Source: Chitinophaga pinensis (lineage in GTDB: Bacteria > Pseudomonadota > Gammaproteobacteria > Xanthomonadales > Xanthomonadaceae). Taken from it: a stretch of DNA of 64,000 nt. Position 1 is the stretch's first letter. Each line of letters begins with the position of its first letter. Shown here one piece after another: positions 1-64,000 of the stretch. Both the position numbers and the translations under genes were made by a program. The stretch covers positions 40,464 through 104,463 of the forward strand of contig CALRWS020000012.1 of NCBI GenBank assembly GCA_943371935.1. Reading direction: 5' to 3'. Under the pieces are notes generated by a model. The model did not search any database and was not told where the DNA came from. It saw only the letters and a program-made list of their open reading frames with translations.

Positions 1-26
1 CCGGCGCGGTAGGGAGAGGTATTCAT
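1..26 (-). CDS. era: GTPase Era, 5' end only (runs off window)
   Basis: ATG at 26 reads MNTSPYRAG, resembling the Era N-terminus just before G1; directly downstream of rnc, as in the conserved rnc-era operon. Confidence 0.7.
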
Positions 27-86
27 GCCGGCATTGTAACCGCCGGGGTTACCGGGACGACGAAAGCCGAAATCCGAATGGCAGGA

Positions 87-773
87 TCAAGCCCCTGCCG
101 CAAGCACCTGGAGTATGGATTCCGCCGCCGACTGCTCGGCGGCGCGGCGCGAACCGCCCTCGCCTTCGCGGGTCATCTCCGGATCGGTCAGGGTGCAACT
201 GACCCGGAAGGATTTGGCGTGATCCTCCCCGCTTTCGGCCAGCAGGGCGTAGACAGGCAGCGGGTACTGGCGCCCCTGCAGCCATTCCTGCAGACGGGTC
301 TTGGCGTCCTTGCCCAGCTTGTGCAGCGGCGGCAGGGCGTCGATGGATTCGGCGAACCACGGCAGCACCGCGGCCCGACAGGCGTCGAAACCGGCGTCGA
401 GATAGATCGCCGCGACTACCGCTTCCAGGGCGTCGGCCAAGATCGAGTCGCGGCGATGGCCGCCGGATTTCATTTCGCCAGGACCCAGCAGGATCCGCTG
501 GCCCAGTTCGAGCTTTCGCGCCAACGTGGCGAGGGAGGATTCGCGCACCAGCTCGGCGCGGGCGCGGGTGAGGTCGCCTTCGGGGGCCTTGGGCCAGCGC
601 AGATAGAGCGCCTCGGCGACGAACGCCCCGACCAGGGCGTCGCCGAGGAATTCCAGGCGCTCGTTGTGCGCGGCGGCGGCGCTGCGATGGGTCAGTGCCC
701 GTTCCAGCAGGCTCGAATCGCGGAAGACATGCCCACCGAGGCGATGGCTTCCGGTTGCGTGGGCGACGTTCAC
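87..773 (-). CDS. rnc: Ribonuclease III
   Basis: ALTHRS...NERLEFLGD signature plus C-terminal dsRBD (KTRLQEWLQ...AEQSAA); start placed at GTG 773 because the longer ORF overlaps DUF4845. Confidence 0.95.
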
Positions 774-789
774 CGCGGCTTCGACTTCT

Positions 790-1173
790 TCAATACGATG
801 CGGTGCCGCCGAGCGGCTGATCGATGACGAACCTGCCGACCGCATCGAGATTGCCGAACAGCGTGACGCGCACTTCGTAATTGATGTGCATGACCTTGCT
901 GCCGCTGGCGGTGTCGATCTTCACGTGTTCGGGCTTGACCGAATTCACGTAGCCGATGTTGAACCGCTTGAAGAGCTTGTCCTTGATCTGCGCCGGCTGC
1001 TCGTTGGCGATGCCCACTTCGCCGGCCAGGCTTTTCGCCGCCGACTTCACGCCGTAATACTCCTGGTACATCGGAAAGAGCTTCATGGCGATGAACAGGA
1101 AAGACCCGACTACTGCCGCAACGATGACGAAACTGATCAAAGTCATACCACTCTGATTGCGTCGCATATCCAA
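790..1173 (-). CDS. DUF4845 family protein
   Basis: [11 protein letters not shown] pilin-like N-terminus plus one TM segment; conserved position between lepB and rnc. Confidence 0.85.
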
Positions 1174-1240
1174 TCCCCCGGAACGATGATGTGGTTGATG
1201 ACGGTGCGCGGTGAGTGCGCGGGTGTTGCTGAAGCCCGGC

Positions 1241-2059
1241 TTACGGAATGCCGTTGCCGATCCGGGAGGGTTCGAAACTGTCGGTGCAGAACCAGCCGCT
1301 GCAGTTCAACCACACCAGAAAGGCCTTCCCGCGAAGCCGATTCTCGGGCAGGTACCCCCAGAATCTACCATCATCGCTGCGGTCGCGGTTGTCGCCCATC
1401 ACAAGATAGTGACCGGCCGGAACCACCCACTGGCCCTCGCCGCGCGGATCGGCGAACTGGTCGGGCATCTCCAGCACTTCATGCTCGTGGCCCGGGAACT
1501 TCTCGGTCAATCGCGCAGCGCCGTTCATCTCGGCATTGCGGCCGTTGCCGCTGAACGCGCCGTTCTCGACGTATTCCAGGGTCTTGCCGTTGACCTTCAG
1601 CGTGCTGCCGGCGTACTCGATGGTGTCGCCCGGCAGCCCGATCACGCGCTTGATGTAGTCCGCGCCGGTGTTGGGATCGTCCGGCCCCTTGCCGGGATAA
1701 CGGAACACCGCCACATCACCGCGGCCGGGTTCGCCGACTTCGATGATCTTGCTGTTGGTGACCGGCAGACGCAGGCCGTAGGCGAACTTGTTGACCAGGA
1801 TGAAATCGCCGATCAGCAGCGTCGGCATCATCGAACTGGACGGGATGCGGAAGGGTTCGGCGACGAAGCTGCGCAGCATCAGCACCAGCGCCAGCACCGG
1901 GAAGAACGCACGGGCGTAATCGACGATTACCGGCTCCCTGTTCTCGTCCAGCAGGCCGTCGGCCCTGGCCCTGCGCTTGGCGAAGAAGAGCCGGTCCAGC
2001 AACCAGATCAGACCGGTCAGCAGGGTCAGCGTGACGAGGACGATTTCGAACCAGACCAT
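1241..2059 (-). CDS. lepB: Signal peptidase I
   Basis: EPFRIPSSSMMPTL (catalytic Ser), DYIKRVIGLPGD (Lys), GDNRDRSDDGRFWG. Confidence 0.97.
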   Translation of the reverse strand: MVWFEIVLVTLTLLTGLIWLLDRLFFAKRRARADGLLDENREPVIVDYARAFFPVLALVLMLRSFVAEPFRIPSSSMMPTLLIGDFILVNKFAYGLRLPVTNSKIIEVGEPGRGDVAVFRYPGKGPDDPNTGADYIKRVIGLPGDTIEYAGSTLKVNGKTLEYVENGAFSGNGRNAEMNGAARLTEKFPGHEHEVLEMPDQFADPRGEGQWVVPAGHYLVMGDNRDRSDDGRFWGYLPENRLRGKAFLVWLNCSGWFCTDSFEPSRIGNGIP

Positions 2060-2146
2060 ACATTCTCCATTTGAAAGCCCATGCCCAGCGGGACAGGGGT
2101 TGAAGCGAGAGTACGAAAAAGTCGCGGCGATTCATCGCCAGCGCTG

Positions 2147-2216
2147 CCTCACCCCCGCATCGGCCCCGGTCGAATCCGGGACAGGCCATTCGGGCATCCC
2201 CTCCCGGCGGGAGAGG
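2147..2216. repeat. Degenerate palindromic intergenic repeat (CTCTCCC..GGGAG..GG / GGGTGAGG type)
   Basis: Minus strand cctctcccgccgggagggg...gggggtgagg in the lepA-lepB gap; resembles a widespread proteobacterial intergenic repeat; only one copy in the window. Confidence 0.35.
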
Positions 2217-2225
2217 ACGGAAACA

Positions 2226-4031
2226 TCACTTGCTGTCCATCTGCAGCACGGCGAGGAAGGCTTCCTGCGGGATTTCCACCCGCCCGACCTGCTTCATCCG
2301 CTTCTTGCCTTCCTTCTGTTTTTCCAGCAGTTTCTTCTTGCGGCTGATGTCGCCGCCATAGCACTTGGCCAGCACGTTCTTGCGCAGCGCCTTGACGGTG
2401 CTGCGGGAAATGATCTGCGAACCGACCGCGGCCTGGATCGCGACGTCGAACATCTGCCGCGGAATCAGGTCCTTCATCTTCTCGCACAGTTCGCGCCCGC
2501 GACGGTCGGCGTAGCTGCGATGGACGATGATCGACAGCGCATCGACCTTGTCGCCATTGATCAGCGTGTCCACGCGCACGAACGGGCCGGCATCGAAGCG
2601 CAGGAAGTGATAATCCAGCGACGCATACCCGCGCGACACCGACTTCAGCTTGTCGAAGAAATCCAGCACCACTTCCGCCATCGGCAGTTCGTAGCTGATC
2701 TGCACCTGGCCGCCAAGATAGTTGATGCCGATCTGCGAGCCGCGCTTCTCTTCGCACAGGGTGATGCAGTTGCCGACGTAGTCAGGCGGCGTGAGGATGT
2801 TCGCGCGGATGATCGGTTCGCGGACTTCCTGGATGTGATTGGTCGGCGGCAGTTTGGCCGGGTTGTCCAGCGGCATCACCGTGCCGTCGGTCTTCAGCAC
2901 TTCGTACACCACGGTGGGCGCGGTGCTGATCAGATTGAGGTTGTACTCGCGCTCCAGGCGTTCCTGCACGATTTCCATGTGCAGCATGCCCAGGAAGCCG
3001 CAGCGGAAGCCGAAGCCCATCGCCTCGGAGCTTTCGGGCTCGAAGCGCAGCGCGGCGTCGTTGAGCTGCAGCTTGTCCAGCGCTTCGCGAAGGTCCGGGT
3101 AATCCTCGGCATCGACCGGGAACAGACCGGCGAACACGCGCGGCTGCATTTCCTGGAAACCCGGCAGCGGCTTGTCGGCAGGATCGCTGGCCAGCGTGAG
3201 GGTGTCGCCGACCGGCGCGCCATGGACGTCCTTGATACTGGCGTTGATCCAGCCCACTTCGCCCGCGCCGAGCTTCTTCAGCTCCTTGCGCTTGGGCGTG
3301 AACACGCCGACCTTGTCGACCAGATGGGTGCGGCCGGTGGTCATCACCAGGATCTTGGTGCCGGGCACGATCTCGCCCTGCATGACCCGGACCAGCGAGA
3401 CCACGCCGAGGTAGTTGTCGAACCACGAGTCGATGATCAGCGCCTGCAGCTTGTCGGTATCGCGCGGCTTGGGCGGCGGGATGCGGTGGACGATGGCTTC
3501 CAGCACATCGATCACGTTCAGGCCGGTCTTGGCGCTGATCGCGACCGCGTCGGTGGCGTCGATGCCGATGACGGCCTCGATTTCGGCCTTGGCGCGGTCG
3601 ATGTCGGCAGTCGGCAGGTCGATCTTGTTGAGGACCGGCACCACTTCCAGGCCCTGCTCGACGGCGGTGTAGCAGTTGGCGACCGACTGCGCCTCGACGC
3701 CCTGGGCGGCATCCACCACCAGCAGCGCGCCTTCGCAGGCGGCCAGCGAGCGGCTGACTTCGTAGCTGAAGTCGACGTGGCCGGGGGTGTCGATGAAGTT
3801 GAGCTGGTAGGTCTGCCCGTCCTTGGCCTTGTAGGGCAAGGACACGGACTGGGCCTTGATGGTGATGCCGCGCTCGCGCTCGATCGGGTTCGAGTCGAGC
3901 ACCTGCGCCTCCATCTCGCGCGCCTCCAGCCCGCCGCACAATTGAATGATGCGGTCGGCGAGCGTGGACTTGCCGTGATCGACGTGGGCGATGATGGAAA
4001 AGTTGCGGATGTTCCGCATTGCGTCAGACAT
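2226..4031 (-). CDS. lepA: Elongation factor 4 (LepA)
   Basis: [27 protein letters not shown]-terminal [18 protein letters not shown]. Confidence 0.99.
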
Positions 4032-4177
4032 GGGGAGCGGCGCGTGCCGTCATGGCCTTGAGATCAAACGTTGGATTATCGCACAGCGCGAGGTCCGACC
4101 CGTCGGGAATGGCACCCGACAGGCCGGACCAGGGTTTCGTGGCGCCGCTCGGGACGGAGCCTGCCGTGTTTCTATTT

Positions 4178-5734
4178 CTAGCCCTCGTCGGGCGTCACCG
4201 CCAGGAACTGGGTCGCCGCGCCACGGCGGACCAGCAGCATCGCCGTCTGATCTTTGCGGACCTTGCCCAGTTCGCGTTCCAGGGCGGACACGCTGCCCAC
4301 CGGGGTGGTGCCCACCCGCAGGACGATATCGCCCGGTCGCAGACCCGCCTTGCGGCCGGCCTGGCCATCGATCCGGGCCAGGGCCACGCCCTCGCCTGCC
4401 TTCAGGCCCAGTTCGCGCCGCTGGTCGGCGTCGAGATCCTCGCCGACCAGCCCCAGCCGGTTCTCGGCCTTGGCGGCGGCGGGCTCGCGCGGGGCGACGC
4501 GGCGCGGGTTGCCGGCGACATCGGTTTCATCAAGGCGGGTCAGGGTGACGTTGCGCTGGATCGGCTTGCCGTTGCGGAGGATATCGAGCCTGGCGGTGGC
4601 CCCCGGCGCCATCGCGCCGATCACCGGCGGGAGGTCGCTGGAATCGTCGATCGCGATCCCGTCGACCGAGCGGATCACGTCACCGGGTTCGAGGCCGGCC
4701 TTTTCCGCGGGACTTCCGGCCAGCACATCGTTGACCAGCGCGCCGCGGGTATCGGGAAGATCGAAGCCTTTCACCATGTCCGAGCTGACGGCGCCGACCG
4801 ACACGCCGATCTGTCCGCGGCTGACCTTGCCGGTGGTCTTGAGCTGCTGGGCGACATTCATCGCCACATCCATCGGGATGGCGAAGCTCACGCCCATATA
4901 GCCGCCGGAATTGCTGAAGATCTGCGAATTGATGCCGACCACTTCGCCGCGGGTGTTGAGCAGCGGGCCGCCGGAGTTGCCGCGGTTGATCGCCACGTCG
5001 GTCTGGATGAAAGGCACGTAGCGCTGCTGGTTGTTGGCGGCGCGGCCGACCGCGCTGACGATGCCGGCGGTGACCGAATGATCCAGGCCGAACGGAGAAC
5101 CGATCGCCACCACCCATTGACCGGGCTTGAGCGACCTGGATTCGCCGGTGCGCAGGTACGGCAAACCGGTCGCCGGGATCTTCAGTACCGCGACGTCCGA
5201 CTGCGGATCGCTGCCGACGACCTTGGCCTTGAACTCGCGACGATCGGACAGTTTGACCTTGACCTCGTCGGCGCCGTCGACCACGTGATGATTGGTCAGC
5301 AGATACCCGTCGTCCGAGATCATGAACCCGGTACCGATGGACTGGCTCTGCGGCCCCTCGTTGCCATCCGGGGACTGTGGAGCACCCGGCATAGAAGGCC
5401 CGCCCGGGCCGAAGAAGCGCCGGAAGAATTCGGGCATCTCGTCGTCTTCGGGCATCTCGCCGCCGCGCATGGCCGCACCGCGCGCGCTGCCTGTGGCTTC
5501 GATGCTCACCACCGCCGGGCCGACGCGTTCGACCAGTTGGGTGAAATCGGGCAGGCCTGTGACCATGGGCGCATCGATGGCCTGGGCGGCCGTGGCGAGG
5601 GTCGCGGACGATGCCGCCATCGGCAGGGCCGCAGGCACGGAATGGCCGGCGCCGATCGGAAGCACGACGGTCGCCGCGGCGGTGGCTGCAGCGGTGGCGG
5701 TCACGAGAGCGAGAGTACGAAGTGTCGGTTTCAT
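4178..5734 (-). CDS. degP: DegP/MucD periplasmic serine endoprotease with two PDZ domains
   Basis: Signal peptide, TNHHV (His), DVAVLK (Asp), INRGNSGGPL (Ser), two PDZ-like regions; downstream of rpoE-rseA. Confidence 0.95.
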   Translation of the reverse strand: MKPTLRTLALVTATAAATAAATVVLPIGAGHSVPAALPMAASSATLATAAQAIDAPMVTGLPDFTQLVERVGPAVVSIEATGSARGAAMRGGEMPEDDEMPEFFRRFFGPGGPSMPGAPQSPDGNEGPQSQSIGTGFMISDDGYLLTNHHVVDGADEVKVKLSDRREFKAKVVGSDPQSDVAVLKIPATGLPYLRTGESRSLKPGQWVVAIGSPFGLDHSVTAGIVSAVGRAANNQQRYVPFIQTDVAINRGNSGGPLLNTRGEVVGINSQIFSNSGGYMGVSFAIPMDVAMNVAQQLKTTGKVSRGQIGVSVGAVSSDMVKGFDLPDTRGALVNDVLAGSPAEKAGLEPGDVIRSVDGIAIDDSSDLPPVIGAMAPGATARLDILRNGKPIQRNVTLTRLDETDVAGNPRRVAPREPAAAKAENRLGLVGEDLDADQRRELGLKAGEGVALARIDGQAGRKAGLRPGDIVLRVGTTPVGSVSALERELGKVRKDQTAMLLVRRGAATQFLAVTPDEG

Positions 5735-5832
5735 CGGGGAAACGTCCTCGATAAAGGATGCGATGGGATGGGATGGGAACGAATTTCTGGAGTTTGATCG
5801 CAGCCGGCGACGCACGACGCCGCCGGCTGCGA

Positions 5833-6729
5833 TCAATGCGATGGCGATGCGGCTTCAGCCGACGATGCGGCGTTCGGCGGCCGCCATTCGGGCCGGGGCG
5901 GCTGGAATGGCTGGAACGCCGGCGAGCCCTCGAAACCTGCGGTCACTTCGCCGCCAGCGGATGCGCCGGGCACGAGTGCGCGCGGCCAGGGCTTCGACGT
6001 CATGTGGGCGCCCGGGGCAAGATCGCGACCGTGGGCGGCGCTTGCGACCTGGACCGCCTGCGGCGATGCCGTCTTGCGCGACTTGGCGGCAAGACCGGTT
6101 GCGGAGCGACCCACGGGAATCGCCTGAGCGCTGGCGACGAGATGCGGCCGCACGGGACGTTTGTCGTTAGCGGCGACAGCAGCCGCGGCAATGGCAGCGA
6201 CGCCCGCTTCAACCATGCCTGCGGGCAAGACCGGTTCCGGAACCCGCACCGACGTCACGGGGACCGGGACAGGCGCGGCCGGGGCCGGCGCGGTTGCGAC
6301 CTGCAGCGGCACGTCATCGGGAGCAGACAGCATACGCGAACCGATCAGTGCGGCCAGCGCGACCGATGCCGCCAGCGCGGCGCCGCCGCCCCAGCGCAGC
6401 AGCGGCCGGCGCGTGCCCGGGGTGGCAGCCACTGCAAGTGTCTGTGCTTCGACAGCATCGGCGAGCGCAATGTCGTCGGCGATCGCGCGGCCGACGCGGC
6501 GCGAGAAATCGGCAGGCAATGCGCGTCCGGCAATGCCGCGCATGGCGTCGCCAGTGAACTGCCAGCGTTCCCAGCAGTCGGCGAGTTCGTCGTCGTGTTC
6601 CATTCGACGCAGCAGGAATCGGGCTTCATCCGCCGACAGCGCGCCGTCCATCATCGCGGAAAGCTGTTCGCGGTGGAATTCCCGGGAATTGGCGTCGCGT
6701 ACGGTAGAGGTTTCGTGCAATCCGGTCAT
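5833..6729 (-). CDS. rseA: Anti-sigma-E factor RseA/MucA
   Basis: EQLSAMMDGAL...WERWQFTGDAMRG anti-sigma domain, central TM helix, directly after rpoE. Confidence 0.92.
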   Translation of the reverse strand: MTGLHETSTVRDANSREFHREQLSAMMDGALSADEARFLLRRMEHDDELADCWERWQFTGDAMRGIAGRALPADFSRRVGRAIADDIALADAVEAQTLAVAATPGTRRPLLRWGGGAALAASVALAALIGSRMLSAPDDVPLQVATAPAPAAPVPVPVTSVRVPEPVLPAGMVEAGVAAIAAAAVAANDKRPVRPHLVASAQAIPVGRSATGLAAKSRKTASPQAVQVASAAHGRDLAPGAHMTSKPWPRALVPGASAGGEVTAGFEGSPAFQPFQPPRPEWRPPNAASSAEAASPSH

Positions 6730-6840
6730 GGGGCTCGATTTCGGGATTGGGGGGCTTGTTGCGGTTTGTCGGGGGTAGCGTCTTGAAACATGTACAAAGC
6801 AGGCATCACTCGAATGGGCATGCGGTGCGGATTCGCGGAC

Positions 6841-7458
6841 TCAACGCGTCGCGCGTTCGCGCGAGTCGGGCGCGTCCATCAACGGTCGCAACTGCGCGTC
6901 GATGGCATCGCGGGCCCGGAAGATGCGCGAGCGGACCGTACCGATGGGGCACTTCATCTGCTGCGCGATCTCCTCGTAGCTCAACCCATCCACCTCGCGG
7001 AGCGTGATCGCCGCCCGAAGTTCTTCGGGCAAGGCTTCGACCGCGCGCATCACCGTTTGTTCCATCTCATGACGCATCAATTCGCGCTCCGGAGTGTCGT
7101 TGTCGCGCAGGCGCAGGCCTGATTCGAACTGCTCGGCGTCGTCGATGTCCACGTCGTCGCCCGGCGGGCGGCGTTTGTGGGCCACCAGATGATTCTTGGC
7201 GGTGTTCACGGCGATGCGGTGCAGCCACGTTGAGAACTGCGCGTCGCCGCGGAAGTTCCCCATCGCGCGATAGGCGCGGATGAAGGTGTCCTGGGCGACG
7301 TCCTGGGCCTCGCTCCAGTCGTGCACATAGCGCCCGATCAGCGCCACGACCCGGTGCTGGTGCTTGCGCACGAGCAGATCGAAGGCCGCGCTGTCGCCGC
7401 GCTGCACCCGCCGGACCAGTTCGAGGTCCACATCCTGCAATGTCGTTGCTTCGGCCAT
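6841..7458 (-). CDS. rpoE: RNA polymerase sigma-E factor
   Basis: DLELVRRVQRGDSAAFDLLVRK...FSTWLHRIAVNTAKNHL...PIGTVRSRIFRAR; start at ATG 7458 with AGGAG SD. Confidence 0.97.
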   Translation of the reverse strand: MAEATTLQDVDLELVRRVQRGDSAAFDLLVRKHQHRVVALIGRYVHDWSEAQDVAQDTFIRAYRAMGNFRGDAQFSTWLHRIAVNTAKNHLVAHKRRPPGDDVDIDDAEQFESGLRLRDNDTPERELMRHEMEQTVMRAVEALPEELRAAITLREVDGLSYEEIAQQMKCPIGTVRSRIFRARDAIDAQLRPLMDAPDSRERATR

Positions 7459-7507
7459 CCGGCCGGCTCTCCTGAGTGTGGATCGGGCCGGTACGGTAGC
7501 CGGGCCA

Positions 7508-7535
7508 TCGGACAATACACGCCGGCGAAAAGTTC
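7508..7535 (-). promoter_or_regulatory. Sigma-E-dependent (autoregulatory) promoter of rpoE
   Basis: Minus strand GAACTT (7535-7530), 17-nt spacer, TCCGA (7512-7508); matches the RpoE/AlgU consensus GAACTT-N16/17-TCnnA about 50 nt upstream of the rpoE ATG. Confidence 0.75.
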
Positions 7536-7717
7536 CCGGCCCCCGGCGCCCCACCCTGGGCCGCCTGTGCAACATGCATTCATCTGGGGGCGTCGCGCGA
7601 CTGCCACAAGCCATGCGCCATGGGACCGTGTCGGTGCCGATCCGACGACACCGATTTGACGCCATCCCACAATGGTCCGGATCATAGGGACATTCTCCAG
7701 CGTATGGATTCCCGCTC

Positions 7718-9787
7718 ATGACCTCCACCTCACCCAGCTTCGACGGCCTGCGTCTGCGCCACTGGAAGACCGAATTGCGGCCGGACGGCGTGCTGGTGCT
7801 GTCCTTCGACCGCGAAGGCGAGTCGGTGAACACCTTCGGACAGGGGGTGCTGATCGAATTGAACAGCCTGCTCGAACGCATCGCGCTGGAACCGCCGAAG
7901 GCGCTGGTGCTGCGCTCGGCCAAGGAAAAGGGCTTCATCGCTGGCGCCGACATCCGCGAATTCCAGGAGTTCGACGCAAAAGGCACCATCGGCGACTCGA
8001 TCCGCCGCGGCCAGAACCTCTTCCAGCGCATCGCGGAACTGCCCTTCCCCACCGTCGCCGCGATCCACGGCTTCTGCATGGGCGGCGGCACCGAGATCTC
8101 GCTGGCCTGCCGCTATCGCGTGGCCTCGAACGATGCGTCGACGAAGATCGGCCTGCCCGAAGTGATGCTGGGCATCTTCCCGGGCTGGGGCGGCAGCGCC
8201 CGTCTGCCGCAGCTGGTCGGCGCCCCGGCCGCCATGGACATGATGCTCACCGGCCGCAGCCTCTCGGCATCGGCGGCGCGCGCGATCGGCCTGGTCGATA
8301 AGATCGTGGACCCGGCGGGCCTGATCGAAGCCGCAGCCGCGCTCGCACTCAAGGGCGTCGAACGCCCCTTCAAACAGCGTTTCATGGCCTGGGCCACCAA
8401 CACGTGGCCGGCGCGCCAACTGATCGCGCCGAAAATGATCAAGATGACCGCACGCAAGGCGCGCAAGGAACATTACCCCGCGCCGTACGCGCTGATCGAG
8501 ACCTGGCGCCGAAGCGCCGGCAACGGCATCCGGGCACGTCTGGATGCCGAGCGCAAAGCCGTAGTGAAACTCGCCGCCACGCCGACCGCACGCAATCTCA
8601 CCCGCGTGTATTTCCTGCAGGAACGGCTGAAGGGTCTTGGCGGCAAGGATCATGGCATCGCCCACGTCCACGTGGTCGGCGCCGGGGTGATGGGCGGCGA
8701 CATCGCCGCCTGGGCGGCGTACAAGGGTTTCCAGGTCACGCTTCAGGATCGCGAACAGCGTTTCATCGACACCGCCATGGCGCGCGCGCAGGAATTGTTC
8801 GCCAAGCGCGTGAAGGACGCGGGCAAGCGGCCGGAGGTGGCGGCGCGGCTGGTGTCCGATCTCGACGGTGCCGGCGTCGCCAGCGCCGACCTGCTCATCG
8901 AAGCCATCATCGAACGACCCGACGCCAAGCGCGACCTCTACACCGCGGTCGAGCCGAAGATGAAGCCCGACGCGCTGCTCACCACCAATACGTCCTCCAT
9001 CCCGCTGACCGAACTGCGCGAGCACATCGCGCGGCCGGCGCAGTTCGCCGGCCTGCATTACTTCAACCCGGTGGCGATGATGCCGCTGGTGGAAATCATC
9101 CAGCACGACGGCATGGCGCCGGACACCGCGAAACGGCTCGCCGCATTCTGCAAGGCCATCGACAAGCTGCCGGTACCAGTCGCCGGCACGCCCGGCTTCC
9201 TGGTCAACCGCCTGCTGTTCCCTTACATGCTGGAAGCCGTCACCGCCTATTCCGAAGGCATCCCCGGCCCGGTGCTGGACAAGGCGGCGGTGAAGTTCGG
9301 CATGCCGATGGGACCGATCGAACTCATCGATACCGTGGGCCTGGATGTCGCTTCCGGCGTGGGCGCCGAACTCGCGCCCTTCCTCGGCCTGCCGATTCCG
9401 GCCGCGCTGGCCGCACCGCCCGAAGCCGGAAAGCGCGGCAAGAAGGACGGTCAGGGCCTTTATCGCTGGGAGAACGGGAAGGCGCAGAAGCCGGAGATTC
9501 CGGCCGATTACAAGGCGCCGGACGATCTCGAAGACCGCCTGATCCTGCCCTTCCTCAACGAAGCCGTCGCCGCCCTGCACGAAGGCGTGGTTGCCGATGC
9601 CGAACTGCTGGACGCCGGCGTGATCTTCGGCACCGGTTTCGCGCCTTTCCGCGGCGGCCCGATCCAGTACATCCGCGACAGCGGCGCGGAGGTGCTGCTG
9701 GCCAGGCTGAAGGTGCTGCAGGCCAAGTACGGTGACCGCTTCGCCCCGCGCCCGGGCTGGGACAATCCGGCGCTGCTCAAACAGTAA
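7718..9787 (+). CDS. fadJ: Fatty-acid oxidation multifunctional enzyme (enoyl-CoA hydratase / 3-hydroxyacyl-CoA dehydrogenase, FadJ/FadB type)
   Basis: Crotonase GGGTEISLAC..IGLPEV, Rossmann VVGAGVMG, TNTSS, LHYFNP, PGFLVNR. Confidence 0.9.
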   Translation: MTSTSPSFDGLRLRHWKTELRPDGVLVLSFDREGESVNTFGQGVLIELNSLLERIALEPPKALVLRSAKEKGFIAGADIREFQEFDAKGTIGDSIRRGQNLFQRIAELPFPTVAAIHGFCMGGGTEISLACRYRVASNDASTKIGLPEVMLGIFPGWGGSARLPQLVGAPAAMDMMLTGRSLSASAARAIGLVDKIVDPAGLIEAAAALALKGVERPFKQRFMAWATNTWPARQLIAPKMIKMTARKARKEHYPAPYALIETWRRSAGNGIRARLDAERKAVVKLAATPTARNLTRVYFLQERLKGLGGKDHGIAHVHVVGAGVMGGDIAAWAAYKGFQVTLQDREQRFIDTAMARAQELFAKRVKDAGKRPEVAARLVSDLDGAGVASADLLIEAIIERPDAKRDLYTAVEPKMKPDALLTTNTSSIPLTELREHIARPAQFAGLHYFNPVAMMPLVEIIQHDGMAPDTAKRLAAFCKAIDKLPVPVAGTPGFLVNRLLFPYMLEAVTAYSEGIPGPVLDKAAVKFGMPMGPIELIDTVGLDVASGVGAELAPFLGLPIPAALAAPPEAGKRGKKDGQGLYRWENGKAQKPEIPADYKAPDDLEDRLILPFLNEAVAALHEGVVADAELLDAGVIFGTGFAPFRGGPIQYIRDSGAEVLLARLKVLQAKYGDRFAPRPGWDNPALLKQ

Positions 9788-9810
9788 TCCCGCCTGTCGC
9801 CACGACGATC

Positions 9811-9838
9811 CCGAAACCCCGCCCCGGCGGGGTTTCGG
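9811..9838 (+). terminator. Hairpin terminator after fadJ
   Basis: ccgaaaccccgc-cccg-gcggggtttcgg, 12-bp perfect stem. Confidence 0.65.
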
Positions 9839-9848
9839 CGTTCAGGGC

Positions 9849-9886
9849 TTGCAATACGCACCACATCGTCGGTATAACGTACGTTA
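9849..9886 (+). promoter_or_regulatory. Sigma-70 promoter of the TA operon with overlapping palindromic operator
   Basis: TTGCAA (9849-54), N18, TATAAC (9873-78); perfect palindrome TAACGTACGTTA (9875-86) overlaps the -10. Confidence 0.7.
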
Positions 9887-9909
9887 CTACTACCTTCCAT
9901 GTGATCGAC

Positions 9910-10131
9910 ATGAAACTGAAAATTACGACCGTAGGCAATTCCGCTGGTGTGATCCTGCCCAAGGAACTGCTGACCCGGATGCGTCTGGAAAAAGGCGACG
10001 AACTGTATGCGCTGGAAACCCCGGGCGGCATCGTGCTGACCACCTACGACCCGGAACTCGCCGCGCAGATGGAGGTGGCCGAGCGCGTCATGAGGGAAGA
10101 CCGGCAAGTGCTGCACAAGCTGGCGAAGTAG
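9910..10131 (+). CDS. AbrB/MazE/SpoVT-family antitoxin
   Basis: MKLKITTVGNSAGVILPKELL...LEKGDEL swapped-hairpin motif; 9 nt upstream of a Doc toxin. Confidence 0.9.
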   Translation: MKLKITTVGNSAGVILPKELLTRMRLEKGDELYALETPGGIVLTTYDPELAAQMEVAERVMREDRQVLHKLAK

Positions 10132-10140
10132 GAGGCTGCC

Positions 10141-10569
10141 ATGATCGTCTGGATCAACCGGCGGCTTGCCCTCGCCATCCATGATCGTCAGCTCGCCGAA
10201 CATGGCGGCGGCACCGGTGTACGCGACGAAGCCCTTCTCGACTCCGCACTCGCACGCCCTGAACAATTGTTCGCCTATGGCGACCCGCCACCGGATATCG
10301 CCGCGCTATGCGCAAGTCTGGCATACGGTCTGGCGCGGAATCATCCCTTTGTCGATGGCAACAAACGCACCGCACATGTCTGCTACCGCGTCTTCCTCGC
10401 GCTCAACGATGCTGAACTCGTCGCATCGGAAGAAGAGAAATACATCGCGATGCTGCGTCTCGCCGAAGGCAGCCTCTCCGAATCCGGATTCGCAGAATGG
10501 CTGCGCGAACATCTGGTGCTGAATGCGAAAGGCAACGTCAACGAACCGCAGGCGGCATACCAGCGCTGA
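10141..10569 (+). CDS. doc: Death-on-curing (Doc, Fic-fold) toxin
   Basis: HPFVDGNKRTA Doc-type motif (K in GNKR); GVRDEALLDSALARP. Confidence 0.92.
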   Translation: MIVWINRRLALAIHDRQLAEHGGGTGVRDEALLDSALARPEQLFAYGDPPPDIAALCASLAYGLARNHPFVDGNKRTAHVCYRVFLALNDAELVASEEEKYIAMLRLAEGSLSESGFAEWLREHLVLNAKGNVNEPQAAYQR

Positions 10570-10690
10570 TATCCGCGACGGCCCGCTCTTGTGTGCCGCC
10601 GGTATCGGCTGAGATCATTCGGCCGGCATCCACCCGCAGCATCGCGAGCCGCCGACATGGCTGCCGCCACCACTATCATTCAAGCCCCTC

Positions 10691-11917
10691 ATGCACGACG
10701 ACACCCCGTTCGATCTTTTCGGCTCCGGCCCACCTCCGGCTTCGGGGAAGAAATCGCTCGCAGCCAGCGCTGTGGCTGCGAAGCGTTCGCCGCTGCAACG
10801 CGAGTTTGATCGCCTGACCGGGCAGATCGAAGAGCGTCAGGCATTGCTCGCCGCATGGCAGCAACAGCCGGCCGTGATCCTGCAGAAGTATCACGCGGAA
10901 CTGGAACCCGTCCTGCAGCAGCTCACGGATGTGCAGAAAAGCCTGGTCGTACAGCTCGACGCGCTGCTGACCTCGCCGCCGAAAGGTCTGCGCATGACGG
11001 CGCGGCGGCGCGACGCGTTGACCGACTGCCTGCTCGATCTGATCGACAACGTCATGGCGCACGGCGCCGACGACACTCTGATCGATATCCACGACCGTCA
11101 CAGCGACACGCCCATGGTCGAAATCGAGAAGGAGGATGAGGCCGAGCGGGAGGCGGAGATCATCGAATTATTCCGGCAGATCGGCGAAGCCGGTATCGAA
11201 CGGCGTGCGGACGAATCGCACGAAGCCTTCGTGGAACGCGCCCAAGCACGGCTGTTCGACGCACTGGACGCCGAAGAGCGCAGGAAAGAAACACAACGAC
11301 AAAAACGCGCCGACAAGCGCTCCGCGAAAAAGGACGCCAGGCGCACGAAGACGCCACCGCCGTCAGGCAACGACGACGATGCCGCATCGCCCAGGCCCGA
11401 CCTGCTGCGCGCGCTGTATCGCAAGCTCGCCAGTAACATGCATCCCGATCGCGAATTCGACGCCGACGAAAAGCTGCGCAAGACCGAAGCCATGCAGGGG
11501 CTCAATACCGCCTACCAGAACAAGGACCTGCTCTCCCTGCTGAAATTGCACAATCGCACCCTGCAGAGCGACGCCGTCGCCGACACGCTGGCCGAAGACA
11601 CCCTGCGCGAGTACAACGCGCTGCTGAAGGCGCAGCTCAAGTCGCTGGAATCCACGATCGCGCGCACCATCGAAGACGCCACGCCGCCCGCCATCGCGAT
11701 GATGCATGGCCGCATCAAGCGCCCGGAACAACTCGAACAGCTGATGGACGCGGACATCCGGAAGATGGCGCGCACTGTCGAAACCGTGCGCGTCACCGTG
11801 CGCGATCTCGACAATCCGAAACTGCGGGCGAACGTGATCAACGAGCTGGTGGAGATGGCCGAGGAACGCCGCATGCTGGATGCGTTCGACGAGATCGCGG
11901 GAGATTATTTCCGTTGA
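10691..11917 (+). CDS. Coiled-coil protein with internal J-domain
   Basis: LRALYRKLASNMHPDRE...EAMQGLNTAY: J-domain helix II-HPD-helix III; flanks are charged and helical. Confidence 0.75.
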   Translation: MHDDTPFDLFGSGPPPASGKKSLAASAVAAKRSPLQREFDRLTGQIEERQALLAAWQQQPAVILQKYHAELEPVLQQLTDVQKSLVVQLDALLTSPPKGLRMTARRRDALTDCLLDLIDNVMAHGADDTLIDIHDRHSDTPMVEIEKEDEAEREAEIIELFRQIGEAGIERRADESHEAFVERAQARLFDALDAEERRKETQRQKRADKRSAKKDARRTKTPPPSGNDDDAASPRPDLLRALYRKLASNMHPDREFDADEKLRKTEAMQGLNTAYQNKDLLSLLKLHNRTLQSDAVADTLAEDTLREYNALLKAQLKSLESTIARTIEDATPPAIAMMHGRIKRPEQLEQLMDADIRKMARTVETVRVTVRDLDNPKLRANVINELVEMAEERRMLDAFDEIAGDYFR

Positions 11918-11963
11918 CGAGTGCGATGCGCAACGTTCTGCGTACGCCCTGACCAGCAGGCGC

Positions 11964-12395
11964 TTACCCATACCTGCGCAGCTCTACCGTTTCCTGGACG
12001 CACCCCGCGGCCTCCAGCCATGCGTGACTCTGCAACGCCGCCACCATCACATCGCTGCCCAGCGCCAACTCGGTGTCCTCGGCGCGCTCGGCTAGACGGC
12101 GCAGGCGCACGAGACGCGGATGCAGCGCATCCGCCGCAGCCAGGTCGGCCTGCGCCGCGGCGAGATCCAGGTCAGGCACCATGCACTGCGGTTGCGCAGC
12201 CATCGCCGTCAACGTCCGCCGACAGAACGCCTCGGACTTCTCGCCCATTCTGGCCAATCCCAGCTGGATATCGGGCCGCAGCGAAATCAGCATGCCCAAT
12301 CGCGATTCCAGCGCATCGAGCGCCGCATCCACCGCCGCCAGATCCTCGGCAGCGAACGTCAGCGACAATCGCGCCTCCGACAAACGCACGTCCAT
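11964..12395 (-). CDS. Conserved xanthomonad-type hypothetical protein, possibly C-terminally degenerate
   Basis: LSLTFAAEDLAAVDAALDALE...MGEKSEAFCRRTL...DTELALGSDVM resembles a recurrent hypothetical family (from memory); tail looks divergent. Confidence 0.6.
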   Translation of the reverse strand: MDVRLSEARLSLTFAAEDLAAVDAALDALESRLGMLISLRPDIQLGLARMGEKSEAFCRRTLTAMAAQPQCMVPDLDLAAAQADLAAADALHPRLVRLRRLAERAEDTELALGSDVMVAALQSHAWLEAAGCVQETVELRRYG

Positions 12396-12710
12396 CCCAC
12401 ACCTCCCGTCGTTCACGGGCGAATTCCCGCGGTGCAGACAGCATCGCGAAACGTTGCATGCCCCTATATCGGAGGACTGCACGACATCGTGTAGGAAATA
12501 TCCGATTCGCCGCACAGCCCGTGCACGATGCATATCGCCAGAAACATCATTGCCACGGCAATCATCTGGCATGCGCTGCCCGGAGTCGGCCCCGTTTTGC
12601 AAAGGGGGCTGGGCGCGTGATCGACGTGCTTTGAGGTAGATGATCGTTGCGCTGCAACGATCAAAGCTTCCGCGATCACCGCGGCTATGCAGTGAGCGAA
12701 GCCATGAATG

Positions 12711-12739
12711 ACGAAGGCCCCGCGGTGCGGGGCCTTCGT
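12711..12739. terminator. Hairpin, likely purA terminator
   Basis: acgaaggccccgc-ggt-gcggggccttcgt, 13-bp stem about 100 nt past the purA stop. Confidence 0.6.
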
Positions 12740-12762
12740 GGATGCGCGGGTATGGATGTTCA

Positions 12763-12794
12763 AGCAGATCCCTCGCCTGCGGCTCGGGATGACA
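12763..12794. repeat. Single arm of (C/T)GTC-tagged palindromic repeat
   Basis: AGCAGATCCCTCGCCTGCGGCTCGGGATGACA, near-identical to the arm at 34366-34395. Confidence 0.75.
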
Positions 12795-12841
12795 GCACTG
12801 GTTCCGATCTTTCGAGCATTCCGATCGTCAGATCGTTCAGA

Positions 12842-14398
<1,557 letters not shown>

Positions 14399-14584
14399 TC
14401 AATGGCGGACGAAGTACAGCGCCACCAGCCCGGCGATCAGCATCAGACCGCCGATCAGCCGCAGTTGCTGCGGAGGCATGGCCAGCAGTTGCTCGGCCGC
14501 CCGCCTCCACACGTTGGGGAAGGCGAACAGCGCCAGCCCTTCAAGCACCGCAACGAGGGCGAGTGCAGCCCAGAGATCGGTCAT
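14399..14584 (-). CDS. DUF2065 (YjeT-like) small membrane protein
   Basis: LALVAVLEGLALFAFP..W..........LRLIG; conserved position between hflC and purA. Confidence 0.9.
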   Translation of the reverse strand: MTDLWAALALVAVLEGLALFAFPNVWRRAAEQLLAMPPQQLRLIGGLMLIAGLVALYFVRH

Positions 14585-14595
14585 GCGCGATGCGA

Positions 14596-15459
14596 TCAGC
14601 GATCGCTGCGCATGTACTGCAGGAACGGATCGTCCTTGTCGAGCACGATCACCGCGTCGCCGTCGGAGAACGAGCCTCTGTAGGCTTCGAGACTGCGCTG
14701 GAAGGCGTAGAAACCCGGGTCGGCGTTCGCGGCAGTGCCGTAGATGCGCGCGGCCTCGCCATCGCCCTCGCCTCGCATCACCTGCGCGTCGCGCTCGGCT
14801 TCGGCCAGGATCACGTTGCTGTCGCGGTCGGCCTTGGCGCGGATCTCGTTGGCCTGCTCTTCGCCTTCGGCGCGGAGTTTGCTGGCGACCTGTTGGCGCT
14901 GCGCGCTCATGCGGCGGTAGACGTCGCGGATGACCTGGCTGTCGGTGGGCAGATCGATCTGTTTGATGCGCAGGTCGACGATGCGCACGCCCAGCGTGGC
15001 GGCGGCCTTGTTGATGGCGGCGAGCTGGGTGCCCGAGATCTTGCTGCGCTCGCCCGACACCACCTCGGACAGGGTGCGCGTATTGATCTCGTTGCGCAGC
15101 GAGTCCTTGATGATCGGTTCGAGGCGCGCGATGGCCACGCTTTCGTCGCCGGCAGTCGCGCGGTAGAACGCCTGGGTGTTGCGGATCTGGCCGACGGCGA
15201 AGAAATCCACGCTCACGTCCTTGCGTTCGGAGGTGAGGTAGCGCTCGGGTTCGGCCGGCAACACCTGGAAGCGGCCGTCGAAGATGCGCGCGCTTTCGAC
15301 CAGCGGCACCTTGAAATGCAGGCCCGGGCCGAGGTCGCTGCGGACGACCTTGCCGAGATTCAGCACGATGGCGGTATGGCCTTCGCGCACGATGAAGACC
15401 GAGCCGAGCAGCGTGAACAGCACAGCGATGACCGCTGGGACCAGGACTGACATTTTCAT
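14596..15459 (-). CDS. hflC: Protease modulator HflC
   Basis: N-terminal TM, PGLHFKVP, RMSAQRQQVASKLRAEG, FYAFQRSLEAYR. Confidence 0.97.
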   Translation of the reverse strand: MKMSVLVPAVIAVLFTLLGSVFIVREGHTAIVLNLGKVVRSDLGPGLHFKVPLVESARIFDGRFQVLPAEPERYLTSERKDVSVDFFAVGQIRNTQAFYRATAGDESVAIARLEPIIKDSLRNEINTRTLSEVVSGERSKISGTQLAAINKAAATLGVRIVDLRIKQIDLPTDSQVIRDVYRRMSAQRQQVASKLRAEGEEQANEIRAKADRDSNVILAEAERDAQVMRGEGDGEAARIYGTAANADPGFYAFQRSLEAYRGSFSDGDAVIVLDKDDPFLQYMRSDR

Positions 15460-16586
15460 CGGCTGTCTCCTCCGTTGCGACCTGCGCTGCGGGCCTTACG
15501 GGCGGTCGTGGGTTCTTCGGGGGTTGCGGTGACGGTGGGTGCGATCAGCTCCGGCGGCGGCGCTTGGGCCCCGGTCGGCGCCGCGCCGCGACCCGGCGCG
15601 ACCGGCAGGTACAGCAGTTGGCGACTGTCGCCGCCGACGATCTTGCGGTTGTCGGCCAGCACTTTCTGCACCGTTTCCAGCCACAGACGCTTGCGGGTGA
15701 CTTCCGGCGCGCCGCGGTACTGCTGCAGCAGGGACGTGAAGCGCGAGGCGTCACCGGTGGCGCGGGCGATGGAAGCGGTCTTGTAGCCTTCGGCCACGGT
15801 GCGGGTGCGCGCGGCTTCGCCTCGGGCTTCGGGCACGATCTTCGCGGCGTAGGCACGGGCCTCGCTGATCAGGCGGTCCTTGTCCTGCTGGGCGCTGTTG
15901 ACGTCGTCGAAGGCGGGCTTCACTTCTTCCGGCGGACGCGCGTTGGGCAGGTTGAGTTCGGTGACGGCCAAGCCGGTGTTGTAGGTCTGCAGCGATTTCT
16001 GCAGGCGGGTACGTGCGGCTACCGCCAGCGCGTCGCGCGCGCCCAGCACGGTGTCGAGGGTGGAGCGGCCAACCTGTTCGCGCACCGAACTCAGCGCAGC
16101 CTGCTTCAGCATTTCCTCGGCGTCGCGGGTGCCGAACAGTGACAGGCGCGCATCGCTGATGCGGTACTGCACGTTGATCTCGACCTGGACGATGTTCTCG
16201 TCGCTGGTCAGTATCGGCACGCTGTCGCTGTAGTTCTTGATCTCGGTGGCGTTGACCTTGTAGACGCTTTCGATCGGCCACGGCAGCTTGAAGCCGGGGC
16301 CCGGCGCCATCGTCCGCGAATACTTGCCGAACTGGAGTACGACGCCGCGCTGTTGTTCGGTGACCAGCACGAAGCAGCTGAAGATCAGCCAGAGCACGAC
16401 CAGGCCAGCGATCCAGCGCAACGGGTTGCCGCCGCCGGCACCGTCGAAGAAACCGCGCAGGCGGGCGACGATATCGTCCATGCCTCCGCCACCGCCACGG
16501 CCGGTCTGGCGGGGCTTCCACGGGGAGCGATTACCGCCGCTACCGGAAGAAGAGTCGTTGTTGTTACCGGGAGTATTCCAGGCCAT
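15456..16586 (-). CDS. hflK: Protease modulator HflK
   Basis: MAWNTPG, Gly-rich N-terminus, SPFH domain, AFDDVNSAQQD, RLWLETV. Confidence 0.97.
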   Translation of the reverse strand: MAWNTPGNNNDSSSGSGGNRSPWKPRQTGRGGGGGMDDIVARLRGFFDGAGGGNPLRWIAGLVVLWLIFSCFVLVTEQQRGVVLQFGKYSRTMAPGPGFKLPWPIESVYKVNATEIKNYSDSVPILTSDENIVQVEINVQYRISDARLSLFGTRDAEEMLKQAALSSVREQVGRSTLDTVLGARDALAVAARTRLQKSLQTYNTGLAVTELNLPNARPPEEVKPAFDDVNSAQQDKDRLISEARAYAAKIVPEARGEAARTRTVAEGYKTASIARATGDASRFTSLLQQYRGAPEVTRKRLWLETVQKVLADNRKIVGGDSRQLLYLPVAPGRGAAPTGAQAPPPELIAPTVTATPEEPTTARKARSAGRNGGDSR

Positions 16587-16651
16587 GCCCGCTCCAAAGC
16601 GAAGGTGTCAAAGCGAATGCGCTCCGCAGGAATGCGGGCGGGGGGTGCATA

Positions 16652-18007
16652 TTACAAGGGAAGGTCGTCGTCGCCCGGCGGCAGCAGCGCCTCGAAGGCG
16701 TCTCCACCGGGGCCGGCGGCCAGTTTTTCGGCGTCACTCAGGGCCAGATCGACCTCGAGCGTCCAGCCGCCGTCGTCTTCGTGCGTTTCCGCGCGCACCG
16801 CTTCCAGTTCGTACAGACGCGCGCGCAGACGCCCGGCGCGTGACGGCAGGCGGATCGTGCCGGCGATGCGGCGCAGGCCCAGCCGCGCGACCAGCGCCGC
16901 GCGCAGCAGGTCCAGACCCAGGCCATCGCGGGCCGACAGCCAGACCCGTTCGCGTGCGATCTCGTCCAGGCCATGATCGGCGACCGGCTCGCCTTCTTCG
17001 ATCGGCCGCACGGCCGGGTCGTGACGCGGCACGGCGCCTTCCACCCGGTCGATCTTGTTGTAAACCAGCAGTTGCGGGATGTCGCCCGCGCCGATCTCGG
17101 CCAGCACCGCGTCGACCTGGGCGATGCGCTCGTCGCGCAGCGGGTCGGCGGCGTCGATCACATGCAGCAGCAGATCGGCTTCGCGCGCCTCCGAAAGCGT
17201 CGAACGGAACGCCGCGACCAGATCGTGCGGCAGGTCGCGGACGAAGCCGACGGTGTCGGCCAGCATCGCCGCGCCGCCGGGCAGCGTGATCCGGCGCACG
17301 GTCGGGTCGAGGGTCGCGAACAGGCGGTCGTCGGCATAGGCATCGGCGCCGGTGATCGCATTGAACAGCGTGGATTTGCCGGCATTGGTATAGCCCACCA
17401 GCGCCACCCGCGGCAGCTCGCTGCGCACGCGCGCGCGGCGCATCTGGGTGTGCTGCACCTCCACTTTCTCTAGCCGCTTCTGCAACTGCTCCACCCGCTT
17501 CTGCAGCAGGCGGCGGTCGGTTTCGAGCTGGGTTTCGCCGGGGCCGCGCAGACCGATGGCGCCGCCGCGCTGGCGTTCCAGATGGCTCCAGCCGCGCACC
17601 AGACGCGTGGCCATGTGCCGGAGCTGGGCCAGTTCGACCTGCAGCTTGCCTTCGTGACTGCGCGCGCGCTGGGCGAAGATGTCGAGGATCAGGCCGGTAC
17701 GGTCGACCACGCGGCGGCCCAGCGCCTTTTCGAGATTGCGCTCCTGCACCGGGCTGAGCCTGTGGTTGACCAGCACCAGATCGGCGCCGGTGGCGTCGGC
17801 CGCGGCCTTCACCTCTTCCAGCTTGCCGCTGCCGATGAGGATGGCCGCGTTGGGGCGGTCGATGCGGGCATGCAGCAGCGCCGCGACCGTGGCGCCGGCG
17901 GAGCGGGCGAGATCGGCGAATTCTTCCAGCACATCGGGTTCCGGCGGGCCGCCGGCATGGGTCTGGATCAGCAGCGCGATTTCGCCCTTGCGGGATCGTT
18001 CGAACAA
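16652..18007 (-). CDS. hflX: Ribosome-splitting GTPase HflX
   Basis: LILDIFAQRA, GPGETQLETDRR, GYTNAGKST, DTVGF, NKID; TTG start. Confidence 0.97.
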   Translation of the reverse strand: MFERSRKGEIALLIQTHAGGPPEPDVLEEFADLARSAGATVAALLHARIDRPNAAILIGSGKLEEVKAAADATGADLVLVNHRLSPVQERNLEKALGRRVVDRTGLILDIFAQRARSHEGKLQVELAQLRHMATRLVRGWSHLERQRGGAIGLRGPGETQLETDRRLLQKRVEQLQKRLEKVEVQHTQMRRARVRSELPRVALVGYTNAGKSTLFNAITGADAYADDRLFATLDPTVRRITLPGGAAMLADTVGFVRDLPHDLVAAFRSTLSEAREADLLLHVIDAADPLRDERIAQVDAVLAEIGAGDIPQLLVYNKIDRVEGAVPRHDPAVRPIEEGEPVADHGLDEIARERVWLSARDGLGLDLLRAALVARLGLRRIAGTIRLPSRAGRLRARLYELEAVRAETHEDDGGWTLEVDLALSDAEKLAAGPGGDAFEALLPPGDDDLPL

Positions 18008-18197
18008 ACCGGGGATATCCGTGGGGGAAAACAGATGCCCAGTATGCCGCGCGCGGGCTCGCCGCGCGCGTCCGCATGACGAATGGCCGGAGACGGGTGT
18101 CGCCCGCCGACGGCAGAATCACTTCATGGCGTGGCCGGCAGCGTCGGAACGCCGCCGGCCGCACGACCGTCCTTCAGACGATCGTCCTGCAGGAGGA

Positions 18198-18485
18198 TCA
18201 GTCGGCCGTGGCCGCGAGGACGCCGCTGGTGTCGTCGTCGGTTTCGGCCGAATGCACATAGCCGCCACCCGGGCCCACGCGCACGTTGCGCGCCGGCACC
18301 ACGGTGGAAATCGCGTGTTTGTAGACCATCTGACTGACGGTGTTTCGCAACAGGACGACGAACTGATCGAACGATTCGATCGTGCCCTGCAATTTGATGC
18401 CGTTGACGAGATAGATCGAAACCGGAACGCGCTCACGGCGCAAAGCGTTCAGGAAAGGATCCTGCAAAGACTGCCCCTTCGACAT
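18198..18485 (-). CDS. hfq: RNA chaperone Hfq
   Basis: [34 protein letters not shown]...[10 protein letters not shown]. Confidence 0.99.
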
Positions 18486-18699
18486 GGTGTTCCCCATTTT
18501 GGGTCTTGTTATTGGATGCAACATGATCGTGACGATCGCATGATGGATTGCATGATTGGTCGTTCGCCGGCGGCCCGGTCGCATCGCGACCCGCATCCCC
18601 TGCCGGACACCCGGATGGTTACACAACTGCGCGTGAACCGGAAGCCGGCCGAAGGTCGCACGCGCCCGCATCGCGACGATTGTCGCAGCGACAGCCCGT

Positions 18700-19659
18700 T
18701 CAGCTTTTCAGGAACCCCCGCAGCGCGTCGTCCAATCGCGACGCATCGATCGCGGGATCGAACCAGCGCAGATCGAGCGCGCCGCGCAGCCAGGTGAACT
18801 GGCGCTTGGCGAGCTGCCGCGTGGCGAAGATCGCGCGGTCGCGGAAATCGTTCGCAGACAGCGCACCATCGAGATACTCCCAGGCCTGGCGATAGCCGAC
18901 CGCACGCAGCGCGGGAAGATCCAGCGGCGCCGGATGCGTGCGCAGTTCCGACAGCGCGCGCAGCGTACGCACTTCGTCGAGGAAACCGGCATCGAGCATC
19001 GCGTCGAAACGGCGCTCGATGCGCGCGTGCAGGATCGTGCGATCCTGCGGCGCCACCGCGAGTTTCAGCACCCGGCACGGAAATGCCTGCGATGCCGCAG
19101 CCGACTCGCGCTGCCAGTCGCTGATCGCCCGGCCGCTGAGCCGATACACCTCCAGCGCACGCTGGATCCGCTGCGGGTCGGTGGCGTGGATACGCGCGGC
19201 GGCGACGGGATCGACCTGCGCGAGTTCGGCGTGCATCGCCGCCCAGCCGCGTTCGCCGGCTTCCGCTACGAGCTGCGCACGCATCGCGGGATCGGCCTCG
19301 GGCATCGGCGACAGCCCCTGCAGCAAGGCGCGGAAATACAGGCCGGTGCCGCCGGCGAGGATCGGCAGGCGACCGCGCGCGACGATGTCTTCGACTGCGA
19401 CGCGCGCATCGTTGGCGAAATCGGCGGCCGAATAGCGCTGCCAGGGATCGCGCACATCGATCAGATGATGCGGCACCGCTGCGAGCTCATCGGCGGTGGG
19501 TTTCGCTGCGCCGATATCGAGCCCGCGATACACCAGCGCCGAATCGACGCTGACGATCTCGCCATCGCAACGCTGCGCCCAGTCCAGCGCGAGCGCGGTC
19601 TTGCCCGAAGCGGTCGGGCCCATCAGCGCGATGGCGAGCGGGCGGGTGTCGGTAGCCAT
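18700..19659 (-). CDS. miaA: tRNA dimethylallyltransferase
   Basis: [37 protein letters not shown]. Confidence 0.98.
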
Positions 19660-19676
19660 GAAAAATCCAAAACTCC

Positions 19677-19785
19677 CGTAGGAGGGGCTTCAGCCCCGAG
19701 CACTTCAGCCCCGATCACCGTGGCCTCAATCACTGCGTCCGCGATCATCGAAGCGGTAGAGATCGGGGCTGAAGCCCCTCCTACG
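19677..19785. repeat. GTAG-family REP doublet with internal partial duplication
   Basis: CGTAGGAGGGGCTTCAGCCCCGA ... TCGGGGCTGAAGCCCCTCCTACG; extra ttcagccccga inside. Confidence 0.9.
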
Positions 19786-19789
19786 AAAC

Positions 19790-21298
19790 TCAGTAGCCAT
19801 GCACCTTCAGCGTCTCCATCACGCCCTTGTGCCGGAACTGCACTTCGTCGGACGGCGCCTTGCCGATGCGGCTCACCAGCAGGATCGCGATGCATGCGGC
19901 GATCACGCCCGGCACCATTTCGTAGAGTTCGCTGCCGTGCTGGGCGACGGCGATTTCCTTCCAGAGAATCACGGTGACAGCGCCGGCCACCATCCCGGCG
20001 AACGCGCCGTTGCGGGTCATGCGTGCCCAGAACAGCGAGAACAGCACCACCGGGCCGAACGCGGCGCCGAAACCGGCCCACGCGTACGAGACCAGCCCCA
20101 GCACCTTGCTGTCCGGATCGCGCGCGATCCAGATCGCCAGCAGCGCCACCATCAACACCATCGAGCGACCGAACCACACCAGTTCGCGCTGGCTCGCATT
20201 CGGGCGCACGAAACCCTTGTAGAAATCCTCGGTGAGCGCGCTGGAACACACCAGCAGCTGGCACGACAGCGTGCTCATGATCGCGGCGAGGATCGCCGAC
20301 AGCAGCACGCCCGCGACCCAGGGATTGAACAGCACGGTCGCGAGCTGGATGAAGATACGCTCTGAATTCTCCGCGACCGGGCCGACCTGATCCGGATGCG
20401 TCGCGAAATAGGCATTGCCGAAGAAACCCACCGCCATCGCGCCGAACAGGCACAGCACCATCCAGGTCATGCCGATGCGGCGCGCCTTGGGAATGGTGGT
20501 CAGCGAATCGGCGGCCATGAAGCGCGCGAGGATGTGCGGCTGCCCGAAATACCCGAGCCCCCAGGCCAGCAGCGAGACGATGCCGACGACACCTAGCGTG
20601 CCGCCTTTGAACCAGTCGAGCTTGGTCGGGTCGGTCTGCTCGATCAGCGCGACGCTGGCTTCGACGCCGCCGCTGCCCAGCACCACCATGATCGGGGTCA
20701 GCACCAGCGCGAAGATCATCAGCGACGCCTGCACGGTGTCGGTCCAGCTCACCGCGAGGAAGCCGCCGATCAGCGTATAGAGAATGGTCGCCGCCGCGCC
20801 CCACCACAGCGCCTGCGCATACGGCACGCCGAACACGCTTTCGAACAGCCGCGCGCCCGCGACGATACCGCTGGCGCAGTACACCGCGAAGAACACCAGG
20901 ATCACGACCGCCGAGAACACCCGCAGCACCTTGCTGCGATCCTCGAAGCGATGGGTGAAGTAATCCGGCAAGGTCAGCGCGTTGTGCGTGCGCTCGGTGT
21001 AGATGCGCAATGGCCCGGCCACGAATTTCCAGTTGCACCACGCGCCGACGATCAGGCCGATCGCGATCCATGCCTCCGACACGCCGCCGAGATACAGCGC
21101 CCCGGGCAGGCCCATCAGCAGCCAGCCGCTCATGTCCGACGCGCCGGCGGACAGCGCGGTGACCAGGCTTCCCAGCGAACGCCCGCCGAGAATGTAGTCG
21201 TCGAAACTGCGGGTCGAACGCCAGGCCCACAGGCCGATCAGGATCATCGCGATCAGATAGATGCCGAAGGTGATGAGGAGCGGCTGGCCAGCGGTCAT
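19790..21298 (-). CDS. putP: Sodium/proline symporter
   Basis: DYILGGRSLG..VTALSAGASDMSGWLLMGLPG, WGLGYFGQPHILARFM, AIMST, YAWAGFGAAFGP. Confidence 0.95.
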   Translation of the reverse strand: MTAGQPLLITFGIYLIAMILIGLWAWRSTRSFDDYILGGRSLGSLVTALSAGASDMSGWLLMGLPGALYLGGVSEAWIAIGLIVGAWCNWKFVAGPLRIYTERTHNALTLPDYFTHRFEDRSKVLRVFSAVVILVFFAVYCASGIVAGARLFESVFGVPYAQALWWGAAATILYTLIGGFLAVSWTDTVQASLMIFALVLTPIMVVLGSGGVEASVALIEQTDPTKLDWFKGGTLGVVGIVSLLAWGLGYFGQPHILARFMAADSLTTIPKARRIGMTWMVLCLFGAMAVGFFGNAYFATHPDQVGPVAENSERIFIQLATVLFNPWVAGVLLSAILAAIMSTLSCQLLVCSSALTEDFYKGFVRPNASQRELVWFGRSMVLMVALLAIWIARDPDSKVLGLVSYAWAGFGAAFGPVVLFSLFWARMTRNGAFAGMVAGAVTVILWKEIAVAQHGSELYEMVPGVIAACIAILLVSRIGKAPSDEVQFRHKGVMETLKVHGY

Positions 21299-21410
21299 GT
21301 CGAGGTCCGGAAGCGTTGCGGATGGCGCGCAGCATACCCCGACCGGCGCTGGCGACGATGCCGCTGCCGGGCCGGCTTGCAACCGCAGCGGGTTTGCGTA
21401 CGCTTGGCCC

Positions 21411-22490
21411 ATGCCTCTGTGGAAACGCCTCGGTTTTCTGTTCGTCTTCGTGGTGCCGGCGTTGATGCCCGCGGCCGCATGGCTCGGCGCGCGCAGCGGT
21501 TACCCCGACCTGATGGCCTGGTTCCCGCTGTTCTTCCTGTTCGTGCTGCTGCCGCTGGCCGACTACGGCCTCGGCCACGATCCGCGCAATCCCGATGCGA
21601 CGCAGGCGAAAGCACTCGAGGCCGATTACTGGTTCCGGATCATGACGCTCGCGGCGCTGCCCGCACAGCTCGGCGTGCTGGCATGGTCGGCCCGGCATTT
21701 CGCGCACGCCGATTTCGGCGCCGCGGGCATCGCCGGCTGGCTGCTGTCGCAGGGCATCGTCGGCGGCGTGCTGGCGATCAACGTCGCCCACGAACTGATC
21801 CACAAGGACACCGCGCTGGAACGCGGCGCCGGCGGCCTGCTCCTGACCAGCGTCGGTTACCACGGTTTCAAGATCGAACACGTCCGCGGACATCACGTGC
21901 ATGTGTCCACGCCCGAAGACGCGTCCAGCGCGCGCTTCGGGCAATCGCTGTGGCACTTCCTGCCGCGCGCCCTCGTCCGCAACACCGCGAATGCATGGGC
22001 GCTGGAAGCGCGGCGCCTGCATGCGCAGGGCAAGCGATGGTGGAGCATCGACAACGAATTGATCCGCTGGACGGCGCTGTGGCTGACGCTGGCAGCGATG
22101 TCCGCGATCTGGCTGGGGCCGGCCGGGCTGGCGTTCTTCGTCGTCCAGGGCTTCTTCGCCGCGTGTTCGCTGGAGATCATCAACTACATCGAGCATTACG
22201 GTCTGGAACGGCAGCGCGTGGGCGACGGGCGCTACGAGCGCACCACCCATCTGCATTCGTGGAATTCCGATTATCTGATCAGCAACCTGCTGCTGTTCCA
22301 GTTGCAGCGTCATTCCGACCACCACGAAACGCCGCGTCGCCGCTATCAGGCACTCCTGCATCACGCGGATAGCCCGCAGTTGCCGGGCGGATACGCCGCG
22401 ATGTTCATGCTGGCGCTGTGTCCGCCACTGTGGTTCCGGGTCGTGGACCCGCGCGTGCGAGCGTTCCGCGCCGGCGTCGGATCGCGCTGA
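21411..22490 (+). CDS. alkB: Alkane 1-monooxygenase (AlkB-family membrane diiron enzyme)
   Basis: His boxes HELIHK, HVRGHH, NYIEHYG and LQRHSDHH; multiple TM helices. Confidence 0.88.
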   Translation: MPLWKRLGFLFVFVVPALMPAAAWLGARSGYPDLMAWFPLFFLFVLLPLADYGLGHDPRNPDATQAKALEADYWFRIMTLAALPAQLGVLAWSARHFAHADFGAAGIAGWLLSQGIVGGVLAINVAHELIHKDTALERGAGGLLLTSVGYHGFKIEHVRGHHVHVSTPEDASSARFGQSLWHFLPRALVRNTANAWALEARRLHAQGKRWWSIDNELIRWTALWLTLAAMSAIWLGPAGLAFFVVQGFFAACSLEIINYIEHYGLERQRVGDGRYERTTHLHSWNSDYLISNLLLFQLQRHSDHHETPRRRYQALLHHADSPQLPGGYAAMFMLALCPPLWFRVVDPRVRAFRAGVGSR

Positions 22491-22558
22491 ACCCTGCTTT
22501 ACGGCGGGCGCTGCGCCCACGTAAAGTCCCGACCACCTCCGTCATCCTCTGGTCGTCC

Positions 22559-23260
22559 ATGCGCCGCGCACACTTCGTTCTCGCAACCGCCCTCGCCGGT
22601 CTCATCGCATGCGGCCATGCGCTGGCGGGCGTCCTCGCCACACAGACATTGCCGACACCGCTGGCGCCGGACATGCCGAGCCGTCTGTCCATTCCGATGC
22701 CGCCCAACATCGATCCCAGCGCCCCGATCTGGGTGTCGTACCGCACGATGGCGCTATCGGCCGAAGCATCGCCGACCGGCGAGATCGTGCTCGACGGCAG
22801 TTTCGAAGGCGTCCCGACGCCGATCAACGCCTCCATCGTGAAATTCACGCCAGACTCGATGACCATTTCGACTTCGGCCGGAACGATCAAGCAGCAGTTC
22901 GAAGCCATGTACGGCCAACGGAGCCCGCAGGAGATGCAGACCCTGCTGGGCGCGGAACTCCATGCCGCGTATGAGGCGGTGAACGCGGGCACCGGACGCA
23001 TCCTCGACGGCACGGTCGTGAAAACCCTCCCTGCGCTGGGGACGAACGAGGGCGTTCTACTGGTCTCGGTGGAGCGCGCCAGCGGCATGCAGCCGGTCGG
23101 CATCATCGTTACCGTGGGCCAGGGCGATCCGCCGGCCGCAACCGCGCCTGCCGACGGCAATCCCGAATCGTCCATCGCCTACTGGATGGGACGGCTTTTC
23201 GGCGTGTTCCTGCTGCTGGGGCTGTTGTACTGGTTCTTCGTCGCGCGCCACAAGCGCTGA
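22559..23260 (+). CDS. Hypothetical exported protein with C-terminal membrane anchor
   Basis: Signal-like N-terminus, Pro-rich linker, C-terminal hydrophobic helix followed by RHKR. Confidence 0.65.
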   Translation: MRRAHFVLATALAGLIACGHALAGVLATQTLPTPLAPDMPSRLSIPMPPNIDPSAPIWVSYRTMALSAEASPTGEIVLDGSFEGVPTPINASIVKFTPDSMTISTSAGTIKQQFEAMYGQRSPQEMQTLLGAELHAAYEAVNAGTGRILDGTVVKTLPALGTNEGVLLVSVERASGMQPVGIIVTVGQGDPPAATAPADGNPESSIAYWMGRLFGVFLLLGLLYWFFVARHKR

Positions 23261-23282
23261 AGTTTCACCGCAAGATCCGGTA

Positions 23283-23315
23283 CGTCATCGACGGGATTTC
23301 TCCCCGTCGATGACG
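23283..23315. terminator. Bidirectional hairpin between convergent genes
   Basis: cgtcatcgacggg-atttctc-cccgtcgatgacg, 13-bp perfect stem. Confidence 0.6.
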
Positions 23316-23322
23316 CAGCGCA

Positions 23323-24225
<903 letters not shown>

Positions 24226-24254
24226 GGGGGCATTCCGTATGACATGTGCGGACA

Positions 24255-24286
24255 GGAAAAAGGCCAGAGAAACTCTGGCCTTTTCC
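24255..24286 (-). terminator. Terminator after ftsH
   Basis: ggaaaaaggccagag-aaa-ctctggccttttcc. Confidence 0.7.
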
Positions 24287-24342
24287 GATGTGCGAGGCAA
24301 GCGCCGCGCGGAACGATCAACTTGCGGGAGACGATCCCGCCG

Positions 24343-26250
<1,908 letters not shown>

Positions 26251-26312
26251 CCTTCGCTATCGCCCCGAGTGGGGACGCTTGTTTGGAAACACTGTACCCG
26301 TATTGCCCGCGG

Positions 26313-26948
26313 TCACCCGGCCGAGGCCGGGAGCCTGCCCTGGGCGAGGGCATACACTTCCGTCGATCGCTTGCGCGAGGCCGCCGGTTTGCGGATCACG
26401 ACACGGGCATAACGCTTGCGCAAGGCCCGGACGTAATCGTCGAATCCCACCCCTTGGAACAGCTTGATCAGGAAGGCGCCACCGGGTCGCAGATGGCGGT
26501 CGGCGAACTCCATCGCCAGCTCCGCCAGATGCATGGCCCGGGGCAGGTCCACGGCATCGACTCCGCTCATATTGGGGGCCATGTCGGAGAGCACAAGGTC
26601 CACGGCCTGCCCGTTCAGCATGGCCTCCAGCTGGGCAAGCACCTCGTCTTCGCGGAAATCGCCGTGGATGAAGTCCACCCCGGCCAGCGAAGGCATCTCG
26701 AGAATATCCAGGGCCACCACCCGGCCGCTGTCGCCCATCGATTGGCGGACCCACTGCGACCAGCCGCCGGGGGCGGCGCCCAGATCCACCACCACCATGC
26801 CCGGCTTGAGCAGCCGGTCGCGTTCGACCAGTTCTTCCAGCTTGTAGGCCGCCCGCGACCGCAGCCCTTCCGCCTGCGCCTTTTTGACGTAGGGGTCGGA
26901 GAAATGCTCTTTGAGCCAGCGTTGGCTGCTCTTGCTGCGGGTGGCCAT
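26313..26948 (-). CDS. rlmE: 23S rRNA Um2552 methyltransferase RlmE (FtsJ)
   Basis: [50 protein letters not shown]. Confidence 0.97.
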
Positions 26949-27080
26949 GGGGAAGAGGACGGAAGCGGGAGGCGGGAGGATGCAAAACCGGGAGAAGGCA
27001 GATCCGGAGGAATCGGGCCGGTTGCGGACCATGATACCCTGCGCGCCAGTCCCCGCCCGCTTTCCAAGACCCTGTCCCGC

Positions 27081-27386
27081 ATGTCGATCACGCTCAGCAA
27101 CGCCCAGAATCGCTTCCTCCGTGGCCAGGCCCACGGCCTGAAGGCGATGCTGCAGATCGGCGCCAAAGGTCTGACCGATGCGGTCGTCGCCGAGATCGAG
27201 AGCGCTCTGGAACACCACGAGCTGATCAAGGTGAAGGTTTCCGCCGAGGACCGCGACGCCCGCGACGCGATGGTGGCCGGTCTGGCGGAACGCTGCGGCG
27301 CGGCGCTGGTGCAGCGGATCGGCAACGTCGCCATCCTCTACCGTCCCAGCCAGGATCATCGCCAGATCGTGCTGCCGCGGGGCTGA
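27081..27386 (+). CDS. yhbY: CRM-domain RNA-binding protein YhbY
   Basis: LRGQAHGLK...QIGAKGL...HELIKVK...VQRIG; divergent from rlmE. Confidence 0.93.
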
Positions 27387-27445
27387 GACCCGCGATCCGG
27401 CGTCGACGGCCTACCGCTCTCAACCAAAGATCGTCGACAGCGTCC

Positions 27446-27820
27446 ATGCAACTCCACCTTGATCGTCCCGATCACGAATTCCTCCTCCGCGGCGCCGATG
27501 GCGCCGCAGCGCTGGTCAACGACCGCCGGCTCACCGCGAGTTTTGTGCTCGCGCCGAACACGCTGGTCGAAGGCTGGGCGGTCCGCGACGTGACCGCGAT
27601 GACGCCCGCCGACCTGGAGCCGCTGCTCGCGCTGCAGCCGGAAGTGATCCTGCTGGGCTGCGGCGCCACCCAGACCTTCCCGCCGGCCGCCACGCTGGCG
27701 GCGTGTCTGTCGCGCGGTATCGGTTTGGAAACCATGACCAACGCCGCCGCCGCGCGCACGTTCAACGTGCTGGCCAGCGAAAGCCGGCGCGTGGTCGCGG
27801 GTTTCGTACTGAACGGCTGA
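27446..27820 (+). CDS. Mth938-like (DUF498) protein
   Basis: PEVILLGCG...GIGLETMTNAAAARTFNVLASESRRV. Confidence 0.9.
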   Translation: MQLHLDRPDHEFLLRGADGAAALVNDRRLTASFVLAPNTLVEGWAVRDVTAMTPADLEPLLALQPEVILLGCGATQTFPPAATLAACLSRGIGLETMTNAAAARTFNVLASESRRVVAGFVLNG

Positions 27821-27842
27821 GGGTTTCCCCGGCGTGTCGCGC

Positions 27843-28457
27843 ATGCCGAAAGCCGCTGTGATCGCATTGCTGGCGCTGCTGACGGCCTGCAACGCGGAAT
27901 CGCCTCCGCTGCTGTCGCCACCATCTCCCGAAGCGCGATACGAGGCCTGGCTCGCCGCCGGCCATCGCGCCGAAGTACAGGTGTATGCGAACGAATTGCG
28001 AAGACATCAGGTTGGCGATGTAGTGCCGATGGCCGCGTTGTCGCGCACGTCGCGACGCTGGCGACTTTGCCGGCACGACGAATTCGCGACGCCACCCGAA
28101 GACCTCCGGAAAAACATGCCGCCGACCCTGCGCGTGGTGGCGCGACTGCGCGACGCCGGCATCCTCGACCCGGCGCTGGCACGGTCGGTCTATCGCGATG
28201 CGGCCGTCAACCGCTGCGCCGGCGGCAGCGCGCGCAGCAAGCATCGCGAAAACCGCGCGATCGATTTCGATCTGGCGTCGAATCCGGAGAATGTCGAGCG
28301 GCTCTGCGCGTTCTGGCGCGAACACGGACCGGCTCTGGATCTGGGACTCGGCTTCTACACGCCGACCGCGATCCACCTCGACACCGCCGGCTTCCGCACC
28401 TGGGGCAGCGATCATCGCCGCGGCACGTCGCTGTGCGTCCAACGGAGGCTCTTGTAG
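27843..28457 (+). CDS. Peptidase M15 (D-Ala-D-Ala Zn-metallopeptidase family) lipoprotein
   Basis: Lipobox LTAC; SxH-x6-D (SKHRENRAID) and IHLD zinc motifs. Confidence 0.8.
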   Translation: MPKAAVIALLALLTACNAESPPLLSPPSPEARYEAWLAAGHRAEVQVYANELRRHQVGDVVPMAALSRTSRRWRLCRHDEFATPPEDLRKNMPPTLRVVARLRDAGILDPALARSVYRDAAVNRCAGGSARSKHRENRAIDFDLASNPENVERLCAFWREHGPALDLGLGFYTPTAIHLDTAGFRTWGSDHRRGTSLCVQRRLL

Positions 28458-28527
28458 GAGCGGCGGAAGCCGCGATGGGTCACAGAAGTTGCTATCGCAG
28501 CCTGTCGCGACTTCCGTCGCCCCTACA
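28453..28527. repeat. GTAG-family REP doublet; its GTAG supplies the M15 stop codon
   Basis: TGTAGGAGCGGCGGAAGCCGCGA ... TCGCGACTTCCGTCGCCCCTACA; TAG at 28455-57. Confidence 0.85.
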
Positions 28528-28568
28528 GGGCATTCGGGCGGCTCGCTGAAGCCACCCTCTGCGGCAGG

Positions 28569-29435
28569 TCACCGCTTCGGCAGCGCCAACAGCGGGTCCT
28601 GCGGTTTGCCGTTGTAACGAATCTCGAAATGCAGCATGTCGCGCGAGGCGCCGCTGCGGCCCATCTCGGCGATCTGGTCGCCGGCTTTCACGCGCTGGCC
28701 TTCGTTGACCAGACGCGCGCGGTTGTGGCCGTAGGCCGACAGCCATTGCTCGTCGTGTTTGACGATGATGAGTTCGCCGTAGCCGACCAGGCCGGCGCCG
28801 GAATACACCACCACGCCGTCGGCGGCGGCGCGTACCGGAGCGCCGCTCTTGCCGGCGATATCGATGCCCTGTCGGGTCGGATCGCCCGCGGCGAAGCGGG
28901 CGACGATGGCGCCGTCGGCCGGCCAGCGCCAGACGAAGGCGGCGCTCGCCGACGGCGGAGGCGGTTGCGTTGGCGGTCTGGACGGCGTGACGACGGGTGG
29001 CGTCGTCGTGGGCGGCGTGCCTGTCGGCGGGCGCGTCGCAGGCGGCTTCGTCGGAGTGCCGGCGACCGGCGGCGGATCGTTCCGTCGCGGCGGATCAGTG
29101 CGCCGCGCATCGGGCGGCGTCAGACGCAGGCGCCGGCCGGGATAGATCGTGTACGGCGGCGGGATGCGGTTCCACATCGCCAGATCCAGCGGGCTGACCC
29201 CGTGCGTGGTCGCGATCCGGTACAGCGTGTCGCCCTTGCGGACCAGTGCGGTGGACCCCGGCTTCGGCGGCGGCACCTGGCGCGTCGCAGGCGGCTTGCC
29301 GCGGGTCGTCGTGCGCACGACGGTCGTGCTGGCGCAGGCCGCCAACAGCGCCGACACCAGCAGACAGACGAAGATCCGCAAAGCCGTCCGCGCCGGGCGG
29401 CGGGCATCGTCGGATCGCATGGTTCGTATCGTCAT
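28569..29435 (-). CDS. nlpD: LysM + M23 lipoprotein NlpD
   Basis: Lipobox LAAC, LysM (VRKGDTLYRIA), Pro/Thr linker, degenerate M23 (QGIDI, AYGHN, LHFEIR). Confidence 0.9.
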   Translation of the reverse strand: MTIRTMRSDDARRPARTALRIFVCLLVSALLAACASTTVVRTTTRGKPPATRQVPPPKPGSTALVRKGDTLYRIATTHGVSPLDLAMWNRIPPPYTIYPGRRLRLTPPDARRTDPPRRNDPPPVAGTPTKPPATRPPTGTPPTTTPPVVTPSRPPTQPPPPSASAAFVWRWPADGAIVARFAAGDPTRQGIDIAGKSGAPVRAAADGVVVYSGAGLVGYGELIIVKHDEQWLSAYGHNRARLVNEGQRVKAGDQIAEMGRSGASRDMLHFEIRYNGKPQDPLLALPKR

Positions 29436-29445
29436 CGCGTGCGCC

Positions 29446-30099
29446 TCAACCGCCGAACCGCTGGAACAGCTCGCGCACCGCCAGACCGCCGCCGCCGATC
29501 AGCACGCTGAAATAGACGATGGTGCCGATATTCGCCAGATGCCCCAGCAGCACCGCCACCCCATCGCGCTGGATGAAGCCGATCGCGTACAGCAGCAGCG
29601 CCAGGGCCGGCAGCGTATTGCTGAAGGGGACGAGGCCGAACGGCGCCATCAGCAGGATCGCGGCCAGGATGAACGCGAGATTGTTGAACACGTCCACGAC
29701 GCGTCCATCCACCAGCACGCGCACGCGATGCGGACGGCTGATCTTCTCCAGCCGGCGCACCCACAGCAGTCCGGAAGTCAGCCCCGGGCGCAATTTGTCG
29801 GCGGGCAGCGCCTTGCTGCGCAGGCGTGCCGGCAGCCACAGCGGCCGGCCGATCAGCCGGCTGATGCCCACCAGCAGGATCGCCGCGCCGAACACGGTGC
29901 TGACGCCGGGGATCGACACCGGGATCAGGAAGATCAGGGTCAACAGGATCGTCAGCAGCAGCAAACCTTCGTCGCTGAAGACATCCAGCAGTTCCTGCAG
30001 ACTCATGGCGTCCGCAGGCAGGCTGTCGATGATGCCGGCGAGCTGTTCGCCGAGCGAGCCGCTCCGGCTGGTCGCATCGACATGGGGCGTGTGCGCCAT
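29446..30099 (-). CDS. ExoD-family membrane protein
   Basis: LLLLTILLTLIFLIPVSIPGVSTVFG...LWLPARL...PFGLVPFSNTLPALA...RDG. Confidence 0.85.
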   Translation of the reverse strand: MAHTPHVDATSRSGSLGEQLAGIIDSLPADAMSLQELLDVFSDEGLLLLTILLTLIFLIPVSIPGVSTVFGAAILLVGISRLIGRPLWLPARLRSKALPADKLRPGLTSGLLWVRRLEKISRPHRVRVLVDGRVVDVFNNLAFILAAILLMAPFGLVPFSNTLPALALLLYAIGFIQRDGVAVLLGHLANIGTIVYFSVLIGGGGLAVRELFQRFGG

Positions 30100-30103
30100 A
30101 CCC

Positions 30104-30802
30104 TCAGTCCACCATGCCGGAGAGCAGCGGCACGAACACCACCGGCGCCAGATCGGTACGTTCGATATTGCCGTCCGCATCCTTGCGCAGCTTGATCAGC
30201 GACTGCCCGCCGCTGCCGCCGACCGGCGCGATGAGCGTGCCGCCGACCGCGAGCTGTTCGGTCAGCGCGTCGACGAGCGCCGGCGCCGCGGCGGTGACGA
30301 TGATGGCGTCGAACGGACCGTTCTCAGGCCAGCCGATGCGGCCGTCGTCGTGTTTGCTGCGGATATTCAGGCCGAGCGTGCGGAAACGCTTGCGCGCGGT
30401 GCGCAGCAGGTCGCCGATGCGTTCGACGGTATGCACTTCCAGCCCCAGCGCCGCCAGGATCGCGGCCTGATAGCCCGAACCGGTGCCGATCTCCAGCACC
30501 TTCTTCGGCGCGACGCCGTCCTCGAACAGCGCTTCGGTCATCCGCGCGACCACCCACGGCTGCGAGATGGTCTGGCCGTGGCCGATGGGCAGCGCGTTGT
30601 CCTCGTAGGCGCGCGCGGCCAGGGCTTCATCGACGAACAAATGCCGCGGCACGGTGCGGACGGCGTTGAGCACGTTCTCATCCTGGATCGCGCGGCTGCC
30701 GGGCGTGCCTTCGCGCAGGCGCTCGATCAGGCGGTCGCGCACGCGCTGCGAGGTCATGCCCATGCCGATGGCCTCGGGCTGCAGGCGCATGCGCGCGGTC
30801 AT
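30104..30802 (-). CDS. pcm: Protein-L-isoaspartate O-methyltransferase
   Basis: [38 protein letters not shown]. Confidence 0.97.
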
Positions 30803-31599
30803 GCCGCGTCTCCGCCGGTGGACGCATCGCCGCCGAGCGCGGCGGCGAGTCCGCCGACCCAGCTCGCGACGTGGTCGAGCGCCTGGTAGCGGGTCAGATC
30901 GACATGGATCGGGGTGATCGAGATGCAGCCGCGACGCACCGCGTCGAAATCGGTGCCCGGGCCGGCGTCCTGCTCGGCGCCGGCGGCGCCGATCCACCAC
31001 CACTGGCGGCCGCGCGGATCTTCCTGCTGGGTGCAGGCTTCGGCGCGGTGGCGGTTGCCCAGGCGCGTGACTTCGAAGCCGGCGATCTCGTGCCACGGCA
31101 GATCGGGCACGTTGACGTTGAGGATGGTGTCGGCCGGCAGCGGATCGGCGCGCAGGCGGGCGACGATCTCGACCGCGGCGCGCGCGGCGGTCTCGTAATG
31201 CAGGCCATTGTGATCCGCCGTGACCAGCGACACCGCGACTGCGGGCAGGCCGAGAAAGCGGCCCTCCATCGCCGCGGCGACGGTGCCGGAATAGATGACA
31301 TCGTCGCCGAGGTTCGCGGTGTTGTTGATGCCGGAGACGACGATGTCGGGTTCCTGCTCCAGCATGCCGGTAATGGCGACGTGGACGCAGTCGGTGGGCG
31401 TGCCGTGGACGCGCCACGTCGTGTCGTCCTGGCGTACCACGCGGATCGGCATGTCGAGGGTCAGCGAATTGCTGGCCCCGGAGCGGTCGCGGTCGGGAGC
31501 GACCACCAGCACCTCGTGCCCGGCTTCGCGCAGACCCGCGGCGAGGACGCGGATGCCGGGGGCGTCGACGCCGTCGTCGTTGCTGACCAGGATGCGCAT
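30799..31599 (-). CDS. surE: 5'/3'-nucleotidase SurE
   Basis: [40 protein letters not shown]. Confidence 0.98.
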
Positions 31600-31710
31600 G
31601 GGTTCGGAGATTCGCCTTGTCGCGGAGGAAGTCCCGGCCATGATACCGGAACCCTCCGTCCGATCCGCGACAGCGCGCCGCGTCGCAGGTCCCTGCTAAC
31701 CTCGACCGCG

Positions 31711-32283
31711 ATGAGCGCCCGCAACGACCGCCCCGACGACAGCGAAGACGACGCCGACGATGCGACGCTGTTCCGCGCGGCCATCGGTCCGGTGCGCGAA
31801 CTGCCGGCGGCGCCGATCGCGCCGCAGAAACCGCGACCCAGGCCGCAGGCGCGCATGCGGGACCGCGACGAGGCCGACGCGCGCAGCGAATTCCAGCGCG
31901 CGCTGGACGCGACGCCGCTGCTGGCCGGCGATGTCTCCAGCTATCGCCGCGACAACGTGCCCAAGGGCGTGCTGCAGCGGCTGGCGCGCGGCGAATACGC
32001 GGCCCAGGACGAACTGGACCTGCACCATGTCACCGCCGCCACCGCCGAGGCGATGCTGCGCCGGTTCATGAAGGAATCGTTCGACAACGGCATGGGCTGC
32101 GTGCGGGTGATCCACGGCAAGGGCCTGAACTCGCCCGATGGCGTGCCGACGATCAAGAACCTGGTCGACCGCGTGCTGCGCCAGCGCAGCGACGTGCTGG
32201 CCTTCCACTCGGCGCCGCCCGCGCAGGGAGGCACCGGCGCGGTGCTGGTGCTGGTGGGAAAACCGCGGCCCGCGCGGAACTGA
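31711..32283 (+). CDS. Smr-domain protein
   Basis: [22 protein letters not shown]. Confidence 0.92.
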
Positions 32284-32339
32284 CGAGATCCCGCGTCATT
32301 CGCACCATGCAGGCGCCAAGCGAAAGCGCCGACCCGCGA

Positions 32340-32585
32340 TCACTGCCGATCGACGTGACGCTTCACCGGCTTGTTGACCCAGCGCACGGTCACACCGCGG
32401 CGGCGAGCGACGCTCTGCACGTAGGCCACGTATTCGGCGTTTTCCTCGATGCGCGGCTCGTAGGTGGAACCGGACGTCACCGGCTCGGCAACCGGGACGT
32501 AGCGGGCGGAACTGTCCGTGGTCCGACAGCCCGGTAGCGACACGGCGGCGGCGAGGACGAGGAGCGAACACAGTTTGACGTTCAT
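32340..32585 (-). CDS. Small lipoprotein
   Basis: Lipobox LPGC; YVAYVQSVARRRGVTVRWVNKP; lies between truD and the Smr gene. Confidence 0.75.
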   Translation of the reverse strand: MNVKLCSLLVLAAAVSLPGCRTTDSSARYVPVAEPVTSGSTYEPRIEENAEYVAYVQSVARRRGVTVRWVNKPVKRHVDRQ

Positions 32586-32715
32586 GGAAGACCTCCGGGA
32601 CGACGACTGCGACGCGCCCGGCGGTTACGGGAATCCTGCAGGGCGTTCAATCGGCTTATACGCCTGCGCCGGCAGAGCGGCTTTACGCGGCATGTTTTTC
32701 CGATGAACGGTCGAT

Positions 32716-33756
32716 TCAGTGCCCGGCCGCCGTGCCCACGACCGTCCCGAGTTCGGCCAGCACCGTGGTGGCGTAGCAGCCGGCCGGCAGCGAAAACCGC
32801 AGGCGCAGCACGCCCGGTTCGGGCCAATCGAAGTCCAGCCCCTCCGGCCGCAGCCGCAGCGCCCGCCGTTCCTGATCCATGCCCGCGCGCTCCAGGCCAT
32901 CGCGAAGCGCACGAAGATGTTCGTCGTCAAGCGTCGCAAGCTCCAGCGCCCGCGCGTCCGCCTGCGTGCGCAGCTCGCCGCGGCCCCACAGCGGGCCGCT
33001 GGGATGGATATCGAACCGCGCCAGTCGCTCCGCCAGCACATCGTTCCACGGCTCCGGCCCAAACACGCTGCGGCTGCCGTCGAGCACCCAGACTTCACCG
33101 TCCAGGCCGGTGTCCCAGCACGACGCCGCGACCCGCGCAGCGAGCACGCGGTTGAACAGTTCCGAGCGCGCGGCCGACAGCAGATGGCCGCGCTCCTCGC
33201 GCGCCACGCGGCGGCCGGCGAACATCGACAGCGCCTTCGACACGTTGTCGCCGCCGCGCCCGAAGCGCTGTTCGCCGAAATAGTTCGGCACGCCGCGTTC
33301 GGCGATCGCGTTCAAACGGGCTTCGATCGCAGCGGTATCGCCTTCCACCTCGCGCAGGGTCAGCGCGAAACGGTTGCCTGCCAGCGCGCCGCGCGGCAGC
33401 TTGCGCGAATGCCAGGCGTGTTCGAGGACGCGAAGATCCTCCGACTGCAGCGTGTCGATGTCGGGCGCGATCTTCTTCGGAATCCACACGCTGAAGCGCT
33501 GCCGCGTCAGCGCATGGCGATCCTTGAGACCGGCGTAACCGATCGCCGATTCGGCGACGCCCGCCCAGGCCGCGATGCGCTTGGCCGCGAACGCGGTGTT
33601 CATGCCGCGCTTCTCGACCGTCAGCAGCAGATGCTCGCCCGCGCCGCTGGCCACGAACGCGTCGATCTCATCGACCGCGAAATCCTCGGGCACGCTGCGG
33701 ATGCGCGCCGTCAACGCCGCTTCGCCGTGCGCGCGCGCCGGCAACGCATCGTTCAT
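32716..33756 (-). CDS. truD: tRNA pseudouridine(13) synthase
   Basis: [44 protein letters not shown]. Confidence 0.97.
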
Positions 33757-33769
33757 GCGCCGACCGCGC

Positions 33770-34252
33770 TCATGTCCTGACCAGAAGACAGACCGCCTGC
33801 GCGGCGATGCCTTCGCCGCGCCCGGTGAATCCCAGGGTTTCGGTGGTGGTGGCCTTGACGCTGACCGCATCGAGTTCGATGCCCAGATCCAGCGCGATGA
33901 TCCGGCGCATCGCTTCCGCATGCGGGCCGATTTTGGGCCGTTCGCAGATCACGGTGATGTCGACATTGCCGGCCATCCAGCCGCGATGGCGGATCAGGTG
34001 ATCGCAATGACGCAGGAACGCGCGACTGTCGGCGTCCTTCCATTGCGGATCGGACGGCGGGAAATGCCGGCCGATATCGCCCAGCGCCAGCGCGCCGAGC
34101 AGCGCGTCGCAGAGCGCATGCAGCACCACATCGCCGTCGCTGTGGGCGACGATGCCGCGATCGTGCGCGATGCGCACGCCGCCGAGCATGACGTGGTCGC
34201 CGTCGCCGAAGGCGTGGACGTCGAAGCCTTGGCCGATGCGGAATGGGGTCAT
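33770..34252 (-). CDS. ispF: MEcPP synthase
   Basis: [35 protein letters not shown]. Confidence 0.98.
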
Positions 34253-34307
34253 CGCTCTCTTCACCTATTGATCGAAACGCAAAATGCAACCGGACCTTGC
34301 TTACCGT

Positions 34308-34395
34308 TGTCATCCCGAGCGCAGCGAGGGACCTGCTGCTGTACACCATGTGGAAAACGCAAAAAAGCAGGTCCCTCGCTGCGCTCGGGATGACA
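34308..34395. repeat. (C/T)GTC-tagged palindromic repeat doublet
   Basis: Perfect 30-bp inverted arms TGTCATCCCGAGCGCAGCGAGGGACCTGCT (34308-37) and its reverse complement (34366-95), 28-bp spacer. Confidence 0.9.
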
Positions 34396-34420
34396 TCTCT
34401 GGATCATCTAACCCACAGAT

Positions 34421-35143
34421 TCACCGTCGCGCCAGCATGAACTCGAACCGCGCCAGATCCGCCGGCGTGGTGATCTTGAAGTTGTCTTCGCTGCACTCGA
34501 CCAGCAGCGGGCGCAGGCCCTGGCGCTCCATCGCCATCGATTCGTCGGTGATCGCGATGCCTGCCGCATGCGCGGCGGCGAGCGCGCGGCTCAGCTGCAT
34601 GCGCCGGAACAGCTGCGGCGTGAATGCGCGCCACAGGCGCTCGCGCGGTTCGGTGCGGTCGATGCCGCCATCGTCGCCGGCGCGCTTGAGCGTGTCGCGC
34701 ACCGGCGCGGCCAGGATCGCGCCGACCGGATCGCCCATGCCGACTTCCAGCAATCGGTCAAGATCGCCGTGCGAGAGATTGGGGCGCGCGGCGTCGTGAA
34801 CCAGCACGAATTCGTCGGCGCGCACCGATTCGGGCAGTGCGTCGAGACCCGCCAGCACCGAGTCCGCGCGTTCGGCGCCGCCGATGCAGGTCATCAGCGG
34901 TTTGCCCTCGATCGAGACAGCGGCGTGCGCGAAGAAATCGGCCCAGCGATCGTCGTCCCCGGCCAGCACCACCATCACACCGGCGATCGAAGGATGCGCC
35001 AGCAGCGCGTCGAGGGTGTGGGCGATCAACGGCCGGCCGGCGACGTCGAGATACTGCTTCGGCATGGCTGCGCCGAAGCGCGTTCCGCGGCCGGCGGCCG
35101 GTACCACGGCCCACAGCCTGCCGCGGATCGGATCCGGAATCAT
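34421..35143 (-). CDS. ispD: MEP cytidylyltransferase
   Basis: [39 protein letters not shown]. Confidence 0.97.
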
Positions 35144-35496
35144 GGCGCGTCGCCTTCGTCCAGCGGCGCATCGATCGGCTGCGCGTCGGCATCGGCCGGC
35201 GCAGAGGGTTCGACCACGCGATAGAAGGTTTCGCCGGGCTTGATCATCCCCAGTTCGCTGCGCGCGCGCTCCTCGGCGGCGGCCTCGCCCGATTTCAGGT
35301 TCTCCACTTCCGCCGCCAGCTGTTCGTTGCGCTGGCGCAGGCCGCGGTTTTCCACGACCTGACGATCGACCTTGTCCTGCAGCCCTCCGGCGGCGGATGC
35401 GCCGCCTTCGCCGAACCACAGCCTGTACTGCAGCCACCCCAGCAGCGCCAGGAGCAGCAATGCCAGCAATCGCAGCGTCCGCGTCGCGTCCGTCAT
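35140..35496 (-). CDS. ftsB: Cell division protein FtsB
   Basis: [12 protein letters not shown], coiled coil, [18 protein letters not shown]. Confidence 0.95.
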
Positions 35497-35518
35497 CGAG
35501 GCCGTCATCGAGGCCGCA

Positions 35519-39864
<4,346 letters not shown>

Positions 39865-39920
39865 CTACCGGGATGCAGGCGCCGAGGCGACCCGCCGCGC
39901 GCAAGAATCTGATTTCTCTG

Positions 39921-39952
39921 GAAAAAACAACGCCCCGGCATTGCCGGGGCGT
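39921..39952 (-). terminator. Intrinsic terminator
   Basis: acgccccggc-att-gccggggcgt, followed on the minus strand by a T-run. Confidence 0.7.
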
Positions 39953-39982
39953 CGATGGCTGCGAAACCGGGGAAGCGACGGT

Positions 39983-40042
39983 TTCGGAAGAGGCGGCTTC
40001 GGGAGAGGCCGCTTCGGAAGAGCATGCTTCAAAAGAGCATGC
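39983..40042. repeat. Tandem 15-bp repeat x4
   Basis: ttcggaagaggcggc / ttcgggagaggccgc / ttcggaagagcatgc / ttcaaaagagcatgc. Confidence 0.85.
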
Positions 40043-40315
40043 TCAGATGTCTTCCTCTTCCTCGAGCTCGCGATCGGAGCCCTTGTCGTCCTTCGACTTG
40101 TCGCGCTTGGCCTTGCGGGCCTCGGCCGCTTCGGCCTGACGACGCTTCTCGGCTTCGGCCTTGGCCTTTTCTGCCTTTGCCTTCTCGGCGTCCTGCGCGG
40201 ACTGCTGGGTCGTGTCCTGCTGCGCGGCGGTCGAGTTCTGCGCGAACACCGCGCTTGCCGCGAGTGCAAGGCCGGCGACGGCGAACACGCCGAGCAGGGA
40301 TCGGGGGCGGAACAT
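40043..40315 (-). CDS. Small secreted charged/low-complexity protein
   Basis: Signal peptide (..AASAVFA|Q), Ala/Lys/Glu-rich helix, acidic tail ELEEEEDI. Confidence 0.65.
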   Translation of the reverse strand: MFRPRSLLGVFAVAGLALAASAVFAQNSTAAQQDTTQQSAQDAEKAKAEKAKAEAEKRRQAEAAEARKAKRDKSKDDKGSDRELEEEEDI

Positions 40316-40551
40316 ACTGGTGGTGTTTGTCTTGCGGATCATGATGTCTGCTGCCCGCGGCGCCACCGGGAGGGGCGGGCTTCGGTACGGACGGCGGCAC
40401 CTTAGCGCCCGGGGACTTACTCCGCCATGAACACCCGCTTCCAACGCGGCAACGCCTGAACGGCTTGACCCTGTCACGCTGGACCGCCAAGCTCGCCGGC
40501 CTCGGCGTCGCCAACCCGGCGCGCGCCCGTCCGGACCCACGCCCAACGCCC

Positions 40552-42459
40552 ATGAGCAGTCGTTACAACGCCGCAGATATCGAAGTCCTCTCCGGCCTGG
40601 ATCCGGTCAAACGCCGGCCGGGCATGTACACCGACACCACCCGCCCGAATCATCTGGCGCAGGAAGTGATCGACAACGCGGTCGACGAAGCGCTCGCCGG
40701 CCACGCGCGCAGCATCGATGTGGTGCTGCACACCGACGGCAGCTGCGAAGTGTCCGACGACGGCCGCGGCATGCCGGTGGACATCCATCCGGAAGAGAAG
40801 ATCCCCGGCGTCGAGCTGATCCTCACCCGCCTGCACGCGGGCGGCAAGTTCAGCAACAAGAACTACACCTTCAGCGGCGGCCTGCACGGCGTCGGCGTGA
40901 GCGTGGTCAACGCGCTGTCGAAACAGGTCGAACTGTTCATCAAGCGCGACGGCAACGAATACCGGATGGCGTTCCGCGACGGCGACCGCGCGTCGGACCT
41001 CGACATCGTGGGCAGCGTCGGCAAGAAGAACACCGGGACGCGGCTGCGGTTCTGGCCAGATCCGAAATATTTCGACACCGCAAAGTTCAATCTGCGTCAT
41101 CTGCGCCACATCCTGCGCGCCAAGGCCGTGCTGTGCCCGGGCCTGACGGTCGCCCTGCTGGACGCCGCGACCGGCGAAAAGGACCAGTGGCATTACGAAG
41201 ACGGGCTTCGGGACTATCTGAAGAGCGAACTCGGCGCGAGCGAATGCCTGCCGCCGGACCTGTTCGTGGGCCAGCTCAAGAAAGATTCCGAGATCGTCGA
41301 CTGGGCCGCCGCCTGGGTGCCGGACGGCGATCTGGTGCAGGAAAGCTACGTCAACCTGATTCCCACCGCGCAGCACGGCACCCACGTCAACGGCCTGCGT
41401 ACCGGCTTCACCGATGCGTTGCGGGAATTCTGCGATTTCCGCAACCTGCTGCCGCGCGGCGTGAAACTTGCGCCGGAAGACGTGTGGGATCGCGTCGCCT
41501 TCGTGCTGAGCGTGAAGATGACCGACCCGCAGTTCAGCGGCCAGACCAAGGAGCGGCTGTCGTCGCGGCAGGCCGCCGCGTTCGTCGAAGGCGCCGCGCA
41601 CGATGCGTTCTCGCTGTGGCTCAACCAGCACACCGAACTGGGCGAGCGCATCGCGCAGCTCGCCATCGAACGCGCCGCCGCGCGCCTGAAGACCGAAAAG
41701 CAGATCGTCCGCAAGAAAGTCACGCAAGGACCGGCACTACCCGGCAAGCTCGCCGATTGCATCAGCCAGGACCTCTCGCGCACAGAACTATTTCTGGTTG
41801 AAGGCGACTCCGCCGGCGGCTCGGCGAAACAGGCGCGCGACAAGGATTTCCAGGCGATCCTTCCGCTGCGCGGCAAGATCCTGAATACGTGGGAAGTCGC
41901 GTCCGGCAGTGTGCTGGCATCGCAGGAAGTCCACGACCTCGCGGTGGCGATCGGCTGCGATCCGGGCAAGGACGACATCAGCGGTCTGCGCTACGGCAAG
42001 GTGGTGATCCTCGCCGACGCCGACTCCGACGGCCTGCACATCGCGACACTGCTGTCCGCACTGTTCCTGAAACATTTCCCGGCGCTGGTGATCGCCGGCA
42101 ACATCTTCGTGGCGATGCCGCCGCTGTTCCGCGTCGACGTGGGCAAACAGGTGTTCTACGCGCTGGACGAGGAAGAAAAGCGCCTGTTGCTGGAGAAGAT
42201 CGAGCGCGAGAAGGCCGCGAATACCAAGGGCTTCGGCGGCGCGATCAACGTCACCCGCTTCAAGGGCCTGGGCGAGATGAATCCACAGCAGCTGCGCGAA
42301 TCGGCGATCCACCCCGACACCCGGAGGCTGGTGCAACTGACCGTCGACGGCGGTACCGAAACGCATGCGCTGATGGATATGCTGCTGGCGAAGAAGCGGG
42401 CGAGCGATCGGAAGACCTGGTTGGAAACGAAAGGCGATCTGGCGACGCTGGAAGTCTGA
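40552..42459 (+). CDS. parE: DNA topoisomerase IV subunit B
   Basis: YNAADIEVLSGLDPVKRRPGMY, GGLHGVG, VEGDSAGG, PLRGKILN, DADSDG, RFKGLGEM; length fits ParE rather than GyrB. Confidence 0.95.
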   Translation: MSSRYNAADIEVLSGLDPVKRRPGMYTDTTRPNHLAQEVIDNAVDEALAGHARSIDVVLHTDGSCEVSDDGRGMPVDIHPEEKIPGVELILTRLHAGGKFSNKNYTFSGGLHGVGVSVVNALSKQVELFIKRDGNEYRMAFRDGDRASDLDIVGSVGKKNTGTRLRFWPDPKYFDTAKFNLRHLRHILRAKAVLCPGLTVALLDAATGEKDQWHYEDGLRDYLKSELGASECLPPDLFVGQLKKDSEIVDWAAAWVPDGDLVQESYVNLIPTAQHGTHVNGLRTGFTDALREFCDFRNLLPRGVKLAPEDVWDRVAFVLSVKMTDPQFSGQTKERLSSRQAAAFVEGAAHDAFSLWLNQHTELGERIAQLAIERAAARLKTEKQIVRKKVTQGPALPGKLADCISQDLSRTELFLVEGDSAGGSAKQARDKDFQAILPLRGKILNTWEVASGSVLASQEVHDLAVAIGCDPGKDDISGLRYGKVVILADADSDGLHIATLLSALFLKHFPALVIAGNIFVAMPPLFRVDVGKQVFYALDEEEKRLLLEKIEREKAANTKGFGGAINVTRFKGLGEMNPQQLRESAIHPDTRRLVQLTVDGGTETHALMDMLLAKKRASDRKTWLETKGDLATLEV

Positions 42460-42538
42460 CGTGGCCGTTTCATTGTCATCAGCCGTTGCGACGGCATCCA
42501 TGTCGATGCGACTGCATCGCATGCGTGGCGCGGCCTGA

Positions 42539-43078
42539 GTGGCCATCCAGATCGCGCTCTTCCGCGGCATCAACGTCGGCAAGGCCAAGCGCATCGCCAT
42601 GGCCGACCTGCGCACGATGTTCGAAGCACTGGGTTTCACCAACGTACGCACGCTGCTCAACAGCGGCAACGTGGTGTTCGATGCCGGGCGCAGTTCGGCC
42701 GCGTCCAATGCGAAAAAGATCGGCGATGCGCTGGTCGAAGCCACCGGCGTGTCCGCCAACACCCTCGTCCTCACGGCCGCGGAACTCGACGCCGCCGCGG
42801 CCGGCAATCCGTTTCTGGATCGCATGGACGACCCGTCGCGGATGCTGGTCGGCTTCATCACTGCCGGCGCCGATCGCGCGCCGCTGCAGGCACTGGTCGA
42901 CGCGGCCGCTGCGGAGGAACACGTCGTACTGGGCGCGGATGCGCTTTATCTCTGGTGCCCGGACGGCATCCTGGACAGCGCGTTCGGCGCGAAACTCGTC
43001 GGCCCGAAATTCCGCGATCTCATCACCAGCCGCAACTGGTCCACCGTATGCAAACTGCAAGGACTCGCGACAGCATGA
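42539..43078 (+). CDS. DUF1697 family protein
   Basis: ALFRGINVG...MADLR...GFTNVRTLLNSGNVVF...TSRNWSTV. Confidence 0.9.
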   Translation: MAIQIALFRGINVGKAKRIAMADLRTMFEALGFTNVRTLLNSGNVVFDAGRSSAASNAKKIGDALVEATGVSANTLVLTAAELDAAAAGNPFLDRMDDPSRMLVGFITAGADRAPLQALVDAAAAEEHVVLGADALYLWCPDGILDSAFGAKLVGPKFRDLITSRNWSTVCKLQGLATA

Positions 43079-43539
43079 CGAACGATCGCGACACGCCGCT
43101 CACCGCTGCCGAGGGACATGCCGAATCCGCCCTTCATTACGCGGCGTGGTCTGGCGACCTCGCCGAGGTGAGGCAGCTGATCGAAGCGGGGACCGACCCG
43201 AACCTGCTGGATTCCACCGACGAAACCGCGCTGTTCGGCGCGGTGGCTGGTGCGAGGATCGAAGTCGTCACGTATCTGCTCGCTGTCGGCGCCCGGCATG
43301 ATCTGTACGAAAGCACGGCCGGGTTTACACCACTGCACTGGGCCGCCAGCCACGGTGGCGTGGAAACGATGCGCTTGCTGATCGAAGCCGGCGCGGATCC
43401 CACCGCCGAAGACCATAGCGGCCGGTTGCCCGTCGATCTGGCGCACCAATATGGCAAGGGCGAGCACGTCGCCTATCTGAAGACCGTGGGGCCACCGATC
43501 GCGTCTAAGCGCTCCATTCCGAAACACGAACCCCGCTGA
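43075..43539 (+). CDS. Ankyrin-repeat protein
   Basis: SALHYAA..GD, TALFGAV, TPLHWAA..G, LPVDLA; ATGA overlap with DUF1697. Confidence 0.88.
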   Translation: MTNDRDTPLTAAEGHAESALHYAAWSGDLAEVRQLIEAGTDPNLLDSTDETALFGAVAGARIEVVTYLLAVGARHDLYESTAGFTPLHWAASHGGVETMRLLIEAGADPTAEDHSGRLPVDLAHQYGKGEHVAYLKTVGPPIASKRSIPKHEPR

Positions 43540-43579
43540 GCGCGGCCGCCTATAGTCGCCGTGATGAAGCTTGTTTTTT

Positions 43580-43700
43580 GTAGAGCGGCCTTCAGGCCGC
43601 TGCTCCCATGTGACGCCATTTCGTTTTCGTCGGCCGTGGGCACGGCCCTGACGTCGTCGCCGGGCGGGCTCTGCCTGGGCCGGCCTGAAGGCCGCTCTAC
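43580..43700. repeat. GTAG-family REP doublet (variant)
   Basis: GTAGAGCGGCCTTCAGGCCG ... CGGCCTGAAGGCCGCTCTAC, between convergent genes. Confidence 0.85.
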
Positions 43701-43730
43701 GGGTTCAATGGGAAGAGGTCGAACCGGCTA

Positions 43731-44153
43731 TCAGAACGGCTTCGCAAGCACCAGATAGACGATCGCGACCAGCACGAACACGGGAAGCTCGTTGATCCAG
43801 CGCATCGCCTTCGCGGACGGCAGCGCGCGGCCCTTGTCGACGCCCTTCAGCCAGCGGCCGCAGACGATGAAGTACGCCAGCAACAGCGCCACCAGCGTCA
43901 GCTTGGCATGCATCCAGCCGCCGCCGATATCGAAGTGCAGCCACAGCGCCAGACCGAAGACCAGCGCGATGCCGAACATGATGTGGCCGAAGCGATACAG
44001 CCTGCGCCCCATCAATACCAGCCGCTCGCGCACCGCCGGCGCATCGCCGACCTCGGCGATGTTGACCAGGATCCGCGGCAGATAGAACACGGACGCCATC
44101 CAGGCGATCACGAAAACGAGATGCGCGGTCTTGGTCCACAGGTATGCGGTCAT
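43731..44153 (-). CDS. HemJ/CopD-like (UPF0093) membrane protein, probable protoporphyrinogen IX oxidase
   Basis: YLWTKTAHLVFVIAWMASVFYLPR, GGWMHAKLTLV, RWINELP...LVLAKPF. Confidence 0.85.
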   Translation of the reverse strand: MTAYLWTKTAHLVFVIAWMASVFYLPRILVNIAEVGDAPAVRERLVLMGRRLYRFGHIMFGIALVFGLALWLHFDIGGGWMHAKLTLVALLLAYFIVCGRWLKGVDKGRALPSAKAMRWINELPVFVLVAIVYLVLAKPF

Positions 44154-44362
44154 CGGTGCTTCGGCATGCGGGGGGCGGATATCACGATAGCAGAACGCAT
44201 CCGCTGGCTCCGAAACCAGCCCGTCGGCGGCGGCATCGCCCATCGACTGTCGCTCGGTGTCACTCCGGCATGCGAATCGTTCTTGACAACGTCGATTAAG
44301 GAGGAAAATTGACTCCCAGCGTCCAGAAAATGCAACGGGCATCGCCTCCATGGAATCGCTGA

Positions 44363-44378
44363 TGTGACAAGAGTCGCA
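44363..44378. promoter_or_regulatory. CRP/Clp-like palindrome
   Basis: TGTGA-caagag-TCGCA, one mismatch to TGTGA-N6-TCACA. Confidence 0.45.
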
Positions 44379-44419
44379 TTTTATTCGCTTTCCGGTGCCA
44401 GAGGGGTGGGCCGGCATAC

Positions 44420-44436
44420 TTGGCATAGAAAATGCT
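44420..44436 (+). promoter_or_regulatory. Sigma-54 (-24/-12) promoter
   Basis: TTGGCATAGAAAATGCT: GG (44422-23) and GC (44434-35) exactly 10 nt apart, close to TGGCACG-N4-TTGCW. Confidence 0.65.
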
Positions 44437-44447
44437 TTAGACCCTGC

Positions 44448-44918
44448 ATGTCCAGCACAACACTCCAGAAGCAGACGACCGTGACATCGATGATCGATTC
44501 GAAGGCCGCGCGCAAGACAACGAGTACGCACGCAAGAGTGGAGTGTCAGTCCGTGATTGCATCCCTCGTCGAAAAAGCGCCCGCCCTCCGGTTCGCATCG
44601 GTGGCACTGGTCGATGGACGCAGCTTCGCGCACGCGAACAGCGCATCCCACGACGCCGATCCGCAGCGCTCGGCCGCGCTGATGAGTTCGCTCCTGGGCC
44701 TGGTCGAATCCTTCAGTCGCGAAGCGCTCGGCAGCAAGGCGCTCTACAACAGCACTTCGACCGAACACGGCTCGATCGTGATGGTCAGGGTACCGACCCG
44801 CGCGCAGATGCATACGCTGTGCATCTGCGCCGATGCGAGCGACAACCTCGCGATGACGATCCGCACGGCGCTCGACACCGCCGCTCAGTTGGCGCTGTTG
44901 ATCGACGCCGACTACTGA
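44448..44918 (+). CDS. Roadblock/LC7 (MglB-like) protein
   Basis: LRFASVALVDGRSFA...RSAALMSSLLGLVESFSRE...STEHGSIVMV; start either 44448 or 44490. Confidence 0.8.
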   Translation: MSSTTLQKQTTVTSMIDSKAARKTTSTHARVECQSVIASLVEKAPALRFASVALVDGRSFAHANSASHDADPQRSAALMSSLLGLVESFSREALGSKALYNSTSTEHGSIVMVRVPTRAQMHTLCICADASDNLAMTIRTALDTAAQLALLIDADY

Positions 44919-45047
44919 ATTCCGGTCTCCGCCGACACGGCGACCAGACTGGTTTATGTCCCAGGCATCGAGGTCTTTCCACTTCGATCGCTGGAAGTAC
45001 CACCGCAACTCCCTCCGCAACGTCCAACCTCCAAAGGATCCATTCCC

Positions 45048-45404
45048 ATGGCAAAAATTTCGCTTGAACCCCTGCGCGCTCTCGATGGTTACGTCGCCTC
45101 CGCCCTCGTCGATACCGAAAGCGGCATGCTGCTCGCGGGCGACGGCTCGGGCGTGGACCTCGAAGTCGCCGCCGCAGGCAACGCCGAAGTCGTGCGCTCC
45201 AAGCGCAAGGTCGCCAACAGCCTCAAGCTCAACGACACGATCGAAGACATCCTGATCAGCCTGACCAAGCAGTACCACATCATCCGTCCGCTGGAATCGA
45301 ACCAGAAGCTGTTCCTGTACATCGTGCTGGATCGCTCCAAGTCGAACCTGGCGATGGCCCGTCACGAACTGCGCACGTTCGAGAAAGGCATCGACTTCTC
45401 CTGA
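45048..45404 (+). CDS. Second, divergent Roadblock/LC7-type protein
   Basis: [18 protein letters not shown]...[10 protein letters not shown]...[17 protein letters not shown]...[15 protein letters not shown]; AAGGA SD. Confidence 0.75.
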
Positions 45405-45409
45405 TCCTC

Positions 45410-46459
45410 ATGCAACCGGTTCGTGTGAACAACCCCGGCGGGTTCGATCGAATCCGCCGGGACGTCAAGAGCCGGCCGCAAGGCCGGCTTTCCCCCGTAC
45501 CCACCATCGCAACGGTCATGATCCGAGCCGACATCGCCACCGCAGCACTGAACGAACAAGTGGAACAGCGCATCCGCATCGCGGCATCGTTGTTGCCCGC
45601 TTACAGGATCGGCGCCAAGGTCCGTCCGTGGGACGGTACGCGTTGCGGTCTACTCATCACCGATGTGTCCGACGCCTACGGCCGTCAGGCCTTCGAACTC
45701 GCGAAGAAGCGCGGCACGCCCATCCTCGCGATATCCGACAAACCGGTGGACATCGAAACCGAATGCGTCATCGTGTCGGAAAACAGTCCGGCGCCGGTGC
45801 TCGCCCAACATCTGCGCGAATTGCTCACGCGCGACCTGCCCGCCGAGAGCGCGACTGTCGCCGACGTCAACGACCACTTCCCCGCGCTGTGCAGAGTCGC
45901 CGCTCCCCAATATCGAGGCCGGCCCGTCGATGCGACCTGCAACGGCAGAACCATCCACATCCGCCCCGTCGAAGGTCGCGTCTACGCGAACACGCTCAGC
46001 GACCTGCTGTCGGCATGCGACTCGTTCTCCAGCAGCGCCTGGGAACTGCAGATCGCATCCGCATCGGATCGCGCCACGCCCACCGACGGCGCAAGCCGCA
46101 GTCTTGAAGCCTTCCTGCTGCAGACCGCTTTCCACGGTCGCGATCAGCTTCCCTCTTTTCCCGCAGGCCGTTACCAACTGAACGACTGGCCCGACGTCGG
46201 CACCGCGCCGGAATTGATCGGTGCGCTCAAGGTCGCCAGATCCCTGCTGCGCGCTCCCGCGAGCGAGCGCGAACTGCGGCTCGCCTGCGACGTGAGCGAA
46301 GAAGAAGTCAAAGCCAGCCTGTGGGCCTATCAGGCATCGAATCTGCTTTTTTCCTCGGACAACAGCGCCGACGCGATACGATCGGCGCCTGCGCCGACCG
46401 CGCTTTTTTCCGGAATGCTCGCACGTATCGCCAACCGGTTCGGACTGGTCAAGCACTGA
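45410..46459 (+). CDS. Hypothetical protein: degenerate receiver-like N-terminus, PATAN/DUF4388-like middle, wHTH, amphipathic C-terminal helix
   Basis: LLITD / PILAIS beta-alpha pattern; SLEAFLLQTA..YQLNDWPD; helical ELRLACDVSEEEVKASL; tail FSGMLARIANRFGL; start may be 45518. Confidence 0.6.
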   Translation: MQPVRVNNPGGFDRIRRDVKSRPQGRLSPVPTIATVMIRADIATAALNEQVEQRIRIAASLLPAYRIGAKVRPWDGTRCGLLITDVSDAYGRQAFELAKKRGTPILAISDKPVDIETECVIVSENSPAPVLAQHLRELLTRDLPAESATVADVNDHFPALCRVAAPQYRGRPVDATCNGRTIHIRPVEGRVYANTLSDLLSACDSFSSSAWELQIASASDRATPTDGASRSLEAFLLQTAFHGRDQLPSFPAGRYQLNDWPDVGTAPELIGALKVARSLLRAPASERELRLACDVSEEEVKASLWAYQASNLLFSSDNSADAIRSAPAPTALFSGMLARIANRFGLVKH

Positions 46460-46520
46460 CCCGCGCCATCCATATCGCAACCGGTCGGCACGAAAGTCCG
46501 GCCTTCATCGCAGAAAAGAA

Positions 46521-47060
46521 ATGGAACCTCACGTGGCATTCGACAGCGCAAAACTCGTATTCGCAGGTCCGGTCGGCGCGGGGAAGACAACCGCGATCCG
46601 ATCACTGTCCGACTTCGCCCCGATTTCCACCGAAATGCCCATGACCGACGGTCCGATGGGCGACAAGACCACGACCACCGTCGCGCTCGATTTCGCGCCG
46701 ATGCTGCTCGACGACGGCACGCCACTGCATCTTTACGGTCTGCCGGGCCAAGAACATTTTTCGCACATGCGCGCGATCGTGCTGGAAGGCGCGGTCGGCG
46801 TGATCGTGGTGTTGCCCGGAGACAGCGATCGCATCTCGGAAGAATGCGAAGAGTGGATCAACTCGATCCGCAGCATTACCCAGGATGCGGGGCTGGTGAT
46901 CGGTATCACCAGGACCGATCTGTCGCGCGGTTTCCGGATGGACAATATCCGTCACGCGGTCCGTCGCTGCGGGCCGCCGATTCCGGTCTTCACCTTCGAC
47001 GCGCGTGATCGCGAGCAGACGACGCATCTGGTGCGCGCGCTGCTGCTGACGCTCGATTGA
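46521..47060 (+). CDS. Small MglA-type (Ras-like) GTPase
   Basis: G1 GPVGAGKTT, G2 KTTTTVALDF, G3 variant LYGLPGQEHF, G4 variant TRTD. Confidence 0.88.
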   Translation: MEPHVAFDSAKLVFAGPVGAGKTTAIRSLSDFAPISTEMPMTDGPMGDKTTTTVALDFAPMLLDDGTPLHLYGLPGQEHFSHMRAIVLEGAVGVIVVLPGDSDRISEECEEWINSIRSITQDAGLVIGITRTDLSRGFRMDNIRHAVRRCGPPIPVFTFDARDREQTTHLVRALLLTLD

Positions 47061-47067
47061 CGGGCAG

Positions 47068-48015
47068 ATGAGCGTGCAGAGCCACGAAGTCGTCGTTGCA
47101 TTCCAAGAGGCCGATCTCGGCCTGCACAAGACCTTGTGCGAGATGCTCGATGAGCATCCCACGCACCGTACCGAACGTCGCGGCTGCGGCTACACGCAGG
47201 CGACCCGTTTCCTGTCGACCTACATCAACCGGCCGCGCGCCGCGGATGAAGCCTCCGATCTGGGGATTTTCGCCGACTGGCCGAAGCATCAGACCGAATC
47301 CCTCGCGCGCCAGGCGATCGCCGCGGGATGGCCGCAGGGGTGGCGTGGATTGCATCGGGCGGAGCCGGATGCGTTTCAGCGCCTCGCACCATCCGCATTG
47401 GCCGCAACCCTGGCGTCGCTGCCGACGCGGCTCGCCACAATCGAAACCCGATTGCAGCGCGAGGAAAGCCTGCTGCTGCTGCGCTTGATCCGCGGCATCA
47501 TCGAACCCGATGTTCCAGATGAGTACGGCAGGCCGAGCATCCCCGCGATGCCGGAAAAGCCCGAAATCGGCAGTTGTTCGCAGGCCGAGGAATTCTTTCT
47601 CGAAATCGCCCACGGCCGCATCCGTCGCGGCGGACGCGTCAATCTGTTCGTCGACAACGACGACCGGCCGCTGCTGGTGGAAAAGATCGGCCTGGGCGAA
47701 TCGCATTCGGCGATGGCAGTGGCGCCGGTCTCGATCTGCGGCGTCGCCCTGCCTCCCGGGGCGCTGTTCGCGCTGGCGTATCCGGACGATGCAACGCCAT
47801 TGCGCACGCTCGCCTGCGGACATGCCATGGGCGTGGATACGATCGTACAGGCGCGCTTCCTGCGACTGACATCGCTCGCGGTGTCGCCCCAGGTTCGGCA
47901 ACGCGCGTTCAGCGCGCAGCTCGATGCGCAGATCCGCGGCGATATGTTGTCGCCGCGGACAACGACGATCGAAGATCTGCAGACATTCGCTTCCGCCCAA
48001 CTGCGCGGCGGATGA
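47068..48015 (+). CDS. Hypothetical protein (family not recognised)
   Basis: 315-aa ORF tightly packed: 7 nt after the GTPase stop, ATGA overlap with the deacetylase. Confidence 0.75.
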   Translation: MSVQSHEVVVAFQEADLGLHKTLCEMLDEHPTHRTERRGCGYTQATRFLSTYINRPRAADEASDLGIFADWPKHQTESLARQAIAAGWPQGWRGLHRAEPDAFQRLAPSALAATLASLPTRLATIETRLQREESLLLLRLIRGIIEPDVPDEYGRPSIPAMPEKPEIGSCSQAEEFFLEIAHGRIRRGGRVNLFVDNDDRPLLVEKIGLGESHSAMAVAPVSICGVALPPGALFALAYPDDATPLRTLACGHAMGVDTIVQARFLRLTSLAVSPQVRQRAFSAQLDAQIRGDMLSPRTTTIEDLQTFASAQLRGG

Positions 48016-48899
48016 CCATGCGGATCGCCGCGTTTTTCGACGATCGTTACGCGCCCGCCGAAGAGCCCCTGTTCGCGCGGCTGGGCACCACGGCATCGAA
48101 GCTGGAGCGTCTCGGGCTGGTGGAGCTCAGGGCGCCCGCGGCATTGCCGATGCCGCTGCTGCGCGGCCTGCACGACGACGCTTATCTGGACGCGTTCCTG
48201 AGCGGTGAAGACCCCATGGCCTCGCGCCAGGGCATCCGCTGGTCGCCACGCGTCCGCGATGCGACGCTGGCGATGCTGGGCGGCCAACTGGATGCCGCCG
48301 AAGAAGCGCTGCGCACCGGCATCGCGATGAACATCGCCCGCGGCTTCCACCATGCCGTGCATGCGTCCGGCAGCGGATTCTGTCCTTTGAACGGGCTCGC
48401 GCTGCTCGCGCACGCCTGGCCGCAGCGCAGGGTGATGGTGATCGACTGCGACGAGCACGGCGGCAACGGTACCGAGGAATTCGCCGCGCGCCTGCCCAAT
48501 CTCTACAACGTCTCGGTGTTCGGCACGCGCTTCGGATGCCGCGGCGGGACGCGCTCGTGGGCCTTCATGGTGCGGGCGCGCAGCGACGGCTTCGAACGTT
48601 ACCTTGAAGCGCTGCGCGAAGCGGAAACGCTCGTCGATACGCATCGCCCGGATCTGCTGGTGTATCAGGCGGGTGCGGATTGCCACGAGGACGACCCGAA
48701 AAGTCTCACCGGGCTGACCACGGCGCAGTTGTTCGAACGCGATGTCGCGGTGTTCCGGATCGCGCGCCAGCGCGGCATTCCGATCCTGTTCGTGGTCGCA
48801 GGCGGCTACCAGGGCGCAGACCGCGTCGCCCGTCTCAATGCCAATACGGTGCGTGCCGCGCGCTGGGTGTGGCGGCAGCATTCCGCGGACCATACTTGA
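48012..48899 (+). CDS. Histone-deacetylase-family Zn amidohydrolase
   Basis: GFHHA, SGFC, IDCDEHGGNGT, YQAGADCHEDDP, GGY. Confidence 0.9.
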   Translation: MTMRIAAFFDDRYAPAEEPLFARLGTTASKLERLGLVELRAPAALPMPLLRGLHDDAYLDAFLSGEDPMASRQGIRWSPRVRDATLAMLGGQLDAAEEALRTGIAMNIARGFHHAVHASGSGFCPLNGLALLAHAWPQRRVMVIDCDEHGGNGTEEFAARLPNLYNVSVFGTRFGCRGGTRSWAFMVRARSDGFERYLEALREAETLVDTHRPDLLVYQAGADCHEDDPKSLTGLTTAQLFERDVAVFRIARQRGIPILFVVAGGYQGADRVARLNANTVRAARWVWRQHSADHT

Positions 48900-48989
48900 C
48901 GCCTCGCCGGCATCGGCCCGGCAGCGTCGGTTCGGTACGATCGTGGCGTCCACGACGTGAACGTCCCGGCACCAACACGGAAAAGACAC

Positions 48990-49778
48990 ATGCACAGCGC
49001 TCCCACGCAGACACTGCCGGTGCTGTTCCTCGGCCACGGTTCGCCCATGAACGCGATCGAAGACAACGTCTGGTCTCGCGCATGGCGCGCGCTGGGCGCG
49101 CGCCTGCCGCGGCCGCGCGCGATCCTGTGCGTGTCGGCGCACTGGGAAACGCAGGGACCGTGGGTCACGGGCAACGCCGCGCCATCGACCATCCACGATT
49201 TCGGTGGCTTCCCGCGCGCGCTGTTCGATGCGCAATATCCCGCGCCCGGCGATCCGGCGCTCGCGCAGCGCGTGGTCGATCTGCTGGGCGACGCCCAGGC
49301 GCGCATCCATCCCGAACGCGGCCTGGATCACGGCGCCTGGGGCGTGCTGAAACCGATGTATCCCGATGCCGACATCCCCGTGGTGCAGCTCGGCATCGAT
49401 TCGCGGCGGCCCGGTGCGTGGCACGTCGCGCTGGCCCAGCGCCTCGCACCGCTGCGCGACGAAGGCGTGCTGGTGGTGGCGAGCGGCGACATCGTCCATA
49501 ACCTGCGTCTGTTCGATTTCCGCGATGCCGCGCCGCTGCCGTGGGCATCGCGCTTCCGCGATCGCGTCAACGCGTTGATCGTGGAAGGCAACCTCATGGC
49601 GCTGGCCGATTGGCCGGCGCTGGGCGATGATGCCGCGCTGTCGATCCCCACCCCCGAACACTATCTGCCGCTGCTGTACGCACTGGCGCTGGCGCGCGAC
49701 GGCGACGCAGTGCAGTTCTTCAACGACGATGTGATCGGCTCGCTGTCGATGACGTCACTCATCCTCGGTACCGCATGA
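48990..49778 (+). CDS. ygiD: 4,5-DOPA extradiol dioxygenase (YgiD/LigB family)
   Basis: LFLGHGSPMNA, SAHW, TIHDFGGFP, RGLDHGAW, SGDIVHNL, PTPEHYLPL. Confidence 0.93.
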   Translation: MHSAPTQTLPVLFLGHGSPMNAIEDNVWSRAWRALGARLPRPRAILCVSAHWETQGPWVTGNAAPSTIHDFGGFPRALFDAQYPAPGDPALAQRVVDLLGDAQARIHPERGLDHGAWGVLKPMYPDADIPVVQLGIDSRRPGAWHVALAQRLAPLRDEGVLVVASGDIVHNLRLFDFRDAAPLPWASRFRDRVNALIVEGNLMALADWPALGDDAALSIPTPEHYLPLLYALALARDGDAVQFFNDDVIGSLSMTSLILGTA

Positions 49779-50374
49779 ACGCTCCCGACAAGACCTACGA
49801 CCGCGGCTATTTCGACCGTTGGTATCGCGATGCCGGCATCGGCGGACACCAGCGCCTGCAGCGCAAGGTCGCGCTGGCGGTCGCGAACGCCGAGTACCAT
49901 CTCGAACGCCCGATCCGCAGCGTGCTGGACATCGGCTGCGGCGAAGGCGTGTGGCGCGCGCCGCTGCTGAAACTGCGGCCGAAACTGCGCTATCTCGGCT
50001 TCGACAGCAGCGAATACGCGATCCGCCGCTACGGCCCACGCCGCAATCTGCATTTCGCGCGCTTCGGCGATTTCGAGATGCTGCGCCCCTGCCCGCCGGT
50101 GGATCTGCTGATCTGCAGCGATGTGCTGCATTACCTGCCGACCCGCGAACTCGACCGCGGCCTGCCCGGTCTGGCCGAGCTGTGCGGCGGCGTGGCCTTC
50201 CTCGAACTGTTCACGTCGGCGGACGAGACCGAAGGCGACGATGTCGGCTTCGTCGGCCGTCCGCCGAAGTTCTATCGCGGTCGCTTCGAAGCGGCCGGAT
50301 TCCGTTTCGCCGGTGCGCACTGCTGGCTGTCGCCGGCATTGGCCGGGGACGCGGCCGCGCTGGAAATCGCATGA
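49775..50374 (+). CDS. Class I SAM-dependent methyltransferase
   Basis: VLDIGCGEG, LGFDSS, DLLICSDVLHY; ATGA overlap with the dioxygenase. Confidence 0.88.
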   Translation: MNAPDKTYDRGYFDRWYRDAGIGGHQRLQRKVALAVANAEYHLERPIRSVLDIGCGEGVWRAPLLKLRPKLRYLGFDSSEYAIRRYGPRRNLHFARFGDFEMLRPCPPVDLLICSDVLHYLPTRELDRGLPGLAELCGGVAFLELFTSADETEGDDVGFVGRPPKFYRGRFEAAGFRFAGAHCWLSPALAGDAAALEIA

Positions 50375-50380
50375 TCCTGT

Positions 50381-50447
50381 TGTAGAGCGGACTTCAGTCC
50401 GCTGCCTTTGACCGAAGCCGATGCAGCGGACTGAAGTCCGCTCTACA
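50381..50447. repeat. GTAG-family REP doublet (variant)
   Basis: TGTAGAGCGGACTTCAGTCCGCTGC ... GCAGCGGACTGAAGTCCGCTCTACA; followed by duplicated tctacaaaa. Confidence 0.9.
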
Positions 50448-50467
50448 AAATCTACAAAATGCCCGAC

Positions 50468-50815
50468 TCAGCGCTTCGGCTTCTTCGCCGCATCGCGCAG
50501 CGCCGCATCCAGCGCCAATCGCGCCCATGGCCGCATCGCTTCGGGCGAATCCATCGCCTCTTCCGGTGGCGTCCAATAGCGCATCGTGATCGGCTTGCCC
50601 TTGCCGTCGTAGACGAAGGGATGACCGCCCGCATCGGCGAAGGCCTGACGGCTGACCTCATCGGTCTTCAGATACAGGGCGCCACCCACTTCCAGACCGA
50701 CGATCAGGCCGTCGGCGTACAGCCCGGCGCCGCCGAACATGCGTCGGGCGGCGATCCGGCCCAGCGGCGCGAGCAATTCGCAGAACCAGGCGATGTCTTC
50801 GTCTCGTGAACTCAT
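50468..50815 (-). CDS. TfoX/Sxy N-terminal domain protein
   Basis: RRMFGGAGLY, LYLK, PFVY, MRYW..PEE, WARLA. Confidence 0.9.
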   Translation of the reverse strand: MSSRDEDIAWFCELLAPLGRIAARRMFGGAGLYADGLIVGLEVGGALYLKTDEVSRQAFADAGGHPFVYDGKGKPITMRYWTPPEEAMDSPEAMRPWARLALDAALRDAAKKPKR

Positions 50816-50924
50816 GCGACCAGCCTACCGCAGCGGCAGGAATGCGGCAGCCGTCTCACCCGACAATGGGGGATCGGGTATGCTGCGTCGCAGCATTACA
50901 CGTGGTCACAACAGGGGTTTGCCG

Positions 50925-52211
50925 ATGTTGTTCTATCAGATGCACGAACTGGGCCGCGCCTGGATGGCGCCGATGACGTATTGGGCGGAAGCCAACGCAC
51001 GGATGTTTTCCGCGCCCGGCAGTTGGCTGTCCAGCCTGCCGCACGCGCAGCGCGCCGCCGCCGGCTACGAACTGCTGTATCGCATCGGCAAGGATTACGA
51101 AAAGCCGAAGTTCGGCATCCACAGCGTCACCAGCAGCGGCCGCGACGGATCCGACATCACCTATCCGGTGGTGGAGCGCGAAGTGCTGCGCACGCCGTTC
51201 TGCCGCCTGCTGCGTTTCAAGCGTTTCTCGGACGAAGCCGACGGCATCGTCGACCTGAAGGACGACCCGCCGGTGCTGGTGGTGGCGCCGCTGTCCGGCC
51301 ATCACTCCACCCTGCTGCGCGACACCGTGAAAACCCTGCTGCGCGACCACAAGGTGTACATCACCGACTGGGTCGACGCGCGCATGGTGCCCAAGGACGC
51401 GGGCGCGTTCACGCTCGACGATTATGTCGCCACCATCCAGCAGTTCATCCGCCATATCGGCGCCGAAAGCCTGCACGTCATCAGTGTCTGCCAGCCGACG
51501 GTGCCGGTGCTGGCCGCGGTCTCGCTGATGGCCGCGCGCGGCGAAACCACGCCGCGTTCGCTGGTGATGATGGGCGGGCCGATCGACACCCGCGAATCAC
51601 CGACCGCCGTCAACAACCTCGCCACCGAAAAACCGATCGCCTGGTTCGAACAGAACCTCATCCACATCGTGCCCGCGAACTATCCGGGCGGCGGGCGGCG
51701 GGTGTATCCGGGCTTCCTGCAGCACATGGGTTTCCTGGCAATGAATCCCGAGCGCCACGTGATGTCGCACTGGGATTTCTATCAGGACCTGCTCAAGGGC
51801 GATCTCGACGATGCCGACGCGCATCGGCGTTTCTACGACGAGTACAACGCCGTGCTGGACATGCCCGCCGAGTATTACCTCGACACCGTGCGCACCGTAT
51901 TCCAGGAACACCTGCTGCCGCGCGGCCTGTGGGACGTCGCCGGCGAGCGCGTGACGCCTTCGGCGATCCGCAACACCGCGCTGATGACCATCGAGGGCGA
52001 ACTCGACGATATCTCGGGCCTCGGCCAGACCCGCGCCGCGCACAAGCTGTGCACGGGCATTCCGGAATCCCATCGCATGCACCTCACCGCGCAGGGCGCC
52101 GGGCACTACGGGATCTTCAGCGGCAGACGCTGGCGCGACCAAGTGTATCCGCAGGTGCGCGATTTCATCGCCGGGCACGTGAAGGCTCCCGGTCGGGACG
52201 CCCCCCCCTGA
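50925..52211 (+). CDS. phaZ: Intracellular polyhydroxyalkanoate depolymerase
   Basis: VAPLSGHHSTLLR, ITDW, SVCQP (catalytic Cys), EGELDDI, GHYGIFSG. Confidence 0.93.
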   Translation: MLFYQMHELGRAWMAPMTYWAEANARMFSAPGSWLSSLPHAQRAAAGYELLYRIGKDYEKPKFGIHSVTSSGRDGSDITYPVVEREVLRTPFCRLLRFKRFSDEADGIVDLKDDPPVLVVAPLSGHHSTLLRDTVKTLLRDHKVYITDWVDARMVPKDAGAFTLDDYVATIQQFIRHIGAESLHVISVCQPTVPVLAAVSLMAARGETTPRSLVMMGGPIDTRESPTAVNNLATEKPIAWFEQNLIHIVPANYPGGGRRVYPGFLQHMGFLAMNPERHVMSHWDFYQDLLKGDLDDADAHRRFYDEYNAVLDMPAEYYLDTVRTVFQEHLLPRGLWDVAGERVTPSAIRNTALMTIEGELDDISGLGQTRAAHKLCTGIPESHRMHLTAQGAGHYGIFSGRRWRDQVYPQVRDFIAGHVKAPGRDAPP

Positions 52212-52350
52212 CGCTCGGTTGCCCCGCTCCGGATAGGTGTAGTAAAAGGAATGCGATGCACTTGGCACTATCGGGCCGGTGCTCCGCTTGGCCGCATTTT
52301 CCTCCGCCGCGGGCATTACCTGAGCGTGCAACCCACACGGAATTCTGACG

Positions 52351-53031
52351 ATGTTCCGATCTACGTTCGCCATTTCCGCATACGTCCACCTCTTGAGCAT
52401 TTTCCTGCTGTCCACCTCTTGGATGACGATCCCCACCATGAACGACCAGACCGAAACCCCACAGACCGGACCGGCGCCGGATCCTTTGGCGGCCATCTCC
52501 GTGGCCGAGATGCCGGAATTAGAAGTTCGCGCCAACGCATCCCCCCGCAAGCAATACGCGATCGTGATCGCGTTCGATGGTCTGCCTGGCCCGATCATCG
52601 ATGTGCAGGCTATCGCCGATTACGCCGTCGACAATGTCGAATGCGTACCGCCGTTGTTGTTGTCCGGTGCGCGCCTTCGCCCAGAACACACCCTGAAGCT
52701 GGATCTGCAGTCGATCGATACCAACCGCTATGGCTTGCACCTCCATGCGGACGCATTGCGGGACGAGGATTATTTCGGCATGGGCGTATGCCGTTGGTCG
52801 ATGCATTGGGCGACAGTGCGTTTCCGCTCCGCAACCACCGAGTTCGTTGCCGCCATCGCGATCAACCGGATCGAGTCCGGCACACCGGTCGTACTGCACT
52901 ACCTGGTCAGCGACTACGACCGGTCACAGGAACCTTCGAACATCATTTTTGGCGAAGAAATCGATCTGTTCACGGCGGAAGCCGGTCCGCGATTCACCGT
53001 CACCCTGACCCCCAGTGAGGCGTCCGAATGA
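52351..53031 (+). CDS. Probable cognate immunity protein (X-Tfi type) for the downstream lipase effector
   Basis: Hydrophobic N-terminus; ADY.V.NVECVPP and DEDYFGMGVCRW Cys pair; ATGA-coupled upstream of an XVIPCD toxin; start may be 52438. Confidence 0.7.
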   Translation: MFRSTFAISAYVHLLSIFLLSTSWMTIPTMNDQTETPQTGPAPDPLAAISVAEMPELEVRANASPRKQYAIVIAFDGLPGPIIDVQAIADYAVDNVECVPPLLLSGARLRPEHTLKLDLQSIDTNRYGLHLHADALRDEDYFGMGVCRWSMHWATVRFRSATTEFVAAIAINRIESGTPVVLHYLVSDYDRSQEPSNIIFGEEIDLFTAEAGPRFTVTLTPSEASE

Positions 53032-54392
53032 GCAGAATGACCGAAAAGAATTACGCCGAGCTGGCCGAAGATGCTTACCAGAATCGCCGCGAAGGCGCGA
53101 CGCTGACCCTGGGCGATAACCAGTACAAGATCCTCAAACACGTCAGCAACGACCAGAACGGCTACGCCGGCACGATCTATCAGGATGTCAGCAGCCGTCA
53201 GATCATCGTGGCCCACCGCGGCACGAACGATGCGAAGGATGCGTTCACCGACGTGCAGATGGTGACCCACCGCATCAACAACCAGGGTCCGGATGCGTTG
53301 CGCCTGGCCGATGCGGCGAACCAGTTTGCCGAACGCGAGCGGCAGCAGACCGGCAGTCGCCCCGAAGTGACCACTACCGGCCATTCGCTCGGCGGCTCGC
53401 TGGCCGAATACACCGCTTTTCACAAAGACATCGGTGGTCGTTCGTTCAACGGCTACGGCGCGGCCGAAATCACGCCGGGGATGCGCGAAGGTCAGAACGC
53501 CGATGATTTCAAGGCTTACTATCGCATGACCGATCCGGTCGGTACCGGCGGGCGCCACTACGGCGAGTCGATACCGCTCGCGACTCCGAAGGATGTCGAA
53601 GTGTTGAGCCGTTACGGGGATTACAACAACAATCGCGGTGGTATCGATGTCCGCGAACCGTTCACCCCGGCCGCCGTTTTCGGACTGTCCGCGCACAGCA
53701 TGGGCGCTTTCATCCGCACCGAAGGCGGCAACCCACCGACCCTGACCCAGGAAGGTCGCGAACTGGCCAGACAGTACGACCCGATGGCCGACAAATATCG
53801 CGACGATGTGCGTTTCGTGCGCGAAACGCTGGGCGTCGTCGGCAAAGGCATGGCGGATGCGTACCACACATCGCGGGAGTTCGCGAACGAATTCAAGGAC
53901 AGTATCGGCCGCGGATTGAACTCTGTGGGCGACACCTACGACAAAATGAAGGACTCTTTCATGGATGGCGTGCGCGATGTGCGCGACCGCCTCAACAACA
54001 TGAATCCTTTCCGCAGCAGCAGCATCGACAGCGGTTCGGACATGCAGCAGTACGCGTCCAATCCCGCCGTTCAACAGACGCTGCAGGCGTTCAACCGCAG
54101 CGGCGTCGATGGCGACAAGGTCGATCCCAAAATCGTGGTTGCATTGGCCGGTGCCGCCAACGAGAAGGGGTTGAACATCAATTACGCTGCGCTGTCCCAG
54201 AACGGCGATACGGCATTCGGCATCCAGGGTCGCAGCCCGGACGACCCCTCCGCGAAAATGGTCAACGTCAACGTGCGTGCGGCGCAGGAACAAACGCTCG
54301 ATACCGGCCTGCAACGGCTGGCGCAGACCCCAAACGCGCCTGCCAGTCAGGAATTCGAACAACCCCAGCGCAAGGGTCCGATGATGGCGTGA
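53028..54392 (+). CDS. Lipase-class T4SS effector with C-terminal XVIPCD
   Basis: AHRGT, GHSLGG nucleophile, TDPV, AHSM; C-terminal ALSQNGDTAFGIQG..DDP...QEQTL...Gln/Pro tail GPMMA matches the VirD4-interacting domain pattern. Confidence 0.8.
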   Translation: MSRMTEKNYAELAEDAYQNRREGATLTLGDNQYKILKHVSNDQNGYAGTIYQDVSSRQIIVAHRGTNDAKDAFTDVQMVTHRINNQGPDALRLADAANQFAERERQQTGSRPEVTTTGHSLGGSLAEYTAFHKDIGGRSFNGYGAAEITPGMREGQNADDFKAYYRMTDPVGTGGRHYGESIPLATPKDVEVLSRYGDYNNNRGGIDVREPFTPAAVFGLSAHSMGAFIRTEGGNPPTLTQEGRELARQYDPMADKYRDDVRFVRETLGVVGKGMADAYHTSREFANEFKDSIGRGLNSVGDTYDKMKDSFMDGVRDVRDRLNNMNPFRSSSIDSGSDMQQYASNPAVQQTLQAFNRSGVDGDKVDPKIVVALAGAANEKGLNINYAALSQNGDTAFGIQGRSPDDPSAKMVNVNVRAAQEQTLDTGLQRLAQTPNAPASQEFEQPQRKGPMMA

Positions 54393-54428
54393 TCGCCAGC
54401 GGATCCTGAAATCCGATCAGCGCCCTGA

Positions 54429-54460
54429 TGCCAGTCAGCCAGGCTGACTGGCATTTTTTT
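54429..54460 (+). terminator. Intrinsic terminator after the effector
   Basis: tgccagtcagcc-a-ggctgactggca followed by a T-run. Confidence 0.8.
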
Positions 54461-54507
54461 GTGAACTCTCCCTACGCAGCGTCCCGGAATCGCACGGCGT
54501 CAGGATC

Positions 54508-55470
54508 TCAAGCGTACTGCGAGGTCTTCACCAGCAGATGCTTGGCGAACTGGCCGTGCAGATAGCCGATGCCGCGCGCCAGATGCAGGGTCACGAACAG
54601 CAGCAGCACCCCGAACACCAGCGCCAGCGGCAGCCCCAGATAGCCCAGAGAACTGCCGAACACGCCGTTCTCGACGCCGAGCAGCATCCAGCCGTCGTAA
54701 TTCTGGTTCACCACCGCATACCCGGTCAGGACCATGACCGGCGCGGCGATCAGGCTCAAGGACGTGCTCAGCAGGGTGATCGTGATCGTGAAATAGAGGA
54801 TCCCCAGCGGCAGCATCAGCAGCATGTAGAGCAGCGTCGTCCAGGTGCGCGGGTCGGCGAACATCTCGCCGATGCGCGTCATCCACGGTTTGCCGCGGCT
54901 GCTGTACAGCGGCCGGCGCGGCATGCGTTCGCCCAGCATCACTTCGACGATGCGGCCTTCCAGCAGCGAGAACATCCGCACCGAGCCCAGGAACAGGATC
55001 GCGAACGGGATGCCGATGATCAGGATCGCCAGCCCCACCGACAGCGACAGCCCGGTGACCACCCACGTGAAATAGAAGATGCCGGTGGCCAGCGACAGCA
55101 GCATGTAGAACAACGCCGCGTAGGTGCGCGGTTCTGCGATCACGCCGAAGAAGCGCCCGAACACCGAGCGGTGCGGACGCGACGGCGGGGTGCGCAGCGC
55201 GGCCTGCACTTTGACTTCGGTGTCGCGGTAGATGTCGGCGACCTCGTCGGGCGCGCCGTAGCTCGACGCCACCTGCGCGATCACCTGCGCTTCGCTCATG
55301 CTGGGGTTTTCGGCCATTTCCGAGCGCAGATACTCCTCGGCGTCGTACAGCGCGTCCTGGATCAACGCCGGATCGGCGCCGGCCAGCGAACGCCGCAGGT
55401 GTTCGAGGTAATCGGGAATGTTGGTCGGCAGCGACGGCTGCGCGGCGGCGGACTGCGCGGTGGTATTCAT
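54508..55470 (-). CDS. HAAS + putative sensor domain membrane protein
   Basis: N-terminal YLEHLRRSL..DALYDAEEYL...YGAPDEVA, then a multi-TM sensor-like region; 4-nt overlap with PadR. Confidence 0.8.
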   Translation of the reverse strand: MNTTAQSAAAQPSLPTNIPDYLEHLRRSLAGADPALIQDALYDAEEYLRSEMAENPSMSEAQVIAQVASSYGAPDEVADIYRDTEVKVQAALRTPPSRPHRSVFGRFFGVIAEPRTYAALFYMLLSLATGIFYFTWVVTGLSLSVGLAILIIGIPFAILFLGSVRMFSLLEGRIVEVMLGERMPRRPLYSSRGKPWMTRIGEMFADPRTWTTLLYMLLMLPLGILYFTITITLLSTSLSLIAAPVMVLTGYAVVNQNYDGWMLLGVENGVFGSSLGYLGLPLALVFGVLLLFVTLHLARGIGYLHGQFAKHLLVKTSQYA

Positions 55471-55853
55471 GGCTGGCTCCCCTTGAGGACGGAATCGACG
55501 GAATCCCGGGTGGCGCCCCAGGCGGAGGTCCATGCCTCCAGCACCGTGCGGCCATGCGGGGTGATGTTGTAGTAGCGGCGCGGCGGACCGCTGATGGACG
55601 GTTCCACCTGGCTTTCCAGCAGCCCCGCGCCTTCGAGATTGCGCAGCACCGGGTACAGCGCGCTCTGCTTGCCGCTCAGCACGCCATCGCCCTGTCGTTC
55701 CAGGGTCTTGGCGATCTGGTAGCCGTACATCGGCTCCGCGGCAGCGCCCAATACCGCCAGCAGCGCCAGCGAGACGGTGCCGGCCGAGAGTTCCTTCTGG
55801 AACTTCCGCAGCAGCGCCTCGGTGGCTTCGTCGCTGATCTGTGCCGTGCTCAT
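55467..55853 (-). CDS. PadR-family transcriptional regulator
   Basis: MYGYQI, ALYPVLRNLE..GLL, GPPRRYYNIT..G. Confidence 0.93.
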   Translation of the reverse strand: MSTAQISDEATEALLRKFQKELSAGTVSLALLAVLGAAAEPMYGYQIAKTLERQGDGVLSGKQSALYPVLRNLEGAGLLESQVEPSISGPPRRYYNITPHGRTVLEAWTSAWGATRDSVDSVLKGSQP

Positions 55854-55955
55854 CCCGGTGTCCCCCATGAGGTCGCCTGCGGCGATCTGCTGGATATCGT
55901 GGAGATCACTCTATGCATAACTTGATCATAGTGGACGTGCCAGAGGTCACGGCGG

Positions 55956-55991
55956 GATCGTCGCCCCGATCGTCGCCCCGATCGTCTCCCC
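55956..55991. repeat. Tandem 12-bp repeat x3 in the divergent promoter region
   Basis: gatcgtcgcccc gatcgtcgcccc gatcgtctcccc. Confidence 0.85.
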
Positions 55992-56073
55992 AACCGGCGC
56001 GTCCCCGGCGGAAAGAACGGGTGGCCGCAGGCCGGCTTCTCGGCCAAAATCGGCGCCAGTCGAAAGGAGAGTC

Positions 56074-57033
56074 TTGATCGTGAATCTGTTCCGTACCCCA
56101 TTGGCCGTCGCCCTGCTGGCCGCCGCCCTCGCCGCCTCCGCACAGAACCCGCCCGCCGCAGACAAGCCCAGCTCGATGCAGGAGCTTCTGGAGGCATCGA
56201 AGCCCGGCGACTGGCGCAACCTCGACCCTGCGCGCACGCTGTACGTGGATCTCGCCAGCGGCCGGGTGGTGATCGAACTGGCGCCCGAGTTCGCACCGGC
56301 CCACGTCGCCAACATCCGCGCGATGGCCAAGGCCGGCTACTGGAACGGGCTGAGCATCAACCGGTCGCAGGACAACTTCGTCGTGCAGTGGGGCGATCCG
56401 GCCACGGACGACAGCGCGCGCAAGCCGCTGCCGAAAACCGCGAAAGCGAAGCTGCCGGCGGAATTCACCCGCAGCAGCAAGAACATCCCGTTCACGCCGC
56501 TGCCCGATGTCGACGGCTGGGCGCGGCAGGTCGGTTTCAGCGACGGCTTCCCGATCGGCCTGGACACCACCGACAGCACCGCCTGGCTGGCCCACTGCTA
56601 CGGCATGGTCGGCGCCGGCCGCGACACTCCGGCCGACTCCAGCACCGGCGCCGAACTGTACGTGGTGACCGGCCAGTCGCCGCGCCAGCTCGACCGCAAT
56701 ATCACCAGCGTCGGCCGCGTCGTGCAGGGCATGGAACTGCTGAGCGTGCTGCCCCGCGGCACCGGGCCGCTGGGTTTCTACGAGACGCCCGAGCAGCGGG
56801 TCGCGATCCAGTCGATCCGCCTCGCCGCCGACCTCAAGCCCGCCGAGCGCCTGAAACTGCAGGTGCTGCGCACCGACACCGCGTTATTCACCTCGCTGGT
56901 GGAAGCCCGTCGCAACCGTCGCGACGATTTCTACAAGCGCCCCGCCGGCCACATCGATCTTTGCAACGTGCCGCTGCCGGTGCGGACGGCGCCGGAACCT
57001 GCGACCAAACCGGCCGCCAAGCCGAAGCGCTGA
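56074..57033 (+). CDS. Exported cyclophilin-type peptidyl-prolyl isomerase
   Basis: Signal peptide, [39 protein letters not shown]. Confidence 0.88.
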
Positions 57034-57110
57034 GCCCCTACGACCAATCGCCAATCGCGAAGCGCATGACGGCGACCTAGGATGGTGGCGATCTTCCGCC
57101 GGTCCATCGC

Positions 57111-57866
57111 ATGCGCCTCGCCCTGCTCGCAGATCTGCACGCCAACCGCGAGGCGGTCGACGCCTGCCTCGCGAAACTGCGCAGGCTCGGCTTCGATCGT
57201 GCGGTGATCCTGGGCGATATCGTCGGCTACGGCGCCGATCCGGAATGGACCGTGGACACGGTGCGGGCGCTGGTCGCCGATGGTGCGATGGCGCTCTACG
57301 GTAATCACGACGAAGCCGCGCTGCGCGACGCGCAGGACGATGCTGCCAGCACGAAACACCCGCATGCGCAGGCGGCGATCGACTGGACCCGCCACCGTCT
57401 GGACGCGGACCAGCGCGCGTTCCTCGCCGCGCTGCCGCTGAGCATCGACGACGAGGACCGGCTGTACGTCCACGCCAACGCCTGGGCGCCCGGGGAATGG
57501 AGCTATATCTCGAACCCGCTGGCCGCGGCGAAAAGCATCGCCGCGACGCGACAGCGCATCACCTTCTGCGGACACGTGCACGATCCCGCGCTGTATTACT
57601 CGCACCCCGAAGGCGGCGCGCGCCATTTCGCGCCGTCGCCGGGCGTGGCAATGCCGCTGATCGATACACGCCGCTGGCTGGCCCTACCCGGCTCGGTGGG
57701 ACAACCGCGCGACGGCAATCCCGCCGCCTGCTGCGCGCTGTTCGATACCGCGACCAACACGCTCACCACCCTGCGCGTGGCCTACGACCATCACACCGCC
57801 GCGCGCAAGATCGTGGCTGCCGGATTGCCGGACATGCTCGCGAAACGCCTGGTGGAGGGCTGCTGA
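57111..57866 (+). CDS. Calcineurin-like metallophosphoesterase
   Basis: DLH, GDIVGYG, GNHD, GHVH, PGSVGQPRDG. Confidence 0.92.
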   Translation: MRLALLADLHANREAVDACLAKLRRLGFDRAVILGDIVGYGADPEWTVDTVRALVADGAMALYGNHDEAALRDAQDDAASTKHPHAQAAIDWTRHRLDADQRAFLAALPLSIDDEDRLYVHANAWAPGEWSYISNPLAAAKSIAATRQRITFCGHVHDPALYYSHPEGGARHFAPSPGVAMPLIDTRRWLALPGSVGQPRDGNPAACCALFDTATNTLTTLRVAYDHHTAARKIVAAGLPDMLAKRLVEGC

Positions 57867-57867
57867 C

Positions 57868-59319
57868 ATGCCGGTGGCGCTGAAACCCGGTCTGATCATC
57901 GATGGTTTCGAACTGATCGCGCCGCTGCACGAGGGCGGCATGGCCACGCTGTGGCGGGTCCGCCATCCCGATCACGCGATGCCGCTGCTGATGAAGCTCG
58001 CGCGCATCGGCTACGGCGAGGCCGCCACCCAGATCGTCGGTTTCGAAGTCGAACGGATGATCCTGCCGCAGCTGAGCGGCCCGTACGTGCCGCGCTACGT
58101 GGCCGCCGGCGATCATCACGACCAGCCCTGGCTGGTGATGGAGCATCTGCAGGGCGAAACGCTGCGTCCCCTGCTGGACGCCGCGCCGCTGCCGCCGCAG
58201 CGGGTGGCCGAACTCGGCGCGCTGGCGGCGATCGCGATCCATGCCCTGCACCAGCAGGACGTGACCCATCTCGATATCAAACCGAGCAATCTGCTGCTGC
58301 GCTCGAACGGATCGTCCGAGAACGGCACGGCTCGGACAGAGATGATCGCGCTGATCGATTTCGGGCTGTCGCATCATTCGCACCTGCCGGATCTGCTCAG
58401 CGAACAGTTCCGCGTCCCGATCGGCACGGCGCCGTACATCGCGCCCGAACAGGTGCTGGGCCAGCGCGACGACCCGCGCAGCGATCTGTTCGCGCTGGGC
58501 GTGACGCTCTATCACCTCGCGACCGGCGAGCGCCCGTTCGGCAACCCCACCAGCCCCGCGGGGCTGCGGCGCCGGCTGTATCGCGACCCGGTGCCGCCGC
58601 GCGCGCTGCGCCCGGACATTCCACGCTGGCTGCAGGAGCTGATCCTGCGCTGCCTCGAAGTGGATCCGGATGCGCGCCATGCCACCGCCGCGCAACTCGC
58701 GCACGATCTGCAGCATCCTGAACAGGTCGTCTTGACCGAACGCGCCGACCGCAGCCATCGCGATGGCCGGCTGACCGTGATCCGCCGCTGGTGGCGCAAT
58801 GTCGGCCGCGACCGCGACCCGCGCAAGGCGGTCGGCGAACATCTCGACCAGGCACCGCTGCTGATGGTCGCGATCGACCTCAAACACGAGGATGCAGCGC
58901 TCTGTGCCGCGCTGCGCGGCAACCTGCAGCGCATCGTGTCGACCTTCCCGCATTCGCGTCTGGCCTGCGTCACCGTGATGCGCATCGCGCGCATCGGCCT
59001 GGATAGCAATCTCGATGTCGAAGGCCGCAACCGCCACGTCAAACGCCTGATCGCCCTGCGCGACTGGGTCCGTCCGCTGGCGCTGGACGAGCATCGCGTC
59101 ACCGTGCATGTGCTGGAACACAGCGACCCCGCGCACGCGCTGCTCGACTACGCGCGCGACAACGGCGTCGATCACCTCATCATGGGCGCCCGCGGCGTCA
59201 CCGGCGTGCGCCGGATCCTCGGCAGCGTCTCAGCGCGGGTGGTCGCGGAAGCGCCGTGCACGGTCACGGTGGTGCGGGCGCCGACCACCCACGCAGCCGG
59301 ATCGGAAGAAGCGTCGTAA
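57868..59319 (+). CDS. Ser/Thr protein kinase-universal stress protein fusion
   Basis: EGGMA, HLDIKPSN, DFG, GTAPYIAPEQ, SDLFALG; C-terminal USP (MVAID...DHLIMGARG...LGSVSARV..EAPCTVTVV). Confidence 0.92.
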   Translation: MPVALKPGLIIDGFELIAPLHEGGMATLWRVRHPDHAMPLLMKLARIGYGEAATQIVGFEVERMILPQLSGPYVPRYVAAGDHHDQPWLVMEHLQGETLRPLLDAAPLPPQRVAELGALAAIAIHALHQQDVTHLDIKPSNLLLRSNGSSENGTARTEMIALIDFGLSHHSHLPDLLSEQFRVPIGTAPYIAPEQVLGQRDDPRSDLFALGVTLYHLATGERPFGNPTSPAGLRRRLYRDPVPPRALRPDIPRWLQELILRCLEVDPDARHATAAQLAHDLQHPEQVVLTERADRSHRDGRLTVIRRWWRNVGRDRDPRKAVGEHLDQAPLLMVAIDLKHEDAALCAALRGNLQRIVSTFPHSRLACVTVMRIARIGLDSNLDVEGRNRHVKRLIALRDWVRPLALDEHRVTVHVLEHSDPAHALLDYARDNGVDHLIMGARGVTGVRRILGSVSARVVAEAPCTVTVVRAPTTHAAGSEEAS

Positions 59320-59403
59320 GGCGGAACCGCCGCAGGCGATTCCGCCATTGGACCGATCATCGCGACGGAGCGCGGCGGAAGGATTCCGCGCACCCGGCAA
59401 GCC

Positions 59404-60384
59404 TTACGCATTTACCGCCTTGCGACGACGCAGGAACCGGATCAGCCGCTTCAACACCCAGATCGCCAGCGCCAGCGCCAGCAGCACCGGCAGCAGACCG
59501 GCCACGACGCGGATCACGCCCGCAGTGCTGGAGGCCATCACCCGGCCGGTGTCGCCGAACGCGATCGCGACTTCGCTGCGACCTTCCTCACCGACGTGCG
59601 GCGAAAACTCGATGGTCAGCAGTTGGGTCTCGATCCGGCGCTTGTGGATCGCGCCCTCGCGCTCGGCCGCTTCAAGTTCCGCCTCGACCTTCGACAACTG
59701 CTCCGACAGTGCGATGACATCGGCGACCTTCAGATCGCTGCGCCCCTGGAATTCCAGCAGCCGCGCATGCTGTTTGCTCAAGCGGCTGCGCAGCAGGGTG
59801 TTGTCGCGCACCGCCACCGCGAGATCTTCGGCGCGCGTGCTGCGATCGCCGATATCGCCGCCCGCGCCCGCGGCCGCGATCAGCGGCTCGATCGCCTTCG
59901 GTTCGGCGCGCACGCTCAGCGATGCGCGCGGATAGCGTCCGCCGCTCTGGCTCACGCCGAGGATCAGACAGGCACCGAATTTGCCGGTTTCGCAGGCCTG
60001 CTTCGCCGCCTTCACTTTCGCCGCGAGCTTGTCCGCATCGAGGCGGATTTCGACCTCGTGCTCGTAGGCGAGCATGGCCTGCTCGCCGTTGGTCGGCCGT
60101 CGTTTCCCGGGAAGAGGGGCTGCACGGCTGTAGTTCGCTTCCGGCAGGTCCACCAGCATCTCACTCACCAAATGGTCGACGCCCATCTGGCGCAGCGCGG
60201 CGGCATTGCCGCCTTGGGCAGCACCGCCAGCCGAATCTGCCGCAGCCATCGCTGCGTCCGCTGCAGCACTTGCGGCATCAGCTGCGGCCGCGGCGTCGTA
60301 TGCCGCGTAGGAAGCCTTGTCGGAACTGCAACCGGCCGCCAGCGCGGCCACGACGATCAGGATCAGACATGGAATGCGGCGCAT
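59404..60384 (-). CDS. DUF4349 lipoprotein
   Basis: Lipobox AAGC, AYEHEV, coiled coil with EDL...LSKVEAELE, C-terminal TM. Confidence 0.8.
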   Translation of the reverse strand: MRRIPCLILIVVAALAAGCSSDKASYAAYDAAAAADAASAAADAAMAAADSAGGAAQGGNAAALRQMGVDHLVSEMLVDLPEANYSRAAPLPGKRRPTNGEQAMLAYEHEVEIRLDADKLAAKVKAAKQACETGKFGACLILGVSQSGGRYPRASLSVRAEPKAIEPLIAAAGAGGDIGDRSTRAEDLAVAVRDNTLLRSRLSKQHARLLEFQGRSDLKVADVIALSEQLSKVEAELEAAEREGAIHKRRIETQLLTIEFSPHVGEEGRSEVAIAFGDTGRVMASSTAGVIRVVAGLLPVLLALALAIWVLKRLIRFLRRRKAVNA

Positions 60385-60461
60385 GACGTTTTCCCCCTTC
60401 AGGATCGGGCCAAGCTAACCGCGCCACCGCGCGTGCGCAAGCCGATCCGGCGGGCGTCGCC

Positions 60462-60493
60462 AAAAAATCAGGCCGCCCGAAGGCGGCCTGATT
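60462..60493 (-). terminator. Intrinsic terminator with cUUCGg loop after the TonB receptor
   Basis: Minus strand aatcaggccgcc-TTCG-ggcggcctgatt followed by a T-run. Confidence 0.85.
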
Positions 60494-60521
60494 GGGCTTA
60501 CTGGTGAGACCTCGCGTCCGG

Positions 60522-62933
60522 TCAGAACTCCTGACTGAACTTGATGCCGAAGGTCCGCGGCTGAGCGGCGACGGAGTACACCTGTGCCGCGCAGACCTGT
60601 TCCGGGCACTGCACGTTGCGGCCGAATTGCGCGTTCTCGTCGAGTAGATTCTTGATGTAGAAATCCACCGACCAGTTGTTCTTGCGCGCGCCGATCGCGA
60701 AATCGACCAGGCTGTAGGACGGCAGATCGCCGAGGATGTTGCGCTCGGTAATGCGCAGATCGGACGTGCGGCGGCCTTCATGCACCACCGAACTCTGCCA
60801 GTAGGCTTCGTAATCGGCGATGTCGAAGGTGTAGCGTGCGGTCAGGTTGCCCTTGTAGTCCGCGGTGACCGGCAGACGTGTGCCTTTCGGCGCCAGCAGA
60901 TTGGGGCCGCTGAAGTAATCTTCGGTCAGTTCGGCGTCGAAGAAACCCACCCCTGCCGACAAGCGCAGATTGTAGGTCGCCGCCCAGTTCACATCCATTT
61001 CCAGGCCCTGGATGCGTGCCTGGTTGGCGTTGCGGATTTCGGTCAGACCGTTCTGCCCCAGTACCGGGAACTGGAAGTCGTCCCAGATCTGGCGGAATGC
61101 CGCGCCGTTGAAGGTGAGGCGATTATCGAGCCAGGAGGTTTTCCAGCCGATTTCGTAATTGGTGAGGAATTCGGTGAGGTACGGCGGCAGGGTTCCGCGA
61201 CGATTGATGCCGCCCGGGCGATAACCTTCCGACCAGGTGAGATACATCAACTTGTTCGGCGCGAACTTGTACGACAGATTCGCCTTGCCCAGCGTGTCCT
61301 TTTCCTGCACGTCCTTGTCGAACACCTTGCAGGGCGCGCCGTTGAATGACGGCCAGTTCGCCGGATCCGGACCGAACTGCACGATGCACGCGGCTTCGCC
61401 GTAGCGATTCTGCGGCAACTGACTGCCCTGCGACGAATAGCCGTTGGCGAAGCCGAAGAAACCCGCCAGCGCATTGTCGGCGCGGAAATGGCGGAAACCG
61501 ACGGTGCCGGTGAGCTTGTCGGTGAAATCGAACGACAGTTCGCCGAAGATCGCTTCGTCGTGATCCTTGCGCTCCTGCTGGGTCAACCAGATCGTGTCTT
61601 CCCAGCCGCGCACGGACAGGCTGGACGCCAGATTGTCGATGCGATAGCGCTGTTCGATATCGTGCGACTGATCCATCCAGAACAGACCACCGACGAAACG
61701 CAAGCGGTTTTCCTGCGACGAAGCGATGCGCAGTTCGTGGCTGGTCTTCTTGTAGCCGTCCTGCGCCTGGATGTACTGCGCCGGGTTCACCAGATCGCCG
61801 TTGTCGTCATAGAAATAGGCGCCGTAGCCGAACAGCGTGTCGTACCAGAAGCCGTAATCGCTGTAGTCGGTGTCGGTGTCGACGTCGCGCTTGAGATGGG
61901 CGAACGCGTAGGTCAGATCGAAGTTGCCGATCTTGCCCTGCACGGTCAGCGCGGCCTGCGCCCAGCGGTCTTCGCCGCGCTCGGGGTAGGCGTGGCTGAT
62001 CTTGTCTTCGCCGATGGTGTCGTCGTACGCGAAGTTGCCGTTGACGCGCTGGCGCTGGCCCATGATCGTCGGCGTGATCGTCCAGTTGTCGTTGAGATCG
62101 ATCTTCAGCGCGAGGCGCGCGCCGACGGTGTCGACGTCGTTGTAGTTGTCTTCGACGCGATCGGCATTGTTCTGGGTGATGCCGGAGGTCGGATAGGTCC
62201 GCTCGCCGTAGACGTTGTCGATCCAGCCGGCGTCCTTCTTCTGCCAGCCGACCAGACGGATGGCGGTGTTGTCGGAAATCGGGATGTTGACGAAGCCTTC
62301 GGCGACGTGACCCATGCCGCCGCCATCGATGGCGTTGACTTCAAAGCCGTAGCCGGCGGCGAAACCGGCGGTATCGGGCTTGCGGGTGATCAGGCGCAGG
62401 GTGCCGGCTTCGGAACTGGCGCCGTACAGCGTGCCCTGCGGGCCGGACAGCGCTTCGATGCGTTCGATGTCGTAGACGTGCAGATCCAGCGCGCCCTGGA
62501 TGGTGGTGATCGGCTGCTCGTCGAGATAGATGCCCACGCTCGGCAGCGGACCGGAGTGGTTGCCGTCGCCGCCGCTGGCGACGCCGCGCATGTAGACCTG
62601 GCCGAAGCCCGGGCCGTTGGGCGTGATCGACACGCTGGGCAGCAGCTTGGCGAAATCCTCGAAATCGTTGACCTGCAGCTCGTCGAGCTGCTGCGCGCCG
62701 ATGACGTTGAGGCTGATCGGCACGTCCTGCGCGTTCTCGGTGCGCTTCTGCGAAGTGACGGTGATCGTTTCCAGCGACGGCGTGGTGTCTTCGGCGTCCT
62801 GTGCGATTGCGGCACCGGCAAACGCCATGCTGCCGAACGCGACATAGATCGCGGCGGTCAGCGGTAGCCTCGCCAGCCCGGGCGTTCGGCGGATCGCGGT
62901 GTTTCGGGTCCCTACTCGGTGTGTCTGGTGCAT
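60522..62933 (-). CDS. TonB-dependent receptor
   Basis: TonB box LETITVTSQKR, plug (VYMRG, YLDEQP, IEALSGPQGTLYG), barrel ending in Phe; start uncertain. Confidence 0.93.
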   Translation of the reverse strand: MHQTHRVGTRNTAIRRTPGLARLPLTAAIYVAFGSMAFAGAAIAQDAEDTTPSLETITVTSQKRTENAQDVPISLNVIGAQQLDELQVNDFEDFAKLLPSVSITPNGPGFGQVYMRGVASGGDGNHSGPLPSVGIYLDEQPITTIQGALDLHVYDIERIEALSGPQGTLYGASSEAGTLRLITRKPDTAGFAAGYGFEVNAIDGGGMGHVAEGFVNIPISDNTAIRLVGWQKKDAGWIDNVYGERTYPTSGITQNNADRVEDNYNDVDTVGARLALKIDLNDNWTITPTIMGQRQRVNGNFAYDDTIGEDKISHAYPERGEDRWAQAALTVQGKIGNFDLTYAFAHLKRDVDTDTDYSDYGFWYDTLFGYGAYFYDDNGDLVNPAQYIQAQDGYKKTSHELRIASSQENRLRFVGGLFWMDQSHDIEQRYRIDNLASSLSVRGWEDTIWLTQQERKDHDEAIFGELSFDFTDKLTGTVGFRHFRADNALAGFFGFANGYSSQGSQLPQNRYGEAACIVQFGPDPANWPSFNGAPCKVFDKDVQEKDTLGKANLSYKFAPNKLMYLTWSEGYRPGGINRRGTLPPYLTEFLTNYEIGWKTSWLDNRLTFNGAAFRQIWDDFQFPVLGQNGLTEIRNANQARIQGLEMDVNWAATYNLRLSAGVGFFDAELTEDYFSGPNLLAPKGTRLPVTADYKGNLTARYTFDIADYEAYWQSSVVHEGRRTSDLRITERNILGDLPSYSLVDFAIGARKNNWSVDFYIKNLLDENAQFGRNVQCPEQVCAAQVYSVAAQPRTFGIKFSQEF

Positions 62934-62986
62934 GACTCTCTCCCCAGGTCGTGGTGTATCGGTGCGGTTGATGACTACGTGCGGAT

Positions 62987-63031
62987 CGAACAGGATTGGA
63001 ACGAACAAGGTTGAAACGAACGCTTTGGAAT
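62987..63031. repeat. Degenerate 15-bp direct repeat x3 upstream of the TonB receptor
   Basis: cgaacaggattggaa / cgaacaaggttgaaa / cgaacgctttggaat; CGAAC at 62987, 63002 and 63017. Confidence 0.7.
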
Positions 63032-63041
63032 CTTGATCCCG

Positions 63042-64000
63042 TCATACGCCGGAGCGGAATACGGGCACCGCGGGATACACGTCCAGCACTGCCCCCAGTG
63101 CGGATTTGAGCGGATCGAGCCACGGCTCGTAATGACGCCACTGGTCGATTCCGTCGCGATTGATCGGGCGGCGCACCTGTTCGGAACTGGCGGTGCGCAC
63201 CGGCCGATCGTTCTCGAAGAAGCGCAGGCAGCCGTCCTCGAACGGCAGTCCGCAGTAGTCCAGCAGGCGGCGGACTTCGGTTTCGGTGTCGTCGACCATG
63301 CGCTCGTAGACGACGCGATGGACGCGGCCGGGCAAGGCCTCGTCGAAGTGCGCCATCAACTCGACGTAGTCGCGGTAGTAACGGCCGAGATCGTCTAGGC
63401 TGTAGCTGAAATTCTGGCCGCGCGCGAAATGCTGCTTGAAGCCCGAAAAACAGCAGGCCAGCGGATGCCGGCGCGCATCGACGATCTTCGCGTTGGGCAA
63501 CATCAGCTGGATCAGCCCGAGGTGCAGGAAATTGTTCGGCATCTTGTCGATGAACAGCGGTGCGCCGGTCTTGCGCTGCACGCGGGTGCGGTCGAGGTAC
63601 TGCCGGCCGAGTTCGGCGAAGATCTCCGCCGGCAGCGCGGCCAGCACGTCGTGATAGCTGGTGGAGGCCTCGGCGCCGCGACGCAGCGCGCGGGTCATGG
63701 CGATGATCTCCGGCAATTCCATCGTGCCTTCCACCGCGGAATGGCTGGAGAGGATCTGTTCGAGCAACGTCGAACCCGAACGCGGCAGGCCGACGATGAA
63801 GATCGGATCAGGCGCAGCATCACCGCAGCCGGCGCGTTCGGCAAAGAAGTCGCGAGTGTAGAGCTGCTTCGCTTTCGCGACCCGCGCGCTGGTGTCGCCG
63901 GCGCGGTAGGGCATGGTCTTCAGGCGCAGCGCATTGCCAGCGGCGTAGTGCGCGAACGAATCGGCGTATTCGGCGCGATCCTCCAGCGCCTTGCCCAGCG
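63042..64000 (-). CDS. Sulfotransferase (probably TPR-fused), 5' part outside the window
   Basis: PAPS motif IFIVGLPRSGSTLLEQIL, FIDKMP.NF, RHPLACCFS, VRTASSEQVR; upstream ALGKALED looks TPR-like. Confidence 0.9.
   Translation of the reverse strand, partial: LGKALEDRAEYADSFAHYAAGNALRLKTMPYRAGDTSARVAKAKQLYTRDFFAERAGCGDAAPDPIFIVGLPRSGSTLLEQILSSHSAVEGTMELPEIIAMTRALRRGAEASTSYHDVLAALPAEIFAELGRQYLDRTRVQRKTGAPLFIDKMPNNFLHLGLIQLMLPNAKIVDARRHPLACCFSGFKQHFARGQNFSYSLDDLGRYYRDYVELMAHFDEALPGRVHRVVYERMVDDTETEVRRLLDYCGLPFEDGCLRFFENDRPVRTASSEQVRRPINRDGIDQWRHYEPWLDPLKSALGAVLDVYPAVPVFRSGV

Follow-up and report, generated by a model that had tools for sequence, protein, structure and literature searches.

Gene content and transcription of the locus

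The block at positions 44448-48899 of the window (the whole 64,000-nucleotide stretch of DNA analysed, which comes from a freshwater member of the Lysobacteraceae) consists of six open reading frames, all on the plus strand; the ORF list and a check of the sequence place each of them as given below and bear out the six co-oriented genes described in an earlier note on this DNA. The features are:

44154..44447, + strand: upstream intergenic region, between a divergent HemJ-like gene and Robl1
44448..44918, + strand: Robl1, Roadblock/LC7 protein (MglB/CvnB-type), 156 aa, from Pfam and a profile comparison with the PDB
45048..45404, + strand: Robl2, divergent Roadblock-like protein, 118 aa, from weak Pfam and PDB matches and strong conservation
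45410..46459, + strand: P349, the "DUF" protein of Group 3 MglA systems, 349-aa ORF, from homolog lengths, an AF2 model and Foldseek
46521..47060, + strand: MglA-type small GTPase, Group 3, 179 aa, from Pfam, solved relatives and motifs
47068..48015, + strand: Unk315, uncharacterised family, 315 aa, from homologs, an AF2 model and Foldseek
48012..48899, + strand: HDAC, class IV (HDAC11-like) Zn-dependent deacylase, 295 aa, whose start codon overlaps the end of Unk315 (ATGA)

The preceding gene (43731-44153, HemJ-like) is on the minus strand, so the block begins a transcription unit. The upstream intergenic region is the presumed site of the operon promoter; a promoter scan upstream of Robl1 found no sigma-70-like promoter or consensus. 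Within the block, the GTPase stop codon ends at 47060 and the ATG of Unk315 is at 47068, leaving the 7-nt gap noted earlier, and the reported ATGA overlap (48012-48015) indeed joins Unk315 to HDAC. A terminator scan detected a single weak plus-strand site in the block (48365-48378, a 5-bp stem within the HDAC gene) and 4 sites in total in the region, against 5.7 expected by chance; thus, there is no convincing terminator inside the block, in agreement with the earlier note. At the RNA level, the data are low-depth contigs assembled from metatranscriptomes, in which DNA carry-over is possible: a contig from X26 begins at 44388, and contigs from close relatives cover the Robl1-Robl2, GTPase-Unk315 and Unk315-HDAC junctions. 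The same contigs also extend into a dioxygenase gene downstream of the HDAC gene. This dioxygenase and a methyltransferase were rejected as members of the module proposed below because their synteny is limited to the closer Lysobacteraceae. No known RNA elements or tRNAs were found in the window. A PADLOC search gave no meaningful match for any of the six proteins, and the reading of the locus as an anti-phage defence system was rejected on this ground.

The four-gene G-protein switch

The GTPase matches the Pfam families ATP_bind_1, Roc and Ras (E-values from 1e-8 to 8e-5), and its nearest solved relatives are the MglA proteins of Thermus and Myxococcus (E 1e-7). Its motifs are the P-loop GPVGAGKTT, LPGQE in G3, TRTD in G4, which lacks the lysine, and FDARD in G5. 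Across the loci compared, the P-loop and PGQ are present in 47 of 47 and DAR in 46 of 47, and even a relaxed G4 pattern, [NT][KR]xD, is found in just 34 of 47. Group 3 MglA systems, known from the computational catalogue of Wuichet and Sogaard-Andersen (2014, PMC4316618), are described there by GTPases with PGQ in G3, a G4 motif that deviates from [NT]KxD by loss of the lysine and an unusual DAR in G5, and by the association of these GTPases with one or two coupled MglB/Roadblock genes and a conserved REC-like/winged-helix-like protein. The present locus combines PGQ in G3 and a Lys-less G4 with DAR in G5, coupled Roadblock genes and a REC-like/winged-helix-like protein. By motifs, partner genes and gene order, the first four genes are a Group 3 MglA system. 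The sole Group 3 phenotype found in the literature is from Snodgrassella, where mutation of an orphan mglB affects colonisation and twitching.

The earlier note had counted two Roadblock proteins, and this count stands for Robl1. Its own Pfam match to Robl_LC7 is below threshold (E 0.034); a profile built from 10 homologs matches the solved Roadblock proteins 9jue (E 4e-10), CvnB5 (3leq, 6e-9) and Rv3364c (6e-8). For Robl2, the scores stay below the significance thresholds both in Pfam (Robl_LC7, E 0.0018) and in the profile search against the PDB, where the top match is a Roadblock protein with an E-value of only 0.088, so that this protein appears only weakly Roadblock-like. Profile comparison detects no homology between Robl1 and Robl2. 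The sequence of Robl2 is very strongly conserved, with 76-96% identity over all loci; the copy on the Acinetobacter plasmid described below is 69% identical.

Homologs of P349 are mostly 306-325 aa long and, on this basis, translation probably begins from the ATG at 45518, which would yield a protein of 313 aa. P349 has no Pfam or NCBIfam match. The AF2 model (pLDDT 81) predicts a flavodoxin/REC-like N-terminal domain, a beta-rich middle domain and a winged-helix-like C-terminal end. A Foldseek search started from this model yields weak matches to the N-terminal domains of CpaE, a response regulator and flavodoxins, and the C-terminal three-helix unit shows a hint of the DprA winged helix (DprA_WH) in 3 of 19 homologs. 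With these weak matches, the predicted architecture agrees with the REC-like plus winged-helix-like protein predicted in PMC4316618. The PATAN-like identity suggested previously for this protein was rejected, given that the PATAN domain (PF14332/DUF4388) gave no match with P349 at E <=0.1 or with the 19 homologs at E <=5.

The Unk315-HDAC pair and its linkage to the switch

The HDAC matches the Pfam family Hist_deacetyl with an E-value of 9e-33. Its nearest solved relatives are VcHdaH (9GKV, E 4e-37, 131 bits), chrHDAC11-1/A (9RJE, 2e-26, 96 bits) and a clade B enzyme (6e-15); clade B HDAC11 scores 59 bits and class I/II enzymes about 40, so that by sequence this HDAC is nearer class IV than class I or II. 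The motifs GFHH, DCDEHGGNG, AGAD and GGY provide a His-His pair, the zinc-binding Asp/His/Asp residues and the catalytic tyrosine, and 54-55 of 55 loci retain these motifs. Thus, the HDAC-family Zn enzyme of the earlier note is upheld, and the name "deacetylase" is too narrow for a class IV enzyme whose nearest solved relative, VcHdaH, acts weakly as a lysine de-decanoylase. The nearest relatives bind medium-chain fatty acids. The gatekeeper residue is Phe (ARGFHHA), with Thr in 9RJE and Tyr in VcHdaH. The hallmark of clade A, a Thr at the position where clade B has its gatekeeper Phe (human F141; PMC13325672), is absent, and the HDAC was left without a clade assignment because its Phe departs from the clade A Thr. 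Phe is also the gatekeeper of human HDAC11, which deacylates proteins.

In a 2026 study of class IV HDACs, bacterial and organellar enzymes related to VcHdaH were almost inactive on standard acyl-lysine peptides, and non-peptide substrates were proposed for the clade that holds VcHdaH and 9RJE (PMC13325672). This proposal, together with the lack of an evident protein substrate within the operon, favours an alternative under which the HDAC would act on an N-acylated amine, sugar or lipid-linked compound that Unk315 binds or presents, the GTPase switch regulating this step. We consider such a small-molecule substrate improbable, given that the gatekeeper is the Phe of the human protein deacylase and not the Thr of the clade, and that the cassette has no conserved biosynthetic or transport genes beside it in the loci compared.

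Unk315 has no match in Pfam, NCBIfam or PADLOC, and its profile matches no PDB sequence. The family includes 439 homologs at 90% clustering, which fall into 261 clusters at 50%. The AF2 model (pLDDT 88.8, pTM 0.88) consists of a helical N-terminal domain and an alpha+beta C-terminal domain, for which Foldseek finds no fold match (best E 0.48 in the PDB and 0.78 in BFVD). Residues G-x-C170, E174, K206, S214, R266 and R277 are invariant throughout the family, distant members included. A Cys-His catalytic pair was weakened as a candidate because His213 is missing in several of the distant members. A metagenome scan with a narrow alignment located distant relatives at seven loci of low-GC organisms, where the surrounding genes have housekeeping roles and none of them is an HDAC, GTPase or Roadblock gene; the family therefore seems to have an HDAC-independent function. 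One natural Unk315-HDAC fusion was found (647 aa, with a linker of about 55 aa); other long proteins among the distant relatives carry N-terminal extensions without a Pfam match.

The invariance of Cys170, Glu174, Lys206 and Ser214, the predicted position of Cys170 at the N-terminus of helix 170-181, which a beta-sheet follows in the AF2 model, the fatty acid binding of the nearest HDAC relatives, and the activity of its own that the stand-alone relatives suggest for Unk315 are compatible with another alternative. Unk315 would be a Cys170-dependent acyltransferase and the HDAC would remove the mark, resulting in reversible acylation of a target in or near the switch. This possibility seems quite improbable since Unk315 shows no fold or sequence likeness to any known acyltransferase or cysteine enzyme, His213 varies in distant members, and a writer fused to its own eraser would be unusual. 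The specific proposal that Unk315 founds a new fold of cysteine-dependent lysine acyltransferases and, with the HDAC, reversibly fatty-acylates Robl2 or the GTPase is a long shot; if true, bacteria would have their own version of a control known from eukaryotes, where lysine fatty acylation governs Ras-family GTPases.

The linkage was analysed in a comparison set of 56 species-level genome loci across Lysobacterales. Unk315 and HDAC are directly adjacent, in this order, in every one of the 56 loci whose contig extends far enough downstream, and all six genes occur in the same order in 37 of the 56, a recurrence that argues against a chance arrangement. In these 37 six-gene loci, the GTPase-Unk315 gap ranges from -11 to +20 nt (a 4-nt overlap in 12) and the Unk315-HDAC gap from -23 to +20 nt (a 4-nt overlap in 17), and the genes flanking the cassette vary between families. 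Five metagenome or assembly loci and one Acinetobacter plasmid are further linked examples, so that the link extends well beyond the single genome to which, the earlier note allowed, it might be confined. The neighbourhood check proposed there gave a matching result, with the Unk315-HDAC pair present in 5 of the 6 loci reached via GTPase or P349 homologs. Cultured carriers include strains of Lysobacter hankyongensis, L. brunescens, Dokdonella fugitiva, Tahibacter species and Pseudofulvimonas gallinarii for the genome loci and an Acinetobacter wuhouensis strain for the plasmid copy.

Two loci (L045 and L046) have the order Robl2-Unk315-HDAC-P'-G'-Robl1', and on the conjugative plasmid of A. wuhouensis Unk315-HDAC converges on G-Robl1-P-Robl2; in total, three gene orders in two orders of Gammaproteobacteria hold the same six families together. 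This persistence, the natural fusion, the stop/start overlaps conserved amid variable flanks and the lack of a PADLOC match make it highly improbable that the genes are neighbours by descent or chance, or cargo of a mobile or defence element, without a joint function, an explanation to which the IS elements that flank the plasmid copy would lend some support. Four other loci (L030, L042, L043 and L050) keep Robl2-Unk315-HDAC, with P349 absent nearby and no GTPase within 8 kb. Robl2 adjoins the pair in every reduced variant of the locus; the constant companion of Unk315-HDAC is thus Robl2 and not the GTPase, and the pair may depend on Robl2 only. Conversely, Oleiagrimonas soli has an orthologous four-gene switch without the pair, and a pattern scan found no Unk315 relative in Xanthomonas, Stenotrophomonas and Neisseria genomes; therefore, the switch does not need the pair.

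A proposed two-part module and comparison with known systems

These observations suggest a two-part module, a proposal in which we place middling confidence, with a deacylase unit of Unk315 and HDAC tied to a G-protein switch through Robl2 and the GTPase gating deacylation. The first part would be the Group 3 MglA switch, in which Robl1 is a candidate GAP of the MglB/CvnB type, Robl2 a divergent, highly conserved switch partner, and P349 possibly a scaffold or exchange factor. In the second part, Unk315 and the class IV HDAC would form a two-subunit deacylase, with Unk315 as a subunit that sets specificity, regulates the enzyme or carries the acyl substrate. Robl2 would connect the pair to the switch, and the nucleotide state of the GTPase would gate the site or timing of deacylation. 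Three elements of this proposal are inferred: that the parts touch, which of them controls the other, and what the pair deacylates. The roles in pole-specific motility, predation or development that the earlier note suggested are speculative. The module is supported by the conserved unit, the constant adjacency and tight spacing of Unk315 and HDAC, their fusion, the companionship of Robl2 and the intact catalytic residues of GTPase and HDAC; counted against it are the switch without the pair, the pair without a nearby GTPase, the stand-alone Unk315 relatives and the sub-threshold assignment of Robl2.

The same conservation evidence would fit control in the reverse direction, whereby the HDAC, targeted by Unk315, deacylates a lysine of Robl2, the GTPase or P349 and so serves as an input that tunes the GTP cycle. 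Robl2, the constant neighbour, has invariant lysines, e.g., K52 in a basic patch, and, in eukaryotes, fatty acyl groups placed on lysines and removed by deacylases regulate Ras-family GTPases. Reversed control appears rather unlikely, given that the Robl2 of Oleiagrimonas is equally conserved (80% identity) though the pair is absent there, that no acylation writer was identified, and that acyl-lysine peptides are poor substrates for the nearest HDAC relatives.

For Group 3 systems, which so far have no known output, the tightly attached pair is a concrete candidate, either as output or as input, and Unk315, always encoded with the HDAC and once fused to it, is an obvious missing factor to include in class IV HDAC assays. 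Thus, one operon makes two questions testable, the output of Group 3 systems and the substrate of class IV HDACs. The conserved link also offers a route into two protein families of unknown function, among them Unk315, with about 260 clusters at 50% identity and a confident model unlike any fold in the PDB and BFVD libraries searched.

Among known enzymes, VcHdaH and other class IV HDACs (HDAC11) share the fold family and all catalytic residues with the window HDAC; VcHdaH also has the GG[FY]HH and GGY motifs, tied to a foot pocket that accommodates longer acyl chains. VcHdaH was studied as a monomer, with no partner reported in the literature found, whereas the window HDAC is always paired with Unk315, and the gatekeeper is Phe here, Tyr in VcHdaH and typically Thr in that clade. 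The Bacillus acuABC operon (an acetyltransferase and the AcuC deacetylase, which control AcsA) likewise encodes a classical Zn deacetylase with working partners, but AcuC is class I-like, its partner AcuA is a GNAT, and there is no GTPase.

The actinobacterial conservons (CvnA-D, Mfp) are multi-gene G-protein switches with accessory proteins as well; the Robl1 profile matches CvnB5 and Rv3364c, and the DAR motif in G5 is common to Group 2 and the window GTPase. They differ in host phylum and in the accessory pair, which here is a deacylase and a new protein. Conservon membership was rejected because neither a CvnA-like histidine kinase nor DUF742 (CvnC) matched the six proteins or the 19 P349 homologs. 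The MglA-MglB polarity module of Myxococcus and Thermus (Group 1) contains the nearest solved GTPase relatives (E 1e-7) and has Roadblock partners; it differs in its low sequence similarity and other G4/G5 motifs, and the present locus has two Roadblock genes, a third protein and no motility link shown.

The closest parallel is with Group 3 (PMC4316618), which occurs in many beta- and gammaproteobacteria, including Neisseria, Xanthomonas, Stenotrophomonas and Acinetobacter. The host falls within the same beta/gamma-proteobacterial range and the gene order MglB>(-)DUF>MglA matches the Xanthomonas entries, whereas the published description includes neither a deacylase nor an Unk315-like protein, and the GTPase gene is followed here, in tight coupling at its 3' end, by two additional genes. 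A literature search for a Roadblock/MglA-deacetylase link retrieved nothing relevant and no paper that attaches a deacetylase to such a cassette, in line with the earlier note, which knew of no described case. The "new system" proposed there is therefore new in part: the four-gene cassette is already catalogued as Group 3 (PMC4316618), and the new part is the Unk315-HDAC pair attached to it.

Layout and expression of the block

The block comprises six genes on the forward strand, listed here together with the two genes that follow it, whose synteny is limited to the closer Lysobacteraceae.

Genes of the block and its 3' neighbors (window coordinates, strand, product; for the six proteins, mean identity to the window protein over 17 distant loci)
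44448-44918, +, Robl1, Roadblock protein, 156 aa; 45%
45048-45404, +, Robl2, Roadblock-like protein, 118 aa; 83%
45410-46459, +, P349, third protein of the block, 349 aa as an ORF; 35%
46521-47060, +, MglA-type GTPase, 179 aa; 62%
47068-48015, +, Unk315, uncharacterized protein, 315 aa; 52%
48012-48899, +, HDAC, predicted class IV (HDAC11-like) zinc deacylase, 295 aa; 63%
48957-50374, 3' of HDAC, 4,5-DOPA-extradiol-dioxygenase (NCBIfam E-value 1.5e-91) and methyltransferase-like genes, with an ATGA overlap of their own (49775-49778)

The spacing described in an earlier note, namely a 7-nt gap between the GTPase and Unk315 genes (47061-47067) and an ATGA overlap between Unk315 and HDAC (48012-48015), is exact. 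The true start of P349 is probably the ATG at 45518 because most of its homologs consist of 306-325 aa. The gene 5' of Robl1 (43731-44153) is on the opposite strand. A consensus scan of the block region detects no sigma-70 promoter, and a terminator scan identifies a single weak terminator-like site within the block, with the total number of sites below the chance expectation.

The RNA data come from assembled contigs of wastewater and freshwater metatranscriptomes and represent relatives that are 90-99% identical. Together, these contigs cover all six genes. The Robl1-Robl2 junction is spanned by the deepest contig of all (44547-45279), the GTPase-Unk315 junction by two contigs (46998-47213 and 46931-47085), and the Unk315-HDAC junction by another one (47986-48312); the junction between HDAC and the dioxygenase gene is likewise spanned. 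The junction-spanning contigs are consistent with co-transcription, at low depth and with DNA carry-over possible. In two freshwater metatranscriptomes, contigs over Robl1-Robl2 (44547-45404) show 3-10 times the word depth of the region 45466-48000. This may point to attenuation within the block or to an additional promoter, contig depth being a poor measure.

A one-genome-per-species scan identifies uncultured Lysobacteraceae and Thermomonas as the nearest relatives of the window (G+C content of about 65%), and one lake-water metagenome run contains 99% of the 31-mers sampled from the block. Two long antisense ORFs cross the cassette (47376-49661, minus strand, 761 aa, and 43731-45365, minus strand, 544 aa); these are typical of high-G+C DNA and unsupported as genes, except that the final 140 codons of the 544-aa ORF, a HemJ-like gene, look real. 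Two overlapping plus-strand ORFs are located upstream of the HemJ-like gene in the window (42539-43539), the second of which (42955-43539) resembles ankyrin repeats, as judged by eye.

Conservation of the linkage

A survey of one genome per species yielded 56 loci, all from Lysobacterales where the record names a rank below class (Lysobacteraceae, Rhodanobacteraceae, Ahniellaceae, Dokdonella, Tahibacter, Pseudofulvimonas and others). HDAC directly follows Unk315 at all loci where the contig continues, and all six genes are present in the canonical order in 37 loci. Given that the flanking genes differ between families, the six genes are the unit. Across the 37 canonical loci, the distance from the GTPase gene to Unk315 ranges from -11 to +20 nt (a 4-nt overlap in 12) and that from Unk315 to HDAC from -23 to +20 nt (a 4-nt overlap in 17). 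Among the six proteins, Robl2 shows the highest conservation.

Several loci depart from the canonical arrangement. In L045 and L046, the order is Robl2-Unk315-HDAC-P'-G'-Robl1', where P' is homologous to the C-terminal part of P349. The L053 locus encompasses Robl1-Robl2-Unk315-HDAC, and its opposite strand carries another four-gene switch, which is divergent. Four loci (L030, L042, L043 and L050) are reduced to (Robl1)-Robl2-Unk315-HDAC; for L030 and L043, the surrounding genes were checked and are unrelated. On a conjugative plasmid of Acinetobacter wuhouensis (NZ_CP033119.1, 38% G+C), a member of another bacterial order, Unk315 and HDAC are 3 nt apart, and IS elements (IS1595, IstB-like) separate them from a convergent GTPase-Robl1-P349-Robl2 unit, in which Robl2 is 69% identical to that of the window. 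In addition, Unk315 and HDAC are naturally fused in one representative protein, where a linker of about 55 aa joins them. With three gene orders, a fusion and a spread over two bacterial orders, it is very unlikely that the genes are neighbors by chance or by inheritance alone; that these genes have no joint function appears highly improbable.

Other genes are found near individual cassettes. The plasmid GTPase gene crosses the record origin, and a gene for a 1097-aa EAL-domain protein lies about 3.5 kb from the cassette. In one metagenome lineage (L061 and L062), genes with the BLUF (blue-light sensor) domain flank the cassette on both sides (3110-3595 and 8423-8854), and an extra Roadblock gene and a 311-aa gene are located 3 kb downstream (11523-12528). 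A 514-aa protein with a weak match to the Arf family of small GTPases is encoded two genes 3' of HDAC in L072 (9919-11463), and an additional P349-like gene immediately follows HDAC in L025 (9967-11016; Robl1-Robl2-P349-GTPase-Unk315-HDAC-P349).

The predicted deacylase and the uncharacterized Unk315

By sequence, HDAC is a class IV enzyme with the full set of catalytic motifs, which are unbroken in 54-55 of the 55 loci. The bit scores are 131 against VcHdaH of Vibrio cholerae, 96 against clade A HDAC11 of Chlamydomonas, 59 against clade B HDAC11 and about 40 against class I/II enzymes. The gatekeeper residue is Phe, as in human HDAC11, whereas the VcHdaH clade typically has Thr. VcHdaH was reported to be a selective lysine de-decanoylase, with decanoate occupying the foot pocket. 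According to a 2026 study (PMC13325672), enzymes of this clade act on acyl-lysine peptides weakly if at all, and what they deacylate in nature is not known. A small molecule as the substrate in the present case is unlikely. In L036, an otherwise canonical locus, the HDAC match spans about half of the gene (8954-9439), which may reflect a pseudogene or an assembly problem.

Unk315 has no match in Pfam, NCBIfam or PADLOC. Its 439 relatives in the 90% clusters are all unnamed or annotated as "hypothetical", and clustering at 50% identity gives 261 clusters. The predicted structure is of high confidence (pLDDT 88.8, pTM 0.88) and consists of a helical N-terminal domain and an alpha+beta C-terminal domain; a Foldseek search against PDB and BFVD finds no match to this fold, nor does a profile search against PDB sequences. 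Among the residues that do not vary anywhere in the family are Cys170, which begins the modeled helix 170-181, Glu174, Lys206, Ser214, Arg266 and Arg277. Distant relatives (L063-L069; proteins P0300, P0306, P0319 and P0334) come from low-GC organisms (29-51%), where they are stand-alone genes amid housekeeping genes, suggesting that Unk315 is active in its own right. In these proteins, the first conserved cysteine (RRGCG) is replaced by serine and Cys170 is retained; some carry Glu/Lys-rich N-terminal extensions of 300-450 aa, with no Pfam match. That Unk315 would be an acyl-transferring "writer", with HDAC as the paired "eraser", seems quite unlikely.

The G-protein switch and its relation to known systems

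The GTPase matches the Pfam families ATP_bind_1, Roc and Ras, and its top relatives with solved structures are MglA of Thermus and Myxococcus (E-value 1e-7). Its motifs are GPVGAGKTT, LPGQE, TRTD and FDARD, with the P-loop and PGQ kept in all 47 of 47 loci. The profile of Robl1 homologs matches solved Roadblock proteins, including the conservon protein CvnB5 (4e-10 to 6e-8), and Robl2 is marginally Roadblock-like. The AF2 model of P349 (pLDDT 81) combines a flavodoxin/REC-like N-terminal domain, with weak Foldseek matches to CpaE N-terminal domains, a response regulator and flavodoxins, and a three-helix C-terminal unit.

In the reading that we favor, to which we give even weight for and against, Unk315 and HDAC would form a single deacylase unit that docks on the G-protein switch via Robl2 and is gated by the state of the GTPase. 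Reverse control, whereby a switch protein would be deacylated by HDAC, is rather unlikely.

In beta- and gamma-proteobacteria, the MglA proteins assigned to Group 3 are defined by a G4 motif without lysine and a "DAR" G5 motif, and their conserved neighborhood includes one or two MglB genes and an unknown protein with a predicted receiver-like N-terminus and winged-helix-like C-terminus (Wuichet & Sogaard-Andersen, PMC4316618). The first four genes of the block are this already catalogued, unstudied system. The earlier note had labeled the third protein "PATAN-like" and the cassette with its attached pair a candidate new system; neither P349 nor any of 18 homologs matches PATAN or DUF742, and the label is therefore unsupported and the four-gene cassette, given the match to PMC4316618, is not new. 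The part of the claim that stands is the link to a deacetylase: we found no paper in which a bacterial Roadblock/MglA cassette is tied to a deacetylase, and the searched surveys, which deal with bacterial and class IV deacylases, give no operon or neighborhood context for cluster 5/class IV enzymes. Five of the six loci found via GTPase or P349 homologs contain the Unk315-HDAC pair, the exception being Oleiagrimonas soli, which has the four-gene switch without it, and the pattern scan detects no relatives of Unk315 in Xanthomonas, Stenotrophomonas or Neisseria. Thus, the pair is an accessory of one Group 3 branch. The Xanthomonas loci of Group 3 are tabulated as MglB>(-)DUF>MglA (PMC4316618), the same gene order as in the window, and the novelty is the attachment of the uncharacterized Unk315 family and HDAC to this catalogued switch.
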